Part shown: positions 1 through 37,235 of the stretch, piece by piece
How the letters are laid out: the number at the start of each line of letters is the position of its first letter
Position numbering within the stretch: position 1 is the stretch's first letter
From: Escherichia phage D108
Sequence record: NC_013594.1
Reading direction: 5' to 3' (one strand)
DNA: 37,235 bases
The notes under the pieces: generated by a model
What the model saw: the letters and a program-made list of their open reading frames with translations, nothing else
Databases searched by the model: none
Told to the model about the DNA's origin: nothing
Made by a program: the position numbers and the translations under genes

Positions 1-175
1 TGTATTGATTCACTTGAAGTACGAAAAAAACCGGGAGGACATTGGATTATTCGGTATTTGGCGGGATTAGATTTAGTGGGGCTTGCAAGCCTGTAGGACA
101 GATTTTAGCCGTTACATCTTGAAACGCGAAAGATTGTTGGAAACAGCTTTTGATTCATTAAAGACACGAAAAGCA
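1..175. repeat. Left end (attL) with three transposase-binding sites: L1 ~1-30, L2 ~114-135, L3 ~151-175
   Basis: Each site carries the ACGAAA(A/G)/GCGAAAG core: tgtattgattcacttgaagtacgaaaaaaa; tcttgaaacgcgaaagattg; ttgattcattaaagacacgaaaagc. Spacing resembles Mu L1-L3. Confidence 0.75.
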
Positions 176-339
176 ATTACTTCACGCATCATTTCAAGTA
201 CAGCTTCAAAAATGCTTCAAAAACGGTAACAACCAGGCTTTCAGCAAGTGATGTGTGTCAAAAACAATCATCACTGTTTGGGTATCTTACATATGTAATT
301 ACCTGGAGTGAAGTTTATGTCTTAGCTATTACCTGGTTG

Positions 340-864
340 TTATACAGCTTTCTTTACATCGTTTTCTCTTACAGGGAAATTATGTTCTTTGCCTTCATAC
401 TGAGACAAAATCTCTCTCACTTTTTCCGGTGGTAATGCCTGAAGAGTTTGCAGGGTTTTCTGTTGCTCCACAGTAATCCCTAATGCCTCTAATGCCTTAT
501 CTTTACTGACAATTGTAGGCATAAGTCCTTTAATCCCTGCTACACGAATGATCTCCACTGCTGCGGCCTGCTCATCTGGTGTTAAGAAACTCATTGCATA
601 AATTAGCCTCTCATCAACTGTATGGACGATTGATGTATGCACTGGTTTATCAGAAAGTGAGGCTCCTTTAATGGCCCTGCGTGTTTCTTCTGGCAGACTG
701 TTGATGTGATACTCATTAGCGACACCTTTCCCACCGTGACGCTGACGTTTTACCCAATCTTCCGCCACAGCTTTCCTGGTAATGTTAGTCGCCAACTTTG
801 GTACACCAGGCATCCCTTCCAGCTCTTTCGCATTAAACCATTCTTTGATTTCAAAAGACATCAT
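340..864 (-). CDS. c: Immunity repressor c (174 aa), Mu/D108 repressor family
   Basis: Leftward ORF at the left end, divergent from ner. N-terminus ([26 protein letters not shown]...W..RQ..G.KGV) is clearly paralogous to the N-terminal DNA-binding domain of the transposase encoded at 1279. Confidence 0.85.
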   Translation of the reverse strand: MMSFEIKEWFNAKELEGMPGVPKLATNITRKAVAEDWVKRQRHGGKGVANEYHINSLPEETRRAIKGASLSDKPVHTSIVHTVDERLIYAMSFLTPDEQAAAVEIIRVAGIKGLMPTIVSKDKALEALGITVEQQKTLQTLQALPPEKVREILSQYEGKEHNFPVRENDVKKAV

Positions 865-1049
865 TTAAAATCCTAGTGATTTCAATAGAGACAAAATAAA
901 TTCATATAAAAATCATGCTGTTATATGAAATCATGATAAATCCTTTCAAATCACTATTGATTTAAAAATGATTCCACACTACATTGCACGATATGCCGTG
1001 AGCTACTTTATAGCGTAGCTCACGGGGGAATCTGAAAGGATTACATGAA
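865..1049. promoter_or_regulatory. Early operator/promoter region (Pe/Pc with repressor operators; transposition enhancer expected here)
   Basis: AT-rich 185-bp divergent intergenic region between c and ner with repeated TGATTTCA/TGAAATCA-type elements (878-885, 926-933, 947-963). Position corresponds to Mu O1-O3. Individual sites not resolved. Confidence 0.6.
996..1025. promoter_or_regulatory. Perfect 11-bp inverted repeat (ccgtgagctac-N8-gtagctcacgg) in the ner leader
   Basis: Read directly from the sequence; ends 25 bp upstream of the ner start. Candidate Ner or repressor binding site, or leader RNA hairpin. Confidence 0.5.
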
Positions 1050-1271
1050 ATGCATATGAATAAAAGAACTAACCGCCAAGATTGGCACAGAGCTGACATC
1101 GTTGCAGAGCTACGAAAACGCAATATGTCACTAGCTGAATTGGGAAGATCTAATCATCTTTCGTCTTCAACATTAAAAAATGCTTTGGATAAGAGATATC
1201 CGAAAGCGGAGAAAATCATTGCAGATGCACTGGGAATGACACCGCAAGATATTTGGCCGTCTCGATACTAG
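1050..1271 (+). CDS. ner: Ner, Nlp/Ner-family DNA-binding early regulator (73 aa)
   Basis: Small HTH protein with [13 protein letters not shown]...[13 protein letters not shown], typical of Ner/Nlp; first rightward gene after the operator; SD AAAGGA upstream. Confidence 0.85.
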
Positions 1272-1278
1272 GTGCGCT

Positions 1279-3267
1279 ATGAAAGAATGGTATACAGCAA
1301 AAGAGTTGCTCGGTTTGGCAGGTTTACCAAAGCAAGCCACTAACATTACACGTAAGGCACAAAGAGAAGGCTGGGAGTTCAGGCAGGTTGCAGGGACTAA
1401 AGGTGTATCATTTGAATTCAATATCAAATCATTCCCTGTCGCATTACGTGCTGAAATTCTGTTGCAACAAGGGAGAATTGAAACAAGTCAGGGGTATTTT
1501 GAAATCGCCCGCCCCACGCTGGAAGCCCATGATTATGATCGTGAGGCACTGTGGAGCAAATGGGATAACGCCAGCGATTCCCAGCGCAGACTTGCTGAAA
1601 AATGGTTGCCTGCGGTTCAGGCTGCAGACGAAATGCTGAACCAGGGGATTTCAACGAAAACGGCTTTTGCGACCGTTGCAGGGCATTACCAGGTCAGCGC
1701 ATCCACTTTGCGGGACAAGTATTACCAGGTACAGAAGTTTGCGAAGCCTGACTGGGCGGCTGCACTTGTTGATGGACGTGGAGCATCCCGTCGCAATGTT
1801 CACAAAAGTGAATTTGACGAGGATGCCTGGCAGTTTCTGATTGCAGATTATCTGCGACCGGAAAAACCCGCCTTCCGCAAATGTTATGAGCGTCTGGAAC
1901 TGGCAGCCCGCGAGCATGGCTGGAGTATTCCCTCCCGTGCCACGGCCTTTCGCCGGATTCAGCAACTGGACGAGGCAATGGTTGTTGCCTGTCGTGAAGG
2001 TGAACATGCACTGATGCATCTGATACCGGCACAGCAGCGAACTGTGGAACACCTGGACGCCATGCAGTGGATCAACGGCGACGGTTATCTGCATAACGTC
2101 TTTGTACGCTGGTTTAACGGTGATGTGATCCGTCCGAAAACATGGTTCTGGCAGGATGTGAAAACCCGAAAAATTCTGGGCTGGCGCTGCGATGTGAGCG
2201 AGAACATTGATTCAATTCGCCTCTCGTTCATGGATGTTGTGACTCGCTACGGTATCCCGGAGGATTTTCACATCACCATTGATAACACCCGTGGTGCTGC
2301 GAATAAATGGCTGACGGGAGGCGCGCCCAATCGCTACCGCTTTAAGGTAAAAGAGGACGATCCAAAAGGACTGTTTTTACTGATGGGGGCGAAAATGCAC
2401 TGGACAAGCGTTGTTGCCGGTAAAGGCTGGGGCCAGGCAAAACCTGTTGAACGTGCTTTCGGTGTTGGTGGGCTTGAGGAATACGTTGATAAGCATCCGG
2501 CACTGGCTGGCGCATATACGGGGCCTAATCCGCAGGCAAAACCTGATAACTATGGCGACCGCGCTGTTGATGCAGAGCTGTTTCTGAAAACCCTTGCCGA
2601 AGGTGTGGCGATGTTCAATGCCAGAACAGGCCGTGAAACAGAAATGTGCGGAGGCAAACTTTCGTTTGATGACGTTTTTGAGCGTGAATACGCCAGAACG
2701 ATTGTGCGTAAGCCTACCGAAGAGCAAAAACGGATGCTGTTACTGCCTGCCGAGGCAGTGAACGTTTCACGTAAAGGCGAGTTCGCGCTTAAAGTTGGTG
2801 GCTCCCTTAAAGGTGCGAAAAACGTTTATTACAACATGGCGTTAATGAATGCCGGAGTAAAAAAAGTTGTGGTCAGATTTGATCCACAGCAGTTACACAG
2901 CACGGTTTATTGCTACACCCTTGACGGTCGGTTTATCTGTGAAGCGGAATGTCTGGCACCTGTTGCGTTTAATGATGCTGCGGCAGGCCGTGAATATCGC
3001 CGTCGCCAGAAACAACTGAAATCTGCGACGAAAGCAGCAATTAAGGCACAGAAACAAATGGATGCACTGGAAGTGGCAGAGCTGCTGCCGCAGATAGCCG
3101 AACCTGAAGCACCAGAATCACGAATTGTCGGCATTTTCCGGCCTTCCGGTAATACGGAACGAGTGAAGAATCAGGAGCGTGATGATGAATACGAAACTGA
3201 GCGTGATGAATATCTGAATCATTCGCTGGATATTCTGGAACAGAACAGACGTAAAAAAGCCATTTAA
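1279..3267 (+). CDS. A: DDE transposase MuA (662 aa)
   Basis: Mu-repressor-like N-terminal DNA-binding domain; DDE catalytic context present ([30 protein letters not shown]); size and position match MuA. Confidence 0.95.
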
Positions 3268-3305
3268 TTAACGTTTAAACAAAATTTAATTACGAGGTTA
3301 TTCAG

Positions 3306-4244
3306 ATGAATATTTCCGATATTCGCGCAGGACTGCGCACGCTTGTAGAAAATGAAGAAACCACCTTTAAACAAATTGCTCTTGAGAGCGGACTTTCTAC
3401 CGGAACTATCAGTAGTTTTATCAATGATAAGTACAACGGGGATAACGAGCGTGTTTCACAAATGCTGCAACGCTGGCTGGAAAAATATCATGCAGTTGCA
3501 GAACTACCTGAACCGCCCCGCTTTGTGGAAACGCAGACGGTAAAACAAATCTGGACAAGTATGCGTTTTGCCAGCCTGACTGAAAGTATTGCTGTTGTAT
3601 GTGGCAATCCTGGTGTGGGCAAAACCGAAGCGGCCCGTGAATATCGCCGCACCAATAACAATGTCTGGATGATCACCATTACGCCATCCTGTGCCAGCGT
3701 TCTGGAATGTCTTACTGAACTGGCGTTTGAGCTGGGAATGAATGACGCACCACGCCGTAAAGGGCCGCTCTCCCGCGCCCTGCGACGTCGCCTTGAAGGT
3801 ACACAGGGGCTGGTTATCATCGACGAAGCTGATCATCTTGGTGCCGAAGTTCTGGAAGAACTCCGCCTGTTACAGGAATCAACCCGCACTGGCCTTGTGC
3901 TGATGGGAAATCACCGGGTTTATTCAAATATGACGGGGGGTAACAGAACGGTTGAATTTGCCCGTCTGTTTTCCCGTATTGCAAAGCGCACTGCAATTAA
4001 TAAAACCAAAAAAGCCGATGTAAAAGCTATTGCGGATGCCTGGCAGATTAACGGCGAAAATGAACTGGAGTTATTACAGCAGATTGCGCAGAAACCAGGT
4101 GCGCTTCGCATTCTGAATCATTCACTTCGCCTTGCCGCCATGACGGCTCACGGTAAAGGTGAGCGTGTTAACGAAGATTATCTGCGTCAGGCTTTCCGTG
4201 AATTAGACCTGGACGTTGATATTTCAACGCTGCTGCGTAATTAA
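3306..4244 (+). CDS. B: MuB AAA+ ATPase, transposition target-DNA activator (312 aa)
   Basis: Walker A GNPGVGKT and Walker B LVIIDEADHL; immediately downstream of A. Confidence 0.95.
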   Translation: MNISDIRAGLRTLVENEETTFKQIALESGLSTGTISSFINDKYNGDNERVSQMLQRWLEKYHAVAELPEPPRFVETQTVKQIWTSMRFASLTESIAVVCGNPGVGKTEAAREYRRTNNNVWMITITPSCASVLECLTELAFELGMNDAPRRKGPLSRALRRRLEGTQGLVIIDEADHLGAEVLEELRLLQESTRTGLVLMGNHRVYSNMTGGNRTVEFARLFSRIAKRTAINKTKKADVKAIADAWQINGENELELLQQIAQKPGALRILNHSLRLAAMTAHGKGERVNEDYLRQAFRELDLDVDISTLLRN

Positions 4245-4259
4245 GAAGGAGAAGAAATT

Positions 4260-4487
4260 ATGATGGCCCGAAATATAAAAATGGCAACGGATGCGCAGAA
4301 CTGGTTACAGGCGCGCGGGAGTCATGTAAATGAATCATATCTCGGCGTGGCGCGTCCGATTCTTGAAATCACTTACCCACCGGTGGAACTGGTAAAAAAC
4401 GCGGTCAGGATTATGGAGCATAAGTCCGGGGTGGCCCGTTCTGTATGGACGGCCCGTCTTAATGGTTGTCAGATTATCTGGAGATAA
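4260..4487 (+). CDS. Kil-like small early protein (75 aa), assigned by position after B
   Basis: Strong SD AAGGAGAAG before the ATG; first gene of the semi-essential region where Mu kil maps. Assignment is by synteny only. Confidence 0.5.
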
Positions 4488-4489
4488 CG

Positions 4490-4711
4490 ATGTGTATTAA
4501 AGCTGAAAAATATATTGAATGGGTTAAACACTGTCAGTGCCACGGGGTGCCGCTGACGACATATAAATGCCCCGGATGCGGTGAACAGATTATGACGCAA
4601 TGCTCACACGAAAAGGAAATTTGGGATTCCCTGACATGTTGTCCGTGGTGCAGCGCAGTTTTCTTTAAGCAGGTAAAAGGCGCGAAGGTAAAAGCCAGCG
4701 CAGTTATTTAG
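4490..4711 (+). CDS. Cys-rich zinc-ribbon-like small early protein (73 aa)
   Basis: ATG at 4490 directly after the preceding stop with GGAG upstream; CPGC...CPWC cysteine pairs. Confidence 0.6.
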   Translation: MCIKAEKYIEWVKHCQCHGVPLTTYKCPGCGEQIMTQCSHEKEIWDSLTCCPWCSAVFFKQVKGAKVKASAVI

Positions 4712-4731
4712 AATCAATAAGGAGAAGAAAA

Positions 4732-5001
4732 ATGGCAAAAGTAATCTTTGAATTTAACAATACAAGAAATATTGAGTTTCAGGAAAATGGAGGTTTTGCC
4801 GTAAATATGAATGTGCGACTGGAAGAATCCTCACCTGAGGACCAGACCGGGCCACATGATGTAATGGCAGGCATCATCAAGAGCATGGCTCCTGAAATCA
4901 TTAAAAAAGCGACCGAGGAGTTGTTGAAATCAGCCAGGGAGCTTGGGCTGGAAGCCGAGGGGGAATTATTCAGCTATAACCCGAATACAGCCAGACATTA
5001 A
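4732..5001 (+). CDS. Hypothetical early protein (89 aa)
   Basis: SD AAGGAGAAG upstream; tightly packed in the early operon. Confidence 0.6.
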   Translation: MAKVIFEFNNTRNIEFQENGGFAVNMNVRLEESSPEDQTGPHDVMAGIIKSMAPEIIKKATEELLKSARELGLEAEGELFSYNPNTARH

Positions 5002-5021
5002 TTCGCAAAGGAACGCTGACA

Positions 5022-5441
5022 ATGAACGTCAAAATCCGAAATGAAATTCAGGCATTAATCCGAATTCAGGAACGCAATAACAACGGTGGTGAATTACGCG
5101 AGTTTATTTGCGCCCGGAAAGTTGATGATTGTGGTGAAAAGACTTACCTGATTGCTTTCGACCATTACAGCATTTGTGCGCGTTATTGCGGCGAAAGCAT
5201 ATCCCGCGCCATTGCATTTGGCGGTGCGTTCAACGTGGATTTATGGGAGTACGTCATGGACCGGGAATACATCTGCGCATCAGACCCTGAGGCCCGTGAA
5301 ATGTGGCAGCGTATCTGGCGCGATTACCGGTTAATGGCAAAAGGCTGGGCGCGCTGCTGTTATTCCTCGCTTGCCCTGAAAGCGGTTCAGTTATCGCTGC
5401 GGCATATTCCGGCATCACTGCGCGAGCCTCTGCTGTACTGA
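5022..5441 (+). CDS. Hypothetical Cys-containing early protein (139 aa)
   Basis: ORF with SD (AAAGGAACG); operon context. Confidence 0.6.
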   Translation: MNVKIRNEIQALIRIQERNNNGGELREFICARKVDDCGEKTYLIAFDHYSICARYCGESISRAIAFGGAFNVDLWEYVMDREYICASDPEAREMWQRIWRDYRLMAKGWARCCYSSLALKAVQLSLRHIPASLREPLLY

Positions 5442-5741
5442 ATGGTGGCTGACATGAAGTGTAATCGTAAGCGCTGGTCACGCGAAGACCGGGAATTTAT
5501 CGAAGCCAACGTCGGGAAAATGACCGTTGAAGAAATGGCGGAAAAACTGAAAGTCGCCACAACCGCCCTCCGGGCACATGCCAGAAGGCACGGAATATCA
5601 TTGTGTGTATACCGAATCAGTGAACACGACAAATATTTATGTCGTGAACTTTATAAAGAAGGGCTGGATATTCATGTCATTGCCCGAAAGATGGAATTAA
5701 GCAATCGAGCTGTATCCAGCATTGTATACAGCGGATATTAA
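5442..5741 (+). CDS. Hypothetical early protein with HTH-like segments (99 aa; alternative start at 5454)
   Basis: Two helix-turn-helix-like stretches (MTVEEMAEKLKVATTALRAHARRHGI; LDIHVIARKMELSNRAVSSI). Confidence 0.55.
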   Translation: MVADMKCNRKRWSREDREFIEANVGKMTVEEMAEKLKVATTALRAHARRHGISLCVYRISEHDKYLCRELYKEGLDIHVIARKMELSNRAVSSIVYSGY

Positions 5742-5760
5742 TTAACAGGAGCTTTAATTT

Positions 5761-6285
5761 ATGGCTAAACCAGCAAAACGTATCAAGAGTGCCGCAGCGG
5801 CTTATGTGCCACAAAACCGCGATGCGGTGATTACCGATATTAAACGCATCGGGGATTTACAGCGCGAAGCATCACGTCTGGAAACGGAAATGAATGATGC
5901 CATCGCGGAAATTACGGAGAAATTTGCGGCCCGGATTGCACCGATTAAAACCGATATTGAAACCCTTTCAAAAGGCGTTCAGGGATGGTGTGAAGCGAAC
6001 CGCGACGAACTGACGAACGGCGGCAAAGTGAAGACGGCGAATCTTGTCACCGGTGATGTATCGTGGCGGGTCCGTCCACCATCAGTAAGTATTCGTGGTA
6101 TGGATGCAGTGATGGAAACGCTGGAGCGTCTTGGCCTGCAACGCTTTATTCGCACGAAGCAGGAAATCAACAAGGAGGCGATTTTACTGGAACCAAAAGC
6201 CGTCGCAGGTGTTGCCGGAATTACGGTTAAATCGGGAATTGAAGATTTTTCCATTATTCCGTTTGAACAGGAAGCCGGTATTTAA
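5761..6285 (+). CDS. gam: Gam, host-nuclease inhibitor / DNA-end-binding protein (Ku-like), 174 aa
   Basis: Size and sequence character of Mu Gam; SD ACAGGAG upstream; position in the early region. Confidence 0.85.
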   Translation: MAKPAKRIKSAAAAYVPQNRDAVITDIKRIGDLQREASRLETEMNDAIAEITEKFAARIAPIKTDIETLSKGVQGWCEANRDELTNGGKVKTANLVTGDVSWRVRPPSVSIRGMDAVMETLERLGLQRFIRTKQEINKEAILLEPKAVAGVAGITVKSGIEDFSIIPFEQEAGI

Positions 6286-6383
6286 TACCACCATTAATAT
6301 TTAATTAATTCACATTCTTTTAATTATGGCGCGATGCGTCAGGGGATTGCTCGCGCCTGAAACAGATTACTGAGGAATAAAAC

Positions 6384-6914
6384 ATGGTTGATGCAAAAAT
6401 TCTGAATGGTGTCAGCACATTATTACGGGCTTACGGACGCCTGACCTGCGGGGTTCTGGCTGAAAAAATGCAGATGCCATCCTCCGCAATGGTGTACTTC
6501 CTGCGTGATGCGGTTGATGCCGGAATGCTGACTGAACTTAATGGTTTTTACGACGTACCGCGTCCCCGTACAGAGCAGCCTGTAAGACGAAACGCAACTG
6601 AGCAGTCTGCTGTTGATGATGCCGCGTGGTGTTCCTTCCGCCGCCCATTGCCCTGGCTGGAAGGCAATGCCATTCCGGCACTGGCAAAAGAATTTGCAAC
6701 AGGCGTGCTGACCTGTGAATCCGTTCACATCGTTGCAGAAGTGGACAACAGAATGTGCGAACAGGGAATGCCCCGTTTTGTGATGGCTTATATCGATATC
6801 CGGCTGGGGCGTTTTATTTGCAGTTCCAGCGCCTGGAATATCACCGACCATGTACTGCGTTATCTCATTCTTGATTGTTCTCCGGCTCCCGCAGCGGTGC
6901 AGGAGGTGGCGTGA
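6384..6914 (+). CDS. Hypothetical early protein with winged-helix-like N-terminus (176 aa)
   Basis: SD GAGGAA upstream; N-terminal segment LLRAYGRLTCGVLAEKMQMPSSAMVYFLRDAVDAGML resembles a winged-helix DNA-binding domain. Confidence 0.6.
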   Translation: MVDAKILNGVSTLLRAYGRLTCGVLAEKMQMPSSAMVYFLRDAVDAGMLTELNGFYDVPRPRTEQPVRRNATEQSAVDDAAWCSFRRPLPWLEGNAIPALAKEFATGVLTCESVHIVAEVDNRMCEQGMPRFVMAYIDIRLGRFICSSSAWNITDHVLRYLILDCSPAPAAVQEVA

Positions 6915-7444
6915 TGTTTTTTAAAACGTCAAATCCCACAGCACTGCTGGCATGGGACCAGTTTATGGCGGACTGCCTGAAACTACGCGAAGAAGCCCGC
7001 CATCTTGATAAGGTTCTGGACTGTGGTTGCCGGTCAGTATTCAGTACAGGTATTGGTGGGCGTCATTTTCATGGCGTGAATTTTCCGGGGAATGAGCGCC
7101 CCTTCTCGCGGGAGCTGTGGACCGTACAACGGCCCGCATCAGGTAACAGTTGCAGGCCCAGAACTTCACGGATACCTGCTCATCTCAGGGAGCAGGCAAG
7201 AGAGCTGGCGAAAATATGGCAGGAGAATATTCCAGTCACTTACGCCCGCACAGACGCTCTTTTACCCGCACTGGGACTGGATTTCAGCGCAACAATATTC
7301 GGGCCGCTCCAGTGGTTCCGTGTTGGTGATGTGATTTACGTCATGACGGGGATGCCCCCCGCACAAGGCCGCATGACTGAAATCCTTTCTGACGAATTTA
7401 TCCGGGCGCAAAAACAGGCAGAGGTAAACAATGGAAAACAATGA
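6914..7444 (+). CDS. Hypothetical early protein (about 176 aa; ATG overlaps upstream stop)
   Basis: ATGA-type start/stop overlap at 6912-6916; the ORF-track start at 6875 is probably an upstream extension. Confidence 0.55.
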   Translation: MFFKTSNPTALLAWDQFMADCLKLREEARHLDKVLDCGCRSVFSTGIGGRHFHGVNFPGNERPFSRELWTVQRPASGNSCRPRTSRIPAHLREQARELAKIWQENIPVTYARTDALLPALGLDFSATIFGPLQWFRVGDVIYVMTGMPPAQGRMTEILSDEFIRAQKQAEVNNGKQ

Positions 7445-7613
7445 AACATCGTATTCGTGGCTGGGGAAATTTACCACGGTGAAACAGGAATGCCCGACCT
7501 GCGGTAATGAATCTCCTGAATATCTGAAAGAGTGCCCTCATTGTGGCGGGCAGAAATGCAACCACTGCGATATGGGCGATGACACGGCGTGCATGAATTG
7601 TGAAGGTGAATAA
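7431..7613 (+). CDS. Cys-rich zinc-ribbon small protein (60 aa)
   Basis: CPTCG...CPHCGG...CNHC...CMNC motifs. Confidence 0.55.
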   Translation: MENNETSYSWLGKFTTVKQECPTCGNESPEYLKECPHCGGQKCNHCDMGDDTACMNCEGE

Positions 7614-7614
7614 T

Positions 7615-7905
7615 ATGAATAATGAAACTAAATTTACGCCTAAAGACCTGGATGAAGAACTGGTGAAAGCTAAGATGCTTGAGCGTATGCACGATGTTAT
7701 TGAGACTGCAATCAGTAAAGGCTTTTCTGCGAGAGAGGCCCTTGAAATTATGACACGGGAAATTCATCTCATACGCGACGAAGTTTTGTTGCATAACAAA
7801 AAAGCCCACAACAATATTGTTTGTCGTGAGCTTGGCGTTGATGATTCAGCGGTTATTCCACAGCGTCAGTATCTGTGTGCTCTGATGAGAGGTTCCCGGC
7901 ATTAA
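7615..7905 (+). CDS. Hypothetical early protein (96 aa)
   Basis: ATG at 7615 with SD GAAGGTGAA upstream (the track begins at an upstream GTG, 7600). Its 3' end overlaps the convergent leftward ORF by about 53 bp. Confidence 0.5.
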   Translation: MNNETKFTPKDLDEELVKAKMLERMHDVIETAISKGFSAREALEIMTREIHLIRDEVLLHNKKAHNNIVCRELGVDDSAVIPQRQYLCALMRGSRH

Positions 7906-8212
7906 CAATATCCTGCCTTGAAGCCCAGAGCTTATTGAGCAGCAGATCAACATACTCATCGGCCTCAAAATCCAGTTCTTCGAACGTTTTTCGGTTCTTA
8001 TAGCTGGCCTGTGTATTTCTGATGATGTCATAAGCATCGTGCATGTTGATAACACCGTTTTCAATCAGCTTAATCATCAGATTACCGACCAGCATAAAAC
8101 CGGTTATACCAAAGAATTTATCCTGGTTATTAACAGGGGTGTCTTTCTGGTTTGTTTCGAAATCTGGGTTTTGTTCATCATCCGACACCGTATGTTGTTC
8201 TTGTTCAGCCAT
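7853..8212 (-). CDS. Leftward hypothetical acidic protein (119 aa) embedded in the rightward early operon
   Basis: Clean ORF with SD (AAAGGAAATATT-ATG on the minus strand) and CTG-dominated Leu codons. No credible plus-strand ORF covers 7906-8281: the plus-frame extension upstream of gemA translates to junk. Confidence 0.55.
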   Translation of the reverse strand: MAEQEQHTVSDDEQNPDFETNQKDTPVNNQDKFFGITGFMLVGNLMIKLIENGVINMHDAYDIIRNTQASYKNRKTFEELDFEADEYVDLLLNKLWASRQDIVNAGNLSSEHTDTDAVE

Positions 8213-8281
8213 AATATTTCCTTTTATGTTATTACTGAATATGGCGGTGTTGCAGCACCGCCTCTTTCCGGAGGTACGATC

Positions 8282-8833
8282 ATGAGTCGCACATCCCTGA
8301 TTAAATTAATCCATGTCGCCCGTCGGGAGCTACAACTCGACGACGACACTTACCGCGCTTTTCTGATGCAGAAAACGGGCAAAATCAGTTGCCGCGAGCT
8401 TACGGTTACGCAACTGGAACAGGTGCTCGATGCCATGAAAGAACGCGGCTTTAAGAAGCTGAATAAATACCCCCGTCGCCGCTTTAAGGAACATGTCACA
8501 CCCCGCGAGAAGGTGTATAAAATCTGGCAGCAGATGGCAGAAGACGGTTTTATTACCGATGGCGGTGATGTGGCGCTGGATAAATATGTTCAGCGCCTGA
8601 CGGCGAAACGTAATGGCGGACAGGGTGTTTCCACGCTGGCTTGGTGCCACGGAGAATCGTTGCAAGTTGTGCTTGAAACCCTGAAACAGTGGCACATCCG
8701 CTGTATTCGTGAAGCCTTTTCCCGTCACGGGCTTCCGTTGCCGGTCAGTCCGTCCGGGCGTGAACTGCGCGGCTATGATGCCATGACGGCGGCTTATGCC
8801 CATGCCAGAAAGACACGGAGGATGGCACAATGA
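8282..8833 (+). CDS. gemA: GemA-like early protein (183 aa)
   Basis: ATG at 8282 with SD GGAGG upstream; lies immediately before mor as in Mu (the track start at 8039 is an unlikely extension). Confidence 0.7.
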   Translation: MSRTSLIKLIHVARRELQLDDDTYRAFLMQKTGKISCRELTVTQLEQVLDAMKERGFKKLNKYPRRRFKEHVTPREKVYKIWQQMAEDGFITDGGDVALDKYVQRLTAKRNGGQGVSTLAWCHGESLQVVLETLKQWHIRCIREAFSRHGLPLPVSPSGRELRGYDAMTAAYAHARKTRRMAQ

Positions 8834-9219
8834 CGGAAGATTTATTTGGTGATTTGCAGGATGACACCATCCTGGCACATCTTGACAATCCCGCAGAGGA
8901 TGCGTCACGCTTTCCGGCACTGCTGGCGGAGCTGAACGATTTACTGCGCGGGGAGTTGTCCCGGCTGGGTGTTGATCCTGCCCATTCACTGGAGATTGTT
9001 GTGGCTATCTGTAAGCATCTGGGCGGCGGTCAGGTCTACATTCCACGCGGTCAGGTTCTGGACTCGCTGATTCGGGATTTGCGTATCTGGAATGATTTTA
9101 ACGGTCGCAACGTCAGCGAACTGACCACCCGTTATGGTGTCACTTTCAATACGGTTTACAAGGCCATTCGCCGGATGCGACGGCTGAAATACCGCCAGTA
9201 CCAGCCCTCACTTCTGTAA
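8830..9219 (+). CDS. mor: Mor, middle-operon transcription activator (129 aa)
   Basis: Mor/C family; C-terminal HTH region (IPRGQVLDSLIRDLRIWNDFNGRNVSEL...) is paralogous to the C protein at 10012; last gene before the early terminator. Confidence 0.85.
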   Translation: MTEDLFGDLQDDTILAHLDNPAEDASRFPALLAELNDLLRGELSRLGVDPAHSLEIVVAICKHLGGGQVYIPRGQVLDSLIRDLRIWNDFNGRNVSELTTRYGVTFNTVYKAIRRMRRLKYRQYQPSLL

Positions 9220-9225
9220 ACAGTA

Positions 9226-9250
9226 AAGCCGGTTAATCCGGCTTTTTTTA
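9226..9250 (+). terminator. Rho-independent terminator of the early transcript
   Basis: aagccgg-ttaat-ccggctt hairpin followed by T7 run, 7 bp after the mor stop; about 9.2 kb from the left end, as for the Mu early terminator. The middle promoter Pm is expected just downstream. Confidence 0.8.
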
Positions 9251-9296
9251 CGTCCTCAATATCCTGTGATGAATAACCGTACCGGGGGAAATCATC

Positions 9297-9515
9297 ATGG
9301 GTAAAGGCTGGAATGCATCCTTTCATCTTGGCAGACGTGAGCGGCTGCGTCAGGAGGTTTTGCACCGTGTCGCCGGTGGGCCACGGCCTGCGCCCCGCGA
9401 CTATACCGGTCATGATGGCACCCACGGCAGTTATTACATGAAAGGCTGGCAGTCAGTTGATATGCCGGAAATTCTTCATCATTGCCTGCTTTACAGGGAG
9501 AAACATTATGTCTGA
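9297..9515 (+). CDS. Hypothetical middle-operon protein (72 aa)
   Basis: ORF with GGGGGAAA SD-like sequence; first ORF after the early terminator. Confidence 0.45.
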   Translation: MGKGWNASFHLGRRERLRQEVLHRVAGGPRPAPRDYTGHDGTHGSYYMKGWQSVDMPEILHHCLLYREKHYV

Positions 9516-9870
9516 GCGTTCTGCTCGTCAGTGGCCTGATTTTTTATCGGTGGTGTTACTGGCGCTGTTATTGTGGATAAGTCTGTTTTGTGGCTGGCGC
9601 GCGCTGATGTTTTGCTGTGCCTCGGTTTTCAGTGTTGCTTTATGTGTTGCCGGTGATTGTCTGGATGCGCTGATAATGAGCTGCCGGGTGCCTGAACATT
9701 TTGCCCGGTTCGTCTGGCCGCTGACCTGGCTGGGGAGTCTGTCCGGGCTGGGATTAGCCGTGATGGCAACGTCTCAACTGAAAACGGGTCCTGAGCATGT
9801 CATCTGGGCGCTGGCCGGATTGCTGACGTTCTGGCTCTCCTTTCGTTTTCGCGCTCGTCTGTTCGGGTAA
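9508..9870 (+). CDS. Hypothetical multi-pass membrane protein (about 120 aa)
   Basis: Start likely at MSERSARQ (9508). Several hydrophobic helices (VVLLALLLWISLFCGW; ASVFSVALCVAG; LGLAVMATS; WALAGLLTFWLSF). Confidence 0.55.
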   Translation: MSERSARQWPDFLSVVLLALLLWISLFCGWRALMFCCASVFSVALCVAGDCLDALIMSCRVPEHFARFVWPLTWLGSLSGLGLAVMATSQLKTGPEHVIWALAGLLTFWLSFRFRARLFG

Positions 9871-9879
9871 AGGGGCACC

Positions 9880-9999
9880 ATGTACAGAAAATTCAGTGAT
9901 GAATGTTTCGGGCCGTCCACGCTGATTAGTGCGATAAAAGTGATTGCCCTTGTGGTTCTGATAACCATCAGTGCCGTGGTGTATCTTTCTGTCTGTTAA
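9880..9999 (+). CDS. Small single-pass membrane ORF (39 aa), not in the ORF track
   Basis: ATG at 9880 with SD AAGGGG 5 nt upstream; MYRKFSDECFGPSTLISAIKVIALVVLITISAVVYLSVC has one clear TM helix; fills the gap between 9870 and C. Confidence 0.4.
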   Translation: MYRKFSDECFGPSTLISAIKVIALVVLITISAVVYLSVC

Positions 10000-10011
10000 C
10001 CGGGGGAAAAT

Positions 10012-10434
10012 ATGCAGCATGATTTATTTGAACACGATCCGGCAATTCGCCAGTTAATCGGACATATTGATAACATCCCTGCCCCGGAACTGGAATCACG
10101 CTGGCCCCGTTCGGTGGTTGATCTGATTGATGTTCTGGAAAACGAACTGAAACGCCAGAACGTCAGCAATCCCCGTGAGCTTGCCCGTAAACAGGCCGTT
10201 GCCCTGTCCTGTTTTCTGGGTGGGCGGCAGTTTTATATCCCCTGTGGCGATACTATCCTGACCGCGTTACGCGACGATTTGCTTTACTGCCAGTTCAATG
10301 GTCGTAACATGGAAGAACTGCGTCGCCAGTACCGCCTGTCCCAGCCGCAGATCTACCAGATTATTGCCCGCCAGAGAAAGCTGCATACACGGCGTCATCA
10401 GCCTGATCTGTTCTCACCTGAAAGCCCAAAATAA
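10012..10434 (+). CDS. C: C, late-gene transcription activator (140 aa)
   Basis: Mor/C family; size and position (before lys) match Mu C. Confidence 0.85.
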   Translation: MQHDLFEHDPAIRQLIGHIDNIPAPELESRWPRSVVDLIDVLENELKRQNVSNPRELARKQAVALSCFLGGRQFYIPCGDTILTALRDDLLYCQFNGRNMEELRRQYRLSQPQIYQIIARQRKLHTRRHQPDLFSPESPK

Positions 10435-10455
10435 CCGGCATCCTGCCGGTTATTT
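10433..10455 (+). terminator. Hairpin terminator after C (end of middle transcript)
   Basis: aaccggca-tcc-tgccggtt stem-loop followed by T-rich tract. Confidence 0.6.
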
Positions 10456-10525
10456 CCTGTCACCATAATCCCGCACCTGTCACCTGATTTTTTAGACTGC
10501 CATCAGAGATTTTTTTCAGGGAAGC

Positions 10526-11044
10526 ATGATGGCGGGGATACCAAAAAAACTGAAAGCCGCACTGCTGGCGGCAACGATTGCCGGTGGTGGTGTGGGTGGT
10601 TATCAGGAAATGACCCGTCAGTCTCTGATCCATCTGGAAAATATCGCTTATATGCCTTACCGCGATATTGCCGGTGTGCTTACGGTCTGTGTGGGACATA
10701 CCGGACCGGATATCGAAATGCGCCGTTACAGCCATGCGGAGTGTATGGCTCTCCTCGACAGTGATTTAAAACCGGTTTATGCGGCAATCGATCGTCTTGT
10801 CAGGGTGCCGCTGACGCCATATCAGAAAACGGCGCTGGCAACGTTTATTTTCAACACCGGTGTTACCGCATTCAGTAAATCAACGCTGCTGAAAAAACTC
10901 AATGCCGGTGATTACGCCGGAGCGCGTGACCAGATGGCCCGCTGGGTGTTTGCCGCAGGCCATAAATGGAAAGGACTGATGAACCGTCGCGAAGTGGAAA
11001 TGGCAATCTGGAATATCAGGGGGGCGGATGACCTTCGCCAGTAA
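10526..11044 (+). CDS. lys: SAR endolysin, phage lysozyme (T4/P21-type), 172 aa
   Basis: N-terminal weakly hydrophobic Gly/Ala-rich signal-anchor-release segment (LKAALLAATIAGGGVGG), then lysozyme catalytic region (ENIAYMPYRDIAGVLTVCVGHTG). Confidence 0.9.
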   Translation: MMAGIPKKLKAALLAATIAGGGVGGYQEMTRQSLIHLENIAYMPYRDIAGVLTVCVGHTGPDIEMRRYSHAECMALLDSDLKPVYAAIDRLVRVPLTPYQKTALATFIFNTGVTAFSKSTLLKKLNAGDYAGARDQMARWVFAAGHKWKGLMNRREVEMAIWNIRGADDLRQ

Positions 11045-11414
11045 AAGTTTACTGCTGGCAGCCGTGTTTGCCGCCGTTCTGTCCGGGGTGTTGTGGCACA
11101 GGCTGGACAGCACCCGCCACGATAACCAGACGCTGCGCCGTAAATTACAGACGGAGCAACAGGCCCGCCACACTGCTGAATGGTTGTTACACGGTCAGGA
11201 ACAGACGATGCAGGTATTTTCCGCTATCCGTGCCGCAAATCGTGCCGCACGGCTGGCAGATGAGACAGAACATCATGATGCAAAAGAAAAAATTACAACC
11301 GCCATTACCGGTGACAATTGCAGCACTCGTCCTGTGCCTGCCGTTGCTGCTGACAGGTTGCGGGAACTCGAAAAACGCACCCGTGCCATCGGTGGTGATC
11401 CTGCCCGAAACTGA
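11028..11414 (+). CDS. Inner-membrane spanin (Rz-like), 128 aa
   Basis: N-terminal TM helix (LLLAAVFAAVLSGVLW) followed by charged coiled-coil-like periplasmic domain; directly after lys. Confidence 0.7.
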   Translation: MTFASKSLLLAAVFAAVLSGVLWHRLDSTRHDNQTLRRKLQTEQQARHTAEWLLHGQEQTMQVFSAIRAANRAARLADETEHHDAKEKITTAITGDNCSTRPVPAVAADRLRELEKRTRAIGGDPARN

Positions 11415-11616
11415 TACAGAACTGACAGAAGCAACGCCCGTTCCGCCCATGCCACAGCCCCTGACGTGGGGAGCATCCCTTCTCTGGAATGCTGACCTGT
11501 TGATGGCGCTCGGGCAGTGCAACCGCGACAAGGCATCAGTCCGGGAACAGGAGACCCGGAGGAAAGAAATTTATGAACGAAGACCAGAACCGGGCGGTGG
11601 CGCTGCTGCTCGCTGA
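11275..11616 (+). CDS. Outer-membrane lipoprotein spanin (Rz1-like), overlapped in the +1 frame of the i-spanin
   Basis: Starts MMQKKK inside the i-spanin gene; lipobox LLLTG-C; proline-rich mature region; extends past the i-spanin stop (overlapped architecture). Confidence 0.65.
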   Translation: MMQKKKLQPPLPVTIAALVLCLPLLLTGCGNSKNAPVPSVVILPETDTELTEATPVPPMPQPLTWGASLLWNADLLMALGQCNRDKASVREQETRRKEIYERRPEPGGGAAAR

Positions 11617-11767
11617 ACTCTGGCAGGGGGATACCCGTGATATTCCCCGCCCGGCGGCGTATGACCCGCCTGTATTGTGTGCCGGTTGCGGTCGTGAGCT
11701 GCGGCCTGATGTGCTGAGACAGCAGCCGATGGCGAACTACTGCCACTGGTGCCGTGGAGCAGAATAA
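11573..11767 (+). CDS. Hypothetical small Cys-containing protein (64 aa)
   Basis: ORF in late-operon context; CAGCG...CHWC motif. Confidence 0.5.
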   Translation: MNEDQNRAVALLLAELWQGDTRDIPRPAAYDPPVLCAGCGRELRPDVLRQQPMANYCHWCRGAE

Positions 11768-12066
11768 TGGATTTGATTTCAGTTTTAGCGTTATGGCCTT
11801 ACCTGTTGCCTGTTGTGGCCGGTGGGGCCGTCTGGGCGATGCGTCGTAGTTTTGCCAGCACCGAGCGTGTGGAGCGTCTTGAAAACCGGATGACCGAAAT
11901 GGAAACCCGCTACGCCAGCATCCCTGGCACAGAAGATGTACACGAAATGCGCCTGCGAATTGCAGAGCTGTCCGGCGATATCCGGGTGCTGTCCCAGCGG
12001 GTGCAGTCATTTTCCCATCAACTGGAGCTGCTGCTTGAAAACGCAGTAAACCGGAGTAATTCATGA
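11767..12066 (+). CDS. Hypothetical membrane-anchored protein (99 aa); possible lysis regulator
   Basis: ATG overlaps the upstream stop (TAATG); N-terminal TM (MDLISVLALWPYLLPVVAGGAVWAM) then coiled-coil-like region. Confidence 0.55.
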   Translation: MDLISVLALWPYLLPVVAGGAVWAMRRSFASTERVERLENRMTEMETRYASIPGTEDVHEMRLRIAELSGDIRVLSQRVQSFSHQLELLLENAVNRSNS

Positions 12067-12353
12067 TTAACGATATTCTGACCGAAGACCGTCGTCTGGT
12101 CATCCTGCGTTCCCTGATGGACTGCAATAACGAAGCAAACGAATCCATCCTTCAGGACTGTCTGGATGCATACGGACACAACGTTTCCCGCGATGTGGTT
12201 CGCGGCCAGATTGACTGGCTGGCAGAGCAGCAACTGGTCACCGTGGAAAACCTGCGCGGCTTTTATGTCGTAACGCTGACCTCCCGAGGTCAGGATGTGG
12301 CAGAAGGTCGTGCCCGCGTTGCCGGTGTCAAGCGTCCTCGTCCCCGTGCATGA
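12063..12353 (+). CDS. Hypothetical late protein (96 aa), winged-helix-like
   Basis: ORF with ATGA-type overlap to the upstream gene; located before the terminase genes. Confidence 0.55.
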   Translation: MINDILTEDRRLVILRSLMDCNNEANESILQDCLDAYGHNVSRDVVRGQIDWLAEQQLVTVENLRGFYVVTLTSRGQDVAEGRARVAGVKRPRPRA

Positions 12354-12364
12354 CAGGAGGCGTG

Positions 12365-12940
12365 ATGGACAGGAAAACACGGGGCCGGGCTTCAAAAGTG
12401 GATTTACTGCCGGAAAACGTACGTAAAACGCTGCATGAAATGCTGCGTGATAAAGCGATCCCACAGGCCCGCATTCTGGAAGAAATTAACGCACTGATTG
12501 AAGACGCAGGCCTGCCGGATGAGATGAAACTCTCCCGTTCCGGTCTGAACCGTTACGCGACGAACGTCGAGCAGGTAGGCCATAACCTGCGACAGATGCG
12601 TGAAATGACGTCAGCACTGACCGCAGAACTTGGCGACAAGCCAATGGGAGAAACCACAAAGCTGATTCTGGAAATGGCCCGCAGCCAGCTTTTTAAGGCC
12701 ATGATGCGGCAAATCGAAAACCCGGAATCTGACGTGGATATTGACCTGCTGAAAAATGCCATGCTGGCGGCACAGCGTCTGGAATCCACGGCAATGTCCA
12801 GCCACCGGCGCGAGAAAGAAATCCGCCAGGCATTCGCAGAAGAAGCGGCAAACGCCGTCAGTGAAGAACTGCGCGGGCAGGATGGCATCAGCGAAGAGCT
12901 GGAGCAGCGTATCCGTGATGTGCTGCTGGGTAAGGCATGA
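12365..12940 (+). CDS. Putative terminase small subunit / DNA-binding packaging protein (about 191 aa)
   Basis: ATG at 12365 preceded by AGGAGG; immediately upstream of the large terminase. Confidence 0.6.
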   Translation: MDRKTRGRASKVDLLPENVRKTLHEMLRDKAIPQARILEEINALIEDAGLPDEMKLSRSGLNRYATNVEQVGHNLRQMREMTSALTAELGDKPMGETTKLILEMARSQLFKAMMRQIENPESDVDIDLLKNAMLAAQRLESTAMSSHRREKEIRQAFAEEAANAVSEELRGQDGISEELEQRIRDVLLGKA

Positions 12941-12947
12941 GAGGGTT

Positions 12948-14603
12948 ATGAACACCAGAGAAAACAACCTTAAAGCCCTTCATGCCCCCCGAAAAATCAA
13001 CCTGCGTGAGGAAGCCGAACTGCTCGGCGTGAATATCGTGACCGATATCGGGGAAGCACAGCCCCGCAATGAACCGGTTTTTCTGGGCTATCAGCGCCGC
13101 TGGTTTGAGGATGAAAGCCAGATTTGCATCGCTGAAAAATCCCGTCGTACCGGTCTGACATGGGCCGAAGCGGGCCGCAATGTCATGACTGCAGCAAAGC
13201 CGCGCCGCCGTGGCGGTCGCAACGTCTTTTATGTGGGTTCCCGTCAGGAAATGGCGCTGGAATATATCGCCGCCTGTGCCCTGTTTGCCCGCGCCTTTAA
13301 CCAGCTGGCAAAGGCTGATGTCTGGGAGCAGACCTTCTGGGACAGCGACAAAAAAGAAGAAATCCTCACTTATATGATCCGTTTCCCTAACAGCGGATTT
13401 AAGGTGCAGGCGCTGTCAAGCCGCCCGTCTAACCTGCGTGGTTTGCAGGGGGACGTGGTGATTGATGAGGCGGCATTTCATGAAGCCCTGGACGAACTCC
13501 TGAAAGCGGCCTTTGCTCTCACCATGTGGGGTGCCCGCGTGCGGATCATATCGACACATAACGGCGTCGATAACCTGTTTAACCAGTACATTCAGGATGC
13601 GCGCGAGGGGCGCAAGGATTACAGCGTTCACCGCATCACGCTGGATGATGCCATCGCTGACGGGTTGTACCGACGTATCTGTTACGTCACGAATCAGCCG
13701 TGGTCGCCGGAAGCGGAAAAAGCCTGGCGTGATGGCCTGTACCGGAATGCGCCGAATAAAGAGAGTGCCGACGAGGAATACGGCTGCATTCCCAAAAAAT
13801 CCGGGGGCGCTTATCTGTCACGCGTGCTGATTGAAGCCGCCATGACGCCAGTGCGGGATATCCCGATTCTGCGTTTTGAAGCCCCGGACGATTTTGAATC
13901 GCTGACACCACAAATGCGCCACGGCATCGTTCAGGACTGGTGTGAACAGGAGCTGCTCCCGTTGCTCGATGCGCTGTCGCCGCTCAATAAACACGTACTG
14001 GGCGAAGACTTTGCACGCCGTGGCGACCTGACGGTGTTTGTGCCGCTTGCCATCACTCCTGACTTACGCAAACGCGAATGTTTCCGCGTGGAGCTGCGTA
14101 ATGTGACCTATGACCAGCAGCGACAAATCCTTTTATTCATTCTGTCCCGTTTGCCCCGTTTTACCGGCGCTGCATTTGATGCCACCGGTAACGGCGGTTA
14201 TCTGGCAGAAGCCGCCCGTCTGATTTATGGCCCGGAGATGATCGACTGTGTGAATCTGACCGCATCCTGGTATCAGGAGTGGATGCCAAAACTGAAAGGC
14301 GAGTTTGAAGCGCAGAACATCACGATTGCCCGGCACCAGACCACTCTTGATGACCTGCTCCACATCAAGGTGGACAAAGGTATTCCGCAGATTGATAAGG
14401 GGCGCACAAAAGATGAAGGTGGTAAAGGCCGACGACATGGCGACTTTGCCGTGGCGCTCTGTATGGCTGTCAGGGCGTCTTATATGAATGGTTTTGTTAT
14501 CGACGAGGACAGCATACAGGCGCTGCCACCACGCCACCGTGGTGATGATGTTGATAACGATGATTTTGATGATTATCACCAGTTTGAACGAGGGGGCTGG
14601 TAA
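12948..14603 (+). CDS. Terminase large subunit (about 551 aa)
   Basis: ATG at 12948 after the upstream stop (the track start at 12756 is an overlap extension); large ATPase/nuclease-sized protein directly preceding the portal gene. Confidence 0.8.
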   Translation: MNTRENNLKALHAPRKINLREEAELLGVNIVTDIGEAQPRNEPVFLGYQRRWFEDESQICIAEKSRRTGLTWAEAGRNVMTAAKPRRRGGRNVFYVGSRQEMALEYIAACALFARAFNQLAKADVWEQTFWDSDKKEEILTYMIRFPNSGFKVQALSSRPSNLRGLQGDVVIDEAAFHEALDELLKAAFALTMWGARVRIISTHNGVDNLFNQYIQDAREGRKDYSVHRITLDDAIADGLYRRICYVTNQPWSPEAEKAWRDGLYRNAPNKESADEEYGCIPKKSGGAYLSRVLIEAAMTPVRDIPILRFEAPDDFESLTPQMRHGIVQDWCEQELLPLLDALSPLNKHVLGEDFARRGDLTVFVPLAITPDLRKRECFRVELRNVTYDQQRQILLFILSRLPRFTGAAFDATGNGGYLAEAARLIYGPEMIDCVNLTASWYQEWMPKLKGEFEAQNITIARHQTTLDDLLHIKVDKGIPQIDKGRTKDEGGKGRRHGDFAVALCMAVRASYMNGFVIDEDSIQALPPRHRGDDVDNDDFDDYHQFERGGW

Positions 14604-16141
14604 TGGGCCGTATTCTGGATATTTCCGGGCAGCCGTTTGATTTTGACGATGAAATGCAGACCCGCAGCGATGAGCTGGCAATGGTCATGAAGCGTACGCA
14701 GGAGCATCCTTCCAGTGGTGTGACGCCGAACCGGGCCGCGCAGATGCTGCGTGATGCCGAACGCGGTGATCTGACCGCACAGGCTGACCTGGCCTTTGAT
14801 ATGGAAGAAAAGGACACCCACCTTTTTTCCGAATTGAGCAAGCGCCGCCTTGCCATTCAGGCGCTGGAATGGCGCATCGCTCCGGCACGTGATGCCAGCG
14901 CACAGGAGAAAAAAGACGCCGACATGCTGAATGAATATCTGCATGATGCGGCGTGGTTTGAAGATGCCCTGTTTGATGCCGGTGATGCCATTCTCAAGGG
15001 TTATTCCATGCAGGAGATTGAATGGGGCTGGCTGGGCAAAATGCGCGTGCCGGTGGCGCTGCATCATCGCGATCCGGCGCTGTTCTGCGCGAACCCCGAT
15101 AATCTGAACGAATTACGTCTGCGTGATACGTCTTATCACGGGCTGGAGCTGCAACCGTTCGGCTGGTTTATGCACCGGGCCAAATCCCGCACCGGGTACG
15201 TTGGCACCAATGGCCTTGTGCGCACGCTTATCTGGCCTTTTATTTTTAAAAACTATTCCGTGCGTGATTTTGCAGAGTTTCTGGAAATTTACGGACTTCC
15301 CATGCGCGTCGGTAAATATCCGACCGGCTCCACGAACCGTGAGAAAGCCACGCTGATGCAGGCCGTGATGGATATCGGGCGACGTGCCGGTGGCATTATT
15401 CCGATGGGGATGACGCTGGATTTTCAGAGCGCCGCAGATGGTCAGTCAGACCCCTTTATGGCGATGATTGGCTGGGCAGAAAAAGCGATTTCAAAAGCCA
15501 TTCTGGGCGGCACCCTGACCACAGAGGCTGGCGATAAAGGTGCACGGTCGCTGGGTGAAGTGCATGATGAGGTTCGCCGGGAAATCCGTAACGCGGATGT
15601 GGGCCAGCTTGCCCGCAGTATTAACCGTGACCTGATTTATCCCCTGCTGGCACTGAACAGTGACAGCACCATTGATATTAACCGCCTGCCGGGCATTGTG
15701 TTTGATACCAGTGAAGCGGGTGATATTACGGCACTGTCTGACGCCATTCCGAAACTGGCGGCGGGAATGCGTATTCCGGTCTCCTGGATACAGGAAAAAC
15801 TCCATATTCCACAGCCGGTCGGTGATGAAGCCGTGTTTACTGCTCAACCGGTCGTCATGGATAACGGTCCGCAGAAAGAGGCCGCATTATCCGCTGAAGA
15901 TATCCCGCAGGAGGATGATATCGACCGGATGGGCCTCTCACCGGAAGACTGGCAGCGTTCGGTTGATCCCCTGCTGAAACCCGTCATTTTTTCTGTGCTG
16001 AAAGATGGGCCGGAAGCCGCCATGAACAAAGCCGCTTCATTATATCCGCAGATGGATGATGCAGAACTTATCGACATGCTGACCCGTGCCATTTTTGTTG
16101 CCGATATATGGGGGCGTCTGGATGCCGCAGCAGACCATTGA
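14603..16141 (+). CDS. Portal protein (Mu gp29/H-like), 512 aa
   Basis: TAATG overlap with the terminase; size and position typical of Mu portal. Confidence 0.85.
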   Translation: MGRILDISGQPFDFDDEMQTRSDELAMVMKRTQEHPSSGVTPNRAAQMLRDAERGDLTAQADLAFDMEEKDTHLFSELSKRRLAIQALEWRIAPARDASAQEKKDADMLNEYLHDAAWFEDALFDAGDAILKGYSMQEIEWGWLGKMRVPVALHHRDPALFCANPDNLNELRLRDTSYHGLELQPFGWFMHRAKSRTGYVGTNGLVRTLIWPFIFKNYSVRDFAEFLEIYGLPMRVGKYPTGSTNREKATLMQAVMDIGRRAGGIIPMGMTLDFQSAADGQSDPFMAMIGWAEKAISKAILGGTLTTEAGDKGARSLGEVHDEVRREIRNADVGQLARSINRDLIYPLLALNSDSTIDINRLPGIVFDTSEAGDITALSDAIPKLAAGMRIPVSWIQEKLHIPQPVGDEAVFTAQPVVMDNGPQKEAALSAEDIPQEDDIDRMGLSPEDWQRSVDPLLKPVIFSVLKDGPEAAMNKAASLYPQMDDAELIDMLTRAIFVADIWGRLDAAADH

Positions 16142-17441
16142 TCTGGCGTATGCCGCACGCCTCCCGCCAAAGGAGGCTGTCGCGTATTTCCACGCCAAAG
16201 GCTACAACATCACCTGGAACTGGTACGAACAACTGGCAGACGCGCACGCCCGCGCCTTTACCGTTGCCAAAGCCACCCGGATGGATGTACTGACCACAAT
16301 CCGTGAGGAAGTGGAGCGGGCTGTCAGTGAAGGCATCACCCGTGAGGAATTTACCCGCACACTGGCCCCCCGGCTGCAAAAACTCGGATGGTGGGGAAAA
16401 CAAATCATCGTGGATGCAGACGGAAACGCAAAGGTAATCGAGCTGGGCAGTCCGCGTCGTCTGGCAACCATTTATAACGTCAATACCCGTACGGCGTATG
16501 GGGCAGGACGTTATGCGCAGATGATGAATACCGCCGATTTGTACCCGTACTGGCAGTACGTTGCCGTTATGGATGGCAGAACACGCCCGGAACATGCGCG
16601 GCTGCACAATATGGTTTTCAGGTATGACGACATTTTCTGGCAGACGCATTACCCGCCCAATGGCTGGAACTGCCGCTGTCGCGTCCGGGCGCTGTCTGCG
16701 GCCCGCATGAAAGAGCTGGGGTTACAGGTCAGTTATGGTGCGTCATTCATGAATACCCGCGAAGTGGATGCCGGTACGGATGAAAGCACCGGAGAGATTT
16801 TCCGCACATCGTCAACCACGTTTGACAACGGTCGGGTAAAAATGACGCCGGATGTGGGCTGGTCATATAACCCCGGTTCAGCGGCATTTGGTACGGATCA
16901 GGCACTGATACGAAAACTGGTGGAAATTCACGACGCGCAGCTGCGTGAGCAGGTTGTGCAGACGCTGAATAACAGCCGGGAGCGTCAGCTTGCTTTTTCC
17001 CTCTGGCTTAAACGCCTGGCAGGATCACGTCAGACCGGTCATGAAATCCGGGCGCTGGGTTTTATGACGGGATCCGTGGCTGAAGCCGTATATCAGCGCA
17101 CCGGGAATATGCCAGCCCGTCTGCTTGTAATGAACGGGAAAAGTCTGGCGACCACTGCTGATGCCGCCCTGAAAACGGAAGATTTACAGCGTCTGCCGTC
17201 GCTGATGGCAAAACCACAGGCGGTATTGTGGGACAGGGAGAACCACCAGTTGCTGTATGTTGTGGCAACCCGTGACGGCACGGCCCGGATTGTGGTCAGA
17301 ACATCACAGACAGTCGGCAGGCAGAATGACCGGGCGGATGTGCTGGTCAGTATCAGCCGCGTATCTGCACAGTCGCTTGAAGCCGCGATTGCTGACGGGA
17401 TGATTGACATACTGGAGGGGCATGTGGAGGTGAATAAGTGA
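16122..17441 (+). CDS. F: Head morphogenesis protein F (Mu F-like), about 439 aa
   Basis: Follows the portal as in Mu; start at ATG 16122 (track begins at GTG 16086). Confidence 0.8.
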   Translation: MPQQTIDLAYAARLPPKEAVAYFHAKGYNITWNWYEQLADAHARAFTVAKATRMDVLTTIREEVERAVSEGITREEFTRTLAPRLQKLGWWGKQIIVDADGNAKVIELGSPRRLATIYNVNTRTAYGAGRYAQMMNTADLYPYWQYVAVMDGRTRPEHARLHNMVFRYDDIFWQTHYPPNGWNCRCRVRALSAARMKELGLQVSYGASFMNTREVDAGTDESTGEIFRTSSTTFDNGRVKMTPDVGWSYNPGSAAFGTDQALIRKLVEIHDAQLREQVVQTLNNSRERQLAFSLWLKRLAGSRQTGHEIRALGFMTGSVAEAVYQRTGNMPARLLVMNGKSLATTADAALKTEDLQRLPSLMAKPQAVLWDRENHQLLYVVATRDGTARIVVRTSQTVGRQNDRADVLVSISRVSAQSLEAAIADGMIDILEGHVEVNK

Positions 17442-17908
17442 GTCTTGATATGAACGTTGCCGTGGATGTGCGACGTATTCAGCTTGCGCTGGATGAACTG
17501 GGAACCGTCACACGTGACCGCGTCATTCCCCGTGTGATGGCTGCGGCGCTGCTGTCATCCACGGAACAGGCATTTGAACGGCAGGCAGACCCGGATACAG
17601 GGAAAGGCTGGGAAGCGTGGAGCGATTCGTGGCTGGCATGGCGTCAGGATCATGGTTTTGTTCCGGGCAGTATCCTTACCCTGCATGGCGATCTGGCACG
17701 CAGCATTACCACCGATTATGGACAGGATTATGCCCTGATTGGTTCGCCAAAAATTTATGCTGCCATTCATCAGTGGGGCGGTACACCCGATATGGCACCC
17801 CGCCCGGCAGGCGTTCCTGCGCGTCCTTATATGGGGCTGGATAAGACCGGGGAACAGGAAATTTTTGATGCCATCAGAAAACGCGTCAGCGCCGCTCTGA
17901 GGCAATAA
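17438..17908 (+). CDS. G: Virion morphogenesis protein G (156 aa)
   Basis: Position after F; overlapping stop/start. Confidence 0.7.
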   Translation: MSLDMNVAVDVRRIQLALDELGTVTRDRVIPRVMAAALLSSTEQAFERQADPDTGKGWEAWSDSWLAWRQDHGFVPGSILTLHGDLARSITTDYGQDYALIGSPKIYAAIHQWGGTPDMAPRPAGVPARPYMGLDKTGEQEIFDAIRKRVSAALRQ

Positions 17909-18104
17909 ACTGAATCAGACATGAAATCAGCCGCACAGATTTTTTAAAACGCGCCACGGGATTTTTAAACCGGTATTTAACGGTGTATGAATCCCGTTTT
18001 ATCTTCCTTCCACTTTCTTTCTCCAGTACTCAAATAGCATAACCCCAGATTTCCCCGCACCTCCCGCAAACTGACTGCTCACAAACCATGATGAGCAGCA
18101 GGAC
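17909..18104 (+). promoter_or_regulatory. G-I intergenic region: late promoter for I and candidate central strong gyrase site
   Basis: 196-bp non-coding gap at 48-49 percent of genome length, where the Mu strong gyrase site and the C-dependent I promoter map; contains tccccgcacct (18052-18062), shared with the lys upstream region. Confidence 0.5.
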
Positions 18105-19190
18105 ATGAAAAAACACGCGATTGGCATTGCCGCACTGAGTGCGCTGTCCATTGACGATGACGGCTGGTGCCAGCTATTGCCTGCCGGTCATTTCAGTGCC
18201 CGTGATGGTCGTCCGTTTGATGTGACAGGCGGTCAGGGGTGGTTCATCGACGGTGAGATTGCCGGGCGTCTGGTTGAAGGCGTTCGCGCACTCAACCAGG
18301 ACGTGCTGATTGATTACGAGCATAACCAGCTACGTAAGGACAAAGGATTACCCCCGGAACAACTTGTCGCGGCTGGCTGGTTTAACGCCGATGAAATGCA
18401 GTGGCGTGAAGGTGAAGGGTTATTTATCCACCCACGCTGGACGGCGGCGGCCCAGCAGCGCATCGATGACGGCGAATTTGGTTATCTCTCTGCGGTTTTT
18501 CCGTATGACACCGCCACCGGTGCAGTGCTGCAAATCCGCCTTGCTGCGCTGACCAATGACCCCGGTGCCACCGGCATGAAAAAGCTGACCGCACTGGCGG
18601 CAGACCTTCCCGACATCCTTCAACAGGAGAACAAACCCATGAATGAAACGCTGCGCAAGCTGCTTGCGCGTCTTGGGGTGACGGTCCCCGAAAATGCAGA
18701 CATCACCGATGAACAGGCCAGCGCGGCCCTGAGTGCGCTTGATGCGCTCGAAACAGATGCCGGAAAAGTGGCGGCGTTGTCTGCCGAACTGGAAAAGGCA
18801 CAGAAAGCCGCCGTTGACCTGACGAAATACGTCCCGGTGGAAAGCTACAACGCCCTGCGTGATGAACTGGCACAGGCGACTGCACAAAGCGCCACAGCCA
18901 GCCTGAGCGCCGTTCTGGACAAGGCGGAACAGGAAGGCCGCATTTTCAAAAGCGAACGTACCTATCTGGAACAGCTTGGCGGTCAGATTGGCGTGGCGGC
19001 ACTGTCGGCACAGCTTGAGAAAAAACAGCCTATCGCTGCGTTATCTGCCATGCAGACCACCACAGCGAAAATCCCGTCGCAGGAAAAAACGGCGGTGGCG
19101 GTGCTGTCTGCTGATGAACAGGCAGCAGTGAAGGCGCTCGGCATTACAGAGGCTGAGTATCTGAAAATGAAACAGGAACAAGAAAAATGA
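18105..19190 (+). CDS. I: Head protease / scaffold protein I (Z scaffold nested at C-terminus), 361 aa
   Basis: Position and size; Ala/Glu/Gln-rich C-terminal half typical of scaffolding domains. Confidence 0.85.
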   Translation: MKKHAIGIAALSALSIDDDGWCQLLPAGHFSARDGRPFDVTGGQGWFIDGEIAGRLVEGVRALNQDVLIDYEHNQLRKDKGLPPEQLVAAGWFNADEMQWREGEGLFIHPRWTAAAQQRIDDGEFGYLSAVFPYDTATGAVLQIRLAALTNDPGATGMKKLTALAADLPDILQQENKPMNETLRKLLARLGVTVPENADITDEQASAALSALDALETDAGKVAALSAELEKAQKAAVDLTKYVPVESYNALRDELAQATAQSATASLSAVLDKAEQEGRIFKSERTYLEQLGGQIGVAALSAQLEKKQPIAALSAMQTTTAKIPSQEKTAVAVLSADEQAAVKALGITEAEYLKMKQEQEK

Positions 19191-20104
19191 TTGTCACCCC
19201 GGCATCCATTAAAGCCCTGATGACCTCCTGGCGTAAGGATTTTCAGGGCGGTCTTGAAGACGCCCCGTCGCAGTACAACAAAATTGCAATGGTGGTGAAC
19301 TCTTCCACCCGCAGTAATACCTATGGCTGGCTGGGTAAATTCCCGACCCTGAAAGAATGGGTGGGTAAGCGAACCATTCAGCAAATGGAAGCGCATGGCT
19401 ACTCCATCGCCAATAAAACGTTTGAAGGCACCGTGGGTATTTCCCGTGATGACTTCGAGGATGACAATCTGGGTATTTATGCGCCGATTTTTCAGGAGAT
19501 GGGCCGTTCTGCGGCAGTTCAGCCGGATGAGCTGATTTTTAAACTTCTGAAAGATGGCTTTACCCAGCCGTGCTATGACGGTCAGAACTTCTTCGACAAG
19601 GAGCATCCGGTATATCCGAATGTGGACGGCACGGGCAGCGCGGTTAATACCTCCAACATCGTTGAGCAGGACAGCTTCAGCGGTCTGCCGTTCTATCTGC
19701 TGGACTGCTCCCGCGCAGTCAAACCGCTGATTTTCCAGGAGCGCCGCAAACCGGAACTGGTCGCACGTACCCGTATCGATGACGACCACGTTTTTATGGA
19801 TAACGAGTTCCTGTTTGGTGCCAGCGCCCGCCGTGCTGCCGGTTACGGCTTCTGGCAGATGGCTGTCGCGGTAAAAGGTGATCTGACGCTGGATAACCTC
19901 TGGAAGGGCTGGCAACTGATGCGTGCGTTTGAAGGTGATGGCGGTAAGAAGCTGGGCCTGAAGCCGACACATATCGTTGTACCGGTCGGGCTGGAAAAAG
20001 CCGCAGAGCAACTGCTTAACCGTGAACTGTTCGCGGATGGCAATACCACCGTCTCCAACGAGATGAAGGGCAAGCTGCAACTGGTTGTCGCTGACTACCT
20101 GTAA
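19187..20104 (+). CDS. T: Major head (capsid) protein T, 305 aa
   Basis: Follows protease/scaffold; followed by a stable hairpin. Confidence 0.9.
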   Translation: MIVTPASIKALMTSWRKDFQGGLEDAPSQYNKIAMVVNSSTRSNTYGWLGKFPTLKEWVGKRTIQQMEAHGYSIANKTFEGTVGISRDDFEDDNLGIYAPIFQEMGRSAAVQPDELIFKLLKDGFTQPCYDGQNFFDKEHPVYPNVDGTGSAVNTSNIVEQDSFSGLPFYLLDCSRAVKPLIFQERRKPELVARTRIDDDHVFMDNEFLFGASARRAAGYGFWQMAVAVKGDLTLDNLWKGWQLMRAFEGDGGKKLGLKPTHIVVPVGLEKAAEQLLNRELFADGNTTVSNEMKGKLQLVVADYL

Positions 20105-20113
20105 CCGTCATTA

Positions 20114-20137
20114 AAAGGCGGTTCAGACCGCCTTTTA
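20114..20137 (+). terminator. Hairpin (partial terminator / RNA stabiliser) after the major capsid gene
   Basis: aaaggcggt-tcag-accgccttt 9-bp stem beginning 10 bp after the T stop. Confidence 0.5.
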
Positions 20138-20170
20138 ACCTGATTTAAAGGAAAAGGAGGAGCATGTGTT

Positions 20171-20581
20171 ATGTCAGGCACTTCGCTTAATTCACAACGG
20201 CTGGACACTTCTCGCATCACTTGCACGGCGATTATTAAATGCCTTCGTCCGGTCTACCGCCGCGCCGGAATCGCCTTTACGCGTGGCGAAAACACCGTGG
20301 AAGTCACCGAAGAACAACTGGCGATCATTCGTGCCGACAGCGTGCTGTCTGTGGTATCTGCATCGTCAGCAGAAACGCTCGCTGAGGCTGGGGGGCTGGA
20401 CGTTCTGGGTGTGGGCGATCTGAATACCCGTATCTGTGCGATCGTTGCCGGTCTGGATAAGGCAAACCCGGAGCACTTTACCGCAGGGGGGGAACCCAAA
20501 GTGAAAGCCGTCAGTGCGGCGCTGGGGGAACCGGTGAGCAGTGCGCAAATCAAAGCGGCGCTGGCTGAGGCGGATGCATGA
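20171..20581 (+). CDS. Hypothetical virion protein (Mu gp35-like), 136 aa
   Basis: SD AAGGAGGAG upstream; late operon. Confidence 0.65.
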   Translation: MSGTSLNSQRLDTSRITCTAIIKCLRPVYRRAGIAFTRGENTVEVTEEQLAIIRADSVLSVVSASSAETLAEAGGLDVLGVGDLNTRICAIVAGLDKANPEHFTAGGEPKVKAVSAALGEPVSSAQIKAALAEADA

Positions 20582-21003
20582 ATTACGCGACGGTAAATGA
20601 CCTGTGCGCCCGCTATACACGTACGCGGCTGGATATTCTCACCCGCCCTAAAACAGCGGACGGTCAGCCGGATGATGCCGTGGCAGAACAGGCACTGGCA
20701 GATGCTTCGGCCTTTATTGATGGCTATCTCGCCGCGCGCTTTGTTCTGCCGCTTACCGTCGTCCCCTCACTGCTGAAACGGCAGTGTTGCGTGGTGGCCT
20801 GGTTTTATCTGAATGAATCACAACCCACCGAGCAGATCACCGCTGCCTACAGGGACACAGTGCGCTGGCTGGAACAGGTGCGCGATGGCAAAACAGATCC
20901 CGGCGTGGAAAGCAGGACGGCAGCCTCGCCGGATGGTGAAAACCTTGTGCAGGTGCAGTCTGACGCGCCGGTCTTCTCACGAAAACAGAAGGGGTTTATC
21001 TGA
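20578..21003 (+). CDS. Head-tail joining / head completion protein (Mu J-like), 141 aa
   Basis: Synteny with Mu late genes between T and L. Confidence 0.6.
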   Translation: MNYATVNDLCARYTRTRLDILTRPKTADGQPDDAVAEQALADASAFIDGYLAARFVLPLTVVPSLLKRQCCVVAWFYLNESQPTEQITAAYRDTVRWLEQVRDGKTDPGVESRTAASPDGENLVQVQSDAPVFSRKQKGFI

Positions 21004-21551
21004 TGCTGGAAGAAACCGAAGCCGCACTGCTGGCGCGCGTTCGTGAGTTGTTTGGGGCAACCCTGCGGCAGGTGGAACCCCTTACCGGCACATGGACTAA
21101 CGAGGATGTGCACCGTCTCTTTCTGGCCCCTCCATCGGTATTTCTGGCATGGATGGGCTGTGGTGAGGGGCGTACGCGTCGGGAAGTTGAAAGTCGCTGG
21201 GCATTTTTTGTCGTGGCGGAGTTGCTGAACGGGGAACCGGTAAACCGGCCCGGTATTTATCAGATTGTGGAGCGACTGATTGCCGGTGTTAACGGTCAGA
21301 CGTTTGGCCCGACCACCGGGATGAGACTGACGCAGGTCAGAAATCTTTGTGACGACAACCGTATCAATGCCGGTGTGGTGCTTTACGGCGTTCTGTTCAG
21401 TGGCACTACCCCGCTGCCGTCCGTGGTGGACATGGATTCGCTGGATGATTACGAGCGTCACTGGCAGACCTGGAAATTCCCGGACGAAACCCCGGAATTT
21501 GCCGCACATATCAATGTGAATCAGGAAAAGGATCATGATGCTGAAAATTAA
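21003..21551 (+). CDS. Tail completion / tail terminator-like protein (Mu K-like), 182 aa
   Basis: Synteny; directly upstream of the sheath-tube module. Confidence 0.6.
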   Translation: MLEETEAALLARVRELFGATLRQVEPLTGTWTNEDVHRLFLAPPSVFLAWMGCGEGRTRREVESRWAFFVVAELLNGEPVNRPGIYQIVERLIAGVNGQTFGPTTGMRLTQVRNLCDDNRINAGVVLYGVLFSGTTPLPSVVDMDSLDDYERHWQTWKFPDETPEFAAHINVNQEKDHDAEN

Positions 21552-21741
21552 ACCCGCAGCGGGAAAAGCCATCCGTGACCCGCTCACGATGAAATTACTG
21601 GCTCCGGAGGGAGAAGAAAAGCCCCATAACAGTTTCTGGATACGTCGCCTTGCAGCCGGTGATGTGGTTGAAGTCGGGAGCACCGAAAACACGGCGGATG
21701 ATACCGACGCTGCGCCGAAAAAACGGAGTAAATCGAAATGA
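21535..21741 (+). CDS. Small hypothetical protein (68 aa)
   Basis: ORF overlapping both neighbours in the late operon. Confidence 0.5.
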
Positions 21742-23225
21742 GCGATATTTCATTTAACGCGATCCCGTCAGATGTTCGCGTTCCTCTGACGTATATCGAA
21801 TTTGATAACAGCAATGCCGTCAGCGGAACACCGGCTCCCCGCCAGCGCGTGCTGATGTTCGGGCAAAGCGGAAGTAAAGCCAGTGCCGCACCGAACGTGC
21901 CTGTCCGTATCCGTTCCGGCTCACAGGCCAGTGCGGCGTTTGGTCAGGGTTCCATGTTGGCACTGATGGCAGATGCATTCCTGAACGCTAACCGCGTGGC
22001 GGAGCTGTGGTGTATCCCGCAGGGAAACGGCACCGGTAATGCTGCTGTCGGTGAAATCTCACTGTCAGGAACGGCAGGCGAAAACGGCTCGCTTGTGACC
22101 TATATTGCCGGTCAGCGACTGGCGGTATCCGTCGCAGCAGGTACAAAAGGGGCTGCGCTGGCTGACCTGCTGGTTGCCCGAATCAAAGGCCAGCCGGATT
22201 TACCGGTGACGGCAGAAGTTCGCGCAGACAGCGGAGATGATGACACCCATGCAGATGTGGTTCTGAGTGCAAAATTTACGGGTGCATTATCTGCCGTGGA
22301 TGTGCGCTGGAACTATTACGCGGGTGAAACCACCCCTTACGGGATTATCACGGCATTCAAAGCCGCCTCCGGTAAAAATGGCAACCCGGATATCAGCGCA
22401 AGTATCGCGGGAATGGGCGATCTGCAATACAAATATATTGTGATGCCCTATACCGATGAACCGAACCTGAATCTGTTACGCACTGAATTGCAGGAACGCT
22501 GGGGACCGGTCAATCAGGCTGATGGCTTTGCTGTGACAGTGCTGTCCGGCACGTATGGGGATATTTCCACGTTTGGTGTCAGTCGTAATGATCATCTGAT
22601 CTCCTGTATGGGGATTGCCGGTGCACCGGAACCGTCATATCTGTACGCCGCCACACTGTGTGCCGTTGCCAGCCAGGCGCTTTCCATCGACCCGGCGCGT
22701 CCTCTCCAGACGCTGACGTTGCCCGGAAGAATGCCGCCTGCGGTGGGGGATCGTTTCACCTGGTCAGAACGTAATGCGCTGCTGTTTGACGGCATCTCCA
22801 CGTTTAACGTGAATGATGGTGGTGAAATGCAGATTGAACGCATGATCACGATGTACCGCACAAACAAGTACGGTGACAGTGATCCGTCTTATCTGAACGT
22901 GAATACCATCGCCACGCTGAGTTATCTGCGTTATTCACTGCGAACCCGCATCACGCAGAAATTCCCGAACTACAAGCTGGCAAGTGATGGCACCCGCTTT
23001 GCCACCGGTCAGGCCGTGGTGACGCCATCCGTGATCAAAACGGAGCTGCTGGCACTGTTTGAAGAATGGGAAAACGCCGGACTGGTCGAGGATTTCGACA
23101 CGTTCAAAGAGGAGCTGTATGTGGCACGTAACAAGGACGACAAAGACCGTCTTGATGTGCTTTGCGGCCCGAATCTGATTAACCAGTTCCGCATTTTCGC
23201 GGCACAAGTTCAGTTCATTCTGTAA
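21738..23225 (+). CDS. L: Contractile tail sheath protein L, 495 aa
   Basis: Size and position immediately upstream of the tube gene. Confidence 0.9.
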
Positions 23226-23234
23226 GGAGCATTT

Positions 23235-23591
23235 ATGGCTGGAAATCAGCGTCAGGGGGTGGCGTTCATCCGTGTCAATGGCATGGAGCTTGAAACGATG
23301 GAAGGTGCCTCCTTCACGCCTTCCGGTATCACCCGTGAAGAAGTGACCGGCTCGCGGGTTTATGGCTGGAAAGGTAAACCACGTGCCGCAAAGCTGGAAT
23401 GCAAAATTCCGGGCGGTGGTGATATCGGTCTGGATGAAATCATCGGCTGGGAAAACATCACGGCAGAGTTTCAGGCAGACACCGGTGAAACCTGGATGAT
23501 GGCGAATGCCTGGCAGGCAGATGAACCGAAAAACGACGGCGGCGAAATTTCGCTGGTACTGATGGCAAAACAAAGCAAACGCATTGCATAA
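23235..23591 (+). CDS. M: Tail tube protein M, 118 aa
   Basis: Small protein after the sheath gene. Confidence 0.85.
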   Translation: MAGNQRQGVAFIRVNGMELETMEGASFTPSGITREEVTGSRVYGWKGKPRAAKLECKIPGGGDIGLDEIIGWENITAEFQADTGETWMMANAWQADEPKNDGGEISLVLMAKQSKRIA

Positions 23592-23600
23592 GGGGAAACA

Positions 23601-24035
23601 ATGGACGAAATGAATTTAGGTCCTGAAGCACAGGAACTGCATGACAGCATTGTGGCAGAAATTCAGTCCGGCGTGCTGAAACTGAAAGACGGCCTGCCGT
23701 TCGGCACCGGTGACGAGACTGAAATGCAGTATGACGTGACGCTGCGTGAACTGACCGCAGGCGATCTGATTGATGCCCAGGCGGCTGCTGAAAAGCTGGT
23801 AATGAGCAAGGAAGGCCCGGTGCTGGTCAGTTCCCCGTCCCGGATGGGACTGGAAATGCTGCGCCGACAGATTGCCAGCGTGGGTTGCATCAAAGGCCCG
23901 TTATCGCTGGCGCTGATGCGCAAGCTGTCTGTTGATGACTTCCAGCGTCTGTCGCTGGCTACAGAAATGTACGACATGGCTGTGGCGGCATCGCTGACAC
24001 AAGAACGGGGGCGAGTGGCTGCGGTGCCGGAATGA
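23601..24035 (+). CDS. Tail assembly chaperone (144 aa)
   Basis: Acidic protein between tube and tape measure. Confidence 0.75.
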   Translation: MDEMNLGPEAQELHDSIVAEIQSGVLKLKDGLPFGTGDETEMQYDVTLRELTAGDLIDAQAAAEKLVMSKEGPVLVSSPSRMGLEMLRRQIASVGCIKGPLSLALMRKLSVDDFQRLSLATEMYDMAVAASLTQERGRVAAVPE

Positions 24036-24162
24036 TATTGAGAAAGCGGCGACAGCGATTGGCGTTATTCTGAAAAGTGGCCCGGAATGGGCCTTATCCC
24101 TCCCGCTGTCCCGCTTTTTCCGGCACTGCCAGCAGGCTAAAACCCTCTCTCAATATCACCGT
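23601..24162 (+). CDS. Candidate frameshift-extended chaperone isoform (slip on GGGGG at 24007-24011 into the +1/-2 frame)
   Basis: The frame at +1 relative to the chaperone is open from 23998 to 24162 with no canonical start codon and ends 17 bp before the tape measure ATG; a G5 run lies in the 38-nt overlap. Confidence 0.4.
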
Positions 24163-24179
24163 TAAATCAGGAAATCTCT

Positions 24180-26252
24180 ATGACCGGGAAACGCTTAAAG
24201 GCGTCTGTCATTATTGATCTTAATGGCAATCTTTCCCGGCGTTCCCGCCAGTATTCGAACCAGATAAACGCCCTGTCCCGTAGCGGACAAAGTTCCCTTC
24301 GTGCCCTGCGTATGGAGGTTGTGCGCGTTTCTGGTGCCATTGACAGAATGGGTTCACTGTCAACCCGTACATTCCGAATGCTGTCAGCCGGGGCGCTGGG
24401 TATCGCTGGTGTGGGTTACACCGCCAATAAACTGTTTATTGGTGCAGCCGCCCAGCGTGAGCAGCAAATTATCGCCATGAACTCGCTGTATCACGGCGAT
24501 AAGGTCAGAGCGCAGGCCATGATGGCCTGGGCAAAGCAGAACGCGAAGGACACCACGTGGGGGCTGAGTGGTGTTCTGGATGAGATCCGTTCGTCGAAAG
24601 GCTTCGGCATGACGGATGAACAGACGAAACAGTTCATCACCATGTTGCAGGATCAGGGGGCCATGCACGGCTGGGATTTACCCACTGCACAGGGTGCCTC
24701 ACTGCAACTGAAACAGATGTTTGCCCGCCAGCAAATCACGGCGGCGGATGCCAACCTGCTGACCGGTTACGGTATTAACGTTTACCAGACGCTGGCGGAT
24801 GCACTGGGTAAAGACGTTAAGGATATCCGCAAACAAGGTAAAAAAGGCAAGCTGGGTCTGAAATCCATTCTGACGGTATTCAGAACGCTGTCAGAACAGT
24901 CAAAAGGTGCACAGGCCAGTGCGATGAACTCCTGGGACGGGATGTTCGCCCAGATGGAAGCTAACCTGCTTGAATTTCGCATAAAGGTGGCAAACAGCGG
25001 CCCCTTTGAAGAAATCAAGAACGAGATGCGCCGGGTGCTTAACTGGCACGACATGGCGGATAAATCCGGGGAACTTGACGCACTGGCAGAAAACATTGGT
25101 CAGAAATTTCTGACCACGTTCAGAACGGTAAAAATCGCGGCGCAGGAATTATGGCGCTGGCTGAAACCGGGTAAAGATGCGCTGGCATGGGTTGACCAGA
25201 ATATTGTCAGCCTGAAAAAACTGGCTGCTGTTCTGGTGTCTGTCTGGCTTGCCAATAAAGCCCTGAGAGCAGGCTGGGCCGTGGCAAAACCCTCATGGCA
25301 GGTTGCCAGTTATCCGTTTAAAACCGGGCGTCGTATGTGGCGCTGGATGCGAAACCGCAAACGTGGGCAGGCAGGTCTGCCGGTCCCGGATGCCATGACG
25401 TCTGAGACGCTGTTGCAGGGTATCGGCATTCAGCGTGTGTTTGTCATCAACTGGCCCCGTGGATTTGGTGGCTACGGGAGTGGCGGCGGTCGTCGCGGAC
25501 GGAGCGGCGGAAGAATGGCCCCGCTGTTACCCCGCCAGCCGTTATTGCTGTCCGGGCCACAGCCGCTGGCATTACCTGCACCACGCCCTGTACTGGCATT
25601 ACCCCCACCCGGCGTACCGGTAACAGCACGGCCTGCACCATTACCTTTACCCGGTAAATCCGGTCTTCTGAGCAGGCTTGCAGGCAGTGCTGCCGGGCAA
25701 CTGGTTACGGGAACGGTCGGAAAGCTGGCTGATGCCGGGCGTGCTGTTGGCGGGTGGTTTTCCGGTATCGGAAACAAACTTGCAGGCAGTGCGATCGGTC
25801 GGGTTGTGACAAAAGGTGCCGGGGCGCTGGGCTGGATGGGGAAAGGTGCCGGTCGTGCGTTGTCACGTCTGGGTGGCCCGGTAATGGGGGCACTCCAGCT
25901 TGCCCCCGTCCTGATGGATGAGCAGGCGTCACCCCATGAAAAAGCAGGCGCAATTGGCAGTACAGCCGGTGCATGGCTCGGCGGTGCCGTTGGCAGCCTT
26001 GCCGGACCGCTGGGTACGGTTGCCGGTGCCACGCTGGGCAGTGTCGCCGGGGAGTATCTGGGCGGTTTTGTAACCGACCTGTATCAGAAATGGACGGCCC
26101 CGGATAAGGAACCGCAGGAACAAAAAGTGAATGCGGAAGCCTCGCTGCGCGTCGAACTTGGCGAGGGGTTACGTCTGACCAGTTCCCGCGTCACCGAGGA
26201 CGGTATGGGGCTGAATATTTACGCGGGCGATAACTACATTACAGGCTGGTAA
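24180..26252 (+). CDS. Tail tape measure protein (690 aa)
   Basis: Largest tail gene, after chaperone; Pro-rich low-complexity segment and C-terminal Gly-zipper-like repeats. Confidence 0.85.
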
Positions 26253-26256
26253 AACC

Positions 26257-27744
26257 ATGTTTGAAGATGCTTTAAATGCCGTTAATGCTGTCCGGGATAA
26301 AATCAGCGGTGGTAAGAAAACAACCGGCAAAGGCACGTTTCGTAACGTGCCGTTTCTCGTCATCGAGGAGCAAAAACAGGCTGGCGGACGTCGCCTGGTT
26401 AAACGCGAGTACCCGTTACGTGATACCGGCGGCGTCAATGACCTGGGGAAAAAGCTTCGCTCCCGTACATTCAGCGCCTGCATTCTGAACAGCAACGCAG
26501 AAACAGCCAGAGATGAAGCGGGTGCGCTGATGGATGCTCTTGATGCTCCGGGTAGCGGTGAGCTGGTACATCCTGATTTCGGCACTGTGGACGTCATGGT
26601 GGATTCATGGGAATGCCGCACTAAAGCGGATGAACTGAATTATTACGCGTTCACCGTTACCGTTTATCCGTCGTTGCAGGATACTGCCCCGGACTCAGAG
26701 ACAGACACCAGTGCAGCCGTACCGGCACAGGCCGTTGCTGTAACCGGTTCTCTGGGAGATACGCTGTCCTCTGTCTGGCAGACCGTAAAAGATGGCACTG
26801 CGGCGGCAACCGCCGTGATGGAAGCTGTAACCGGTGTCATCGATGATATCAGTGATGCGGTGGACAATCTGGGGGTTACGCAGACTGTCAGCGGTCTGAT
26901 GGGATCGCTTTCTGCGATGAAAGGCTCTGTGACCAGCCTGATTAACCAGCCTGCCATGCTGGCCTCCTCGCTGATGGGGGCGCTGTCCGGCGTTTCATCG
27001 TTATGCGATACCCGGACAGCATTTTCCACATGGAACCGTCTGGCGCAGCGATTCGAACGTCGCCATGCCGCCACCGCAGGCAGACAGGGGACAATCACAA
27101 CCTCGTACAACAGTCCGGTTGCAGAAAAAAATATTGCCACACTGAACTACGTCATGCTGGCAGCAGCACAGACATACCGGGCGGAGGCAGCAAGCCAGGC
27201 ACTGACTGCGGCACTGGATTTCAGTCGCCGGATGGATAATGCCGCCCGTGCACCTGTACTGGATGCCCCGTCCACCACAACCGGCACAGCCAGCGGGGCC
27301 AGCAGCACATCCGCTACCGTCACACAGGGACAGTTACAGTTAACTGCCATAACCCCGGACGGCGGCTTTTCACAGGTATCCTTTTCAGACAGTGGTACAG
27401 CCACGCCCCCGGTATTTGAAAGTGTGTCCGATATCGGAAAAACAGCCGCCATGCTGGGGGCAGCGCTGGATACCGTCATTCTGACGGCATCTGAGCAGGG
27501 CTTTTCGACAGACAGCTTTCAGCTTACGCAACTGCGTCTGCTGGTTGTTGCCGACCTGGAAAAACGCGGGCTGCAACTGGCAGGCAGTGAAACGCACCGC
27601 CTGCCGGAGACGATGCCTGCAATGGTGGCTCTGTACCGTTACACAGGAAACAGCCGGAACTGGCAACGGCTGGCCCGCAGGAACGGTATCAGCAACCCGT
27701 TGTTTGTTCCCGGTGGTGTCAGTATTGAGGTGATTAATGAGTAA
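26257..27744 (+). CDS. N: DNA circularization protein N (495 aa)
   Basis: Position after tape measure, as for Mu N. Confidence 0.75.
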
Positions 27745-28876
27745 TACCGTCACGCTGCGAACGGATGGCAGGCTTTTTACCGGCTGGACGTCAGTCTCTG
27801 TCACCCGCTCCATTGAATCCGTAGCCGGATATTTTGAGCTGGGGGTGAATGTGCCACCGGGTACAGATTTATCCGGGCTGGCACCGGGGAAGGCGTTCAC
27901 GCTGGAAATCGACGGGCAGATTGTCTGCACCGGTTATATCGATTCGCGGCGACGCCAGATGACCGCTGACAGCATGAAAATCACTATCGCCGGACGTGAC
28001 AAAACGGCTGACCTGATTGACTGTGCTGCCGTTTACAGTGGCGGACAGTGGAAAAACCGCACACTGGAGCAGATTGCGCGTGACCTGTGCGCTCCTTATG
28101 GCGTTACCGTTCGCTGGGAGCTTTCCGATAAGGAAAGTTCGGCAGCTTTTCCCGGCTTCACGCTGGACCATTCAGAAACCGTTTATGAGGCGCTGGTGCG
28201 TGCCTCCCGCGCACGCGGTGTACTGATGACCAGCAATGCCGCAGGAGAGCTGGTATTCAGCCGGGCTGCCAGCACAGCCACTGATGAGCTGGTTCTCGGA
28301 GAAAATCTGCTGACACTGGATTTTGAGGAAGACTTCCGCGACCGGTTCAGCGAATACACCGTCAAGGGGTATGCCCGCGCAAACGGTGCTGAGGGTGATG
28401 ATATTGATGCGAAAAGTATCGTCTCCCGGAAAGGGACCGCCACTGACAGTGATGTAACCCGTTACAGACCGATGATCATCATTGCTGACAGCAAAATTAC
28501 GGCGAAGGATGCACAGGCCCGCGCCCTGCGTGAGCAACGCCGCAGACTGGCAAAATCCATCACCTTTGAGGCTGAAATTGACGGATGGACTCGCAAGGAC
28601 GGGCAACTCTGGATGCCGAACCTGCTGGTCACTATTGATGCCTCGAAATATGCCATCAAAACCACGGAATTACTGGTCAGCAAAGTCACCCTGATACTGA
28701 ATGACCAGGACGGGCTGAAAACCCGCGTCAGCCTTGCACCACGCGAAGGCTTTCTGGTGCCGGTTGAAAGCGACCGTAAAAACAGGAAAGGCGGCGACAG
28801 TAACGGCGGTATTGATGCGCTGGTTGAAGATTATTATCGCAGACACCCGGAGAAAACGCCGCCGTGGAAAGAGTAA
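27737..28876 (+). CDS. P: Baseplate hub protein P (379 aa)
   Basis: Synteny with Mu P-Q-V-W-R baseplate cluster. Confidence 0.75.
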
Positions 28877-29457
28877 ATGATTCCGCCATGAACCGCCTGC
28901 TGATGCCGCTGATGCGTCGTGTGCGCCTGATGCTTGCGCGTGCCGTTGTTAACGTGATTAACGACGGGCGAAAGGTTCAGAACCTGCAGGTTGGTCTGCT
29001 GGATGATGAGGAATCTGATGAAGTGGAGCGCCTGCAAAATTACGGGCATTTCAGCGTTCCTCTGCCGGGCGCAGAGGCGCTGATTGCCTGTGTAGGCGCA
29101 CAACGTGATCAGGGGATTGCTGTTGTGGTGGAAGACCGCCGCTACCGCCCGACGAATCTTGAACCGGGTGATGCAGGCATTTACCACCACGAGGGGCATC
29201 GTATCAGGCTGACAAAGGACGGACGCTGCATCATTACCTGTAAAACGGTTGAGGTTTACGCTGATGAAAGTATGACCGTTGACACACCCAGAACCACGTT
29301 TACCGGCGACGTTGAGATCCAGAAAGGTCTGGGCGTTAAAGGTAAAAGCCAGTTCGACAGCAATATTACTGCCCCGGATGCCATCATCAATGGCAAATCG
29401 ACGGATAAGCATATCCACCGTGGCGACAGCGGCGGAACCACAGGGCCGATGCAATGA
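28864..29457 (+). CDS. Q: Baseplate spike/assembly protein Q (start uncertain: GTG 28864 or ATG 28888)
   Basis: Synteny. Confidence 0.65.
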   Translation: MERVNDSAMNRLLMPLMRRVRLMLARAVVNVINDGRKVQNLQVGLLDDEESDEVERLQNYGHFSVPLPGAEALIACVGAQRDQGIAVVVEDRRYRPTNLEPGDAGIYHHEGHRIRLTKDGRCIITCKTVEVYADESMTVDTPRTTFTGDVEIQKGLGVKGKSQFDSNITAPDAIINGKSTDKHIHRGDSGGTTGPMQ

Positions 29458-29891
29458 CCGATTTAGCCATTATCTGGACGAACGGACGCGGCGATATTGC
29501 ACAGGATGGCATTGATATGCTGACCGACGACAGTCTGACGACCGATGTGACAATCTCCCTGTTTACCGACCGGCGCGCGCTGGATTCTGACACGCTGCCG
29601 GATGGTTCAGATGATCGCCGTGGATGGTGGGGTGACAGTTACCGCGACCGCCCCATCGGTTCGCGGTTGTGGCTGTTATCACGTGAAAAAGCCACGCCGG
29701 ATACGCTGGAACGCGCCAGAGGGTATGCCGAAGAGGCGCTGGAATGGCTGAAAACAGCGGGCCGGGTAAGTGCGATTAACGTCAGAGCGGAACAGTTACA
29801 TCAGGGCTGGTTATACCTCTACATTGCACTGACATTACCGGATGGTTCCGTTATTCCTTATGAGTTTAAAGCAGCATTTAACGGGGTTTAA
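29454..29891 (+). CDS. V: Baseplate wedge protein V (gp25/W-like), 145 aa
   Basis: Synteny and size. Confidence 0.7.
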   Translation: MTDLAIIWTNGRGDIAQDGIDMLTDDSLTTDVTISLFTDRRALDSDTLPDGSDDRRGWWGDSYRDRPIGSRLWLLSREKATPDTLERARGYAEEALEWLKTAGRVSAINVRAEQLHQGWLYLYIALTLPDGSVIPYEFKAAFNGV

Positions 29892-30974
29892 ATGGCTTAT
29901 TCACCACCGACATTATCATCGCTGATTGCCCGTACAGAACAAAATATTGAACAGCGCCTGCCGGGTAGCTGGCCTCAGGCCCGTGAAAAAACGCTGAGTG
30001 CCATTGCTTATGCTCAGGCGGGCCTTGCTGCCGGTTGTCACGAGCATATTTCATGGGTTGGACGGCAGATTATCCCGTCGACAGCAGATGAAGATGAGTT
30101 GCTGGAGCACTGCCGGTTCTGGGGCGTGCGCCGCAAACAGGCGACAGCAGCCAGCGGCCCGCTGACTGTCACCACATCGGCAGCGACCACCATTCCTGCC
30201 GGTACACGCTGGCAGCGTGCTGATGGTGTGGTTTACAGCCTGGCTGATGCCATTGTGATTGACCGTGCAGGAACGACGGAAATTACCGTTACCGCACTGG
30301 CTGCCGGTGAGGCAGGAAATACCGGTGAGAATACCCTTTTAACGTTGATCACCCCGGTTGCCTGTGTTGTTTCCGATGCCATCACTGTAAAAGGATTTTC
30401 CGGTGGGGCTGATATTGAGAGTGCAGCGGAGCTGCTGTCACGGCTGGAATATCGTGTCCAGTATCCTCCGTTCGGCGGTAATCAGTTTGATTACGTTCGC
30501 TGGGCACGTGAAGTCAGCGGCGTTACCCGTGCCTGGTGTTTTCCGACATGGAAAGGCGGTGGCACAGTCGGGGTGACGTTTGTTATGGATAACCGGAGCA
30601 ATATTTTTCCACAACCGGCAGACGTGGAACGCGTGGCGGATTATATCGCCGGTCATACTGACCCGATAACCGGTCTGATTGTCGGACAGCCTGACGGTGT
30701 AAATGTCACTGTATTTGCGCCAAAGGCAAAGCCGGTAAATCCACGGATTTATATATCACCGAAGACAGCCGAACTGAAACAGGCTATTACCCACGCCATT
30801 AATACCATGTTTTTTAATGAGGTGACGCCGGGCGGCGCACTTGCCCCCTCCCGTATTATCCGTGCGGTGGCAGGTGTTACCGGTCTGGATGATTTTGAAG
30901 TGCGTTTCCCGACAGAGATCCAGCGTTCGGAGAATACGGAACTGTTAACACCGGGGACAATTGAATGGCTGTAA
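29892..30974 (+). CDS. W: Baseplate wedge protein W (J-like), 360 aa
   Basis: Synteny and size. Confidence 0.75.
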   Translation: MAYSPPTLSSLIARTEQNIEQRLPGSWPQAREKTLSAIAYAQAGLAAGCHEHISWVGRQIIPSTADEDELLEHCRFWGVRRKQATAASGPLTVTTSAATTIPAGTRWQRADGVVYSLADAIVIDRAGTTEITVTALAAGEAGNTGENTLLTLITPVACVVSDAITVKGFSGGADIESAAELLSRLEYRVQYPPFGGNQFDYVRWAREVSGVTRAWCFPTWKGGGTVGVTFVMDNRSNIFPQPADVERVADYIAGHTDPITGLIVGQPDGVNVTVFAPKAKPVNPRIYISPKTAELKQAITHAINTMFFNEVTPGGALAPSRIIRAVAGVTGLDDFEVRFPTEIQRSENTELLTPGTIEWL

Positions 30975-31507
30975 CACCCTATCAGACGGCCTTTCTGCAA
31001 TTACTGCCGTCAGGGCTTGCCTGGAATAAAAGCCCCGACAGCAAATTATCTGCGCTGGCGCAGGCCATCAGCGACGTGATTGCCACTGCGGCGGATGATG
31101 CGCGGCAAATGCTGCGGGAGCGTTTCCCGTCCACATCCCGCTGGTATCTGGGGGAGTGGGAATCATTTCTGGGGTTGCCGGACTGTACCAGCGAAAACGG
31201 CACCCTGTCCGAACGCCAGCGGGCTGCCGCGAATAAAATGCGTATGACCGGCAATCTGAGTCGGCGCTTTTATGAATGGCTGGCTGCGCAGTACGGTTTT
31301 ACCGTCAGGCTGACGGATTCCACAGAAGGCCAGTGGGTTACGCAGGTCAATATTTACGGTATTAAAAATTATCGCAACGCAACGGTGCTGGATAATGTTC
31401 TGACGCCGTTACGTGTTTATGAATCGGGTGCGCTGGAATGTTTACTGGAGAAATATAAACCCGCACATCAGATTTATAAATTTGTTTACCATGACGGAGA
31501 TAACTAA
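30965..31507 (+). CDS. R: Baseplate/tail-fibre-attachment protein R, 180 aa
   Basis: Synteny; directly upstream of the tail fibre gene. Confidence 0.65.
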   Translation: MAVTPYQTAFLQLLPSGLAWNKSPDSKLSALAQAISDVIATAADDARQMLRERFPSTSRWYLGEWESFLGLPDCTSENGTLSERQRAAANKMRMTGNLSRRFYEWLAAQYGFTVRLTDSTEGQWVTQVNIYGIKNYRNATVLDNVLTPLRVYESGALECLLEKYKPAHQIYKFVYHDGDN

Positions 31508-33009
31508 TGTTTTATATTGATAACGACAGCGGCGTAACCGTCATGCCGCCCGTATCCGCCCAGCGTAGTGCTATCGTTCGCTGGTTTTCAGAAGGTGACG
31601 GGAATAATGTTATCACATGGCCCGGCATGGACTGGTTTAATATTGTTCAGGCGGAGTTATTAAACACGCTGGAAGAAGCCGGTATTCAACCGGATAAAAC
31701 AAAATTAAACCAGCTTGCACTGTCCATTAAAGCCATTATGAGCAATAACGCGCTGCTGATAAAAAATAACCTCAGCGAAATTAAAACTGCCGGGGCATCA
31801 GCACAGCGTACAGCACGTGAAAATCTGGATATCTATGATGCCAGCCTGAACAAAAAAGGACTCGTTCAGCTAACCAGTGCCACTGACAGCCCCAGTGAAA
31901 CGCTGGCAGCCACCGCAAAAGCGGTGAAAATTGCGATGGATAATGCCAATGCTCGTCTGGCAAAAGACCGGAACGGAGCAGATATTCCCAATAAGCCGCT
32001 GTTTATCCAAAACGTCGGTTTACAGGAAACGGTAAACAAGGCTGGTAACGCTGTTCAAAAGACAGGCGATACCTTGTCCGGTGGGCTTACTTTTGAAAAT
32101 GACTCAATCCTTGCCTGGATTCGAAATACTGACTGGGCGAAGATTGGATTTAAAAATGATGCCGATGGTGACACTGATTCATACATGTGGTTTGAAACAG
32201 GCGACAACGGCAATGAATATTTCAAATGGAGAAGCAAACGAGGCACCACAACAAAAGACCTGATGAATCTTAAATGGGATGCTTTGTATGTTCTTGTCAA
32301 TGCCATTGTAAACGGCGAAGTCATATCAAAATCAGCAAACGGCCTACGTATTGCTTATGGTAATTACGGATTCTTTATTCGTAATGATGGTTCAAATACA
32401 TACTTCATGTTGACAAACTCCGGTGACAACATGGGGACTTATAACGGATTAAGGCCATTATGGATTAATAACGCTACTGGCGCTGTTTCGATGGGGCGTG
32501 GCCTTAATGTTTCAGGGGAGACGCTTCAGACCGTTTGCTATAACAGCAGTAATGGTATGTGGATTCAGATGCGCGATAACAACGCTATCTTTGGGAAAAA
32601 TATAGTTAACACTGATAGCGCTCAGGCGTTGCTTCGCCAGAATCACGCTGACCGCAAGTTCATGATAGGTGGACTGGGGAACAAGCAATTTGGCATCTAC
32701 ATGATTAATAACTCAAGGACAGCCAATGGCACCGATGGTCAGGCGTACATGGACAATAACGGTAACTGGCTTTGCGGTGCGCAAATTATTCCCGGAAATT
32801 ATGGCAATTTTGACTCACGCTATGTGAGCGATGTCCGACTTGGCACACGTGTTGTTCAGACTATGCAAAAAGGCGTGATGTATGAGAAATCAGGTCATGC
32901 AATTACGGGGCTTGGCATTGTCGGTGAAGTTGATGGCGATGATCCGGCAGTATTCAGACCAATACAAAAATACATCAATGGCACATGGTATAACGTCGCA
33001 CAGGTGTAA
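31507..33009 (+). CDS. S: Tail fibre protein S (constant part Sc 31507-~32003 fused to variable part Sv), 500 aa
   Basis: gixL lies inside the ORF at 32004-32037; C-terminus ends RPIQKYINGTWYN, similar to the end of S' on the opposite strand. Confidence 0.85.
   Translation: MFYIDNDSGVTVMPPVSAQRSAIVRWFSEGDGNNVITWPGMDWFNIVQAELLNTLEEAGIQPDKTKLNQLALSIKAIMSNNALLIKNNLSEIKTAGASAQRTARENLDIYDASLNKKGLVQLTSATDSPSETLAATAKAVKIAMDNANARLAKDRNGADIPNKPLFIQNVGLQETVNKAGNAVQKTGDTLSGGLTFENDSILAWIRNTDWAKIGFKNDADGDTDSYMWFETGDNGNEYFKWRSKRGTTTKDLMNLKWDALYVLVNAIVNGEVISKSANGLRIAYGNYGFFIRNDGSNTYFMLTNSGDNMGTYNGLRPLWINNATGAVSMGRGLNVSGETLQTVCYNSSNGMWIQMRDNNAIFGKNIVNTDSAQALLRQNHADRKFMIGGLGNKQFGIYMINNSRTANGTDGQAYMDNNGNWLCGAQIIPGNYGNFDSRYVSDVRLGTRVVQTMQKGVMYEKSGHAITGLGIVGEVDGDDPAVFRPIQKYINGTWYNVAQV
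32004..32037. repeat. gixL, left 34-bp inverted repeat of the G segment
   Basis: gtttatccaaaacgtcggtttacaggaaacggtaaa is the reverse complement of 35043-35076 with 2 central mismatches. Confidence 0.9.
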
Positions 33010-33012
33010 TTT

Positions 33013-33540
33013 ATGCAGCATTTAAAAAATATTAAGTCTGGAAATCCAAAAACAAAAGAACAATATCAGCTAACAAAGAATTTTGATGTTATCTGGTTAT
33101 GGTCCGAAGACGGAAAAAACTGGTATGAGGAAGTGAAAAACTTTCAGCCAGACACAATAAAGATTGTTTACGATGCAAATAATATTATTGTCGCCATCAC
33201 CAAAGATGCCTCCACGCTTAACCCTGAAGGTTATAGCGTCGTTGAGGTTCCTGATATTACAGCTAATCGTCGTGCTGATGATTCCGGTAAGTGGATGTTT
33301 AAGGACGGAGCTGTGGTTAAACGGATTTATACGGCAGACGAGCAACAACAACAGGCCGAATCACAAAAGGCCGCGTTACTTTCCGAAGCAGAAAACGTTA
33401 TTCAGCCACTGGAACGCGCTGTCAGGCTGAATATGGCGACGGATGAGGAACGCGCACGACTGGAGTCATGGGAACGCTATAGTGTTCTGGTCAGCCGTGT
33501 GGATACGGCAAATCCTGAATGGCCACAAAAGCCTGAATAA
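33013..33540 (+). CDS. U: Tail fibre assembly chaperone U (175 aa)
   Basis: Paralogous to U' (shared [17 protein letters not shown]...DGKNWYEE...[26 protein letters not shown]). Confidence 0.85.
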
Positions 33541-33545
33541 AAATT

Positions 33546-33565
33546 AAGGCCCGATAGCGGGCCTT
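33546..33565. terminator. Bidirectional hairpin between convergent U and U'
   Basis: aaggcccg-atag-cgggcctt in the 28-bp gap between the two convergent stop codons. Confidence 0.55.
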
Positions 33566-33568
33566 GTT

Positions 33569-34102
33569 TCATTCTGGTTGTTCTGGAAACGTTACTGGCA
33601 GGCTGGAGGTGTCTGTGGATTCGACCTTCTGCGCATAGAGCATCCACTCGGTTAATTTTTGTTTATTCTCGTCGGAAATGATGCCCAGCCGTAGCTGTGA
33701 GTCCCATAGCTGGGTTTTATCCCTGACAAGTTGCAACAGGCTTTGCTTTTCATTCTCTGCCTGCTGCCTCTGTTCCTCCTCGGTATAAGTTCGCTTTATC
33801 ACTACGCCATCTTTGAACATCCATTTACCCGAAATATCAGCCCGGCGATTTGCTGTAATATCAGGTAATTCAACGACGCTTGCGCCTTCCGGATTAATTG
33901 CTGAAACATCCTTTTCAATACAAATAATAACGCCGTTATGGTCATAGACCATTTTCAAAGTGTCTGGCTGGAAATTCTTTTGTTCCTCATACCAGTTTTT
34001 TCCATCATCTGAATAAAGCCATTTGATGTTAAATTGCTTTGTTAGCTGGTATTGCTCTTTTGTTTTAGGGTTGCCAGCAGTAATGTTTTTTAAGTGCATC
34101 AT
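33569..34102 (-). CDS. Tail fibre assembly chaperone U' (177 aa)
   Basis: Paralog of U on the opposite strand inside the G segment. Confidence 0.85.
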   Translation of the reverse strand: MMHLKNITAGNPKTKEQYQLTKQFNIKWLYSDDGKNWYEEQKNFQPDTLKMVYDHNGVIICIEKDVSAINPEGASVVELPDITANRRADISGKWMFKDGVVIKRTYTEEEQRQQAENEKQSLLQLVRDKTQLWDSQLRLGIISDENKQKLTEWMLYAQKVESTDTSSLPVTFPEQPE

Positions 34103-34104
34103 CG

Positions 34105-35042
34105 TTAAATACTCCCCGCGTTATACCACGTCCCATTAATGCAATACTGAATTGGCCTTGCCTGAGTTGTATCAATTAATTCATCACGGTTTCCGTTAAC
34201 TGAACCCGTAACGACATAACCTGACCTGTCAGACCAGCCGGGGCCATTCCATGTCTGAACAGATGACAGACCGCCAAGGCGAATACCTGTAATAAACCTT
34301 GAGTTACATTCTGCCTGCGTGTATGCACCAACATCTCCCGCAGAGGGTTTGCGGGTCGTGGTGTAAAACTCTGACCAGTCAGCCTCAAATCCATAACCAT
34401 CACGCGCTGAACGATAAAAAATACCGCCGTTCCTGTAATTCACGCGGAACTGTACAGCAGGGCAGCTCCCCGTATTCATATTGAAGTGGAGGATTAATGT
34501 CGATGCGCCACCAATGTTTGCGTTATAGACCCCGCTATTCCAGTTCCAGCCAACAGCTTTATCATTTCCGACAGTGCTTCCTGTTTGCCCTAAAGCAAAT
34601 GCAGGTTGTTGATTTTTCGTGTTGTAGTCTCGTCGCCAGCCAGGAGCATAAGCATCACCATGATTAATATAAGTGAATTGAGCGTTAGTAATTCCGCCAC
34701 CGCTGGACGTGCTCGGCGTGGTAACGCGTATGGTCATTGCGCCGCGAGTGCCAATAACTTCCACCACAGCACCTGCAAGACAAATATTTCCGCAACCTGT
34801 ATCTGTAATGACCTTATTATTTGCATAAGCCCATGAGCCTTTGCACATCCAGTAAGGATGGTTAAATGCCCCCTGACTCTCCAGCCACAAAATGAATTGT
34901 GCGGTTGTCCAGGCCTGACTATCGCCACCAATATTCAGCCATGCGCTATATGCGCGGCAGGCACCAATATTTTTGGTGAAGGTATCTTTTCCTGGAATAT
35001 CTGCACCGTTCTGGTTTTTCTGTAATGCGCCAGAAGCCTGAT
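34105..35042 (-). CDS. S'v, alternative tail fibre variable region (lacks its own start; expressed after G inversion by fusion to Sc)
   Basis: Minus-strand frame open from gixR (stop just outside at 35068-35070) down to 34105; begins NLGLQETVNQ..., paralleling S after gixL (NVGLQETVNK...). Confidence 0.8.
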
Positions 35043-35076
35043 TTACCGTTTCCTGTAAACCGAGGTTTTAGATAAT
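35043..35076. repeat. gixR, right 34-bp inverted repeat of the G segment
   Basis: tttaccgtttcctgtaaaccgaggttttagataa; inverted copy of gixL. Confidence 0.9.
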
Positions 35077-35129
35077 GGTTGTTTCCGGCCTGCATGGCAT
35101 GATTTGCGCTTTTAAACGGGAGATCCAGA

Positions 35130-35723
35130 GTGCTGATTGGCTATGTAAGGGTATCAACAAATGACCAGAATACAGACCTGCAACGAAACGCTCTTGTTTG
35201 TGCAGGATGTGAACAAATATTTGAAGATAAATTAAGCGGAACAAGGACAGACAGACCTGGATTAAAACGCGCGTTAAAGCGCCTTCAAAAAGGTGACACA
35301 CTGGTTGTCTGGAAACTGGATCGCCTCGGGCGAAGCATGAAACATCTGATTTCCCTCGTCGGGGAACTACGGGAGCGAGGGATTAATTTTCGCAGTCTTA
35401 CCGACAGCATAGACACATCTTCTCCAATGGGGCGTTTTTTCTTCCACGTTATGGGTGCCCTGGCTGAAATGGAACGAGAACTAATCATCGAGCGAACGAT
35501 GGCTGGACTTGCTGCCGCCAGAAATAAAGGCCGTATTGGTGGGCGACCACCTAAACTAACCAAAGCGGAATGGGAGCAGGCCGGGCGTTTATTAGCACAA
35601 GGAATCCCCCGCAAGCAGGTTGCATTGATCTACGATGTGGCCCTGTCAACTCTGTATAAAAAACACCCCGCGAAACGAACGCATATAGAAAACGACGATC
35701 GAATCAATCAAATCGATCGGTAA
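35130..35723 (+). CDS. gin: Gin DNA invertase, serine recombinase of the Hin/Gin/Cin family (197 aa)
   Basis: N-terminal catalytic domain (LIGYVRVSTNDQNTDLQ, active-site Ser), C-terminal HTH; adjacent to gixR. The recombinational enhancer is expected within its 5' coding part. Confidence 0.95.
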   Translation: MLIGYVRVSTNDQNTDLQRNALVCAGCEQIFEDKLSGTRTDRPGLKRALKRLQKGDTLVVWKLDRLGRSMKHLISLVGELRERGINFRSLTDSIDTSSPMGRFFFHVMGALAEMERELIIERTMAGLAAARNKGRIGGRPPKLTKAEWEQAGRLLAQGIPRKQVALIYDVALSTLYKKHPAKRTHIENDDRINQIDR

Positions 35724-35805
35724 TACAGATCGATTATGTCTCAATAACCACACTCAACCCATGATGTTTTTTAAGATAGTGGCGAATTGATGCAAAGGAG
35801 GTGAG
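35697..35805 (+). promoter_or_regulatory. mom operon control region: three clustered GATC (Dam) sites and C-dependent promoter
   Basis: GATC at 35697-35700, 35715-35718 and 35728-35731, spanning the gin stop; then the com SD AAGGAGGTGAG. Matches the Dam/OxyR-regulated Pmom arrangement known for Mu. Confidence 0.7.
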
Positions 35806-35994
35806 ATGAAATCAATTCGCTGTAAAAACTGCAACAAACTGTTATTTAAGGCGGATTCCTTTGATCACATTGAAATCAGGTGTCCGCGTTGCAAACGTCA
35901 CATCATAATGCTGAATGCCTGCGAGCATCCCACGGAGAAACATTGTGGGAAAAGAGAAAAAATCACGCATTCTGACGAAACCGTGCGTTATTGA
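35806..35994 (+). CDS. com: Com, zinc-finger translational activator of mom (62 aa)
   Basis: C-x2-C...C-x2-C zinc finger (CKNC...CPRC); overlaps the 5' end of mom. Confidence 0.9.
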
Positions 35995-36652
35995 GTATGA
36001 AGGCCAGATTGTTGGCTATGGTTCAAAGGAGCTGCGCGTTGAAACCATATCCTGCTGGCTGGCCCGCACAATTATTCAGACAAAGCACTATTCCCGCCGT
36101 TTTGTGAATAACTCTTACCTCCACCTGGGAGTATTCAGCGGACGCGATCTGGTTGGCGTTCTCCAGTGGGGATATGCCCTTAACCCCAACTCAGGTCGTC
36201 GTGTCGTGCTTGAAACGGATAACCGGGGCTATATGGAGTTGAACCGCATGTGGCTACACGACGACATGCCCCGCAACTCTGAATCACGGGCCATCAGTTA
36301 TGCACTGAAAACCATAAGGTTACTGTATCCGTCAGTGGAGTGGGTTCAGTCTTTTGCAGACGAACGCTGCGGACGTGCTGGCGTTGTGTATCAGGCGTCA
36401 AATTTTGATTTTATTGGCAGCCATGAAAGCACGTTCTACGAGCTGGATGGTGAGTGGTATCACGAGATAACGATGAACGCAATTAAGCGCGGTGGACAAC
36501 GAGGCATGTATTTACGGGCTAATAAAGAGCGTGCCGTGGTGCACAAATTTAATCAGTATCGCTACATCAGGTTCCTGAACAAGCGAGCAAGAAAGCGGCT
36601 AAATACCAAACTATTCAGGATTCAGCCATACCCAAAAAGCAGTTCTGATTAG
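35945..36652 (+). CDS. mom: Mom DNA modification protein (adenine modification, anti-restriction); start uncertain
   Basis: ORF overlapping the com 3' end. GTG at 35945 has GGAG 7-8 nt upstream; the first in-frame ATG (35915) lacks an SD. Body ...[18 protein letters not shown]... through the stop at 36652. Confidence 0.85.
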
Positions 36653-36696
36653 TATCATATAAATTTATGTATTTACTCACATACGGAGCATATTAG

Positions 36697-37143
36697 ATGA
36701 AAAAATCAAAATTGCTAATCAGTACCATCATCAGCCTATTCGTACTAACCGCCTCCTCAGTCAATCACGCTCAAGAAAAAGATTTTGATCCTGAAGTGGC
36801 TGCTGATGCAGTCTTAAGGTCCGCCGGGATAGATCCAGATAAGAGTGTTGCAAATAAAGCCCCTGCCTCTGGTTTTTGGACCTGCCACGGTATTCGTATG
36901 CATATGGGCGTTGATATGGGGTCATGGACAGACCTTGATACAGGTGAACTATACACTCAGATAGAAACAGGCCAAATTGACGAACAAGACAAGGATGAAA
37001 AGATTAAAGGGACTGATTATCTCTATGCTTTGACTAGAAATCCTGCGGTTATAAAGTATTTTATCGTTGATAAATCAGGAAAAAATCTTTATATCCGAGA
37101 TGATGTGAATATTTTTAAGACATATAAATGTAAACGAAACTGA
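36697..37143 (+). CDS. Cargo (moron) gene: secreted/periplasmic protein of unknown function with cleavable signal peptide (148 aa)
   Basis: Own SD (ACGGAG); signal peptide MKKSKLLISTIISLFVLTASSVNHA-QE; two Cys in the mature part; visibly lower GC and rare codons (CTA, ATA, TTA) versus neighbouring phage genes; sits between mom and the right-end sites. Confidence 0.7.
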   Translation: MKKSKLLISTIISLFVLTASSVNHAQEKDFDPEVAADAVLRSAGIDPDKSVANKAPASGFWTCHGIRMHMGVDMGSWTDLDTGELYTQIETGQIDEQDKDEKIKGTDYLYALTRNPAVIKYFIVDKSGKNLYIRDDVNIFKTYKCKRN

Positions 37144-37164
37144 CATACATAAAACAACTGTCTC

Positions 37165-37235
37165 AATTGAAGCGCGAAAGTTTTGAGTTTTCGTATTTTA
37201 TTTGAACGCTTTCGCGCTTTTCGTGCGCCGCTTCA
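37165..37235. repeat. Right end (attR) with transposase-binding sites R1 (37209-37235), R2 (~37186-37208) and inverted R3 (~37165-37184)
   Basis: Reverse complement of the terminus reads TGAAGCGGCGCACGAAAAGCGCGAAAG (R1) and cgttcaaataaaatacgaaaac (R2); TTGAAGCGCGAAAG in opposite orientation (R3). Confidence 0.75.

Follow-up and report, generated by a model that had tools for sequence, protein, structure and literature searches.

What is a leftward open reading frame (ORF) doing inside the rightward early operon of a Mu-like phage? The question is raised by a short segment of Escherichia phage D108 (NC_013594.1), whose sequence of 37,235 nucleotides, referred to here as the window, is a Mu-like (Muvirus) genome. 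A first-pass annotation, made from the letters of the window, had placed a minus-strand gene between a 96-aa plus-strand ORF and gemA, and had suggested that it is expressed in the repressed prophage or belongs to an antisense regulatory pair. Here we ask whether this ORF is a gene, which known gene it corresponds to, and under what circumstances it may be expressed. The ORF and its plus-strand neighbour are called gp15 and gp14 throughout, after their counterparts in Mu.

Layout of the locus

Table 1. Positions of the features of the gp14-gp15-gemA locus in the window.
Feature	Position	Strand	Basis or description
gp14/E15-type early gene, 96 aa	7615..7905	+	37% identity to Mu gp14; phrog_6075; dN/dS 0.21; PGAP CDS WP_021526007.1
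AT-rich mosaic cassette (gp14 body and gp15)	7641..8242	.	blastn break points against Mu; GC 41.2%
Leftward intrinsic terminator (putative)	7792..7833	-	scan; stability against synonymous recodings; covariation
gp15-type gene	7853..8212	-	119-aa acidic protein; ORF; dN/dS 0.29 against L019; homologues in the same slot; profile link to Mu gp15
Shine-Dalgarno sequence of the gp15-type gene	8219..8224	-	AAAGGA; AAGGA core 8223-8219, 6 nt before the ATG at 8212
Hairpin/inverted repeat GGCGGTG-N6-CACCGCC, gemA leader	8243..8262	.	stems invariant across the loci examined
gemA, divergent neighbour of gp15, 69-bp spacer	8282..8833	+	PF06252, E 3.4e-31

Every coordinate that the first-pass annotation had given for the ORFs, their overlap, the gap and the hairpin was verified (Table 1). 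The gp14-type ORF has 96 aa when counted from the ATG at 7615; the program-made ORF list starts it at a GTG at 7600. Its 3' end and that of gp15 converge and overlap by 53 bp (7853-7905), and its stop is separated from gemA by a gap of 376 bp (7906-8281), in which the sole long plus-strand ORF is a GTG-started extension of gemA (8039-8833). The description of gp15 as a well-formed, acidic ORF with a Shine-Dalgarno (SD) sequence also holds: the predicted protein has a pI of 4.28, with 24 Asp and Glu against 9 Lys and Arg residues, and an AAAGGAA motif precedes the ATG at the same spacing in all non-Mu subtypes, with GAGAGGA in Mu.

Coding evidence for the minus-strand frame

ORF length alone is weak evidence for a gene at this locus. 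Dinucleotide shuffles of the segment yield a minus-strand ORF of at least 119 aa in 1% of cases, and the whole window carries 27 minus-strand ATG ORFs of at least 100 aa, gp15 and the repressor gene included, most of which lie antisense to plus-strand genes. Substitution patterns were examined by comparing the window with L019, the DNA that encodes a full-length, 119-aa homologue of 64% identity (P0013). In this comparison, the gp15 frame has a dN/dS of 0.29 and zero stops in either sequence, whereas the other five frames have values of 0.52-1.02 and four of them contain stops in both sequences. The fifth, plus frame 1, is that of the gemA extension; a single stop interrupts it in the window but not in L019, and its dN/dS of 0.78 marks it as non-coding, in line with the earlier view that no credible plus-strand gene lies in 7906-8281.

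The constraint on gp15 extends over its entire non-overlapping length, with dN/dS values of 0.27-0.30 that take in a 27-residue acidic N-terminal extension (0.30). Purifying selection on this extension makes the ATG at 8212 the likely start. Within the 53-bp overlap, where sites are few, the constrained frame is that of gp14 (0.19) and the gp15 tail tolerates change. Near-identical copies of the gp15 ORF differ by only two substitutions, both non-synonymous, which are too few to inform.

A rival explanation is that the minus-strand frame is open by chance and that the true feature is a plus-strand gene like Mu_54, a 55-aa ORF that the re-annotated Mu record AF083977.1 carries in place of gp15. 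This is what the abundance of long antisense ORFs and the shuffling result would allow, and the few differences between Mu and SfMu alter gp15 more than Mu_54; with five differences in all, that comparison is too small to decide between the two frames. However, the D108 gap holds no plus-strand ORF except the junk extension of gemA, the plus frames show stops or dN/dS values of 0.5-1.0, and a conserved plus-strand ORF across subtypes is absent from the loci examined, relatives having none over 7906-8281. The minus-strand frame, by contrast, is conserved in related phages, being intact and homologous over at least six diverged subtypes, and its SD sequence and a leftward terminator are conserved with it. 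We regard the chance-ORF explanation as extremely improbable and effectively excluded. Judged by its substitution pattern and its conserved slot, the gp15 ORF is a real protein-coding gene under purifying selection, and the proposal of a leftward gene convergent with and overlapping its neighbour stands. The evidence favours the RefSeq call of a minus-strand gp15 in Mu over the later AF083977.1 call of a plus-strand Mu_54.

Homologues and relation to Mu gene 15

Across positions 7400-8500, the window is 98.9% identical to Escherichia virus Mu_3F6, while Mu, SfMu and several Yersinia Mu-like phages match this region only at its two ends. The ORF is called as a CDS in Mu_3F6 (LR595867) and by PGAP (WP_021526008.1), and the identical protein occurs on about 760 public contigs, named ‘hypothetical protein’ every time. 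Exhaustive HMMER and profile searches together point to a small family of about 20 clusters, each labelled ‘hypothetical’ and none from outside E. coli, Salmonella and Klebsiella: the exhaustive HMMER search gave seven matches, and profile searches over 5.8 billion proteins returned only 17-19 clusters, again all ‘hypothetical’. One of the seven HMMER matches, to a 606-aa sushi-like repeat protein (P0003), was dismissed as compositional. The gp15 homologues share 14-64% identity and do not vary in position or orientation among the related loci. Each homologue that could be located on a contig is the immediate upstream neighbour of gemA, divergent from it across a spacer of 66-81 bp, and the coding overlap with the 3' end of the gp14-like gene ranges across gp15 subtypes from 28 to 74 bp (62 bp in Mu and SfMu, 53 bp here).

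Comparison with the annotation of the Mu early region identifies the D108 ORF as the counterpart of an annotated gene. In RefSeq Mu (NC_000929), gp15/Mup15 occupies the same slot on the minus strand (7896-8162, 88 aa) with a 62-bp gp14 overlap, and the same leftward gene is found in SfMu and in Yersinia phage Tongde. The SfMu genome paper lists four leftward ORFs and gives the largest overlap as 62 bp, between orfs15-16 (PMC4406740). A left-end record from 1991 (M64097) already shows a putative minus-strand ‘F-134’ at the gp15 position, and Mu gene 15 has been annotated since 2002, appearing in Swiss-Prot as ‘Uncharacterized protein gp15’ (GP15_BPMU, NP_050619). The gene, its strand and its overlap are therefore already known from public annotation of Mu, SfMu, Mu_3F6 and E. 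coli prophages. A search of the literature found no paper that deals with what Mu gp15 does or how it is expressed.

The two proteins are related at the level of profiles. Pairwise BLASTP between D108-type and Mu gp15 gave no significant match, and their pairwise identity is only about 14-16%. Yet both match the same region of the phrog_32893 profile (E 5.4e-7 for the D108 type and 5.9e-4 for Mu), and hhalign aligns residues 32-68 of the D108 subfamily with residues 6-42 of Mu gp15 (E 2.2e-4, probability 45%). The shared core of about 45 aa, as seen by profiles, has the pattern Y/F-D-x-A-G-[FY]...L-[VI]-x-K-x-[VI]-I, and one locus (L034) carries an intermediate subtype that bridges the D108 and Mu types. 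The BFVD model of Mu F-134 (Q38493) superposes on our gp15 model with an rmsd of 2.4 A over 65 residues, which is not significant (Foldseek E 5.3, query pLDDT 59).

Apart from this profile-level homology, Mu gp15 and the D108 ORF have in common the slot between gp14/E15 and gemA, the minus strand, the convergent gp14 overlap, the conserved hairpin before gemA and a leftward terminator at the same gp14 codons. They differ in length (119 aa in D108 against 88 aa in Mu), the Mu type being without both the 27-aa acidic N-terminal extension and a C-terminal LWxSRxD motif, and in PHROG assignment (38610 for D108 gp15, 8747 for Mu gp15). Because of the shared phrog_32893 match, the profile alignment, the L034 intermediate and the common slot, with the superposition listed alongside them, we assign the minus-strand ORF, on comparative grounds, as the D108-type allele of Mu gene 15.

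A mosaic cassette of gp14 and gp15

DNA homology to Mu (95-97% identity) stops at 7640 and resumes at 8243 in blastn comparisons, delimiting a 602-bp mosaic replacement. The AT-richness noted in the first-pass annotation belongs to this cassette, which has a GC content of 41.2% against 51.8% for the whole window and 52.8% for each flank, and falls within the lowest 2.7% of 602-bp windows. Between flanks that are 95-97% identical, Mu and D108 share only 37% identity in gp14 (E 7e-19 for the D108 protein against Mu gp14, or E15) and about 14-16% in gp15. Furthermore, gp15 adjoins gp14 on the opposite strand in 18 of the 20 viral contigs with a gp14 homologue, the exceptions being a contig end and a gp15 deletion. 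These sequence comparisons show gp14 and gp15 being exchanged and diverging together as one AT-rich cassette.

The gp15 gene is absent from vB_YpM_3, vB_YpM_23, PhiR68_1 and the IMG/VR contig L046; in vB_YpM_3 and L046 the deletion is precise and gp14 is intact. Truncated gp15 alleles occur on many Salmonella contigs. Since natural gp15 deletions exist, the gene is dispensable, its loss not being lethal to the phage. The gp14-gp15 cassette is a hot spot of recombination and diversification in an otherwise nearly invariant early region, the kind of place where genes of phage-host or phage-phage conflict are frequently located.

A leftward terminator within gp14

A scan for intrinsic terminators identified, on the minus strand and 20 nt past the gp15 stop, a 13-bp stem (7833-7802) followed by TTTTGTTATG. 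This candidate leftward terminator sits within codons 63-73 of the gp14-type gene. A hairpin and T-run are found at the same gp14 codons in every subtype, including Mu, even though the gp14 amino acids differ there, and the Mu hairpin had already been flagged by TransTermHP in AF083977. When gp14 was recoded with synonymous codons, structures as stable as the native hairpin arose in none of 1000 recodings for the window, 1 of 1000 for Mu and 2 of 1000 for L030, and in 8 and 20 of 1000 for L013 and L015, respectively. In an alignment of ten subtypes read in the leftward sense, 93% of cells are paired and five pairs show compensatory changes, against 32-48% pairing in slid controls. Read in the rightward sense, the same alignment has 80% of cells paired; this weaker pairing arises because many G-U pairs turn into A-C mismatches. 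A T-run after the stem is present in the minus sense only.

By these comparative criteria the terminator is under selection, and in the leftward sense, which provides good evidence for a leftward transcript ending about 105-110 nt inside gp14. With a terminator of its own, gp15 would therefore have a defined 3' end. Separately, we note that a private leftward terminator fits a transcription unit that is independent of the early promoter.

The gemA leader hairpin and expression signals

The hairpin that had been described between the gp15 start and gemA (ggcggtg-ttgcag-caccgcc) is present as stated, and the mosaic cassette reaches rightward as far as this hairpin. Its stems are invariant and its loops variable in all Mu-like loci examined, and it is kept upstream of gemA in three phages without gp15, namely vB_YpM_3, L046 and PhiR68_1, the last with its outermost pair changed from G-C to A-T. 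We therefore assign it to the gemA leader and do not retain it as a feature of the leftward gene. Downstream of the hairpin in the plus sense come a T/C-rich tract and the gemA SD sequence (GGAGG), in that order; the quality of the tract varies, from TCTTTCC here to TCTTTTTT in L011 and CATTTTTT in L019. The hairpin also falls within a feature annotated as ‘semi-early promoter’ in AF083977. The window contains no further copies of the inverted repeat, and an Rfam search with the hairpin gave nothing relevant. Possible roles in the gemA leader are those of a leaky terminator, of a structure at an mRNA end or of an operator.

A sigma-70 consensus scan of the minus strand across 7300-8600 found no leftward promoter for gp15, and inspection by eye revealed only weak -10-like hexamers beside the hairpin. 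Likewise, neither scanning nor inspection by eye found a rightward ‘Pgem’ promoter. The space from the conserved hairpin to the gp15 ATG is only about 30 nt. Low-level rightward early transcription has been reported in Mu prophages (PMC3820752), and constitutive gem expression is cited in a passage of the same paper (its reference 71). Given these reports, opposing transcription in a lysogen is realistic. Expression of gp15 in the prophage is plausible from the layout of the locus.

The predicted gp15 protein

A moderate-confidence AlphaFold2 model of gp15, built on a 12-sequence alignment, has a mean pLDDT of 59 (75-81 in the core) and comprises a disordered acidic N-terminus (residues 1-28), helices at 29-51, 57-72 and 84-105, and a disordered tail. 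The first, hydrophobic helix contains Asn, Lys or Arg in all subtypes and looks like a buried packing helix, not a membrane span. The best explanation of the locus includes gp15 as a small, acidic, mostly helical and probably cytoplasmic protein, the product of a non-essential accessory gene.

The search for homologues and structural relatives led to the Mu gp15 family, as described above, and not to a defence, immunity or functional family, so that the immunity-like function suggested in the first-pass annotation finds no support in these searches. Pfam, NCBIfam and PADLOC scans of gp15 and 11 family members gave chance-level matches only (the CARD family at E 0.16), and among the defence and toxin-antitoxin models of PADLOC gp15 had no match and gp14 a chance-level one only. 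A PDB sequence search with the gp15 family profile yielded nothing below E 0.05, and Foldseek against PDB and BFVD no match with E <1. The Rip1 protein of phage HK446 (9oox_A), considered as a fold match, was rejected as noise (E 6.4, rmsd 21.7). The fast diversification of gp15 beside nearly invariant neighbours suggests that the protein binds a variable partner. Candidate partners would be its neighbour gp14, a host factor or one from a competing phage, and a core replication or regulatory role seems less likely.

Discussion

The explanation that we favour, with moderate confidence, is that gp15 is an accessory, D108-type allele of Mu gene 15 that constitutes a separate leftward transcription unit within the rightward early operon and is likeliest to be expressed when the early promoter Pe is quiet. 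Translation would start at 8212 behind AAGGA, the CDS ending at 7853, and transcription would stop at 7833-7792 inside the convergent gp14-type gene, so that roughly 105-110 nt at the 3' end of gp14 would be covered by antisense gp15 mRNA. Because gp15 faces the strong Pe and has a private terminator, its own promoter would be expected to act mainly in the prophage or under low early transcription. After induction, gp15 would be damped by convergent Pe transcription and by RNA pairing.

Much of this layout would also suit a locus whose main role is antisense or transcriptional interference, in the manner of lambda oop-cII, lowering gp14 or limiting Pe read-through into gemA-mor, with the protein secondary. 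The convergent 3' coding overlap is kept in all subtypes despite their sequence differences, and the terminator, selected in the leftward sense, lies about 50 nt deeper in gp14 and would lengthen the RNA complementarity accordingly, from the 53-bp coding overlap by about 55 nt up to the terminator. We nevertheless judge this account unlikely, since the gp15 frame is under purifying selection over its non-overlapping length, its SD sequence is conserved, and phages with a precise gp15 deletion are viable isolates. An antisense effect as such is compatible with the favoured explanation. It is distinctly unlikely, in our estimation, that gp14 and gp15 are a coupled two-protein module, acting through binding or neutralisation or through joint exclusion or defence, with their expression linked by the overlap. 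The mosaic break points enclosing both genes, their adjacency in nearly all viral contigs that carry gp14 and their joint divergence between conserved flanks speak for such a module, but co-inheritance may reflect mere physical linkage and overlap, and neither PADLOC nor toxin-antitoxin families provide a match. Moreover, gp14 persists intact without gp15 in vB_YpM_3 and L046, and gp15 is therefore not an essential antidote to gp14.

A further alternative places gp15 in the lytic phase, as an anti-defence or host-takeover gene served by an activator-dependent leftward promoter after infection or induction. This would account for the lack of a recognisable constitutive sigma-70 promoter, and the conserved inverted repeat just upstream could bind a regulator; small, acidic, fast-evolving phage proteins are, besides, typical of host- or defence-directed inhibitors. 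Against it, an orientation opposed to a very strong early transcript would hinder expression while Pe is active, phages that lack gp15 retain the inverted repeat as well, and gp15 has no homology to a known anti-defence protein, which makes a lytic-phase role very unlikely. A more elaborate scheme, speculative and quite improbable, would make gp14-gp15 a co-diversifying two-gene switch: gp15 transcription in the prophage, its terminator and the gemA-leader hairpin would together block leaky early transcripts from reaching gemA-mor, and the gp15 protein would target gp14 or something variable in the host or a competitor, exclusion of other phages being one example. If true, such a switch would guard against accidental entry into the lytic cascade.

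In itself, the finding of gp15 in D108 matters little, as the gene and its odd orientation were already publicly annotated under the name ‘hypothetical protein’. What this analysis adds is the link between the D108 and Mu types of gp15, the covarying terminator within gp14, the reassignment of the hairpin to the gemA leader and the argument that the Mu_54 call is wrong. For decades this gene of a model phage has been left unstudied; with its family and the embedded covarying terminator now defined well enough, a clean experiment on it can be designed.

Comparison with known systems

Phage morons such as HK97 gp15 and lambda bor/lom are autonomous accessory genes; each brings its own promoter and terminator and is expressed from the prophage. 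D108 gp15 resembles them in having a putative intrinsic terminator of its own, a deviant base composition, a presence that varies among relatives and a non-essential character, and by virtue of its orientation it is predicted to be transcribed independently of the surrounding operon. It differs in that no promoter was found for it and that its expression in the prophage is a prediction. Moreover, whereas morons lie between late genes, D108 gp15 lies antisense inside the early operon and overlaps its neighbour; it is always paired with gp14, and the segment of deviant GC content includes gp14 too.

The nearest parallel in arrangement is the oop/cII pair of lambda. The partner there is a short non-coding RNA of 77 nt, whereas the D108 leftward transcript would encode a protein under purifying selection. 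The two loci otherwise look alike, with a leftward transcript in a rightward early operon, a 3' overlap and a terminator inside the rightward gene, all of which are, in D108, predicted from sequence.

Variation between gp13 and gemA

Just upstream of the gp14-type gene lies a gp13/E14 homologue, which carries four CxxC pairs with weak matches to zinc-ribbon and DnaJ-CXXCXGXG domains and is, on these motifs, a small early protein predicted to bind zinc. Between gp13 and gp14, SfMu and Yersinia phage vB_YpM_3 encode an additional ORF of about 102 aa that is missing from both Mu and the window, which makes the stretch from gp13 to gemA a hot spot with multiple alleles.

The gp15 gene itself has been precisely deleted by natural events in vB_YpM_3 (L009) and in an IMG/VR contig (L046). 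In both, 12 nt follow the gp14 stop codon before the conserved hairpin and then gemA, and the deletions apparently arose via recombination at a short TGAT repeat. Truncated or frameshifted family members are also numerous (P0017, P0018, P0012, P0014, P0020 and P0004-P0006), some of them present on dozens of contigs, such as a 43-aa Salmonella allele found on 64; thus, gp15 seems to be decaying in some lineages.

Coordinates of features in and around the gp13-gemA interval (locus coordinates except where the window or Mu is named)
Feature	Source	Position	Strand	Length	Remark
gp13/E14 homologue	window	7431-7613	+	60 aa	just upstream of gp14-type gene
Extra ORF	SfMu, L007	516-824		~102 aa	between gp13 and gp14
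Extra ORF	vB_YpM_3, L009	503-811		~102 aa	between gp13 and gp14
gp15 deletion	vB_YpM_3, L009	1100-1165			precise
gp15 deletion	L046	1480-1580			precise
Mu_54	Mu, L002	2021-2188 (Mu 7960-8127)	+	55 aa	updated record AF083977.1
gp15	Mu, L002	1957-2223 (Mu 7896-8162)	-		RefSeq NC_000929
Second leftward ORF	L011	3950-4378	as gp15
Second leftward ORF	L012	3981-4385	as gp15
Second leftward ORF	L019/L020	3964-4386	as gp15

The gemA leader and flanking leftward ORFs

The gemA start is separated from the hairpin by a T/C-rich tract (window 8263-8281, with equivalents in the relatives' loci L011, L013 and L019) that complements the gemA SD in several subtypes (CCTC with GAGG in the window, CCAT with ATGG in L019 and CTTC with GAAG in L013), an alternative pairing that may sequester the SD.

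Directly downstream of gemA, some relatives (L011, L012 and L019/L020) encode a further ORF of 134-142 aa antisense to the early operon, for which Pfam returned no match, suggesting a second leftward accessory slot.

Finally, the same site in Mu is annotated in two ways, as plus-strand Mu_54 or as minus-strand gp15. Across the family, conservation extends to the minus frame as well as to the SD and terminator that go with it, so the Mu_54 call is probably wrong.

Follow-up and report, generated by a model that had tools for sequence, protein, structure and literature searches.

The genome of Escherichia phage D108 (sequence record NC_013594.1), analysed here over its whole length of 37,235 nucleotides and referred to below as the window, carries three short open reading frames, gp18, gp19 and gp20, between the transcriptional activator genes mor and C, and the question raised by this locus is what these three frames are and what they do there. 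We are highly confident that the region corresponds to the Mor-to-Pm-to-C step of the phage Mu cascade, with leader ORFs that are real genes but accessory ones and that would represent the relic of a lysis cassette. The features on which this reading is built are collected in Table 1; the coordinates that an earlier, sequence-only reading had given for the five ORFs between 8830 and 10434 all hold.

The two activators frame the locus. Mor and C both cover the full length of the PF08765 'Mor' model (114 and 116.1 bits, respectively, with a cutoff of 24.9), both match phrog_532, 'late transcriptional activator', and can be aligned with each other over their full length at 37% identity (BLASTP, E=7e-24). 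By the BLASTP and PF08765 matches, Mor and C are true paralogues, which bears out the common core that had been noticed from the letters of the DNA, both peptides quoted for it being present in the translations. Each protein is also near-identical to a structurally solved prototype consisting of an N-terminal dimerisation domain and a C-terminal HTH, with residues 1-129 of Mor matching PDB 1RR7, 'Middle operon regulator', and 9L0Y (E=4.8e-83), and residues 1-140 of C matching 9L0X, 'Late transcription activator C', and 9VW8 (E=1.1e-93).

Table 1. Features of the mor-to-endolysin region of phage D108 (positions in the window)
Feature	Position	Strand	Description	Basis
mor (gp17)	8830..9219	+	middle operon regulator, 129 aa	ORF, PF08765, PDB 1RR7, AF083977
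Pm	9212..9282	+	middle promoter, Mor-dependent, sigma-70, no -35 element	transferred from Mu 9163-9233
Mor-binding dyad (probable)	9222..9237	+	AGTAA-AGCCGG-TTAAT	fit to PMC4390567
Early-operon terminator	9225..9245	+	intrinsic; hairpin AAAGCCGG-TTAAT-CCGGCTTT, then T7 run	terminator scan, AF083977 TransTermHP
gp18 (E18)	9297..9515	+	72-aa soluble protein, PF26867 Phage_Mu_gp18	ORF, phrog_2121, homologues
gp19 (E19)	9508..9870 (ATG 9508)	+	120 aa, 4 TM helices	ORF, phrog_4975, hydropathy, AF2 model
gp20	9880..9999	+	39 aa, one TM helix	ORF, phrog_19823, hydropathy, annotation
C (gp21)	10012..10434	+	late transcription activator, 140 aa	PF08765, PDB 9L0X, BLASTP vs Mor
Middle-transcript terminator	10430..10454	+	hairpin AATAACCGGCA-TCC-TGCCGGTTATT	RNA fold, AF083977 TransTermHP
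Plys	10452..10518	+	late promoter, C-dependent	AF083977, transferred from Mu 10403-10469
gp22	10526..11044	+	SAR endolysin, start of late lysis operon	PF00959 at 130 bits, annotation, PMC9239132

The control elements between these genes are those of Mu. Over the mapped Pm of Mu the window is identical to AF083977, and two positions differ in the stretch aligned for Plys. Pm has no -35 element, and the Mor dimer is described as binding a 16-bp element made of two 5-bp inverted repeats around a G/C-rich 6-bp spacer, centred at -43.5 (PMC4390567); the dyad of Table 1 was placed by its fit to this description, with +1 taken from the annotated Pm span. A sigma-70 promoter scan of the window did not detect Pm, as expected because of the missing -35 element. 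Both Pm for Mor and Plys for C have the layout of a cognate promoter, namely sigma-70 promoters without a -35 element and with an imperfect dyad just upstream. Directly 3' of mor, where the sequence-only reading had put the early terminator, there is indeed a hairpin followed by a U-run (RNA fold -13.8 kcal/mol, z=-3.8), which overlaps the upstream portion of Pm, and a second hairpin (-14.6 kcal/mol, z=-5.1) overlaps the stop codon of C. In the cascade known from Mu, mor closes the early operon, the transcript of which ends at the first hairpin, and a Mor dimer, bound to the dyad overlapping the hairpin DNA, stands in for the absent -35 element and recruits sigma-70 RNA polymerase. The resulting middle transcript of ~1.2 kb comprises the tightly packed gp18, gp19, gp20 and C and ends at the second hairpin, and C then activates Plys, with the SAR endolysin as its first gene, together with the other late promoters. 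Because gp18, gp19 and gp20 are located downstream of Pm, they are transcribed at middle times, as had been proposed for the ORFs between Mor and C; a Pm lying downstream of them is no longer a concern, the promoter being that of Mu, and 19 and 20 are called middle genes in PMC9239132.

Activator-dependent transcription is established for Mu (PMC4390567; bioRxiv 10.1101/2025.05.02.651988), the latter work covering the Mu cascade together with cryo-EM structures of activation complexes. The literature and the sequence identity to Mu establish the Mor-to-C cascade here as well, and the relay in D108 is an already known, textbook regulatory module. Positions 8000-11500 of the window are 97.9-98.1% identical to Mu and Mu_3F6. 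In Mu (AF083977 / NC_000929), gene order and spacing are as in D108, the DNA being 97.9% identical over the matched 3.26 kb and the annotation giving the same succession of Mor, Pm, E18, E19, gp20, C, Plys and SAR endolysin. The gp18 proteins are identical, gp19, gp20 and C differ by one residue each and Mor by two. Inside 8830-10434 nothing of substance distinguishes the middle operons of the two phages. D108 is heteroimmune to Mu, its segments 1-1466, 4765-5006 and 7638-8242 not being homologous to Mu, and Escherichia virus Mu_3F6 matches D108 positions 1-1500 and 7600-8300 at 99.9%.

With the relay itself known, the three leader ORFs are left to be explained. The start of gp19 overlaps the stop of gp18 by 8 nt. 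Hydropathy finds four hydrophobic helices in gp19 and one in gp20, in agreement with the GenBank counts for the 99%-identical Mu proteins, for which the annotated topologies are N-in/C-in (gp19) and N-in/C-out (gp20), and the AF2 model of gp19 has helices at 11-28, 30-59, 63-89 and 96-119. As gp18 is soluble, the earlier description of an operon rich in membrane proteins applies to two of the three leader ORFs, gp19 and gp20. The frames are conserved, with dN/dS values of 0.04-0.09 for gp18, 0.20-0.29 for gp19 and 0.29-0.39 for gp20, by which measure all three are real genes under purifying selection. Across 12 sequences, gp18 has 34 invariant residues, and a precomputed match to PF26867 exists for all 11 gp18 homologues found, to which the gp18 of the window is 64-100% identical; a search of gp18 against a local copy of Pfam gave no match, the PF26867 model perhaps being absent from that copy, and none of the three proteins had an above-threshold Pfam match. 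PADLOC, NCBIfam and Rfam returned nothing for the three leader ORFs or the region, and a literature search under the names Mup18, Mup19 and Mup20 returned only papers on mouse urinary proteins. The range of gp19 is narrow, with seven matches at E<=0.001 in a set of 1.84 billion representative proteins, comprising four close relatives or fragments, one distant homologue and two spurious hits to long repeat proteins.

Relatives of the locus were sampled through gp18 and inspected over ~4 kb on either side, giving 100 related loci and, after dereplication, 83 with a gp18 homologue, 58 of which lack C and 25 of which contain it. Among the C-containing relatives gp20 is always present (25/25) and gp19 is missing from 11, including the viable phages SfMu and PhiR68_1. 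Both of these, like the Yersinia vB_YpM phages of the same genus (Muvirus), keep Mor, Pm, gp18, gp20, C, Plys and the SAR endolysin in the order of D108, and in SfMu and PhiR68_1 gp19 has been removed by a 372-bp deletion that reaches exactly from one start codon to the next. vB_YpM_5 lacks gp19 by the same junction, and there a GH108 muramidase lies between Pm and gp18, whereas D108 has gp19 and no GH108; among the gp19-less loci with GH108, the junction was aligned for vB_YpM_5. The gp19 proteins form an orphan 4-TM family whose gene has frequently been deleted. The present function of gp18-gp20 is probably accessory; most likely they modulate envelope or lysis physiology in a non-essential way.

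The sequence-only reading had put gp19 and gp20, as membrane proteins expressed at middle times and ahead of the endolysin, forward as candidates for a holin/pinholin or a superinfection-exclusion function. In its full form the holin proposal is that gp19 (four TM helices) and gp20 (one) form a holin/antiholin or pinholin pair that depolarises the membrane, frees the SAR endolysin and times lysis; a holin/antiholin pairing of the two was already proposed by Samanta et al. 2021, as cited in PMC9239132. Like lambda S105 and phage 21 S68, the two are small integral membrane proteins near the endolysin, each with at least one TM domain, and homologues of gp19 lie inside an endolysin cassette adjoining a holin-like gene in the C-less relatives. 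They differ from S105 and S68, however, in timing class, in showing no lethality triggered by loss of PMF and in being unneeded for lysis (PMC9239132). They are middle rather than late genes, encoded on the Pm transcript and not on the late lysis transcript of the endolysin, from which C, a terminator and Plys separate them, as is also pointed out in PMC9239132. [quoted passage not shown] Comparison with canonical holins and pinholins found no similarity in sequence or fold, and the absence of gp19 from 11/25 C-containing relatives, viable SfMu and PhiR68_1 among them, also speaks against the proposal. Chamblee et al. 2022 (PMC9239132) conclude that gp19 and gp20 are dispensable for lysis and that Mu uses the releasin gp25, and the same paper cites Mathee & Howe 1993 for the lack of a significant effect of 19 and 20 on lysis. 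A holin role, rejected by experiment in Mu because depolarisation triggered no lethality, is therefore very improbable for the D108 proteins; Mu has no holin, its SAR endolysin being released by gp25.

The polymorphism of gp19 invites a different explanation, in which gp19 and/or gp20 are superinfection-exclusion or membrane-conflict proteins, accessory cargo of the 'moron' type encoded in the leader of the C transcript. In favour of it, both proteins are non-essential (PMC9239132), and gp19 is present or absent as a gene-precise 372-bp indel, has a very narrow taxonomic range and evolves faster than its neighbours (dN/dS 0.2-0.3). Against it, none of gp18, gp19 and gp20 is homologous to an exclusion or defence protein described so far, with no PADLOC match at E<=0.01 and no match in NCBIfam. 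Exclusion normally acts in the lysogen, and since Pm needs Mor, gp18-gp20 should be silent there; Mor is produced only after derepression, which would argue against expression of gp19 and gp20 in the lysogen. The position of the gp19 family, fixed inside a lysis cassette in 58/58 C-less loci, is likewise unlike that of typical exchangeable cargo. We consider an exclusion function improbable, if less so than a holin function.

The C-less relatives bear on the origin of the leader. They comprise Klebsiella, Raoultella, Pluralibacter, Citrobacter and Serratia prophages and the phages MuM16-2, martha 12B12 and HS6, and share with D108 GemA, a Mor orthologue with 63-65% identity to Mor and about 35% to C, the conserved terminator/Pm-like element, gp18, a TraR-like protein and DUF2730, as well as, in the enterobacterial members only, a 4-TM protein of the gp19 family. 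Unlike D108, they have no C, gp20 or SAR endolysin within the 8 kb examined; their Pm-like element drives the endolysin directly, followed by a 203-aa holin-like protein, and these phages would thus run a two-tier rather than a three-tier cascade. All 58 C-less loci of the dereplicated set have a GH108 endolysin, gp18, a 4-TM protein and the 203-aa protein, then DUF2730, with gp18 and the 4-TM protein fused in one locus, and a TraR-like zinc-finger gene also follows the cassette where Pfam gene calls exist. The 25 C-containing loci have gp20 throughout, the holin-like gene in none, the 4-TM gene in 14 and GH108 in eight. In 98/100 loci the core motif of the Pm/terminator element is found once, at a distance of 48-89 nt on the upstream side of the first cassette gene. 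'Holin-like' is based on a match of the 203-aa protein to Pfam GTA_holin_3TM at 17.4 bits, below the cutoff of 24.8, and hhalign finds no relation between this protein and gp20 (probability 0.1%).

Whether the 4-TM proteins of the two groups belong together cannot be read from a direct comparison, BLASTP of gp19 against the Klebsiella 4-TM protein giving no significant match (E=1.5). Profile comparison with hhalign gives a score of 43.3 and a probability of 92%; the reversed control scores 10.5, and 60 column shuffles average 12.2 with a maximum of 16.1. A further homologue, P0021, bridges the two and can be aligned with gp19 at E=4e-10. From the controlled profile comparison and the bridging homologue, which are the only links between them, the C-less 4-TM family is homologous to gp19.

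In most relatives, then, the Pm/terminator element drives a cluster of endolysin, gp18, 4-TM and holin-like genes, and the Mu leader accordingly resembles a 5' part split off from such a cassette. On the model that follows, gp18-gp20 would be the surviving 5' part of an ancestral cassette of endolysin, gp18, 4-TM protein, holin-like protein, TraR-like protein and DUF2730, driven by the same Mor-dependent promoter, which came apart when the holin-like gene gave way to a block of gp20, C, Plys, SAR endolysin and spanins. A bolder reading, to which we give somewhat less than an even chance, is that the middle operon did not arise as a stage of regulation at all but is a decapitated Mor-driven lysis operon with a 3-TM holin-like protein, in which the inserted block created the third, late tier and made the old endolysin and 4-TM gene dispensable. 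For the split-cassette model in general, the gene-order evidence carries an ascertainment bias, because relatives were sampled through gp18, the locus counts are not independent events, because many loci are closely related prophages, and whether the change was a loss in the Mu lineage or a gain in others was decided by parsimony and three distant outgroups only. With ~4 kb inspected on either side, the C-less prophages may also carry a second activator or endolysin at another place. The model would provide an evolutionary account of two features of Mu, its separate middle stage with three ORFs that can be dispensed with and its lack of a holin.

The strong purifying selection on gp18 in Mu, which persists despite the loss of both ancestral neighbours of the gene, argues for a function beyond that of a relic. 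One such function would be a subtle role in lysis retained by gp18-gp20, which are made ahead of the endolysin because they are on the middle transcript and might, for example, tune or restrain release of the SAR endolysin or hold the PMF until the late proteins arrive. The conservation of gp18 in Mu-type phages devoid of its ancestral neighbours is matched by its retention beside at least two unrelated endolysin types, GH108 muramidases and a DUF5675 protein, in gamma-proteobacterial Mu-like phages, and gp20, C and the SAR endolysin are always found together. In the phrog_2121 profile, positions 3-73 match gp18 and positions 89-272 the holin-like 203-aa protein, a hint that the two may occur fused or closely coupled. 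Yet no lysis phenotype is reported for inactivation of 19 and 20, a plasmid with gp22-gp25 alone served to reproduce lysis (PMC9239132), and no similarity of gp18-gp20 to known lysis regulators was found in sequence or structure. A tuning role is possible but, on balance, unlikely, though less so than exclusion.

If the middle operon is such a decapitated lysis operon, gp18 and the gp19/K135 family would be uncharacterised components of the lysis machinery in many holin-containing Mu-like prophages, and in Mu they would persist in a residual or repurposed capacity. The comparison makes gp18 (PF26867) and the gp19-related 4-TM family candidate lysis-cassette components in the large group of Klebsiella- and Enterobacter-type Mu-like prophages with a cytoplasmic GH108 endolysin. 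A similar neighbourhood extends further, in that gp18 lies between an endolysin and a holin-type membrane protein in distant Mu-like phages of Vibrio, Shewanella and Pseudoalteromonas, where the type of endolysin differs.

The stretch from 8000 to 11500 shares 97.9-98.1% identity with Escherichia phage Mu (AF083977 / NC_000929) and Escherichia virus Mu_3F6, and is also matched by SfMu, PhiR68_1 and several Yersinia Muvirus phages. From GemA through the releasin gp25, the window and the re-annotated Mu record have one feature order in common (Mu coordinates plus 49 give those of the window in this region): GemA, Mor (gp17), a terminator overlapping the Mor-activated middle promoter Pm, E18 (gp18), E19 (gp19) and gp20, then C (gp21), a terminator, the C-activated late promoter Plys, the SAR endolysin gp22, the spanins, gp24 and gp25. 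The feature is the already known Mu middle operon with Mor and C. BLASTN against Mu leaves 1-1466, 4765-5006 and 7638-8242 without a match, while 1-1500 (repressor, ner and the start of the transposase gene; 86.6% identity to SfMu) and 7600-8300 are 99.9% identical to Mu_3F6, against only 98.1% in the middle region. As segments that find no match in Mu are near-identical to Mu_3F6, the phage is a heteroimmune mosaic relative of Mu and not Mu itself. Directly upstream of gemA, within the rightward early operon, a 119-aa minus-strand ORF stands in for the Mu gp14-end/gp54 segment; its PHROG match is phrog_38610 (unknown function, E=8e-83), Mu_3F6 has it as an annotated CDS, and SfMu and the Yersinia phages have a shorter minus-strand ORF at this site.

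Features of the middle region, in window coordinates, with pairwise Nei-Gojobori dN/dS against relatives at informative distances
Feature	Position	Description	dN/dS
Minus-strand ORF	7853-8212 (-)	119 aa	
Mor (gp17)	8830-9219	activator	
Pm	9212-9282	carried over from annotated Mu span 9163-9233	
Putative Mor dyad	9222-9237	AGTAA-AGCCGG-TTAAT	
Early terminator hairpin, T7 run	9225-9245	after Mor; -13.8 kcal/mol, z=-3.8	
gp18 (E18)	9297-9515	72 aa	0.04-0.09
gp19 (E19)	9508-9870	120 aa	0.20-0.29
gp20	9880-9999	39 aa	0.29-0.39 (few sites)
C (gp21)	10012-10434	activator	
Second hairpin	10430-10454	over C stop codon; -14.6 kcal/mol, z=-5.1	
gp22	10526-11044	SAR endolysin	

The five ORFs from Mor to C lie where the sequence-only reading had placed them, the peptides it quoted are found in their translations, and the paralogy it had seen between Mor and C extends end to end (37% identity, E=7e-24). 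Both proteins score far beyond the PF08765 cutoff of 24.9 bits (Mor 114, C 116) and have matches in the PDB (Mor to 1RR7/9L0Y, C to 9L0X/9VW8). Of the clamp-binding motifs DLF and QPDLF (2026 PNAS paper), the N-terminal DLF is retained in both and the C-terminal QPDLF in C, and the sequence-testable hallmarks of the Mor/C family are all present. The two activator genes also end alike, with a CCGG-rich terminator hairpin at or just past the stop codon. In each case the activator-dependent promoter that follows, Pm behind Mor and Plys behind C, is overlapped by the hairpin at its upstream edge, an arrangement that fits a duplication of the whole activator-terminator-promoter module.

Pm is a sigma-70 promoter with a -10 but no -35 element, activated by a Mor dimer on a 16-bp dyad centred at -43.5 (PMC4390567), and cryo-EM structures of activation complexes are available (bioRxiv 10.1101/2025.05.02.651988). 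The window equals Mu base for base across Pm; with +1 set from the annotated Pm span, the dyad would fall over the left arm of the early hairpin, itself a credible intrinsic terminator. Pm lies upstream of the gp18 ATG and not downstream of the leader ORFs, which are closely spaced (gp18/gp19 overlap of 8 nt; gaps of 9 nt between gp19 and gp20 and 12 nt between gp20 and C), and all three frames are under purifying selection. With the promoter upstream and the frames conserved, neither the untranscribed ORFs nor the unconserved frames for which the sequence-only reading had allowed are found: gp18, gp19 and gp20 are real middle genes.

The membrane helices expected of these products were found, gp19 having four hydrophobic helices and gp20 one, with gp18 soluble; an AF2 model of gp19 places helices at 11-28, 30-59, 63-89 and 96-119 (pLDDT 67), and the Mu record annotates E19 with 4 TM (N-in/C-in) and gp20 with 1 TM (N-in/C-out). 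A role of gp19 and gp20 as holin or pinholin is not supported. Samanta et al. 2021 had already assigned the two as holin/antiholin, and Chamblee et al. 2022 (PMC9239132) put this to the test with the Mu proteins. On pBAD induction of gp19, gp20 or the pair, cells remained viable with DNP, lambda S105 and phage 21 S68 being lethal; all candidates together with catalytically dead gp22 in one construct were also non-lethal, and in induced Mu lysogens DNP delayed lysis rather than triggering it, Mu being described as holin-less with gp25 (DUF2730) as the 'releasin' of the SAR endolysin (PMC9239132). Because gp19 and gp20 each differ from their Mu counterparts by one residue, these results transfer to the proteins of the window. 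Like holins, gp19 and gp20 are small TM proteins, but they are not encoded on the late lysis transcript, and for the two remaining, functional hallmarks of holins the published experiments on nearly identical proteins are negative. As for superinfection exclusion, gp18, gp19 and gp20 showed no similarity in PADLOC, NCBIfam or Pfam families, and, being Mor-dependent, these genes would be expected to stay silent in lysogens.

gp19 is nearly an orphan, with 6 clusters in an index of 5.8 billion proteins and 7 hits when 1.84 billion representatives were scanned exhaustively with HMMER, four of them close relatives or fragments and one, P0021, a homologue that is distant but true (37% identity, E=4e-10); the other two, repeat proteins of over 700 aa, were rejected as spurious. 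SfMu and vB_YpM_5 have lost gp19 through a deletion of exactly 372 bp, whose ends are set by the start-codon ATGT of gp19 and that of gp20 (window 9508-9880; SfMu locus 1528-1586; vB_YpM_5 locus 2086-2144), and a start-to-start deletion hands the translation-initiation site of gp19 to gp20. In both, gp20 starts (ATG or GTG) at the would-be gp19 start and gp18 is longer by 4 residues (VQKIQ). Relative to two further loci (L032 and L036), the region is a mosaic with sharp boundaries: divergence is high for Mor and gp18 (window 8830-9515; dS 0.4 to above 1), whereas gp20 and C are near-identical (dS 0-0.1), as is gp19, present in L032 only. This indicates that activator, promoter and gp18 are exchanged as one unit by recombination.

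gp18 is a member of PF26867 (Phage_Mu_gp18), a small and conserved family in which 34 residues are invariant among 12 sequences, and was used as the anchor to gather 99 loci besides the window, about 4 kb on each side, whose neighbouring genes were classified; 83 remained after dereplication. The 58 loci without C all carry a GH108 endolysin, a 4-TM protein (about 135 aa; fused to gp18 in L019) and a further protein of 203 aa, and none has gp20; their order is GemA, Mor, optional cargo, GH108, gp18, the 4-TM gene and the 203-aa gene, followed by DUF2730, with a TraR-like zinc-finger gene before DUF2730 where Pfam gene calls were made. All 25 loci with C have gp20 and none the 203-aa protein, with GH108 in 8 and a 4-TM protein in 14. 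C-less phages have a single activator, which is orthologous to Mor (63-65% identity to Mor, about 35% to C). By profile comparison, gp19 and the 135-aa family are homologues (hhalign score 43.3, probability 92%, all four helices aligned; against 10.5 for the reversed sequence and a mean of 12.2, SD 1.7 and maximum 16.1 for 60 column shuffles), and members of this family sit where gp19 does, the start/stop overlap with gp18 included. A terminator/Pm core, AGCCGGT[AT]AATCCGGC followed by 6-9 T, occurs as a single copy in 98 of the 100 loci, always 48-89 nt ahead of the gene that opens the cassette (GH108 in 79, gp18 in 19), and is kept despite saturated synonymous sites between the groups. The strict motif search missed L034 (IMGVR_UViG_2531839192_000008) because its element, between Mor and GH108, is partly tandem-duplicated (…GCCGGTTAATCCGGGAATCCGGCTTTTTTTACGCCCTCAATGCCGGTTAATCCGGCTTTTTTT…). 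In three more distant Mu-like phages, Pseudoalteromonas HS6, Shewanella MuM16-2 and Vibrio martha 12B12, a gp18 homologue likewise lies directly 3' of an endolysin, which is of varying type (DUF5675 in martha), and is followed by a membrane protein resembling the 203-aa type or called 'holin', a TraR-like protein and DUF2730.

The simplest reading of this gene order is that the middle-operon leader may be the remnant of a lysis cassette. Ancestral Mu-like phages would have had a two-tier cascade in which a Mor-dependent promoter drove a lysis/late operon beginning with endolysin, gp18, the 4-TM protein (in enterobacterial phages) and a holin-like protein. The Mu lineage would then have exchanged the holin-like gene for a block made up of gp20, C, Plys, SAR endolysin and spanins, stranding gp18 and gp19 upstream of C as the leader of the 'middle operon'; the old endolysin and the 4-TM gene would thereby have turned dispensable, so that both are now being lost. 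The loci were sampled through gp18 (ascertainment), the prophages are non-independent, and polarity is set by parsimony and three outgroups only. The 203-aa protein, with a sub-threshold match to GTA_holin_3TM, is a weak holin candidate. The strong constraint on gp18 in Mu is unexplained by such a history and points to a further activity of this protein. Only the leader as a lysis-cassette remnant is possibly new; no discussion of it was found in the incompletely accessible literature (PMC9239132 has no GH108 and the SfMu paper no gp19). It nominates gp18 and gp19-family proteins as lysis-cassette components of C-less Mu-like prophages.

Both gp18 (profile positions 3-73) and the 203-aa protein (89-272) match phrog_2121 (284 positions), a hint that gp18-holin fusions or merged gene calls are among its members. 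In a Serratia MAG (L019, 4001-4546) a single ORF of 181 aa has the first ~54 residues of gp18 in front of a 4-TM protein of the gp19/135-aa type, either a genuine fusion or a MAG frameshift error. In the divergent C-containing lineage of L012/L013 (5018-5446), the post-C lysozyme has just 142 aa with an N-terminal hydrophobic segment, and no spanin or gp24 gene was detected between it and the adjoining DUF2730. Many C-less prophages (among L006-L010, L015 and L046-L093) carry one variable cargo gene of several unrelated families (~140-200 aa, with a signal peptide or a small membrane protein) at the early-operon end, past the stop codon of Mor but ahead of the terminator/Pm-like hairpin, an interval that looks like a moron slot and holds no gene in the window. 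In vB_YpM_5 (L004, 1360-1920) and other C-containing Muvirus phages (L012, L032, L036-L042), an apparently intact GH108 + PG_binding_3 muramidase with the EGGY motif heads the middle operon; together with the late SAR endolysin gp22, it gives these phages two muralytic enzymes under different temporal control.

Follow-up and report, generated by a model that had tools for sequence, protein, structure and literature searches.

The locus considered here lies in the middle operon of Escherichia phage D108, between gene 19 and the late-gene activator C, in a stretch of 37,235 nucleotides (record NC_013594.1) that was analysed as a whole and is referred to below as the window. The region is 98.7% identical to phage Mu and collinear with the Mu records AF083977 and NC_000929. 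The middle transcript, also known as the C operon, starts at the Mor-dependent promoter Pm and carries genes 18, 19, 20 and C, and a scan with the σ70 consensus finds nothing at Pm, as expected for an activator-dependent promoter. All of the features are on the + strand, as follows:

8830-9219, + strand: mor, placed by the gene order of the region
9212-9282, + strand: Pm, the Mor-dependent middle promoter and start of the transcript with genes 18, 19, 20 and C; position transferred from AF083977 (Mu 9163-9233, offset +49)
9297-9515, + strand: gene 18 (E18), 72 aa, PHROG 2121 (no function label), from the ORF list and annotation
9508-9870, + strand: gene 19 (E19), 120 aa, four predicted transmembrane (TM) segments, PHROG 4975, from annotation; stop codon at 9868-9870
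9870-9875, + strand: Shine-Dalgarno-like (SD) AAGGGG of gene 20; anti-SD duplex -7.0 kcal/mol
9880-9999 including the stop, + strand: gene 20 (Mup20/gp20; D108 protein 20), ORF for a 39-aa small membrane protein, from sequence, annotated CDS and PHROG match
9940-9996, + strand: most hydrophobic 19-residue window of gp20, residues 21-39 (VIALVVLITISAVVYLSVC), after K20, from the hydropathy scan, AlphaFold2 (AF2) and the AF083977 note
9975-10021, + strand: weak candidate RNA hairpin, a possible element of translational coupling, joining the SD and AUG of C to the final 8 codons of gene 20; minimum free energy -15.2 kcal/mol
10002-10007, + strand: SD of C, GGGGGA, in the 12-nt spacer after the gene 20 stop; duplex -8.6 kcal/mol, annotated as RBS in AF083977
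10012-10434, + strand: C, late transcription activator of the Mor/C family, 140 aa (Pfam PF08765, E = 9e-34; annotation)
10432-10455, + strand: terminator of the middle transcript, transferred from AF083977 (TransTermHP prediction, Mu 10383-10406)

C is the sole essential gene of this operon and is 99-100% identical among all Mu-type relatives; 3' of the terminator lie Plys, a C-dependent late promoter, and then the endolysin gene. The gene 18 stop and the gene 19 start overlap by 8 nt (ATGTCTGA), a typical coupled junction. In the mechanical ORF list gene 19 begins at a TTG and has 137 aa (9457-9870), the annotated start being the ATG at 9508. Outside the operon, positions 1-1467 of the window (repressor, ner and the start of A) are non-Mu-like and match Escherichia virus Mu_3F6 at 99.9%, which, with the exact match of gp20 to D108, marks the window as a Mu genome of D108 type.

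The first-pass annotation, made from the letters alone, had pointed to an unlisted 39-codon ORF directly upstream of C that fills the gap behind the preceding gene, has a well-spaced SD and encodes a single strongly hydrophobic helix. The ORF is indeed present, with its ATG at 9880, its TAA at 9997-9999 and the start of C at 10012 (product MYRKFSDECFGPSTLISAIKVIALVVLITISAVVYLSVC, from the sequence and the ORF list), and it takes 120 of the 141 nt between gene 19 and C, with 9 nt before and 12 nt after it. It is unlisted in the ORF track, which has a 60-aa cutoff, but not in public records, where the CDS is annotated as gene 20 in Mu, D108 and SfMu alike. AF083977 and NC_000929 contain it as Mu_20/Mup20 (AAF01097.1 / NP_050624.1; UniProt VG20_BPMU), and the 2022 re-annotation of AF083977 labels the product [quoted passage not shown] on the basis of Phobius and TMHMM; the older left-end record M64097 (1991) lacks it. 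Judged by sequence, the ORF is thus the long-annotated gene 20 (Mup20/gp20) of phage Mu/D108, already known and no new discovery.

The predicted product is identical over 39/39 residues to the D108 "Uncharacterized protein 20" (C9DGM7, ACV50278.1) and 100% identical to its Mu_3F6 equivalent, and this exact sequence occurs on at least 1000 contigs. From Mu it is separated by a single, non-synonymous base change (S17N; 38/39 residues or 97.4% identical), and both genes sit between gene 19 and C, 12 nt ahead of the latter, so that nothing of substance differs. PHROG 19823, a family with no assigned function, matches over the full length (residues 1-39 of 39, E = 8e-30). A Pfam search gave a sub-threshold TM match only (DUF3566), and sequence searches of NCBIfam, PADLOC and the PDB gave no matches. 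The G+C content of gene 20 is 43%, compared with 52% for the whole window and 52-55% for the neighbouring genes, which is consistent with a T-rich hydrophobic coding region or with a gene recently acquired or newly arisen.

With regard to the SD, AAGGGG is real, its pairing with the 3' end of 16S rRNA being among the best 6% of 1495 + strand ATG/GTG contexts, but "well-spaced" was a generous description of the short 3-4 nt that separate it from the ATG; AF083977 places the RBS elsewhere, at GGGT (window 9865-9868). The hydrophobic helix, on the other hand, was read correctly. Residues 21-39 have a mean Kyte-Doolittle value of 2.77, which none of the other ORFs among the 250 of 30-60 aa in six frames of the whole window exceeds, and AlphaFold2 models one long helix at 12-38, preceded by a short one at residues 3-9 and a Gly-Pro break, with a mean pLDDT of 83 overall and of about 95 over residues 21-39. 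Residues 21-39 would form a C-terminal membrane anchor essentially without a periplasmic tail. When the 141-nt gap was shuffled 20,000 times with dinucleotides preserved, a complete ORF of at least 39 codons appeared in 4.8% of the shuffles, and one of equal hydrophobicity as well in none; because no shuffle matches both length and hydrophobicity, the ORF is taken to be more than a product of chance.

Conservation of the frame and the gene 19 cassette

Conservation of the frame in Mu relatives had been proposed as a check, and it came out in favour of the gene: in 37/37 Mu-type loci examined the frame is open, with an ATG or GTG start, and always lies directly upstream of C, in three different upstream contexts. 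In 18 of the 37 loci gene 20 follows gene 19 (...TAAAGGGGCACC-ATG), in 14 it directly follows gene 18 with a GTG start and an AAGGA SD (...AAGGAAAAATATT-GTG), and in the remaining five it directly follows gene 18 with an ATG (...AGAGAAAAATACC-ATG). The gene 19 indel spans exactly start codon to start codon (window 9508-9879) and leaves gene 20 intact; in relatives without gene 19, the sequence just 5' of the gene 19 ATG continues directly with gene 20 from its codon 2. Gene 20 occurs without gene 19 in 19/37 loci, and the same is true of 20 of 40 listed E. coli genomes (out of 41); among the relatives concerned are SfMu, several phages of Yersinia and many prophages of E. coli. Gene 19 appears, from this comparison, to behave as a precise cassette, dispensable and missing in roughly half of the Mu-type relatives. 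Since gene 20 is retained in about half of the loci without gene 19 beside it, gp20 does not seem to depend on gp19, which argues against an obligate gp19-gp20 pair.

The homologues of this second kind, comprising the annotated ACQ86_gp20 of SfMu and unannotated counterparts in Yersinia Mu-like phages and E. coli Mu-type prophages, are 39-aa ORFs, 92-97% identical and directly upstream of C; they differ from the D108 gene in the absence of gene 19, in the GTG start (ATG in the second of these contexts) and in overlapping the end of gene 18. In prophages lacking gene 19 the ORF is left uncalled by PGAP. In the Mu-type Yersinia phage vB_YpM_5 (L037 437-1220) the gene 18 homologue is preceded by a different gene, a 186-aa ORF, and homology to the window starts just 3 nt before the gene 20 ATG, another mosaic joint at the gene 20 start.

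A phmmer search of gp20 against 1.84 billion representative proteins returned three clusters, all the same gene or mis-called variants of it, with nothing similar outside the Mu/D108/SfMu clade, and the 12 tblastn matches among 50,697 phage records are all Mu-type (Escherichia, Shigella, Yersinia). The gene is present in 41/5426 complete E. coli genomes. A metagenome scan with a degenerate, back-translated pattern of the N-terminus yielded nine contigs, all with identical N-terminal DNA, and no deeper gp20 lineage. Relatives were also gathered by synteny, starting from the C protein: no gp20 counterpart was seen in Mu-like elements with a C homologue of 67-38% identity; Pasteurella Pmp9, the Mu-like insert of Stx phages and IMG/VR loci at 54-67% identity in C have no small TM ORF ahead of the C/Mor homologue; and the genome-contig scan with C gave a single locus, in Erwinia tracheiphila, without a gp20 homologue. 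A 38-aa hydrophobic ORF in two loci (L034 and L035) was considered as a counterpart and judged spurious, as it overlaps the end of gemA and terminator-like sequence. On the strength of these searches, gene 20 is a young orphan restricted to the Mu/D108/SfMu clade.

In some distant Mu-like elements the slot before C is taken by another cargo gene, one targeted to the envelope. In prophages with C 66-67% identical (Erwinia type), a protein of about 145 aa with an N-terminal signal-peptide-like segment replaces genes 18-20 (L032 1402-1920, L033 1402-1920, L031 1486-1920, L009 1903-2420), the copy in E. tracheiphila (L009) being split into two ORFs, probably by a frameshift. The same E. tracheiphila locus has PKS tripeptide repeats (PKSPKSPKS...) in frame before a Mu-type endolysin (L009 2948-3592, repeat at about 3020-3090); they correspond to a tandem 9-nt DNA repeat just upstream of, or within, the SAR-endolysin N-terminus.

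Sequence variation and coding constraint

Variation within gene 20 is unevenly spread. Codons 2-11 show zero changes in the 37 loci, although rare variants in the protein sequence cluster do have N-terminal substitutions, and 10/11 of the amino-acid replacements in codons 13-39 leave the segment uncharged, the exception being S31R; about 25% of the possible non-synonymous changes in these codons would give a charge, a proline or a stop. Apart from S31R, the replacement types found in the 37 loci (I/M/L, S/N/T, V/A/M, T/A, T/S and S/F) are conservative. The S31R copy, on a metagenomic Mu-type contig (L044 3971-4090), places the arginine in mid-helix and has TTAACAAGGGG in place of the usual TTAACCGGGGG as spacer before C; it may be a decaying copy, or the helix may tolerate a charge.

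A diverged haplotype, found in six complete E. coli genomes and one IMG/VR contig, has a patch over codons 12-29. The patch (L006 2500-2640, L024 1871-2011, corresponding to window 9913-9981) covers 52 nt and is about 21% divergent (11/52) between flanks and a C gene that are nearly identical, and it looks like recombination from an unsampled, more distant allele. Compared with the window, this haplotype has 6 synonymous and 5 non-synonymous differences, giving a dN/dS of 0.27 (binomial p = 0.03), while the other two sense frames contain stops and have ratios of 2.5-2.8. It also carries a 2-nt deletion that turns the last five residues, YLSVC*, into SFCLLTGGKYAA*, making a 46-codon ORF whose stop overlaps the start of C. 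When all haplotypes are taken together, there are about 10-11 non-synonymous to 7 synonymous changes and dN/dS is about 0.5, which is not significant; C over the same loci has about 7:16. Coding constraint on gene 20 therefore appears weak but detectable (dN/dS about 0.27-0.5) in a clade that is too shallow for a decisive test.

The wobble-matched antisense frame of gene 20 has an equally low dN/dS. Two antisense ORFs of M64097, E-64 and F-60, were rejected as genes, because they extend into gene 19 sequence that is missing in half of the relatives and also run opposite to the rightward (+ strand) transcription units annotated across the region; the low dN/dS of one of them reflects wobble positions that it has in common with gene 20.

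The junction with C

The distance from the gene 20 stop to the ATG of C is 12 nt in 31/37 loci, 11 nt in two and -11 nt in two, and two Mu records are duplicates. The gene 20 stop is therefore as close to the next start (12 nt) as is typical of a coupling leader, and the scan for σ70-like promoters found none inside the region (9100-10600). Since termination falls on the SD of C, translation of gene 20 probably aids the loading of ribosomes on C, and translational coupling of gene 20 to C is plausible. The candidate hairpin at this junction folds with a z-score of -1.6; 16/200 shuffles fold equally well, no covariation was found, and the structure is weakened in the frameshift haplotype.

Lysis and the likely role of gp20

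The obvious functional guess for a small phage membrane protein, which the first-pass annotation had also made, is an antiholin or a holin partner; inhibition of a host membrane protein, which it named as well, would be a candidate alternative. According to Chamblee et al. 2022 (PMC9239132), proteins with a transmembrane domain are encoded in Mu by genes 19, 20, 23 and 25 only, and a holin-antiholin pair of gp19 and gp20 had been proposed by Samanta et al. 2021 (as reported in PMC9239132). With untagged constructs under arabinose induction (pBAD), cells expressing 19, 20 or 19+20 stay viable even after depolarisation with DNP, under the same conditions in which lambda S105 and phage 21 S68 kill (PMC9239132). 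DNP delays Mu lysis and does not trigger it, and these authors conclude that Mu has no holin, gene 20 being a dispensable middle gene without toxicity (PMC9239132). Lambda S105/S107 and phage 21 S68/S71 are, like gp20, small phage inner-membrane proteins encoded near the endolysin gene; gene 20 differs from such pairs in being middle and not late, non-lethal, without triggering by depolarisation and not needed for lysis (PMC9239132). A role as holin or antiholin is accordingly rejected, both on these published results and on the presence of gene 20 without gene 19. In terms of features common to holins, gp20 has the TM domain (hydropathy 2.77, AF2 helix 12-38), but its gene precedes both C and Plys within the Pm-to-terminator unit and is not on the late transcript with the endolysin, and it does not co-occur obligately with gp19 as a partner, gene 19 being absent beside it in 19/37 loci. 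Mu lysis relies instead on a SAR endolysin and the releasin gp25 in place of a holin system.

Two other classes of small membrane proteins are worth comparing. Bacterial single-pass regulators such as AcrZ, MgtS, MgrB and KdpF have fewer than 50 aa, one TM helix, no toxicity and no enzymatic domain, and bind a larger membrane protein; the likeness of gp20 to them is one of class only, with no sequence similarity to any family, and because the whole clade has gene 20, co-occurrence is uninformative about a partner. Type I toxins such as Hok, TisB and Ldr are small and hydrophobic and resemble gp20 in both respects, from which they are set apart by the absence of toxicity when gene 20 is induced (PMC9239132). 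As regards an antisense promoter, no promoter-like site was found on either strand over 9100-10600, nor any Rfam family at the locus; a weak Rfam sroD match at 9192-9250 (E = 0.46) corresponds to a terminator-like hairpin of the Pm region. In the literature, no ribosome-profiling or proteomic evidence for gp20 was found and no gene 20 phenotype is reported.

Taken together, we consider it likely that gp20 is a genuine, non-essential, tail-anchored inner-membrane peptide of the middle phase that acts on a membrane partner independently of gp19, and whose translation probably also feeds ribosomes to C. The Mor-activated transcript from Pm would carry genes 18, 19, 20 and C, and gene 20 would use its own ATG to give a peptide of 39 residues. 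Of these, residues 1-20 (MYRKFSDECFGP..., with R3, K4 and K20) would remain in the cytoplasm, whereas the C-terminal 19-27 or so hydrophobic residues would make up a single helix that holds the peptide in the inner membrane, N-in C-out. As an accessory protein, gp20 would form no holes and stand outside the lysis machinery; by analogy with bacterial small membrane proteins, it most likely binds another inner-membrane protein. Ribosomes ending gene 20 would stop 12 nt before the C start, on the SD of C, and probably help to load C. A more specific version can be offered tentatively, and is rather doubtful: that gp20 is a newly arisen, clade-specific, tail-anchored peptide that modulates a particular host inner-membrane protein in the middle phase, for example by blocking superinfection or a membrane-bound defence or stress sensor, again independently of gp19 and with the invariant cytoplasmic motif YRKFSDECFGP as its interaction surface.

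It is nevertheless important to weigh readings in which the peptide matters less or not at all. Gene 20 might act mainly in cis, as a translated leader that brings ribosomes to the RBS of the toxic, dose-sensitive C and unfolds it, the peptide being a by-product. Such a leader would account for the invariable linkage to C with a stop 12 nt (11 or -11 in variants) from its ATG, for the retention of gene 20 when gene 19 is lost, and for the relaxed amino-acid constraint and the tolerated frameshift at the C-terminus; base pairing of the 3' codons with the C SD and AUG is possible (-15.2 kcal/mol), and the lethality of C overexpression, as described in 10.1101/2025.01.04.631326, makes it plausible that C dosage matters. 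Yet the hairpin is not clearly better than that of shuffled sequences, lacks covariation and is weakened in the frameshift haplotype, C owns a strong SD (-8.6 kcal/mol), and nothing in a leader role alone would call for the genome's most hydrophobic helix or for its staying uncharged, so that an exclusively cis function seems unlikely to us. Slightly less probable still is that gene 20 is not a gene, but a chance open frame in a T-rich spacer carried along by its physical tie to C. An ORF of this length does turn up in 4.8% of the gap shuffles, open frames persist by default in so young a clade, the all-haplotype dN/dS is not significantly below 1 with the antisense wobble-matched frame equally low, frameshift and S31R variants exist, and PGAP omits the gene in several genomes. 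Against this stand the 0/20,000 shuffles that join this length with this hydrophobicity, the presence in three independent contexts of a start codon accompanied by an SD or by overlap with the preceding stop, and the gene 19 indel that respects the gene 20 start codon exactly; moreover, the other genes of the operon overlap or have gaps of at most 12 nt, to which an untranslated gap of 141 nt would be an exception.

The proposal that gp20 times lysis as antiholin or holin partner of gp19 (Samanta et al. 2021) is by far the least probable of these readings. It draws on the single TM domain, the neighbouring four-TM gp19 and a SAR endolysin gene about 500 nt downstream; against it, gene 20 is transcribed from the middle and not the late promoter, induction of 19, 20 or 19+20 is non-lethal even after DNP, unlike that of lambda S105 or phage 21 S68 (PMC9239132), and gene 20 persists without gene 19 in about half of the Mu-type phages and prophages.

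As a discovery, gene 20 carries little weight, since it has been an annotated Mu gene from the complete genome annotation onwards and the obvious functional guess had already been discarded. What the comparison brings out is a small membrane peptide kept by every Mu-type phage next to the late-gene activator, with a cytoplasmic N-terminus that is invariant in the 37 loci while the helix drifts conservatively. The retention of gp20 without gp19 means that the two proteins are to be studied separately, and the locking of the gene 20 stop to the C start makes a cis role in dosing the toxic C testable.

Follow-up and report, generated by a model that had tools for sequence, protein, structure and literature searches.

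The 196-bp gap between genes G and I of phage D108 is most probably the orthologue of the central G–I control region of phage Mu, a reading to which we assign a probability of about 0.9. On this assignment the gap (positions 17909–18104 of the window, by which we mean the whole 37,235-nucleotide stretch analysed, sequence record NC_013594.1) would hold three partly overlapping cis elements, a strong gyrase site (SGS), a predicted intrinsic terminator and the C-dependent late promoter PI, and no gene. The region is an already-known element, among the best-characterised cis elements of phage Mu, and because its essential parts are the same as those of Mu, their function has, judging from the sequence, very likely been retained in D108. 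The longest internal non-coding stretch of D108 is thereby assigned to well-understood functions.

The window amounts to the whole genome of a Mu-type transposable phage, running from attL to attR. Its first letters are those of the Mu left end, TGTATTGATTCACTTGAAGTACG, and its last are those of the Mu right end (...GCGCCGCTTCA / ...TTCGTGCGCCGCTTCA); since both Mu ends are present and host flank is absent, a percentage of the window is also a percentage of genome length. The first 25 kb are 98.2% identical to Escherichia virus Mu_3F6, and from position 1467 on the sequence is 97.7% identical to Mu. The left end with the repressor region (1–1466) gave no megablast match to Mu and matched Mu_3F6 and, in part, SfMu; the immunity type of D108 probably differs from that of Mu.

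Gene G, the last gene ahead of the predicted terminator, closes with a TAA stop codon at 17906–17908, and gene I, the first gene downstream of PI, opens with the ATG at 18105, so that the gap comprises exactly positions 17909–18104. It occupies 48.1–48.6% of the genome, and the earlier note on this DNA, which had described a 196-bp non-coding G–I gap about 48 percent along the genome, was accurate in both coordinates and percentage. Going by where the CDSs lie in the Mu record, the G–I gap is also the longest internal intergenic interval in Mu. Aligned with Mu 17860–18055, the D108 gap is identical at 191 of 196 positions (97.4%, E=7e-89), the five differences falling at 17911, 17919, 17923, 18010 and 18053. 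It likewise matches 10 other Mu-type phage records (97.4–99.0% identity) and 41 complete E. coli genomes (97.4–99.5% identity), and matches this strong to Mu, other phages and E. coli genomes show that the gap is not a chance feature. Within it the curated Mu record AF083977 places a gyrase cut site, a TransTermHP terminator, a late promoter and the ribosome-binding site (RBS) of I, the coordinates of which we carried over to D108 with an offset of +49 (Table 1).

Table 1. Features of the D108 G–I gap, its flanking genes and the gene for the late activator C (positions in the window)
Feature	Position	Strand	Basis and remarks
Gene C (late activator, acts in trans)	10012..10434	+	140/141 identical to Mu C
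Gene G (virion morphogenesis / neck protein)	17438..17908	+	156 aa; PF05069, E=3.9e-42; 99.4% identical to Mu G
SGS left arm (-63 to -17 from cut)	17866..17912		Mostly within G; bounds per 130-bp motif, PMC6379681
Central (G-segment) part of gyrase site (-16 to +19)	17913..17948		Motif definition, PMC6379681
Gyrase cleavage site, top-strand cut	17928/17929		From 'gyrase cut site 17879..17880', AF083977 and NC_000929
SGS right arm (+20 to +66)	17949..17995		100% identical to Mu; phased A/T tracts
Predicted intrinsic terminator	17956..18002	+	TransTermHP feature at Mu 17908-17953 (D108 17957-18002); between G and PI
Late promoter PI	18026..18092	+	66/67 identical to Mu 17977-18043 (67-bp feature, AF083977, PMID 2522923)
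Putative 16-bp C-activator binding element (from sequence)	18028..18043	+	16/16 identical to Mu; centre about -43.5
PI -10 hexamer CAAACT	18067..18072	+	Same offset as TAGACT (Plys), TATCCT (PP), TAAGAT (Pmom)
Ribosome-binding region of gene I, GAGCAGCAGGAC	18093..18104	+	RBS at Mu 18044-18046 (D108 18093-18095); adjoins ATG 18105
Gene I (head maturation protease; internal scaffold Z)	18105..19190	+	361 aa; PF10123, E=8.9e-98; Mu_32/Mu_33 annotation

The annotated Mu cut (17879/17880) lies 20 bp past the G stop, and its mapped D108 counterpart sits at 48.15% of the genome, compared with 48.7% in Mu. Knowledge of the Mu strong gyrase site reportedly goes back to Pato, Howe and Higgins in 1990 and to Oram et al. 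in 2006. The cut positions in Mu have been confirmed in vivo at single-base resolution by Topo-Seq, a method that also yielded a 130-bp gyrase motif made up of a central part (-16 to +19) and two arms periodic at ∼10.75 bp (PMC6379681). The cleavage sequence AAATC^AGCC^GCACAG is the same in D108 and wild-type Mu, and given the 4-bp stagger of gyrase cleavage (PMC10052514, PMC6379681) the bottom-strand cut in D108 would fall at 17932/17933. The earlier note had called the interval a candidate strong gyrase site and had proposed aligning it to the core of the Mu site. This alignment shows D108 to be without change from wild-type Mu over 17924–18009, that is, from -5 to +81 about the annotated cut, and the candidate is borne out as the orthologue of an experimentally defined Mu element.

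The two arms of the site differ in character. The left arm, most of which is contributed by the 3′ end of G, has unremarkable A/T periodicity (12–37th percentile) and holds the Mu difference at 17911; the central segment holds two more, at -10 (17919) and -6 (17923), its remainder being identical to Mu. The three D108 substitutions by the cut (-18, -10 and -6) are thus all to its left, and together they form a haplotype (T17911, A17919 and G17923) that in Mu reads A, G, A. To the right, A/T tracts lie at 17939–49, 17961–69, 17974–80 and 17997–18002, with an 18-bp direct repeat at 21-bp spacing among the right-arm tracts. When A/T periodicity at 10.5–11 bp was ranked across the genome, the best window inside the gap came in the top 0.1–0.9%, and the exact +20 to +66 right arm in the top 2.7–3.7%. 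We also ran a surrogate gyrase scan based on exact plus strong/weak matching to the 133-bp consensus string. The site scored 79 of 133 strong/weak matches (genome mean 67, s.d. 6.7; z about +1.7), a score that is dominated by GC content and did not single the site out, and we set the scan aside as uninformative. For the Mu fragment of Sutormin et al. a score of 14.3 with their full weight matrix is reported.

One observation concerns the reagent rather than the phage. The 133-bp 'Mu SGS' Topo-Seq fragment (PMC6379681, supplementary table) has C at the position equivalent to D108 17930 (Mu 17881), one base after the cut; both D108 and the Mu reference have G there. A nu-type mutation may be present in this fragment, which is in wide use.

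The position of the substitutions bears on whether the site is still active. Three of the five differences from Mu lie just left of the cut, two of them within the central -16 to +19 segment; moreover, a review relates that the Mu site was discovered via nu mutants, single-base changes that alter its strength and cleavage efficiency (PMC10052514). It could be argued from this that the -18, -10 and -6 changes have weakened or inactivated the D108 gyrase site, and that the phage keeps only the promoter and terminator and replicates without a functional SGS. We think this very unlikely, for reasons that come both from Mu and from relatives of D108. The right arm is essential in Mu, whereas the left arm is dispensable, its deletion or change having little or no effect (PMC10052514, PMC13284261); in D108 the right arm and the cleavage tetranucleotide are both 100% identical to Mu.

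Variation among relatives was followed in 42 loci encoding relatives of I, taken from species-representative genomes and IMG/VR. The close-relative set, from which a locus with a swapped module (L012, below) was left out, comprises 12 distinct alleles that vary at 17911–17923, 17932, 17972, 18010, 18026, 18053 and 18059. Substitutions cluster at 17911–17923, a stretch that takes in the end of the left arm and the left-hand portion of the central segment; the right arm is nearly invariant, with one change (17972) in one sequence. A17919 and G17923 are also found in the isolated phage Mu_3F6 and in roughly half the close relatives. They are therefore standing polymorphism, carried by genomes that look intact, which again argues against a weakened site.

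Conservation of the region extends well beyond these close alleles. The distant set comprises 19 distinct sequences of the gap; 18 belong to relatives with G and I 50–78% identical, which originate from an Enterobacteriaceae isolate, Kluyvera, Erwinia, Apirhabdus and Edwardsiella. Gap length in this set is about 196–217 bp after correction of two start-codon miscalls. Sequence conservation is confined to islands: a set of three TTTAAAC(G) tracts in phase, with spacings of 21 and 11 bp, a C box that reads CATAACCCC, the -10, and also the RBS. Pairwise identity is 0.67–0.75 in the islands versus 0.42–0.48 between them. At 0.75 pairwise identity, no short block of the gap is better conserved than that of the -10, and a GAGCAGG block at the RBS of I is conserved in relatives.

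The locus set aside above (L012, IMGVR_UViG_2531839192_000008, gap at 2800–3000) has flanking genes 77–100% identical to those of D108 and a gap only 55–67% identical, in which a C box and three TTTTGAAGG tracts in phase are still present. By its appearance, an SGS/PI module has been swapped within an otherwise Mu-like genome.

Two speculative ideas follow on from these comparisons, and we hold them tentatively, as possible rather than probable. The left-side haplotype may tune gyrase affinity or cleavage in the manner of the laboratory nu mutations, with alleles matched in strength to the host; separately, the phased TTTAAAC(G) tracts kept in Kluyvera, Erwinia, Edwardsiella and Apirhabdus prophages may predict functional central gyrase sites outside E. 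coli.

The predicted intrinsic terminator, which overlaps the SGS right arm, went unmentioned in the earlier note. Its hairpin (about 17956–17997; inverted repeat I1) forms in both D108 and Mu; it has a 9-bp stem and an inner 4-bp stem and is followed by UUUUAU. The predicted RNA fold has an energy of -19.8 kcal/mol (z=-3.5), and 0 of 200 shuffled sequences folded as well. Embedded in the right arm, the hairpin at 17956–18002 would end the transcript running through G. A simple promoter and terminator scan of 17700–18300 with a loop limit of 8 found no terminator, the hairpin having been missed because its loop is long. Among distant relatives no such structure is conserved: the consensus fold of the right-arm region across 11 diverse sequences was essentially null (-0.11 kcal/mol). 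Conservation therefore acts at the DNA level, as expected for a gyrase wrap.

The same absence of a shared fold bears on whether the gap might be conserved owing to a hidden small gene or small RNA, either a 50-aa minus-strand ORF (17999–18151) or an ORF like one annotated in Mu_3F6. Such a reading could draw on the stable hairpin, on the five minus-strand ORFs of 23–50 aa that overlap the gap and on the 46-aa hypothetical protein that the Mu_3F6 record places on the minus strand across the gyrase site. We nevertheless regard it as very unlikely. For an RNA, the lack of conserved structure is joined by an Rfam search of the gap that returned no match at E<=1. For a protein, Pfam gave no match to the 50-aa ORF, which runs into the start of I. 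In distant relatives only the A/T tracts, the C box, the -10 hexamer and the RBS stand out as short conserved islands, and they show no reading-frame pattern. The Mu_3F6 ORF (D108 17886–18026) requires T18026 for its start ATG, and both D108 and Mu have G there; its annotation is probably a spurious gene call. The minus-strand ORFs of 23–50 aa are not conserved and are not credible genes, and we retain the reading of the gap as a control region that encodes nothing. As a separate candidate, a recently described prophage small RNA of E. coli O157 was considered and dismissed, as it does not map to the Mu-like prophage gap.

On the plus strand there is no ORF of at least 20 aa in 17909–18104. 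This matters because the G–I junction is an accessory-gene site elsewhere: the acr–aca locus of Pseudomonas Mu-like phages is said to have been described by Bondy-Denomy in 2013 and Pawluk in 2014. In those phages anti-CRISPR genes are flanked by the G homologue and the protease/scaffold gene (PMC3993853, Fig. 1 legend), in agreement with the earlier note, which had named the Pseudomonas G–I junction as their insertion point and had concluded that D108 carries no acr-type insert. Both statements stand: small ORFs of the acr–aca type, with the usual HTH aca gene, are absent from the D108 junction, given its lack of any plus-strand ORF of at least 20 aa, and an acr-type insert is absent from almost all enterobacterial relatives too, the exception being Edwardsiella anguillarum.

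In the Mu-like prophage of Edwardsiella anguillarum (L008, 2310–2985; a second locus, L041, has the same sequence) the G–I gap measures 676 bp. SGS-like phased TTTTGAAAG tracts directly follow G, and then come a low-GC insert (31–42% GC versus 54–64% in the flanks) and a C-box-like sequence before I. The insert holds a minus-strand ORF (2488..2841) of 117 aa with a hydrophobic N-terminus. Its best Pfam hit (E about 0.07–0.09) was below curated cut-offs, PADLOC and PHROGs gave no match, and neither did tblastn against phage genomes. The junction can therefore take cargo in this clade too, placed between the gyrase site and the promoter.

With an accessory-gene site at the Pseudomonas junction and a low-GC ORF inserted at the Edwardsiella one, the D108 gap might be imagined as a scar left by the loss of an accessory, anti-defence cassette. 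Gap length and element order, however, are alike in ∼40 relatives of several genera, which indicates that the cargo-free state is common and probably ancestral in this clade, and little of the 196 bp is left over once known elements and conserved islands are counted. We consider a scar extremely unlikely and take the gap to be an intact control region.

The right-hand part of that region is the late promoter. Mu reportedly has C-dependent late promoters named Plys, PI, PP and Pmom, as set out by Margolin, Rao and Howe in 1989. The four 67-bp late promoters of AF083977 align gap-free, with cCATAAcCCC at one offset in all of them. The right half of the C element, GCATAAC (18037–18043), is common to the four, and a conserved CCCC run occupies 18043–18046; the Mu Pmom dyad TTATGCCCCAATAA is centred at the same point as the PI element. 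These positions agree with the imperfect 16-bp dyad, overlapping the -35 region, that a C dimer binds at -43.5 in each of the four (PMC2582627). The PI -10 is unchanged from Mu and aligns with TAAAAT, GAAAAT or CAAAAT of distant relatives; by analogy with Mu, transcription would start at about 18079. The simple scan of 17700–18300 yielded no complete sigma-70 promoter, as expected given that PI is activator-dependent and has no -35 (PMC2582627). The C-dependent I promoter postulated in the earlier note is thus upheld by the near-complete match to Mu PI, the unchanged C element and -10, and the C protein that D108 itself encodes (Table 1).

The sole PI difference, T in Mu and C in D108 at 18053, falls in the spacer at about -26 and is shared with an IMG/VR relative (L024). 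It affects the first base of a 10-bp block, TCCCGCACCT, common to PI and Plys. In Mu both promoters hold this block (equivalent to D108 18053–18062 and 10469–10478), at offsets 10 bp apart, and the D108 PI copy starts with C (CCCCGCACCT). Other late promoters of D108 have also changed: the Pmom dyad (promoter 35731–35797) reads TTATGTCTCAATAA as against the Mu sequence given above, with two changes at the centre of the site, and Plys (10452–10518) likewise has two changes.

Taken with what is known of Mu, these elements suggest how the gap would operate. Host DNA gyrase would bind the D108 gap and cleave it at 17928/17929. The right arm (about 17949–17995), whose A/T tracts recur about once per helical turn, would wrap one GyrA C-terminal domain, much as seen by cryoEM for E. 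coli gyrase bound to a 217-bp fragment of the Mu SGS, where the right arm wraps one C-terminal domain and its AT repeats face the protein (PMC11626157). The wrapped arm would present the T-segment and so promote fast, processive negative supercoiling. As the site is midway between the phage ends, the prophage would be extruded as a plectonemic loop with the SGS at its apex, a loop that would join attL and attR and lead to transpososome assembly and replicative transposition. In Mu, synapsis of the prophage ends and the prophage domain both require the SGS (PMC3820752), and a central genome position is optimal for it (PMC10052514, PMC13284261). The review PMC10052514 also reports that SGS deletion delays Mu replication by ∼100 min, with the block at transpososome assembly, and that no other strong site tested could substitute for the Mu SGS; by analogy, a replication effect of the D108 site may be expected. 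At the promoter, a C dimer would bind 18028–18043, and C with sigma-70 RNA polymerase, and perhaps the beta sliding clamp, would start transcription a few bases past CAAACT, the PI transcript expressing I/Z, T and then the following head genes. In Mu, C additionally needs the beta sliding clamp, so that late transcription is coupled to replication (PMC12867686), and C dependence of this kind is likely for D108 PI.

The interest of these results is incremental and they do not amount to a discovery. The Mu gyrase site is a standard substrate in studies of gyrase mechanism (single-molecule, cryoEM and Topo-Seq), and the natural alleles of the site, together with the right-arm tracts of distant relatives, constitute free comparative data on which bases matter.

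Set beside known systems, the D108 gap is closest to its Mu counterparts. Relative to the Mu SGS it has the same G–I locus, relative position, cleavage tetranucleotide, right arm and phased A/T tracts, and differs by three substitutions left of the cut that are natural alleles common to other Mu-type phages. Relative to Mu PI, the C element, -10, RBS and distance to the ATG are unchanged and a cognate C is encoded, the difference being the single T-to-C spacer change. The Pseudomonas acr–aca locus occupies the same syntenic junction, which in D108 has no plus-strand ORF; instead, gyrase site, terminator and promoter fill the space. Finally, the pSC101 and pBR322 gyrase sites and the Topo-Seq motif share with the Mu-type site a central cleavage segment and flanks with an AT/GC periodicity of about 10.75 bp, whereas the Mu-type site is strongly asymmetric, its right arm alone being periodic.

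What the first reader, a model, noticed from the sequence alone, without database searches (positions are those of the whole stretch)
23998..24162. Candidate programmed -2/+1 frameshift extending the tail assembly chaperone
The chaperone ORF stops at 24035 and the tape measure starts at 24180. The 144-bp gap is covered by an open frame (23998-24162) that is +1 relative to the chaperone, has no ATG/GTG/TTG start, and overlaps the chaperone by 38 nt containing a GGGGG run (24007-24011). A -2 (or +1) slip of tRNA-Gly on that run would append ...GEWLRCRNDIEKAATAIGVILKSGPEWALSLPLSRFFRHCQQAKTLSQYHR. A frameshifted chaperone isoform upstream of the tape measure is a conserved feature of tailed phages, and I recall (unverified) that a -2 shift was reported for Mu.
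Basis: partly seen in the sequence, partly recalled or inferred. Interest (0 to 1): 0.5.

Follow-up and report, generated by a model that had tools for sequence, protein, structure and literature searches.

The report
Known phage Mu tail-chaperone −2 frameshift
This is the programmed −2 ribosomal frameshift that phage Mu and its relatives use to make a longer form of their tail assembly chaperone; it was shown experimentally in Mu in 2004, so it is real but not new.

Summary
The chaperone ORF is 23601-24035. A start-less +1 frame is open from 23998 to 24162 and stops at 24163-24165. The G5 run is at 24007-24011 and the tape measure ATG at 24180.

The window is a complete Mu-like genome, 97.7% identical to Mu. 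From 23961 to 24095, which includes the shift site, it is base-for-base identical to Mu. GenBank AF083977.1 annotates that stretch of Mu as a "verified -2 translational frameshift" (Xu, Hendrix, Duda 2004). Reviews call it the first natural −2 frameshift, on GG_GGG_CGA, at about 2% efficiency.

My comparison of 80 distinct relatives, down to 41% protein identity, supports this:
- All 80 keep GGGGCGA, and 75 keep CGG_GGG_CGA in the same frame.
- The +1 frame is open across and past the gp41 stop in the 78 relatives where the two frames are still separate.
- Among the 24 closer relatives, the extension evolves as protein: pN/pS is 0.30, against 1.1 and 2.7 in the other frames.

Three smaller results may be new:
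- The RNA just after the site is predicted to be unusually structured. In the Mu clade this is a 13-bp long-range helix.
- GenBank and UniProt disagree on the junction residue (Arg versus Gly).
- A few assemblies carry fused variants with four Gs.

Verdict: already known, low interest.

The parts
23235..23591 (+). Tail tube gene (Mu gene M / gp40 homologue), directly upstream of the chaperone gene
   Evidence: 118-aa ORF. Pfam PF10618 Tail_tube, E=3e-35. Annotated as tail tube in Mu and relatives.
23601..24035 (+). Zero-frame tail assembly chaperone ORF (Mu gp41 homologue, the 'G-like' product, 144 aa)
   Evidence: Pfam PF23746 Gp41_Mu, E=9e-35. PHROG 508 'tail assembly chaperone', E=9e-49. 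Corresponds to Mu_41 in AF083977.1.
24006..24014 (+). Shift site C_GG_GGG_CGA. The zero-frame codons are CGG(R136) GGG(G137) CGA(R138); the slippery octamer GG_GGG_CGA is 24007-24014.
   Evidence: Identical to Mu. The published site is 'GG GGG CGA' (PMC3458567). GGGGCGA is present in all 80 distinct relatives, and CGG_GGG_CGA in the same frame in 75.
23998..24165 (+). Start-less +1 frame, open from 23998. The part actually translated is 24013-24162 (tandem −2 model) or 24010-24162 (P-site-only model). Stop TAA at 24163-24165. It encodes the 'T-like' C-terminal extension (E)WLRCRNDIEKAATAIGVILKSGPEWALSLPLSRFFRHCQQAKTLSQYHR.
   Evidence: Conserved as protein in relatives. pN/pS 0.30, no stops in 24 sequences. 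Matches PHROG 12783, E=2e-29.
23601..24165 (+). Frameshift fusion product FS-gp41 (188 aa), join(23601..24014,24013..24165) under the tandem −2 model
   Evidence: Maps onto Mu_56 / UIW09302.1, record 23552..24116 with an offset of +49, annotated as a verified −2 frameshift. Its sequence has junction ERG-R-EW.
24018..24030 (+). 5' arm of a predicted long-range RNA helix, starting 3 nt after the A-site CGA codon (inferred, not shown to function)
   Evidence: Minimum-energy fold of 24012-24170 is −61.4 kcal/mol, z=−3.5. The 13-bp helix is 98% paired across 21 relatives, with 2 compensatory pairs.
24120..24133 (+). 3' arm of the predicted long-range helix (pairs with 24018-24030)
   Evidence: The 130-nt window starting at 24015 has z=−4.27, second lowest of 200 windows across 21015-27015.
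24180..26252 (+). Tape measure protein gene (Mu gp42 homologue). It starts 14 nt after the stop of the extension frame.
   Evidence: 690-aa ORF. Pfam PF20155 TMP_3, E=7e-16. Annotated as tape measure in Mu.

Best explanation
This is the Mu-type programmed −2 ribosomal frameshift in the tail assembly chaperone gene.

Most ribosomes translate 23601-24035 and release the 144-aa chaperone gp41. A small fraction behave differently when GGG (24009-24011) is in the P site and CGA (24012-24014) is in the A site. They slip two nucleotides backwards on GG_GGG_CGA and continue in the +1 frame to TAA 24163-24165. The result is a 188-aa fusion, FS-gp41. In vivo the fraction in Mu is reported as about 2%.

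In the published tandem model, tRNA-Gly re-pairs perfectly with GGG at 24007-24009. tRNA-Arg (anticodon ICG) re-pairs with GGC at 24010-12 at two of three positions. The junction then reads ...ERG-R-EWLRC.

By analogy with lambda gpG and gpGT, both proteins bind the tape measure protein, and the extension recruits the tail tube subunit. The fixed ratio of the two forms is what tail assembly needs, and neither protein ends up in the virion.

What is shown: the anatomy, identity to the Mu site, family-wide conservation and protein-coding selection on the extension. What is taken from the literature: the −2 direction and the efficiency. What is inferred: the chaperone roles in Mu-like phages and any role for the downstream RNA structure.
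For: 1. Identity with the proven case. The window is a Muvirus, 97.7% identical to Mu and 98.2% to Mu_3F6. Window 23961-24095, which includes the site, is identical to Mu. AF083977.1 annotates the same span as Mu_56, 'verified -2 translational frameshift in PMID 15469818'.

2. Literature.
- PMC3498833 calls it the only known natural −2 case at the time, at about 2.2%.
- PMC3458567 describes tandem −2 slippage on GG GGG CGA.
- A 10-mer Mu site alone gave 14% shifting into the −2/+1 frame in PURExpress (bioRxiv 10.1101/2025.10.02.679949).

3. Gene context. The order is sheath, tube, chaperone, tape measure.

4. Comparison.
- 80 of 80 distinct relatives keep GGGGCGA in the overlap, and 75 keep CGG_GGG_CGA with CGA as a zero-frame codon. 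This holds at 41-45% protein identity in Vibrio, Aliivibrio, Aeromonas and Bilophila.
- Flanking positions vary at 1.3-1.9 bits.
- In the 78 relatives with separate frames, the +1 frame is open through the gp41 stop and runs on to within about 15 nt of, or a little into, the next long ORF.

5. The extension is under protein-level selection. pN/pS is 0.30 against 1.11 and 2.67, and there are 0 stops against 41 and 75. It aligns across the family.

6. Direction. The wobble base of codon 136 (24008) is G in every relative, even where the residue changes to Gln, Ser or Gly. A −2 re-pairing needs that base; a +1 slip does not.
Against: - Nothing was measured for this particular genome.
- Sequence alone cannot prove direction.
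- The 2025 reporter assay cannot tell −2 from +1.
- GenBank (junction Arg) and UniProt P0DJY4 (junction Gly) disagree on which tRNAs slip. I could not read the primary paper.
- Four relatives, two distinct sequences, have only G4 with separate frames kept (TCG_GGG_CGA and CAG_GGG_CGA). There a −2 re-pairing would be imperfect.
- The preprint says it is the first to quantify the site. That sits awkwardly with the 2.2% figure cited elsewhere.
Confidence: 0.93

Rival explanations
1. A +1 frameshift rather than −2. P-site tRNA-Gly on GGG would slide forward one base onto GGC while the ribosome waits for the poorly decoded CGA codon. The result would be a 187-aa product with junction ...ERG-EWLRC.
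For: The target frame is the same. CGA is invariant in all relatives, which fits a slow or 'hungry' A-site codon. Reporter assays cannot separate +1 from −2. The G4 relatives TCG_GGG_CGA and CAG_GGG_CGA cannot re-pair perfectly at −2.
Against: The Mu record and several reviews state that −2 was verified experimentally. The two Gs upstream of the GGG codon are conserved: the wobble G of codon 136 is invariant even when the amino acid changes, and a +1 slip does not need them. Re-pairing of tRNA-Gly on GGC is poorer than on GGG.
Confidence: 0.04
2. A −2 slip by the P-site tRNA-Gly alone, with an empty A site, followed by decoding of GGC as Gly. The junction would be ...ERG-G-EWLRC. It is a sub-variant of the main explanation.
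For: UniProt P0DJY4 carries exactly this junction. GGG to GGG re-pairing is perfect. A slow CGA codon would leave the A site empty for longer.
Against: GenBank UIW09302.1, whose note cites the primary experiment, has Arg at the junction. PMC3458567 describes tandem slippage that includes the A-site tRNA-Arg.
Confidence: 0.2
3. The gap holds an independent small gene, as in the phage D108 record, which calls a 48-aa 'gp42' (MRCRND...). It would be translated from its own non-canonical start or by reinitiation after the chaperone stop, with no frameshift.
For: Databases hold such stand-alone calls (P0043 for D108, also P0045 and P0048). PHROG 12783, 'unknown function', is built from them. An in-frame ATT lies at 24037, 2 nt after the chaperone stop.
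Against: The frame has no ATG, GTG or TTG. The codon at 24037 is ATT, CTT, GTC, GTA or ATC in relatives, so no start is conserved. No Shine-Dalgarno sequence is evident. The overlap always contains the invariant slippery motif. The fusion was demonstrated in Mu.
Confidence: 0.02
4. The frame change happens at the nucleic-acid level. Either RNA polymerase slips on the G5 run, or the phage population varies in G-run length, producing some G4 templates or transcripts that encode the fusion directly.
For: Fused G4 versions exist in a few assemblies: L121 from Logan run ERR1010218, Kluyvera L010/L047 and Erwinia tracheiphila L012.
Against: By my own knowledge of known transcriptional slippage sites, five Gs is far shorter than the runs involved, typically 7-9 or more A or T. 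In IMG/VR the G4 version of the Mu sequence is found 0 times against 19 for G5. The L010 copy also has a second indel, and L012 is a polished long-read assembly, so decay or sequencing error is likely. G4 would give the 187-aa, +1-type product, not the reported −2 one. The purified PURExpress system shifts on the 10-mer, although T7 transcription is part of that system.
Confidence: 0.01

Closest known systems
Phage Mu gp41 / FS-gp41 (Mu_41 / Mu_56), −2 programmed frameshift (Xu, Hendrix & Duda 2004, PMID 15469818)
   Same: Same gene, position and slippery octamer, with identical nucleotides around the site (23961-24095). The extension is 51 aa with the same sequence, and both differences from Mu within it are synonymous third-position changes.
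   Different: Essentially nothing. The host genome is a different Muvirus isolate, 97.7% identical to Mu and divergent in the left 1.4 kb. gp41 differs from Mu gp41 at 3 residues.
Lambda gpG / gpGT tail assembly chaperones (−1 frameshift on G_GGA_AAG)
   Same: Same position between the tail tube/major tail gene and the tape measure gene. There is a short product plus a rare C-terminally extended product, and the second frame lacks a start and ends just before the tape measure gene. The ratio of the two forms is presumed to matter for the same reason (PMC5009743).
   Different: The direction is −1 rather than −2, and the slippery sequence differs. No sequence similarity was detected: Pfam places this protein in Gp41_Mu / Phage_TAC_7. 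The tail here is contractile rather than non-contractile.
P2 gpE / gpE+E' (contractile-tail phage chaperone frameshift)
   Same: A myovirus-type tail module. Pfam PF10109 'Phage tail assembly chaperone proteins, E, or 41 or 14' links the two families, though here only at a sub-threshold score of 24.1 against a cut-off of 25.
   Different: P2 uses a −1 shift, with 2- to 3-fold higher efficiency than lambda.
Arterivirus (PRRSV) nsp2TF −2 frameshift
   Same: One of the few other natural −2 frameshifts.
   Different: It occurs on eukaryotic ribosomes, depends on a viral protein acting in trans, has about 20% efficiency, and involves an unrelated gene and slippery sequence.

Membership tests
Tailed-phage G/GT-type tail assembly chaperone frameshift (Xu et al. 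2004) | The gene pair lies directly between the tail tube/major tail gene and the tape measure gene | tested here: met
   Tube 23235-23591 (PF10618), chaperone 23601-24035, tape measure 24180-26252 (PF20155).
Tailed-phage G/GT-type tail assembly chaperone frameshift (Xu et al. 2004) | The second frame overlaps the end of the first, has no start codon of its own, and ends at or just before the tape measure start | tested here: met
   The +1 frame is open 23998-24162 with no ATG, GTG or TTG. Its stop lies 14 nt before the tape measure ATG. The 78 distinct relatives with separate frames have the same layout.
Tailed-phage G/GT-type tail assembly chaperone frameshift (Xu et al. 2004) | A slippery sequence lies inside the overlap and is conserved among relatives | tested here: met
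   GG_GGG_CGA at 24007-24014. GGGGCGA is present in 80 of 80 distinct loci, and CGG_GGG_CGA in 75 of 80.
Tailed-phage G/GT-type tail assembly chaperone frameshift (Xu et al. 2004) | The extension is a real, selected protein segment | tested here: met
   pN/pS 0.30 in the extension frame against 1.11 and 2.67 in the others. Diversity by codon position is 0.21 / 0.09 / 0.38. There are 0 stops in 24 sequences. The peptides align across the family.
Tailed-phage G/GT-type tail assembly chaperone frameshift (Xu et al. 2004) | Both the short and the fused protein are made, at a low fused-to-short ratio, and both are required for tail assembly | not testable with these tools
   Production of the fused product is reported for Mu itself (GenBank note), and an estimate of about 2.2% is quoted in PMC3498833. 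The requirement for both products was shown for lambda, not for Mu-like phages as far as I could read.
Mu-type −2 frameshift specifically | Sequence identity with the experimentally verified Mu site and product | tested here: met
   Alignment A1 shows the window identical to Mu across 23961-24095. The predicted fusion has the same extension as UIW09302.1 and P0DJY4.
Mu-type −2 frameshift specifically | The shift is −2 (one extra residue at the junction), not +1 | not testable with these tools
   Taken from the literature. The invariant wobble G of codon 136 gives indirect support.
Gp41_Mu protein family (Pfam PF23746) | The zero-frame product scores above the curated cut-off | tested here: met
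   119.4 bits against a cut-off of 27, E=9e-35, covering the whole profile.
RF2-type +1 frameshift | A Shine-Dalgarno-like stimulator about 3 nt upstream, and a stop or slow codon in the A site with good +1 re-pairing of the P-site tRNA | tested here: inconclusive
   No conserved upstream purine-rich element: positions −7 to −36 vary at 1.2-1.9 bits, except one wobble G. CGA is conserved, but GGG to GGC re-pairing is imperfect.
Transcriptional slippage | A long homopolymer, usually 7-9 or more A or T | tested here: not met
   The run is only five Gs. One relative has G7 (L011).

The most novel reading that the evidence does not exclude
The RNA immediately 3' of the shift site may form a conserved, unusually stable structure that is part of the −2 signal. 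In the Mu clade this is a 13-bp long-range helix, 24018-24030 with 24120-24133, closing a domain of about 115 nt and starting only 3 nt after the A-site codon. More distant clades have different hairpins starting 5-6 nt after the codon. The short spacer could favour a two-base rather than a one-base backward slip, as the mRNA-tension model predicts. The same data show that the −2 site GG_GGG_CGA is not a Mu oddity: it is invariant in a chaperone family spread across Enterobacterales, Vibrionaceae, Aeromonas and Bilophila.
Probability: 0.25. Interest if true: 0.4.

Novelty: already known. Interest (0 to 1): 0.12.

Why it matters
It confirms that a reader working from sequence alone can recover a textbook recoding signal. 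It also flags an annotation gap. Of the seven complete relatives whose annotation I examined, only the re-annotated Mu record, AF083977.1, carries the frameshift product. The others annotate only the 144-aa ORF. D108 calls the extension a separate 48-aa hypothetical gene, and PHROGs files it as 'unknown function'.

The site is biologically important because the ratio of short to extended chaperone is thought to control tail assembly around the tape measure, and because natural −2 shifts are rare. None of that is new.

The parts that could be worth a small follow-up:
- the family-wide invariance of GG_GGG_CGA;
- the predicted downstream structure with a very short spacer;
- the unresolved Arg-versus-Gly junction residue in public databases.

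Tried and rejected
- **Primary paper.** Xu et al. 2004 (PMID 15469818) and the 2013 lambda G/GT paper (PMC3762263) are not held. The direction and the tandem model rest on secondary sources and the GenBank note.
- **Literature search by sequence.** Searching for GGGGGCGA returned only unrelated EGR1-site papers.
- **Pfam and solved structures.** Pfam finds nothing for the extension alone. The PDB sequence search finds no relative of the fusion; the best hit has E=0.71 and is irrelevant.
- **A short local stimulatory hairpin.** The 64 nt after the site fold no better than shuffles (z=0.02). Across 31 relatives, 50-nt windows average z=−0.85 against −0.49 and −0.20 for controls. Only the 130-nt scale stands out.
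- **An upstream Shine-Dalgarno-like stimulator.** No conserved element was found.
- **The −1 frame.** It extends only 12 aa past the stop in the window and 1-24 aa in most relatives, with no conserved length (90 aa only in the Bilophila-type clade, and 350 aa in the fused locus L012, where it is the tape-measure frame). Rejected.
- **In-window statistics.** Counts of the G run and of the 9-mer are not significant on their own.

Full report
**1. What is in the sequence**

- A 144-aa ORF runs from ATG 23601 to TGA 24033-24035.
- The next long ORF (690 aa) starts at ATG 24180, leaving a 144-nt gap.
- The frame +1 to the first ORF is open from 23998 to 24162 and ends at TAA 24163-24165. A TGA at 23995-23997 closes it upstream.
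- That frame has no ATG, GTG or TTG.
- It overlaps the first ORF by 38 nt, and the overlap holds GGGGG at 24007-24011.
- The zero-frame codons at the run are CGG (24006-8), GGG (24009-11) and CGA (24012-14).

**2. What the genes are**

Pfam identifies each gene in the module:
- 21738-23225 is a tail sheath (495 aa).
- 23235-23591 is a tail tube (PF10618).
- 23601-24035 belongs to Gp41_Mu (PF23746, E=9e-35). It also gives a sub-threshold hit to Phage_TAC_7, the family of P2 gpE.
- 24180-26252 is a tape measure protein (PF20155).

PHROGs calls the 144-aa protein a tail assembly chaperone. It places the extension in PHROG 12783, 'unknown function'.

**3. Where the window comes from**

The window begins with a Mu-type left end (the recognition is from my own knowledge). 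Over 25 kb it is 98.2% identical to Escherichia virus Mu_3F6 and 97.7% to Mu, and only the left 1.4 kb differs from Mu. It is therefore a complete Muvirus genome, probably D108 or a very close relative. That last step is inference.

**4. The feature is already described**

GenBank AF083977.1 (Mu) carries two coding features here. Mu_41 is the 144-aa chaperone. With an offset of 49 nt, that is window 23601..24165.

An alignment of the window with Mu, SfMu, PhiR68_1, Mu_3F6 and three Yersinia Muviruses shows the window identical to Mu from 23961 to 24095. The only two differences from Mu inside the extension are third-position synonymous changes in the +1 frame.

The literature agrees:
- PMC5009743 lists phage Mu among the users of −2 frameshifting.
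- PMC3498833 calls it, in 2012, the only known natural programmed −2 case and gives about 2.2% efficiency.
- PMC3458567 gives the mechanism as tandem −2 slippage on GG GGG CGA. In the −2 frame the A-site tRNA-Arg (3'GCI5') makes a better post-slippage contact than in the −1 frame.
- A 2025 preprint measured 14% shifting into the −2/+1 frame for a 10-mer Mu site in PURExpress. Its reporter cannot tell −2 from +1.

**5. Independent comparative test**

I collected 101 related loci from phage records, GTDB genomes and IMG/VR. In each I located the chaperone frame by tblastn. They collapse to 80 distinct regions, with chaperone identity from 100% down to 41%. Hosts include Kluyvera, Erwinia, Edwardsiella, Pluralibacter, Vibrio, Aliivibrio, Aeromonas and Bilophila.

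- **Motif.** Of the 80, 75 contain C-GGGGG-CGA with CGA as a zero-frame codon inside the 0/+1 overlap. One has G7. Two have G4 with the two frames kept separate (TCG_GGG_CGA and CAG_GGG_CGA). Two are G4 variants in which the two frames are fused.
- **Conservation profile.** GGGGCGA is present in every case. Positions on either side vary at 1.3-1.9 bits.
- **Frame layout.** In the 78 distinct regions that keep separate frames, the +1 frame is open through the chaperone stop. It extends mostly 31-47 codons (21-24 in two short-extension lineages) and ends close to the start of the next long ORF. The −1 frame has no conserved extension.
- **Extension peptides.** They align across the family, with G-[ED] at the start and an LP[LI]R-x-L-like motif near the end.
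- **Selection.** In the non-overlapping part, 24 sequences give pN/pS 0.30 in the extension frame, against 1.11 and 2.67 in the other frames. Diversity by codon position is 0.21 / 0.09 / 0.38. Stops number 0, against 41 and 75.

**6. Direction of the shift**

Sequence cannot prove direction, but one observation bears on it. The wobble base of codon 136 (24008) is G in all relatives, even where the residue is Gln (CAG), Ser (TCG) or Gly. A −2 re-pairing of tRNA-Gly uses that base; a +1 slip does not. This fits the published −2 result.

**7. An unresolved detail**

Exact-sequence look-up shows that GenBank UIW09302.1 has the junction ...TQERG-R-EWLRC, which is tandem slippage with Arg retained. 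UniProt P0DJY4 has ...TQERG-G-EWLRC, which is a P-site slip followed by GGC decoded as Gly.

I favour the GenBank and tandem version, because its note cites the experiment and PMC3458567 describes tandem slippage. I could not read the primary paper.

**8. How it most likely works**

With GGG in the P site and CGA in the A site, a few percent of ribosomes move two bases 5'. Decoding then resumes at GAG 24013 and gives the 188-aa FS-gp41.

The functional roles are inferred from lambda. There, gpG and the G part of gpGT coat the tape measure protein. The T part binds the major tail subunit and starts its polymerisation. The ratio is about 30:1, and neither protein is in the virion (PMC5009743).

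**9. A possible extra element**

The RNA from 24012 to 24170 folds to −61.4 kcal/mol, with z=−3.5 against dinucleotide shuffles. The fold is an extended stem whose outer 13-bp helix pairs 24018-24030 with 24120-24133.

- **Pairing across relatives.** In 21 relatives (52-100% chaperone identity) the helix is paired in 98% of cells, with two compensatory pairs and several G-U to A-U or G-C changes. Sliding the partner by 1-3 columns drops pairing to 29-48%.
- **Caveat on coding.** Both arms encode conserved residues (WL[RQ]CR and R[HY]C), so coding constraint may explain much of this.
- **Rank within the window.** The 130-nt window starting at 24015 has z=−4.27. It is second lowest of 200 windows between 21015 and 27015 and has the lowest energy among the windows printed.
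- **Across the family.** Across 31 representatives, the 130 nt after CGA average z=−2.33, against −0.48 (inside the chaperone gene) and −0.39 (inside the tape measure gene). A paired Wilcoxon test on 20 clade representatives gives p about 1e-4, but the lineages are not fully independent.
- **Distant clades.** Two distant clades show different helices at the same place. One is a 7-bp GCAGCAG/CUGCUGC stem 6 nt after CGA. The other is a 5-bp hairpin 5 nt after CGA.
- **Relation to the tension model.** A stem so close to the A site fits the mRNA-tension idea, in which shorter spacers favour −2 over −1 (PMC3458567).
- **Evidence against necessity.** The 10-mer alone shifts well in vitro, so the structure may not be needed, or may serve another purpose.

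I rate this a hypothesis, not a finding.

**10. Rivals**

- A +1 slip is not excluded by sequence, but the literature and the conserved upstream Gs argue against it.
- An independent small gene is how D108 annotates the extension (P0043). It lacks any conserved start: the in-frame codon just after the chaperone stop is ATT, CTT, GTC, GTA or ATC in relatives.
- Transcriptional slippage or DNA-level variation in G-run length is unlikely for five Gs. G4 fused copies are rare, with 0 against 19 in IMG/VR. They occur in assemblies where error or decay is plausible.

**11. Verdict**

The feature is the known Mu −2 tail-chaperone frameshift in a close relative of Mu. It is already known and of low interest. 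The minor leads worth keeping are the junction residue, the downstream structure and the missing annotation in most relatives.

Noticed in passing
window 24009-24015 (junction); proteins P0041 and P0042: Public databases disagree on the junction residue of the Mu frameshift product. GenBank UIW09302.1 reads ...ERG-R-EWLRC and UniProt P0DJY4 reads ...ERG-G-EWLRC.
   Followed up: partly
window 24018-24030 with 24120-24133; inner stems 24042-24058 with 24103-24119; hairpin 24079-24093: A predicted extended RNA structure of about 115 nt starts 3 nt after the A-site codon, and its outer helix shows two compensatory pairs among 21 relatives. The 130 nt after the shift site are more structured than control windows across 31 relatives, with mean z −2.33 against about −0.4.
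   Followed up: partly
L121 1900-1915 (Logan ERR1010218); L010/L047 (Kluyvera genomosp. 3); L012 (Erwinia tracheiphila); P0002, P0006, P0047: A few assemblies carry four Gs instead of five, which fuses the chaperone and the extension into one ORF of 187-199 aa. L010 also has a second indel in the extension. These are probably sequencing errors or decaying prophages. The G4 form is absent from IMG/VR, against 19 G5 matches.
   Followed up: partly
L013/L056 (Edwardsiella anguillarum and an IMG/VR relative) and L054/L055, about 30 nt before the chaperone stop: These relatives keep separate frames but have only four Gs (TCG_GGG_CGA and CAG_GGG_CGA). A −2 re-pairing of tRNA-Gly would have a first-position mismatch, so they may shift less efficiently or by +1.
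   Followed up: no
window 24019-24165; protein P0043; PHROG 12783: The D108 record and some E. coli genomes annotate the extension as a stand-alone 48-aa hypothetical protein (MRCRND...), which implies a non-canonical start. PHROGs holds this as a family of unknown function. Of the seven complete relatives whose annotation I examined, only AF083977.1 carries the frameshift product.
   Followed up: yes
window 1-1466: The window starts with a Mu-type left end. Its first ~1.4 kb (the query matches Mu only from 1467) has no near match in Mu but matches Mu_3F6. That fits a D108-like immunity region; the link to D108 is from my own knowledge.
   Followed up: no
window 24077-24217 (+), 46-aa GTG ORF: A small ORF in the third frame spans the end of the extension and the tape measure start. 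It is not in the extension frame, and that frame is full of stops in relatives (41-75 stops across 24 sequences), so it is probably spurious.
   Followed up: partly
bioRxiv 10.1101/2025.10.02.679949 versus PMC3498833: The 2025 preprint says its 14% in vitro value is the first quantification of the Mu site. A 2012 paper already cites an estimate of about 2.2%.
   Followed up: no

Follow-up and report, generated by a model that had tools for sequence, protein, structure and literature searches.

The invertible G segment of Escherichia phage D108: a probable Mu-type DNA-inversion switch for host range

Main finding

Escherichia phage D108 carries a 3-kb region that is most probably a Mu-type G segment, acting as a DNA-inversion switch for host range (we put this reading at about 0.88). 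Within the window, that is the whole stretch of 37,235 nucleotides analysed here (NC_013594.1), this region was 95% DNA-identical to and colinear with the annotated Mu G region over the genes S, U, U', S'v, gin, com and mom. It shared with Mu the gene order Sc / Sv U / U' S'v / gin com mom and the TC crossover. Switching of host range by site-specific DNA inversion is classic for the G segment of Mu and its relatives, including D108 and the C segment of P1. The D108 G segment is well known, textbook biology. The D108 evidence comes from one assembled sequence, and a single sequence cannot show inversion; for D108 itself we infer the inversion, its rate, its dependence on Fis and the hosts of each fibre.

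Genes and orientation of the G segment

The segment and its genes are laid out as follows.

32015..35063: invertible G segment, 3,049 bp with the crossover dinucleotides included, here in the G(+) orientation
31507..32014, plus strand: Sc, the constant N-terminal part of S up to the crossover, including the gixL outer half-site
32015..33009, plus strand: Sv, the variable C-terminal part of S, expressed in the present orientation
33013..33540, plus strand: U (175 aa), assembly chaperone of the S tail fibre
33545..33566: GC-rich hairpin on which U and U' converge, T runs present on either strand
33569..34102, minus strand: U' (177 aa), chaperone of S', silent as the segment now lies
34105..35063, minus strand: S'v, alternative variable tail-fibre C-terminus, an open frame, silent in the present orientation

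The S frame (31507-33009, 500 aa) passes through the left repeat into Sv and is followed by U at 33013-33540, as the earlier note had described for the plus strand. Its product was exactly ACV50309.1 / YP_003335798.1, "tail fiber protein [Escherichia phage D108]". The constant part was identical to Mu S in all 165 of its residues 1-165 and matched the Pfam family Phage_fiber_2. On the minus strand the S'v frame ran without interruption from the right repeat to a stop at 34105-34107, with U' next to it (34102-33569), again as previously reported. S'v had no start codon of its own. It was identical to Mu S'v at 314 of 318 aligned residues, with a Pfam gp37_C match and a structure match to PDB 8ju3, the Mu S-S' fibre. 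Both chaperones belonged to Pfam Caudo_TAP (E=5e-38 for U, E=6e-37 for U') and were close to their Mu counterparts, with 167/175 identical residues in U and 173/177 in U'. The present order Sc-Sv-U is the G(+), S-U-expressing orientation, and this reading of the earlier note holds.

The hairpin between U and U' was terminator-like on both strands (fold energies of -15.5 and -19.9 kcal/mol, z-scores of -3.1 and -5.3), and it is likely a bidirectional terminator for whichever gene pair is expressed. A sigma-70 scan of the region called neither a promoter-like site upstream of S'v nor a gin promoter; its 6 hits were fewer than the 8.8 found in shuffles.

Inverted repeats and crossover sites

Two inverted repeats of 34 bp flank the segment, each containing a 26-bp gix site.

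32003-32036, plus strand: left repeat, TTATCCAAAACGTCGGTTTACAGGAAACGGTAAA, containing gixL at 32003-32028
35075-35042, minus strand: right repeat, TTATCTAAAACCTCGGTTTACAGGAAACGGTAAA, containing gixR at 35075-35050

The earlier note had placed the repeats at 32004 and 35076, which is off by one base; the arms lie at 32003-32036 and 35042-35075. Its count of two 34-bp repeats with two mismatches around a segment of ~3 kb was right, while its description of the mismatches as central was not: they fall at position 6 (C>T in the right arm) and position 12 (C>G in the left arm) of the 34-mer. The Mu repeats are perfect, in contrast to those of D108. Relative to Mu, gixL carries C12>G and gixR carries C6>T, so that each site is one mismatch away from Mu gix. 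The crossover dinucleotide TC is the same in both sites (32015-32016 in gixL, 35063-35062 in gixR), and position 12 directly abuts it. The C6>T change in the right arm creates a TAA just outside the G segment, without effect.

Both mismatches are in the outer half-sites, which stay put on inversion, and over their inner 20 bp the repeats do not differ; the two sites are therefore left unchanged by inversion. We rejected on these grounds the idea that the mismatches bias the direction of inversion. Neither allele was confined to D108. The gixL C12>G allele was also found in SfMu, in two E. coli prophages and in eight IMG/VR contigs, and the T allele of gixR is common in Mu-like prophages.

Gin and a candidate enhancer

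The gene adjoining the segment encodes the invertase, with a candidate enhancer in its 5' part.

35130..35723, plus strand: gin, encoding a 197-aa serine DNA invertase, with a GTG start codon and Ser9 as the catalytic residue
35148..35219: candidate recombinational enhancer (Fis-binding "sis"), within the 5' part of gin

Gin had the Pfam domains Resolvase (PF00239, E=7e-50) and HTH_7 (PF02796, E=2e-17), with Ser9 located in the motif VLIGYVRVS, and matched the Gin structure PDB 3uj3 (E=3.5e-125). It was exactly the sequence named GIN_BPD10. Compared with Mu Gin it was identical at 192 of 193 residues and had four extra residues at the C-terminus. Gin is intact.

The first 123 nucleotides of gin were identical to Mu. 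Within them, the stretch 35148-35219 aligned with the annotated enhancer of P1 cin (gene nt 19-90) at 55/72 identical positions, making it a candidate enhancer. It contains two candidate Fis sites recognized by sequence (35151-35165 and 35200-35214), 49 bp apart, and may function as the recombinational enhancer. Another pair of candidate Fis sites, at 35175 and 35223 (48 bp apart), was replaced by this one, which aligns with the enhancer annotated in P1; both guesses lie within sequence identical to Mu.

Two sites and one segment

The region had earlier been titled a shufflon. In a true shufflon, as in R64 or the Min region of p15B, several crossover sites would give more than two fibre variants. 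Besides that title, the internal inverted repeats I1 and I2 (33013-33359 versus 33756-34102, 72-75% complementary) could speak for such an arrangement. These repeats are simply U and U', which are homologous and oriented towards one another. A scan of the 37 kb with the 26-bp gix consensus gave only two matches, gixL and gixR, even when up to 8 of the 26 positions were allowed to mismatch (0.00 expected by chance, from dinucleotide-preserving shuffles). The sites are gix-type, and the recombinase belongs to the serine invertases, whereas Rci is a tyrosine recombinase. With exactly two sites, one segment and serine recombinase domains, we rejected a multi-site Rci system, whose probability is close to nil, and the label does not fit.

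R64 (Rci/sfx) and p15B Min do resemble D108 in that the C-terminus of a receptor-binding protein is diversified by site-specific inversion. They have many sites and segments, in contrast to the two sites and one segment of D108, and R64 uses a tyrosine recombinase on pilV where D108 has a serine recombinase. In R64-type shufflons, Rci acts on 19-bp sfx repeats.

In-silico inversion and the proposed switch

When the segment was flipped in silico at the shared TC, Sc was joined in frame to S'v, giving a 488-aa S' followed by U'. This product was 96.5% identical to SfMu_49, the fibre expressed by SfMu. The crossover thus sits inside a tail-fibre gene, whose single 5' part can be fused in frame to two 3' parts, each with its own Caudo_TAP chaperone. 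The near-identical residues NVGLQETVNK and NLGLQETVNQ had been noted before as following the repeats; they are indeed near-identical, and it is the repeats that encode NVGLQETVN and NLGLQETVN. The S' formed by inversion would have NVGLQETVNQ, since Sc keeps the first base of the V codon. Exactly this reading is found in SfMu.

In the switch that we propose, the late tail operon would read S from the fixed Sc into the adjoining variable 3' part, which in G(+) means from Sc into Sv and then the chaperone U. The neighbouring gene would supply small amounts of Gin, whose dimers would bind gixL and gixR, the inverted 26-bp sites. Once Fis on the enhancer within the 5' end of gin had activated it, Gin would cut both sites at the shared central TC, and a 180-degree strand rotation would invert the 3,049 bp. 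Sc would then be fused in frame to S'v (the 488-aa S'), with U' behind it, and the central hairpin would end transcription in either orientation. Since Gin would flip the segment and thereby swap the fibre tips, a lysogenic culture would release a mixed phage population, its two fibre types using different LPS receptors.

The G segment looks working. The word "intact" in the earlier note needs qualifying, given the non-identical sites, with one change abutting the crossover, and a private patch of three 1-nt deletions in Sv.

Both orientations among relatives

The orientation counts were drawn from E. coli complete genomes and IMG/VR. The combination found in D108 (gixL C12>G, gixR C6>T and a Gin identical at 197/197 residues) was present in E. 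coli O111:H2 12A, in the G(+) orientation, and in E. coli 22KM0354 and SfMu, both of which were G(-). Eight IMG/VR contigs carried the C12>G gixL on a Mu-type Sc. The site was followed by Sv in four of them (L006, L010, L011 and L012) and by S'v in two (L007 and L013); L009 had both junction types, and L008 ended at the site. In GTDB genomes the junction of Sc with the C12>G gixL gave 0 hits, a result that does not bear on how often each orientation occurs. Two assemblies of E. coli W had opposite junctions at identical coordinates, showing that switching takes place in nature.

The G segments of the D108/SfMu-type relatives were only about 90-92% identical. Judged from these sequences, the opposite orientations in relatives reflect flips during their divergence, and they say nothing on the present rate.

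Possible effect of the base next to the crossover

The C12>G change could lock the switch, or make it very slow, if it prevented or strongly slowed cleavage or religation by Gin; D108 would then be effectively fixed in G(+). The base adjoins the cleavage site, on the nucleotide pair whose bottom strand joins Gin Ser9, and D108 does have an asymmetry beside the crossover that Mu lacks. SfMu, with the same allele, had the same host range in induced and in infection-grown lysates, and its authors proposed that the change could reduce or abolish inversion (PMC4406740). They also offered an alternative, namely that the other fibre had no host among the strains tested (PMC4406740).

Several observations argue against a lock. 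Gin tolerates CC, CG, GG and TG at core positions 3 and 2, as measured with an activated catalytic domain fused to zinc fingers on symmetric sites, not with wild-type Gin and Fis (PMC3616721). CG is one of these four combinations, so the CG made by C12>G should be allowed. The mismatch lies in an outer half-site and the 2-nt TC overhangs are the same in both sites, hence no mispaired overhang would arise. Moreover, the identical pair of sites with the identical Gin was present in both orientations among the E. coli prophages, SfMu and the IMG/VR contigs, and one metagenome contig had both junction types. A locked switch is therefore unlikely. The D108/SfMu lineage has non-identical gix sites yet occurs in both orientations, which argues against the published suggestion of a lock.

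A milder effect is somewhat less improbable, and we propose it tentatively: C12>G in gixL, on the Sc side, could be a natural rate-tuning variant, with slower cleavage by Gin at one site and rarer switching than in Mu. If true, this would explain why SfMu lysates showed no broadening of host range, and it would be a natural case of a phase-variation rate tuned via a core-adjacent base.

The variable tip of S and a private patch

The earlier note had asked for a comparison of Sv and S'v with known tail fibres. S'v was Mu-like (see above), whereas the last ~54 aa of Sv were unrelated in detail to the receptor-binding tip of Mu (26/60 identical) and nearer to P1 S (40/54). The last 72 residues of Sv were 95.8% identical to vB_YpM_5. 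By sequence the Sv tip is P1/P2-type, not Mu-type. Given such a tip, the host range of D108 in G(+) would be expected to be closer to that of P1(S) than to that of Mu(S).

A short part of Sv was private to this sequence record.

32518..32550, plus strand: private Sv patch, three separate 1-nt deletions in T runs

The deletions put about nine codons out of frame, giving ETLQTVCYNSS versus DTLSDRFAINSS in Mu, and the net change of -3 restores the frame. No exact match to the D108 version of the patch was found in IMG/VR or in GTDB genomes, compared with 23 exact matches in IMG/VR for the Mu version. The residues that it replaces are common to Mu, A20 and SfMu at the nucleotide level; in P1, only 7 of the 13 aligned positions match in that bin.

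If the deletions are real, they could damage the conserved fibre motif DRFAINSS and make the G(+) fibre defective, leaving only G(-) phages infectious. The privacy of the patch and the loss of shared residues fit this idea. On the other hand, three independent losses of one base in homopolymer runs, all within ~20 nt, resemble base-calling errors more than biology; the reading frame recovers, and outside the patch Sv was 97-99% identical to relatives. In addition, D108 is propagated on E. coli K-12, where Mu-type phages need the G(+) fibre. A defective G(+) fibre is thus very improbable, and the patch is possibly a sequencing artefact. The triple deletion in the deposited Sv is suspicious, and we advise re-checking it before any modelling or engineering of the fibre.

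Comparison with other inversion systems

Two features set D108 apart from Mu within this region besides the sites and the Sv tip: the C-terminal extension of Gin and the private nine-codon patch. SfMu (KP010268) had the gixL and gixR alleles of D108 and exactly its Gin protein. It was deposited as G(-), opposite to D108, and its G segment was about 90-92% identical and mosaic.

The C segment of P1 and P7 (Cin, cix) is similarly organized: it has the alternatives Sc/Sv-U and Sv'-U' and a serine invertase whose gene contains an enhancer. The body of the P1 segment was about 91% DNA-identical to that of D108. Unlike D108, P1 has a different, longer Sc, a longer segment (4.2 kb) and cix sites whose outer half-sites differ, and Cin is on the other side and in the opposite orientation.

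The H segment of Salmonella (Hin/hix) and the P segment of e14 (Pin) belong to the same family of Fis/enhancer-dependent serine invertases, which use 26-bp sites and a 2-bp staggered cut (PMC3798978). Hin flips a promoter for flagellin genes, while in D108 the 3' ends of a tail-fibre gene would be exchanged. At the other end of the window, the left end (1-1467) was unlike Mu and fits the D108-type immunity (PMC4406740).

The invertible G segment and its crossover sites

In every feature that sequence can show, the D108 tail-fibre locus agrees with a Mu-type serine-invertase switch. Both the system, the textbook Gin/gix/Fis invertasome (PMC3798978, PMC10434027), and the D108 genome itself are already known. 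Gene for gene, the G region was colinear with its annotated counterpart in Mu (tail fibre S, U, U', S'v, Gin, Com, Mom), at 95% identity. Leaving aside the left 1.5 kb, identity to Mu was 97.7% over the window's first 25 kb; the divergent left end is the D108/SfMu-type immunity region (PMC4406740). The tail-fibre gene S has a constant 5' part (Sc) and alternative variable 3' parts (Sv, S'v), and U and U' are the respective chaperones.

Features of the D108 G region
31507-33009, plus strand, S, open reading frame of 500 aa spanning the left repeat
32003-32036, plus strand, left 34-bp repeat, TTATCCAAAACGTCGGTTTACAGGAAACGGTAAA, read directly from the sequence
33013-33540, plus strand, U, open reading frame
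33545-33566, both strands, GC-rich hairpin between the converging U and U', terminator-like on both
34102-33569, minus strand, U', open reading frame
from the right repeat as far as the stop codon (34105-34107), minus strand, S'v, open frame by frame reading
35075-35042, minus strand, right 34-bp repeat, TTATCTAAAACCTCGGTTTACAGGAAACGGTAAA, read directly from the sequence

An inverted-repeat search of the window returned arms at 32003-32060 and 35018-35075. The 34-bp inverted repeats with two mismatches described in the earlier note were recovered by direct reading (mismatches at positions 6 and 12), but its outer coordinates, 32004 and 35076, were each shifted by one base. In a search with the 26-bp gix sequence of Mu, the window gave two matches at ≤3 mismatches, both in the repeats (gixL and gixR; 0.00 expected from shuffles), and no third match even at ≤8 mismatches. 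Both sites have TC as central dinucleotide (32015-16, 35063-62). The label "shufflon", given to the locus before, was rejected: it needs multiple sites plus the tyrosine recombinase Rci, and the D108 locus has neither. Apart from this word and small corrections, the remaining observation and interpretation were right.

The two Mu repeats are perfect, whereas D108 carries C12>G in the left and C6>T in the right one. Both changes lie in the outer half-sites, the non-moving parts, with C12>G adjoining the crossover. The inner 20 bp and the 2-nt overhangs are identical between the two sites, so inversion would restore the same two sites without an overhang mismatch.

Reading frames and predicted inversion product

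The frames agreed with the earlier reading: S runs through the left repeat and is followed by U, and on the minus strand S'v is open to 34105, followed by U'. Inversion of 32015-35063 in silico joined Sc in frame to S'v, giving an S' of 488 aa, with U' beginning two bases after it. Aligned from end to end, this predicted S' shared 96.5% identity with the fibre expressed by SfMu, a phage deposited in the opposite orientation. Compared with Mu, 314/318 residues were identical in S'v, 173/177 in U' and 167/175 in U.

Phage_fiber_2 and Gp34_trimer domains were found in Sc/Sv and a gp37_C domain in S'v, while U and U' both matched Caudo_TAP chaperones. Close relatives in the PDB were 5yvq (Mu S) and 8ju3 (Mu S-S' fibre). 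The 500-aa S matched exactly ACV50309.1/YP_003335798.1, "tail fiber protein [Escherichia phage D108]", and by exact-sequence look-up was a singleton, present on one contig.

Where Mu, E. coli A20 and SfMu have longer T runs, Sv lacked a single nucleotide at three separate places within ~20 nt (patch ~32518-32550), shifting nine codons (ETLQTVCYNSS vs DTLSDRFAINSS) before the frame was restored. No exact match to the D108 version of the patch occurred in IMG/VR or in GTDB genomes; the Mu version had 23 in IMG/VR. A base-calling or sequencing artefact in the D108 deposit is the likeliest explanation.

Comparing Sv with known fibres for host prediction, as had been proposed, pointed to P1. The receptor-binding tip (last ~54 residues) shared 40/54 residues with P1 S and only 26/60 with Mu. 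Over the last 72 Sv residues, identity to vB_YpM_5, a Mu-like phage of Yersinia, was 95.8%, and P2-like fibres were also near the D108 tip. Tail-fibre mosaicism of this type is well known. P1(S) infects E. coli K-12 and C, and Mu(S) only K-12 (bioRxiv 10.1101/2022.07.24.501295). From its P1-like tip, the host range of D108 G(+), the Sc-Sv-U-expressing orientation of the window, is predicted to be closer to P1(S) than to Mu(S).

Gin and its enhancer

Gin had Resolvase and HTH_7 domains with Ser9, matched exactly the sequence named GIN_BPD10, and was identical to Mu Gin at 192/193 residues, plus four extra C-terminal residues. It has 197 instead of 193 aa (35709-35723) because a C at 35709, where Mu has T, alters the Mu stop codon. 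This longer protein is the common form, the exact sequence occurring on 996 contigs. Nucleotides 1-123 of gin were identical to Mu and 35148-35219 aligned with the enhancer annotated inside P1 cin; these matches make it very probable that 5' gin contains a Fis-dependent enhancer. A promoter scan of the region found no promoter-like site upstream of S'v.

Both orientations in natural sequences

The unequal sites could mean a locked switch. For SfMu, with the same C12>G allele, its authors proposed that the change beside the crossover could reduce or abolish inversion, having seen no difference in host range between induced and infection-grown lysates; alternatively, the other fibre may have no host within their strain panel (PMC4406740). 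Against a lock, C12>G yields CG, and profiling of the Gin catalytic domain, with an activated Gin-zinc-finger fusion on symmetric sites, showed that core positions 3 and 2 accept CC, CG, GG and TG, and position 8, the site of C6>T, any base (PMC3616721). The identical pair of site alleles, with a 197/197-identical Gin, also occurred in both orientations: G(+) in E. coli O111:H2 12A, and G(-), expressing Sc-S'v-U', in E. coli 22KM0354 and SfMu. Eight IMG/VR contigs carried the C12>G gixL on a Mu-type Sc, which continued into Sv (four), into S'v (two), ended at the site (one) or showed both junctions (one, L009). These sequence data show that flips happened in the lineage of the D108 site alleles; the present rate in D108 is not given by them. 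The gixL change next to the core may tune how often the segment switches, although we consider such tuning rather unlikely.

L009 (IMGVR_UViG_3300023289_000038) is a 6.5-kb metagenome contig (relevant parts 3274-3850 and 6380-6497). At one G-segment end, Sc-gixL(C12>G) joins an S'v variant, whose start resembles P1 S' (GGTTTACGAGAACTCGG); at the other, where the contig terminates, this Sc flank with its gixL runs into Sv. Such a hairpin-like assembly path is the pattern expected if both orientations coexist in the sampled population. Among the eight contigs, L006, L008, L012 and L013 also break off at the gix site or no more than a few hundred bases from it, L008 exactly at it, consistent with assemblers stopping at an orientation-heterogeneous segment.

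Among complete E. coli genomes, 23 had the Sc-Sv and 12 the Sc-S'v junction. In E. coli W, two assemblies carry the Mu-like prophage with opposite junctions at identical assembly coordinates, a natural record of G inversion inside one strain:
NC_017635.1 and NC_017664.1, both 297266-297766, Sc junctions of opposite types (Sc-S'v, Sc-Sv)

Strain ST18 (NZ_CP060709.1) had one copy of each junction.

Right end beyond gin

Compared with the Mu annotation, the mom frame as listed (35915-36652) begins 10 codons farther upstream and stops four codons later; its 3' end and the sequence past ~36600 are divergent, the last bin being 66% identical to Mu. The interval from mom to the right end holds a 148-aa open reading frame (36697-37143, plus strand) with a signal-peptide-like N-terminus. 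Its 5' end lies past the end of the Mu match, which stops at ~36633, the comparison with Mu being limited to that 5' end. It had no Pfam match, carries a hypothetical-protein annotation in E. coli A20, Mu_3F6 and vB_YpM_3, and matched PHROG 15648 (unknown function, E=8e-88).

Follow-up and report, generated by a model that had tools for sequence, protein, structure and literature searches.

The com-mom operon of Escherichia phage D108, a near-identical copy of the phage Mu anti-restriction module

Does the right end of Escherichia phage D108 carry the com-mom operon known from phage Mu with all of its controls, and at which codon does translation of mom begin? Since the 1980s, this operon has served as a textbook example of how a toxic gene is controlled at several levels. 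The original prediction, made from the letters of the D108 sequence (NC_013594.1), recognized in positions 35697–36652 the known Mu Mom DNA-modification system, with transcriptional control by Dam and OxyR, translational activation by Com, and a non-canonical start codon of mom. All coordinates given below refer to the window, that is, the whole analysed stretch of 37,235 nucleotides.

Layout of the locus and its match to Mu

On direct reading of the sequence, the GATC sites, the stop codon of gin, com and mom were all found exactly where they had been predicted. The locus comprises the following features:

35130–35723, + strand: gin, the G-segment invertase, 197 aa (Pfam Resolvase and HTH_7; PHROGs agrees)
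35694–35739, strand not specified: Dam/OxyR control region with three GATC sites and OxyR-consensus matches
35734–35747, + strand: dyad TTAT-N6-ATAA, located where Mu has its C-activator site
35747–35777, + strand: core of the promoter Pmom, identical to Mu
35806–35994, + strand: com, 62 aa (PF10122, Zn_ribbon_Com)
35915–35928, + strand: Com-target RNA hairpin (predicted fold) with a CC(N)2-3GAG motif
35928–35950, + strand: translation-inhibition hairpin (predicted fold, −9.5 kcal/mol)
35945–36652, + strand: mom, 235 aa from GTG (PF25680; match to PDB 8bv8)

The mom ORF, which ends with TAG at 36650–36652, is also open from an upstream ATG at 35915 (245 aa). As predicted for com, which by its PF10122 match encodes a zinc protein, the gene overlaps the 5′ end of mom; the overlap is 50 nt counted from the GTG and 80 nt counted from the ATG.

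In a similarity search with the last 2.2 kb of the window, gin-com-mom was 96.6% identical to Mu, while the identity to Mu_3F6 (LR595867), PhiR68_1 (PV340575), and the Yersinia phages vB_YpM_3 and vB_YpM_23 was 98–99%; these D108-type phages differ from the D108 window by scattered point changes only. The Mu record (AF083977: Mu_52, com; Mu_53, mom; Pmom) lists gin, com, and mom in the same order at the right end, and shares with D108 the 50-nt com/mom overlap, the GTG start, the GGAG, the three GATC sites, and the hairpins. From the GATC cluster to ~300 nt inside mom, only three bases differ from Mu: the C site has two of them in its spacer, and the third is in the gin tail. Homology to Mu ends at ~36633, the beginning of the D108-type right end; the window itself ends with a Mu-type end, ...TTTTCGTGCGCCGCTTCA.

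The difference in the gin tail has a visible consequence for gin. A T>C change at 35710 (AATTAA to AATCAA) removes the Mu stop, and D108 gin reads four extra codons (QIDR) through the second GATC site, yielding 197 aa compared to 193 aa in Mu. The gin stop thus lies between the second and third GATC sites in D108 and between the first and second in Mu.

The D108 com-mom locus is a near-identical copy of an already known, well-studied system, almost base for base, as had been recognized originally, and every element named in that prediction has its counterpart in Mu by sequence. Given this near-identity, the locus is almost certainly the late com-mom operon of a transposable phage of the Mu/D108 type, with the mechanism carried over from Mu; no observation contradicts this reading.

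The Dam/OxyR region and the promoter Pmom

The three GATC sites (35697–35700, 35715–35718, and 35728–35731) span 35 bp with spacings of 18 and 13 bp. As predicted, they straddle the gin stop (TAA, 35721–35723) upstream of com, the first two being inside the 3′ end of gin. With two of three sites in coding sequence, the cluster could be a chance by-product of the gin 3′ end that has no regulatory role in D108. In the window, GATC is about two-fold under-represented (70 sites observed, ~144 expected from base composition), and nowhere else do three sites fall within 60 bp. Still, when 70 sites were placed at random, such a triple arose in ~10% of trials, and hence the cluster by itself is only weakly improbable. 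Its weight comes from the match to Mu, from the conservation of the spacing in diverged relatives, and from the OxyR-consensus matches.

We scanned the window with the OxyR consensus. The best matches, at four places, agreed with it at 13 of 20 specified positions, and two of them (35694–35730 and 35703–35739) sit on the GATC cluster. Another of the four, 4477–4513, overlaps a TTAT-N6-ATAA dyad at 4474–4487. The control region as a whole (35694–35739) differs from that of Mu by one base, the T>C change at 35710 in gin, and in the corresponding region of Mu, Dam and OxyR govern Pmom, with Fis also involved in the control circuit (PMC3378877).

The 18+13 spacing recurs upstream of com or mom in loci L004, L008, and L037, with different spacer sequences. 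Other loci have spacings of 19+13 (L019), 31+13 (L007, L009, and L010), or 13+18 (L006). In the diverged Enterobacterales loci with the 18+13 geometry, the sequence upstream bears no resemblance to gin, which argues against a coding by-product, and viral contigs follow the same spacing pattern as the Enterobacterales loci. We consider it extremely unlikely that the three sites have no regulatory role, and regard the cluster as the putative Dam/OxyR switch of the operon.

Outside Enterobacterales, mom loci lack the GATC triple. In alpha- and delta-proteobacterial mom loci, upstream GATC sites are scattered at most, and no spaced triple was found; neither were clusters of GANTC (CcrM), for which we searched the alphaproteobacterial loci as a possible substitute for GATC.

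GATC triples also precede mom genes lacking com, at 2396–2430 in L006 (an Enterobacteriaceae MAG), 2418–2465 in L009, and 2424–2471 in L010 (both Symbiopectobacterium contigs). In these loci the sites, spaced 13/18 or 31/13, are only 21–111 nt before the mom start. Judging from these sequences, Dam-site control seems to persist there without Com.

The Mu promoter feature of AF083977 maps to 35731–35797, directly after the third GATC site. This region contains the hexamers ACCACA (35747–35752) and TAAGAT (35772–35777), separated by 19 bp that include a T6 run. We take the hexamers to be the −35 and −10 elements of Pmom, in line with AF083977 and secondary descriptions; likewise, the dyad at 35734–35747 is presumably the C-activator site, given the layout of Mu Pmom and the AF083977 promoter feature. 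Exact TTAT-N6-ATAA dyads are more frequent in the window than expected from shuffling (4 vs. 0.31). The three further ones, at 4474–4487, 4966–4979, and 32458–32471, were not linked to known late promoters.

All features of Mu Pmom that we looked for have candidates in the D108 sequence: the C site overlapping the −35 element, poor hexamers, the 19-bp T-run spacer, and a gene for the activator C (10012–10434, 140 aa, Mor family). Pmom of Mu is described as having poor hexamers, suboptimal spacing, a T stretch, and a dependence on C (PMC3378877), and D108 Pmom, to judge from its sequence, is a weak, activator-dependent promoter as well. A generic sigma-70 scan of the D108 sequence did not detect Pmom, which is expected for an activator-dependent promoter and is not counter-evidence. 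The control circuit also requires the phage activator C, beyond Dam, OxyR, and Com of the original prediction.

The dyad spacer reads GTCTCA in D108 and GCCCCA in Mu, and the two substitutions are private to D108 among four aligned phages. They could weaken activation via the C site, so that the module would be present in D108 in a functionally altered form. By contrast, the dyad half-sites, the −35 and −10 elements, and the T6 run are unchanged in the alignment with Mu. We return to this possibility below, as changes in Mom also bear on it.

As proposed for D108, transcription from the weak Pmom (35747–35777) would require the late activator C bound to the TTAT-N6-ATAA dyad. Host OxyR would bind 35694–35739 when the three GATC sites are unmethylated, blocking transcription, and methylation of these sites by Dam would prevent OxyR from binding.

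The start of mom and the mRNA hairpins

The bicistronic mRNA would yield Com first. Its gene is preceded by the ribosome-binding site AAGGAGG (35795–35801), and the protein is 100% identical to Mu Com. With an N-terminal CxxC...CxxC (CCCC) zinc ribbon, a disordered tail, a length of ~62 aa, and matches to PF10122 (E = 2.7e-9) and PHROG 13819 (E = 5e-45), it is a member of the Com family; a PDB sequence search with Com returned no match.

Folding of the RNA between 35912 and 35955 yielded two adjacent hairpins. The first one, the candidate Com target, has the stem AUGC/GCAU, in which the upstream ATG (35915) provides the 5′ arm, and the loop CUGCGA. It holds CCUGCGAG (35918–35925), which fits CC(N)2-3GAG, the motif selected by Com in SELEX (PMC6483171). 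By itself this hairpin is weak (−2.4 kcal/mol, z = −1.4). The second, blocking hairpin has the stem UCCCACGG/UUGUGGGA and a predicted energy of −9.5 kcal/mol (z = −2.6; 4 of 200 shuffles fold equally well), and pairs all three bases of the GUG (35945–35947) together with the first two G of the GGAG (35934–35937). The predicted arrangement, a CC(N)2-3GAG hairpin immediately 5′ of a start-sequestering hairpin, is that of a Com target. Both hairpins are identical to those of Mu, where Com activates mom translation and the GUG start is within the translation-inhibition stem (PMC6483171). In D108, the mom GUG and part of the GGAG would similarly be locked in the hairpin at 35928–35950, and Com, binding the small hairpin at 35915–35928 (CC-NNN-GAG), would open the blocking hairpin and allow initiation at GUG 35945.

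Comparison with relatives points to selection on the RNA. The island GAATGCC-NNN-GAGCATCCCAC...GTGGG is invariant in L004, L005, and L019, which are 81–84% identical in Mom, while the adjacent com codons diverge. The loop triplet has eight values, tgc, aaa, aca, tca, ttc, ctt, gca, and gtt, seven of them from 38 viral contigs fetched with the island pattern and the last one from L005; the loop of the blocking hairpin is likewise variable among viral contigs. Since the flanks of the island are invariant while the loops and com codons vary, the constraint acts on the RNA rather than on the tail of Com. No alignable relative has a change in the stems, and hence the support consists of conservation and loop variability, without covariation. 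Neither hairpin has a family in Rfam; the only match, IS102 (E = 0.17; 21.5 bits, with a gathering score of 46), was rejected as due to chance.

The original prediction favoured the GTG at 35945, inside com and preceded by GGAG (35934–35937), as the plausible start of mom. The competing possibility is initiation at the canonical ATG 35915, from which the frame is open, producing the 245-aa protein. A 2026 structural paper (PMC13219725) numbers Mu Mom from this ATG (241 aa), as follows from its residue offsets, and two close homologue clusters, P0002 and P0007, are called from the equivalent codon. However, ATG 35915 has no purine-rich ribosome-binding site (the upstream sequence is ...cataatgctga), and its conservation is explained without a start function, as it forms the 5′ arm (AUGC/GCAU) of the Com-target hairpin. 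In the Mu GenBank record AF083977, mom begins at this GTG and the GGAG is marked as its ribosome-binding site, and the Com literature (PMC6483171) uses GUG, too.

Homologues speak against the ATG in the same way. In L005 (Scandinavium) and L019 (Apirhabdus), both ~81–82% identical, the equivalent of the ATG is kept, but in-frame stops intervene between it and the GTG. The codon aligned with the GTG is ATG in L008, L037, and L021, and in L011 and L013 an ATG follows one codon later; all these loci have GGAG 7–9 nt upstream of the start. The N-termini of homologues cluster at the GTG position, the majority beginning at V11 or at most one codon away, and conservation starts with the SR motif just downstream. 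In addition, Mom minus its first 10 residues is still active and was crystallised in the truncated form (8bv8; PMC13219725), and the mass reported for purified recombinant Mom, 27,050 Da, is close to the 27,042 Da of the 231-aa form and far from the 28,146 Da of the 241-aa form.

Initiation at the ATG is thus very unlikely. The Mu annotation and the comparative sequence evidence agree on GTG 35945, which settles that mom should be annotated from this codon. The start is indeed non-canonical, although there is nothing special to D108 in this, as it is the classical assignment in Mu. Databases and recent papers use two numberings of Mom, 10 residues apart.

Mom, its family, and the downstream ORF

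Mom matches PF25680 over the complete profile (E = 2e-75, positions 1–202 of 202) and PHROG 1384, and PDB 8bv8 aligns to its residues 11–241 (E = 3e-157), with a gapless alignment in the HTH-like insertion (~175–209). The alignment with Mu bore out the predicted relationship: besides the unchanged Com, D108 Mom, ~98% identical to Mu Mom and sharing all key residues with it, has four substitutions (V133T, V198M, K235R, and V236I) and the four-residue C-terminal extension SSSD, ending in ...YPKSSSD. The residues R111, S124, D149, R151, H58, Y59, W48, Y159, and W181 are essential or important by mutagenesis (PMC13219725), and all nine are present in D108 Mom.

Mom is a GNAT that moves glycine from Gly-tRNAGly to the N6 of adenine in double-stranded DNA, and the product undergoes an on-base rearrangement to N6-carbamoylmethyl-adenine (PMC13219725). 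Given its near-identity to Mu Mom, the D108 protein probably has this activity. It would add glycine to adenine N6, leading to N6-carbamoylmethyl-adenine, and phage DNA would thereby be shielded from many restriction enzymes. For D108, we infer this enzymatic activity and all of the binding events described above from sequence.

The replacement of the Mom C-terminus from codon 242 onward is, together with the C-site spacer, the second change that could make the D108 module function differently, in this case by affecting the activity or specificity of the enzyme. Against this, the residues known to be essential are all conserved, C-termini in the family are naturally variable past the conserved YPK, and Mu_3F6 and PhiR68_1 have the same Mom C-terminus as D108. 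Taken with the unchanged promoter elements, these observations make a functional alteration very unlikely, and we retain the reading of a module working as in Mu.

At E ≤ 1e-5, Mom has at least 834 homologues. In other Proteobacteria the family has the same invariant residues as D108 (H58, Y59, R111, S124, D149, R151, and Y159). In about two-thirds of 80 genomic loci, mom directly follows, and usually overlaps, an ORF for a Com-like zinc ribbon; in these loci CC(N)2-3GAG motifs nearly always precede the start, in many cases two of them ~22 nt apart. Com is lacking in some lineages, in particular in the chromosomal copies of Yersinia and Serratia and in Sphingomonas. Other mom lineages, unlike D108, have ATG starts and hairpins that hide the ribosome-binding site instead of the start codon.

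One such case is seen in L008 (2485–2508) and L037 (Symbiopectobacterium and Pantoea persica), where mom has an ATG start and a hairpin GUCUCC...GGAGAC is predicted (−15.7 kcal/mol, z = −2.7). It is the ribosome-binding site, instead of the start codon, that would be sequestered: the logic of Mu with a different RNA solution. In alpha- and delta-proteobacterial com-mom loci (within L020–L083), paired CC(N)2-3GAG motifs ~22 nt apart are often located ~45–90 nt before the codon aligned with the GTG, for example at −81/−59, −84/−62, and −75/−53, echoing the bipartite SELEX motif of Com.

The mean predicted unpaired probability of the ribosome-binding site and start was 0.35 in loci with com and 0.47 in those without (Mann–Whitney p = 1.3e-4), in a comparison that uses heuristic start assignments, includes a few misclassified com-positive loci, and spans clades of different GC content and loci that are not phylogenetically independent. 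The association of com with a less accessible mom start region is suggestive only.

D108 also has an ORF of 148 aa (36697–37143, + strand) that is absent from Mu; it lies in the interval from mom to the right end, which in Mu measures only ~115 bp. It begins 44 nt after mom, has GGAG 8 nt upstream, and encodes a predicted Sec-type signal peptide (MKKSKLLISTIISLFVLTASSVNHA|QE). No Pfam family matches it, and its PHROG is 15648 (unknown function). Within the phage collection, only four D108-type Mu-like phages have it, at 99–100% identity; in PhiR68_1 it is annotated as ‘D108-specific protein’. Mu_3F6, PhiR68_1, and the Yersinia phages vB_YpM_3 and vB_YpM_23 share both the Mom C-terminus and this downstream ORF with D108.

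No terminator was predicted between mom and the 148-aa ORF, and therefore the ORF may be co-transcribed from Pmom. It may then be a third cistron under Dam/OxyR/C/Com control in D108-type phages; if so, its product could be an exported protein made together with the anti-restriction enzyme, and only in late lytic growth. As even com-less mom genes keep the GATC geometry, the Dam/OxyR switch could be a module independent of Com. The combined reading, in which D108-type phages have a third late cistron and the Dam/OxyR switch is a conserved module able to work without Com, is tentative, and we think it somewhat doubtful as a whole.

As a discovery, the D108 operon matters little, being nearly identical to the prototype. 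The practical value is in annotation, with GTG 35945 as the mom start and ATG 35915 as a part of an RNA hairpin. Modest leads for those studying how phage anti-restriction is regulated come from the conserved GATC spacing, from mom loci that lack com, and from the association of com with an occluded start.

Follow-up and report, generated by a model that had tools for sequence, protein, structure and literature searches.

A right-end accessory gene of phage D108 belongs to a family of predicted periplasmic beta-barrel proteins of Mu-like phages and may act in superinfection exclusion

Introduction

What is the reading frame that separates mom from the right end of Escherichia phage D108, and what might it do for a phage whose close relative Mu lives without it? 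We address this question in the 37,235-nt stretch of D108 DNA deposited as NC_013594.1 (hereafter, the window). A sequence-only reading of this DNA had taken the frame, here called gene X, for a moron carried for the lysogen, encoding a secreted protein that could act in superinfection exclusion. The moron concept goes back to Hendrix and Juhala, with lambda bor and lom and HK97 gp15 among the examples. That reading further supposed that X might already be catalogued and yet be uncharacterised, which is the case: the gene is annotated as hypothetical or 'D108-specific', and our literature search found no paper that characterises it. X is not known to have been studied, even though Mu and D108 are model transposable phages.

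Results

Gene X is an insertion at the right end of the genome

Alignment of right ends places about 45 nt between the mom stop codon and R3 in Mu, E. coli W and SfMu; in these genomes mom runs straight to attR, as the sequence-only reading had stated for Mu-type genomes. Compared with Mu, the window carries a clean indel of about 500 extra bp between the mom stop and R3-R2-R1, which accounts for the coding segment of roughly 490 bp noted before and holds the 148-aa frame of X (Table 1). A megablast search of positions 35800-37235 against phage records retrieved four near-identical right ends with the X frame, those of Mu_3F6, Yersinia phages vB_YpM_3 and vB_YpM_23, and PhiR68_1, whose record calls the homolog a 'D108-specific protein'; for Mu and SfMu in the same search, similarity stopped at the end of mom. 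The protein is 99-100% identical across these four isolates of different hosts and countries. X is likewise an extra gene with respect to most E. coli prophages: 91 of the 97 mom-carrying complete genomes lack it, and the six unrelated genomes that have it encode one and the same protein (WP_016024192.1).

Table 1. Features of the D108 right end and related elements. Positions refer to the window unless a locus is named.
Feature	Position	Strand	Basis or remark
mom	35915..36652	+	ORF list; Mom in Mu_3F6 and PhiR68_1 records and in RefSeq E. coli prophages
Leader of X	36653..36696	+	44 nt, AT-rich; right-end alignment with second-class ends
Gene X	36697..37143	+	ATG start, 148 aa, predicted exported protein
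Signal peptide of X (predicted Sec)	36697..36771	+	residues 1 to about 21-25
Acidic linker of X, variable	36772..36864	+	family alignment, AF2
Beta-barrel domain of X (predicted), conserved, 8-stranded	36865..37140	+	residues ~57-148
T5 homopolymer within X	36873..36877	+	break point of frameshifted database copies
Mu-type right end (R3, R2, R1 transposase-binding sites)	37150..37235		alignment with Mu right end
Second-class right ends	L019:2239-2320, L020:2239-2315, L003:3354-3440		compare window 36653-36668
Terminator hairpins near X in relatives	L005:7910-7937, L005:8461-8490, L007:8394-8425, L011:7883-7908, L011:8434-8457		

The Mu-type right end of the window starts a few bases past the X stop codon, contains an inverted repeat (AAGCGCGAAAG / CTTTCGCGCTT, at 37170-37180 and 37209-37219) and terminates in ..CGCCGCTTCA. 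A second class of Muvirus right end is found in the E. coli prophages of RM8082 and FDAARGOS_1059 and in Yersinia phage vB_YpM_5. There, the D108-type 3' end of mom (protein ending ..QPYPKSSSD, as against ..QPYPK in Mu) is followed by only ~80 nt with three GTATCAAA-containing repeats, finishing in ..TTTTGCGCGCTTTA before disrupted host genes; by eye, these ends show neither Mu-type R1-R3 sites nor a terminal CA. The window consists, in order, of a D108-type mom 3' end, ~20 nt of second-class end, ~28 nt of X leader, X itself and the Mu-type R3-R2-R1. Since it keeps the first ~20 nt of a second-class end, its right end is a mosaic of both classes. Within the leader of X, the 5' ~16-20 nt (TATCATATAAATTT) look like the end repeat that lies innermost in the second class, and the 3' ~20 nt (ATACGGAGCATATTAGATGA) contain a GGAG ribosome-binding site and are homologous to the leader of another family member (L014; 16 of 20 nt identical). 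Only about 28 nt of the family leader are retained. The GGAG lies at 36685-36688, 8 nt ahead of the ATG, and X does possess a Shine-Dalgarno site of its own, as had been proposed. An alternative derivation, in which the mom 3' end and the leader would be homologous to the promoter region of L005 (63-68% identity), was discarded, the RM8082-type second-class end being the better fit.

Some further details of the segment deserve mention. A 12-nt direct repeat, CATATAAAT(T/G)TA, at 36656-36667 and 37121-37132 (11/12 identical, 465 nt apart) flanks almost the entire X-specific segment; it may be insertion microhomology, a substrate for future deletion, or a chance occurrence in AT-rich DNA. In the R2 site region (~37204-37206, ATTTG-AACGC) the window is one A short of the GAAACGC motif, an A that Mu, Mu_3F6, PhiR68_1 and the A20 prophage all have; either the record contains a sequencing error here or a transposase-binding site has truly changed by 1 nt. 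Antisense frames of 54 and 61 aa within X were set aside as spurious because the conservation pattern fits the frame on the + strand, and an Rfam scan of 35600-37235 gave no significant RNA family.

Composition and selection

The foreign look of the gene was confirmed by GC and GC3 statistics. With a GC content of 0.391 and a GC3 of 0.336, X ranks lowest on both counts among 41 gene proxies in the window (mean GC 0.515, sd 0.049; mean GC3 0.530, sd 0.075), and just 1.4% of 447-bp windows reach so low a GC. The same tendency is seen elsewhere: GC of X was below that of its locus in 8/8 loci tested.

X is more than a chance reading frame, because synonymous sites between diverged homologs are saturated (pS 0.7-0.86) at pN values of 0.17-0.39, and because comparison with the 89%-identical copy of L027 yields a dN/dS of 0.16 at a dS of 0.33. 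L027 is instructive in itself, being a D108-like prophage with a 652-bp deletion equivalent to window 35614-36265 (L027:2525-2535), which takes away the 3' end of gin, Pmom, com and the 5' half of mom and leaves what remains of gin joined to the 3' half of mom. Downstream, X has been preserved whole and under purifying selection (89% amino acid identity), behind a leader 44 nt longer than that of the window. Broken copies exist as well. Frameshifted versions break at the T5 run: one (P0016) reads ..PASGF and then leaves the frame, another (P0003) is the downstream remnant and starts at M68, and an IMG/VR copy (L042/L029) is divided into two frames. These split copies could be homopolymer sequencing errors or reflect occasional pseudogenisation. 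Judged by these substitution patterns, X is a functional gene under purifying selection, and it is a non-essential accessory one; its rarity among close relatives and the existence of frameshifted copies mean that any benefit it confers is conditional.

The X family is confined to Mu-like phages

X clusters numbered 16 in a word-indexed search of 5.8 billion proteins and 12 in an exhaustive HMMER profile search that covered 1.84 billion representatives. X was found in 14 IMG/VR loci and in 3 of 100,044 species-representative genomes, all three Enterobacteriaceae; tblastn against 50,697 phage records recovered the four D108-like isolates only, plus one insignificant match in a Rhizobium phage (E 0.4). 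All hosts are Enterobacterales (E. coli, Citrobacter, Salmonella, Hafnia, Kluyvera and metagenome-assembled Enterobacteriaceae), and every copy with readable surroundings (about 35 loci) belongs to a phage or prophage of the Mu-like kind. The family is tiny and restricted to transposable, Mu-like phages of Enterobacterales.

Its usual home is not the right end. All copies at most 76% identical to that of the window (about 22 distinct loci) lie between gemA and a C/Mor-family gene, which is single in these genomes and precedes a PF00959 endolysin; the most divergent member found (P0022) occupies the same slot. Location after mom is limited to copies at least 89% identical, namely those of the window, the four isolates, the six E. 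coli genomes and L025-L027. In 71 of 82 GemA-anchored Mu-like IMG/VR loci a Mor-family gene comes after gemA at a distance of no more than about 100 nt, compared with a gap of 570-670 nt in X-bearing loci, and X is therefore an insertion in the gemA-C slot as well. In the window this slot is empty, gemA (8192-8833) overlapping mor (8830-9219). The D108 gene is no isolated foreign import: its family is limited to Mu-like phages and is customarily housed between gemA and C.

Orientation within the slot varies. An inverted X cassette occurs in five contexts (L011 with the similar L012 and L013, L016, L032, L034 and L035), where it converges with gemA on a common palindromic hairpin. Three Mu-like prophages that lack X carry in the same slot an antisense frame of 110-117 aa (L044:3028-3360 and L045:3033-3386, both on the - strand, and L046), the product of which has a signal peptide and two cysteines (MKKMIIGLALFASLVSPSFA..) and gave no significant Pfam or PHROG match. 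Profile comparison found the L044 protein to be unrelated to X (probability 1.7%). For small secreted proteins, the gemA-C slot appears to be a hot spot.

Expression signals in the family and in D108

The most complete cassette is that of L005, where gemA is followed by a rho-independent terminator, a promoter-like site (ATGCCA-16-AATAAT, 9/12 match), X and a second terminator, both terminators being of the AAATCCCGC..GCGGGATTTTTT type. The start of X abuts the gemA stop codon in L007 and a terminator follows it, making X the last gene of the repressor-controlled early operon; L014 is alike, with X 60 nt after gemA. A hairpin of the form AAATCCCGC..GCGGGATTT stands just 3' of the X stop in 7/7 non-window loci aligned. 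The AAATCCCGC..GCGGGATTTTTT hairpin is also present 5' of X in L005 and L018, and a degenerate copy takes this place in the inverted cassettes; recombination between such terminator palindromes could explain the inversions. For the inverted group, only a weak promoter candidate was seen by eye.

The copy in the window is set up differently. Scans revealed no sigma-70-like promoter upstream of X on the + strand and no terminator downstream of it; X lacks a terminator of its own because attR begins a few bases past its stop codon. The nearest upstream promoter is Pmom, with no intrinsic terminator detected between gin and X. Activity of Pmom depends on the late activator C, and in lysogens OxyR and Fis keep this promoter silent (PMC3378877). 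Expression of the window copy in the lysogen, which prophage-mediated exclusion would need, is therefore unsupported here, X having no detectable promoter or terminator and standing behind a promoter that is silent in that state. The claim of a moron carried for the lysogen accordingly survives in part. X does lie between genes or sites that adjoin each other in relatives, and its composition deviates; no promoter or terminator of its own is recognisable, and Pmom is lysogen-silent.

A predicted exported beta-barrel protein

The N-terminus of X (MKKSK, then LLISTIISLFVL, then TASSVNHA) combines three lysines, an 11-residue core with a mean Kyte-Doolittle hydropathy of 2.69, and small residues. 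Heuristic analysis of n-, h- and c-regions, used here in place of a dedicated predictor, recognised this architecture in 15/15 aligned family members despite their diverged sequences (core mean hydropathy 2.0-3.2), and X is predicted on these grounds to be exported through a Sec-type signal peptide. The classical signal peptide that had been read from the sequence is thereby supported, and its cleavage after VNHA is doubtful. The heuristic gave cleavage candidates at residues 18-21, and two sites merit consideration, ASS|V after residue 21 and VNHA|Q after residue 25; the former fits the -3/-1 rule better, as the latter would put an unusual Asn at -3. The position, judged from the sequence, is ambiguous, which leaves the predicted export itself untouched. 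No lipobox (L-[AS]-[GA]-C) was seen in the window protein or in the 15 aligned members, which marks X as a non-lipoprotein.

The two cysteines pointed out earlier are a family trait, exactly two being present in the mature part of 15/15 aligned members. C63 (36883-36885) falls on the first strand and C145 (37129-37131) on the last strand of the predicted domain, and a barrel-closing disulfide between them is therefore plausible in the model. Invariant motifs in the 15-member alignment are PASGFW.C.G..HM, W77, K.KG..Y and KYFIVDK.GKNLYIRDD..FFK.Y.CKR. The linker between signal peptide and domain is poorly conserved and is missing from short members such as P0012 and P0008. AlphaFold2, run with the 15-member family alignment as input, left residues 1-28 including the signal peptide disordered (pLDDT <50), placed a helix at residues 32-42 in the linker (pLDDT 66-78), and modelled residues ~57-148 as an all-beta domain of eight strands with pLDDT 90-96. 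According to this model, the domain is a compact 8-stranded up-and-down beta barrel. We call its fold generic calycin-like because Foldseek gave no match at E<0.001 in the PDB or in the BFVD viral structure library; barrels named beside it include the lipocalin fold of Tp0751, the Cap15 barrel, streptavidins, PliC/MliC, PhiA, staphostatin and LupI.

Sequence searches were in line with the statement that the family is not a recognised one, and structure prediction, also run as a check, has been described above. Pfam and NCBIfam yielded no match to X, and PADLOC and a sequence-profile search of the PDB yielded only chance-level matches (Csm2, E 0.036, and E 0.26, respectively). PHROG 15648 matches residues 1-148 of 148 (E 7.6e-88) and is itself a group without assigned function. 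Since tblastn with X found no match in plasmids, X is not sequence-related to plasmid-borne immunity proteins such as pesticin immunity. One protein of 2316 aa (P0025) contains 38 separate stretches that match the last 20 positions of the X profile (KNLYIRDD..FFK.Y.CKR; overall E 5.9e-9); it is probably a repetitive beta-hairpin protein and no true relative of X.

Two middle-operon frames lie between mor and C in the window, at 9297-9515 (+) and 9508-9870 (+). Kinship of X with the membrane protein encoded at 9508-9870 was considered and rejected (hhalign probability 0.1%). Judged by its N-terminus MSERSA, which matches the gp19 cloning primer (PMC9239132), the strongly hydrophobic 120-aa membrane protein among these frames is the equivalent of Mu gp19.

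Discussion

Origin and expression of the D108 copy

The explanation that we favour, at a probability of about 40% for the whole, is that X is an accessory gene of Mu-like phages, brought to the right end of D108 by recombination, and that its product acts as a periplasmic exclusion factor. In the D108 lineage, an X copy that had kept no more than about 28 nt of leader would have entered by illegitimate recombination, the junction partners being the D108-type 3' end of mom and a Mu-type attR. In the process the copy would have lost the usual family terminator, along with the promoter-like region that precedes X in some other loci. With these signals gone, the gene is probably transcribed by read-through from upstream, that is, from Pmom late in infection and perhaps weakly from gin, and would be translated from its own GGAG site.

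A possible role in superinfection exclusion

We picture the product as soluble and periplasmic, a binding protein or inhibitor that would intervene while infection is at the envelope. Its most likely role would be the exclusion of superinfecting phages, especially heteroimmune Mu-like ones: X would bind either a component of the incoming phage or a hydrolase of peptidoglycan, acting as T4 Spackle or P1 Sim act, though with an unrelated fold. The pointers are circumstantial. In five contexts X is antisense to all lytic operons and presumably transcribed independently, and in others it sits at the end of the early operon, an early position like that of T4 sp; both arrangements hint at lysogen or early expression in relatives. 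Periplasmic precedents (T4 Spackle, P1 Sim) and the 8-stranded barrels among enzyme inhibitors may be added to these pointers. Restriction to one phage lineage in spite of deep divergence suggests a target tied to Mu-type biology.

A bolder proposal, which we think rather unlikely to hold in all its parts, is that X founds a new family of beta-barrel proteins that transposable (Mu-like) phages alone possess and that serve in the periplasm for exclusion or inhibition; that the gemA-C slot and, in D108, the mom-attR interval are swap hot spots for small secreted envelope effectors (X and the L044-L046 protein); and that the target is a step found only in infection or lysis of the Mu type, be it the passage of the incoming DNA-N protein complex across the periplasm or the SAR endolysin/releasin pathway.

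Other explanations

The SAR endolysin/releasin pathway through which Mu lyses its host (PMC9239132) offers a different employment for a periplasmic protein. X might regulate lysis by inhibiting or buffering the SAR endolysin (Mu gp22 type) or the releasin that the phage itself makes, which would restrain premature lysis in a holin-less phage. We consider this improbable. The gemA-C position that brings X close to lysis genes is merely an operon boundary, a typical moron site; in five contexts X is antisense to the lysis genes, and in D108 it is 26 kb away from lys. Most Mu-like phages with related endolysins, Mu included, do without X, and the protein has no PliC/MliC motifs and no Pfam match.

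X might instead be a lysogenic-conversion factor without any action on phages, its periplasmic barrel binding a small hydrophobic ligand or blocking an external enzyme (animal lysozyme, a protease) and so aiding survival of the lysogen. The calycin-like fold, common to lipocalins, avidins and PliC/MliC, would suit such a task, as would the SGFW (GxW-like) and TDY motifs, which we take to recall lipocalin signature regions; low GC, the predicted secretion of the product and hosts that include gut and animal-associated Enterobacterales point the same way. A gene of general benefit to the host would, however, be expected on other mobile elements, and X is seen only in Mu-like phages, several of its copies being inside the repressor-controlled early operon without a promoter of their own. 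Neither lipocalin nor MliC Pfam models match at E<=10, and a barrel of ~90 residues without a C-terminal helix is a poor lipocalin. Conversion in this sense seems to us a doubtful explanation.

That the window copy is a mere passenger, brought in by the recombination that rebuilt the right end and kept as harmless, agrees with its missing promoter and terminator, the mosaic of two end types, its absence from most relatives and the occurrence of frameshifted copies, but is very improbable in view of the dN/dS of 0.16 (dS 0.33) between the two after-mom lineages represented by the window and L027, the identity or near identity of the protein in six unrelated E. coli genomes and four phage isolates, and the good Shine-Dalgarno site that has been kept.

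Implications

The role of X should be simple to test, as the right ends of Mu and D108 are near-isogenic once X is set aside. Should X prove to exclude heteroimmune Mu-like phages or to inhibit a hydrolase of peptidoglycan, it would represent a new fold among the few periplasmic exclusion proteins of phages, and it would also point out two defined slots for cargo in the genomes of Mu-like phages. Should X do nothing that can be measured, it would stay an ordinary hypothetical accessory gene.

Comparison with known systems

The lipocalins and other calycins share with X the barrel topology, a G-x-W-like motif on the first strand, a TDY motif and basic residues at the C-terminal strand. They differ in the size of the barrel, that of X having far fewer residues (~90) and no C-terminal helix like the one of kernel lipocalins, and in the place of the TDY motif, which X has on strand 5 and not in the F-G position. 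Compared with lipocalin profiles, the helix and the three signature regions in register, X fails to qualify, no Pfam model matching at E<=10. PliC/MliC, PhiA, Inh/LupI and the staphostatins, periplasmic or secreted enzyme inhibitors built as 8-stranded beta-barrels, are alike in barrel; X matches neither the PliC/MliC family profile (no MliC Pfam match at E<=10) nor the conserved motifs.

Among exclusion proteins, T4 Spackle (Sp) and P1 Sim resemble X in being small, phage-encoded, made with a signal peptide and periplasmic, and sp resembles some X copies in lying within an early operon. The difference from Spackle is one of structure: Spackle is helical, X is predicted to be an all-beta barrel, and the PDB profile search found no sequence similarity between them. 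More generally, known exclusion and defence proteins (PADLOC, T4 Spackle in the PDB, phage records) gave no sequence match to X, and we know of no exclusion phenotype for D108 as opposed to Mu.

With phage morons X shares the location between genes that are adjacent in related phages, the deviant composition, the non-essential nature and the place at transcription-unit boundaries; in L005 and L018 it is even bracketed by terminators and equipped with a promoter-like site. It departs from them in the window, where a recognisable promoter or terminator is lacking, and in several relatives that carry it inside the early lytic operon. The closest companion of X in D108 is mom itself. Both belong to the right-end accessory region, downstream of gin and beside attR, and both are dispensable for growth; but mom encodes a cytoplasmic DNA-modification enzyme under elaborate dedicated control, whereas the product of X is predicted to be exported.
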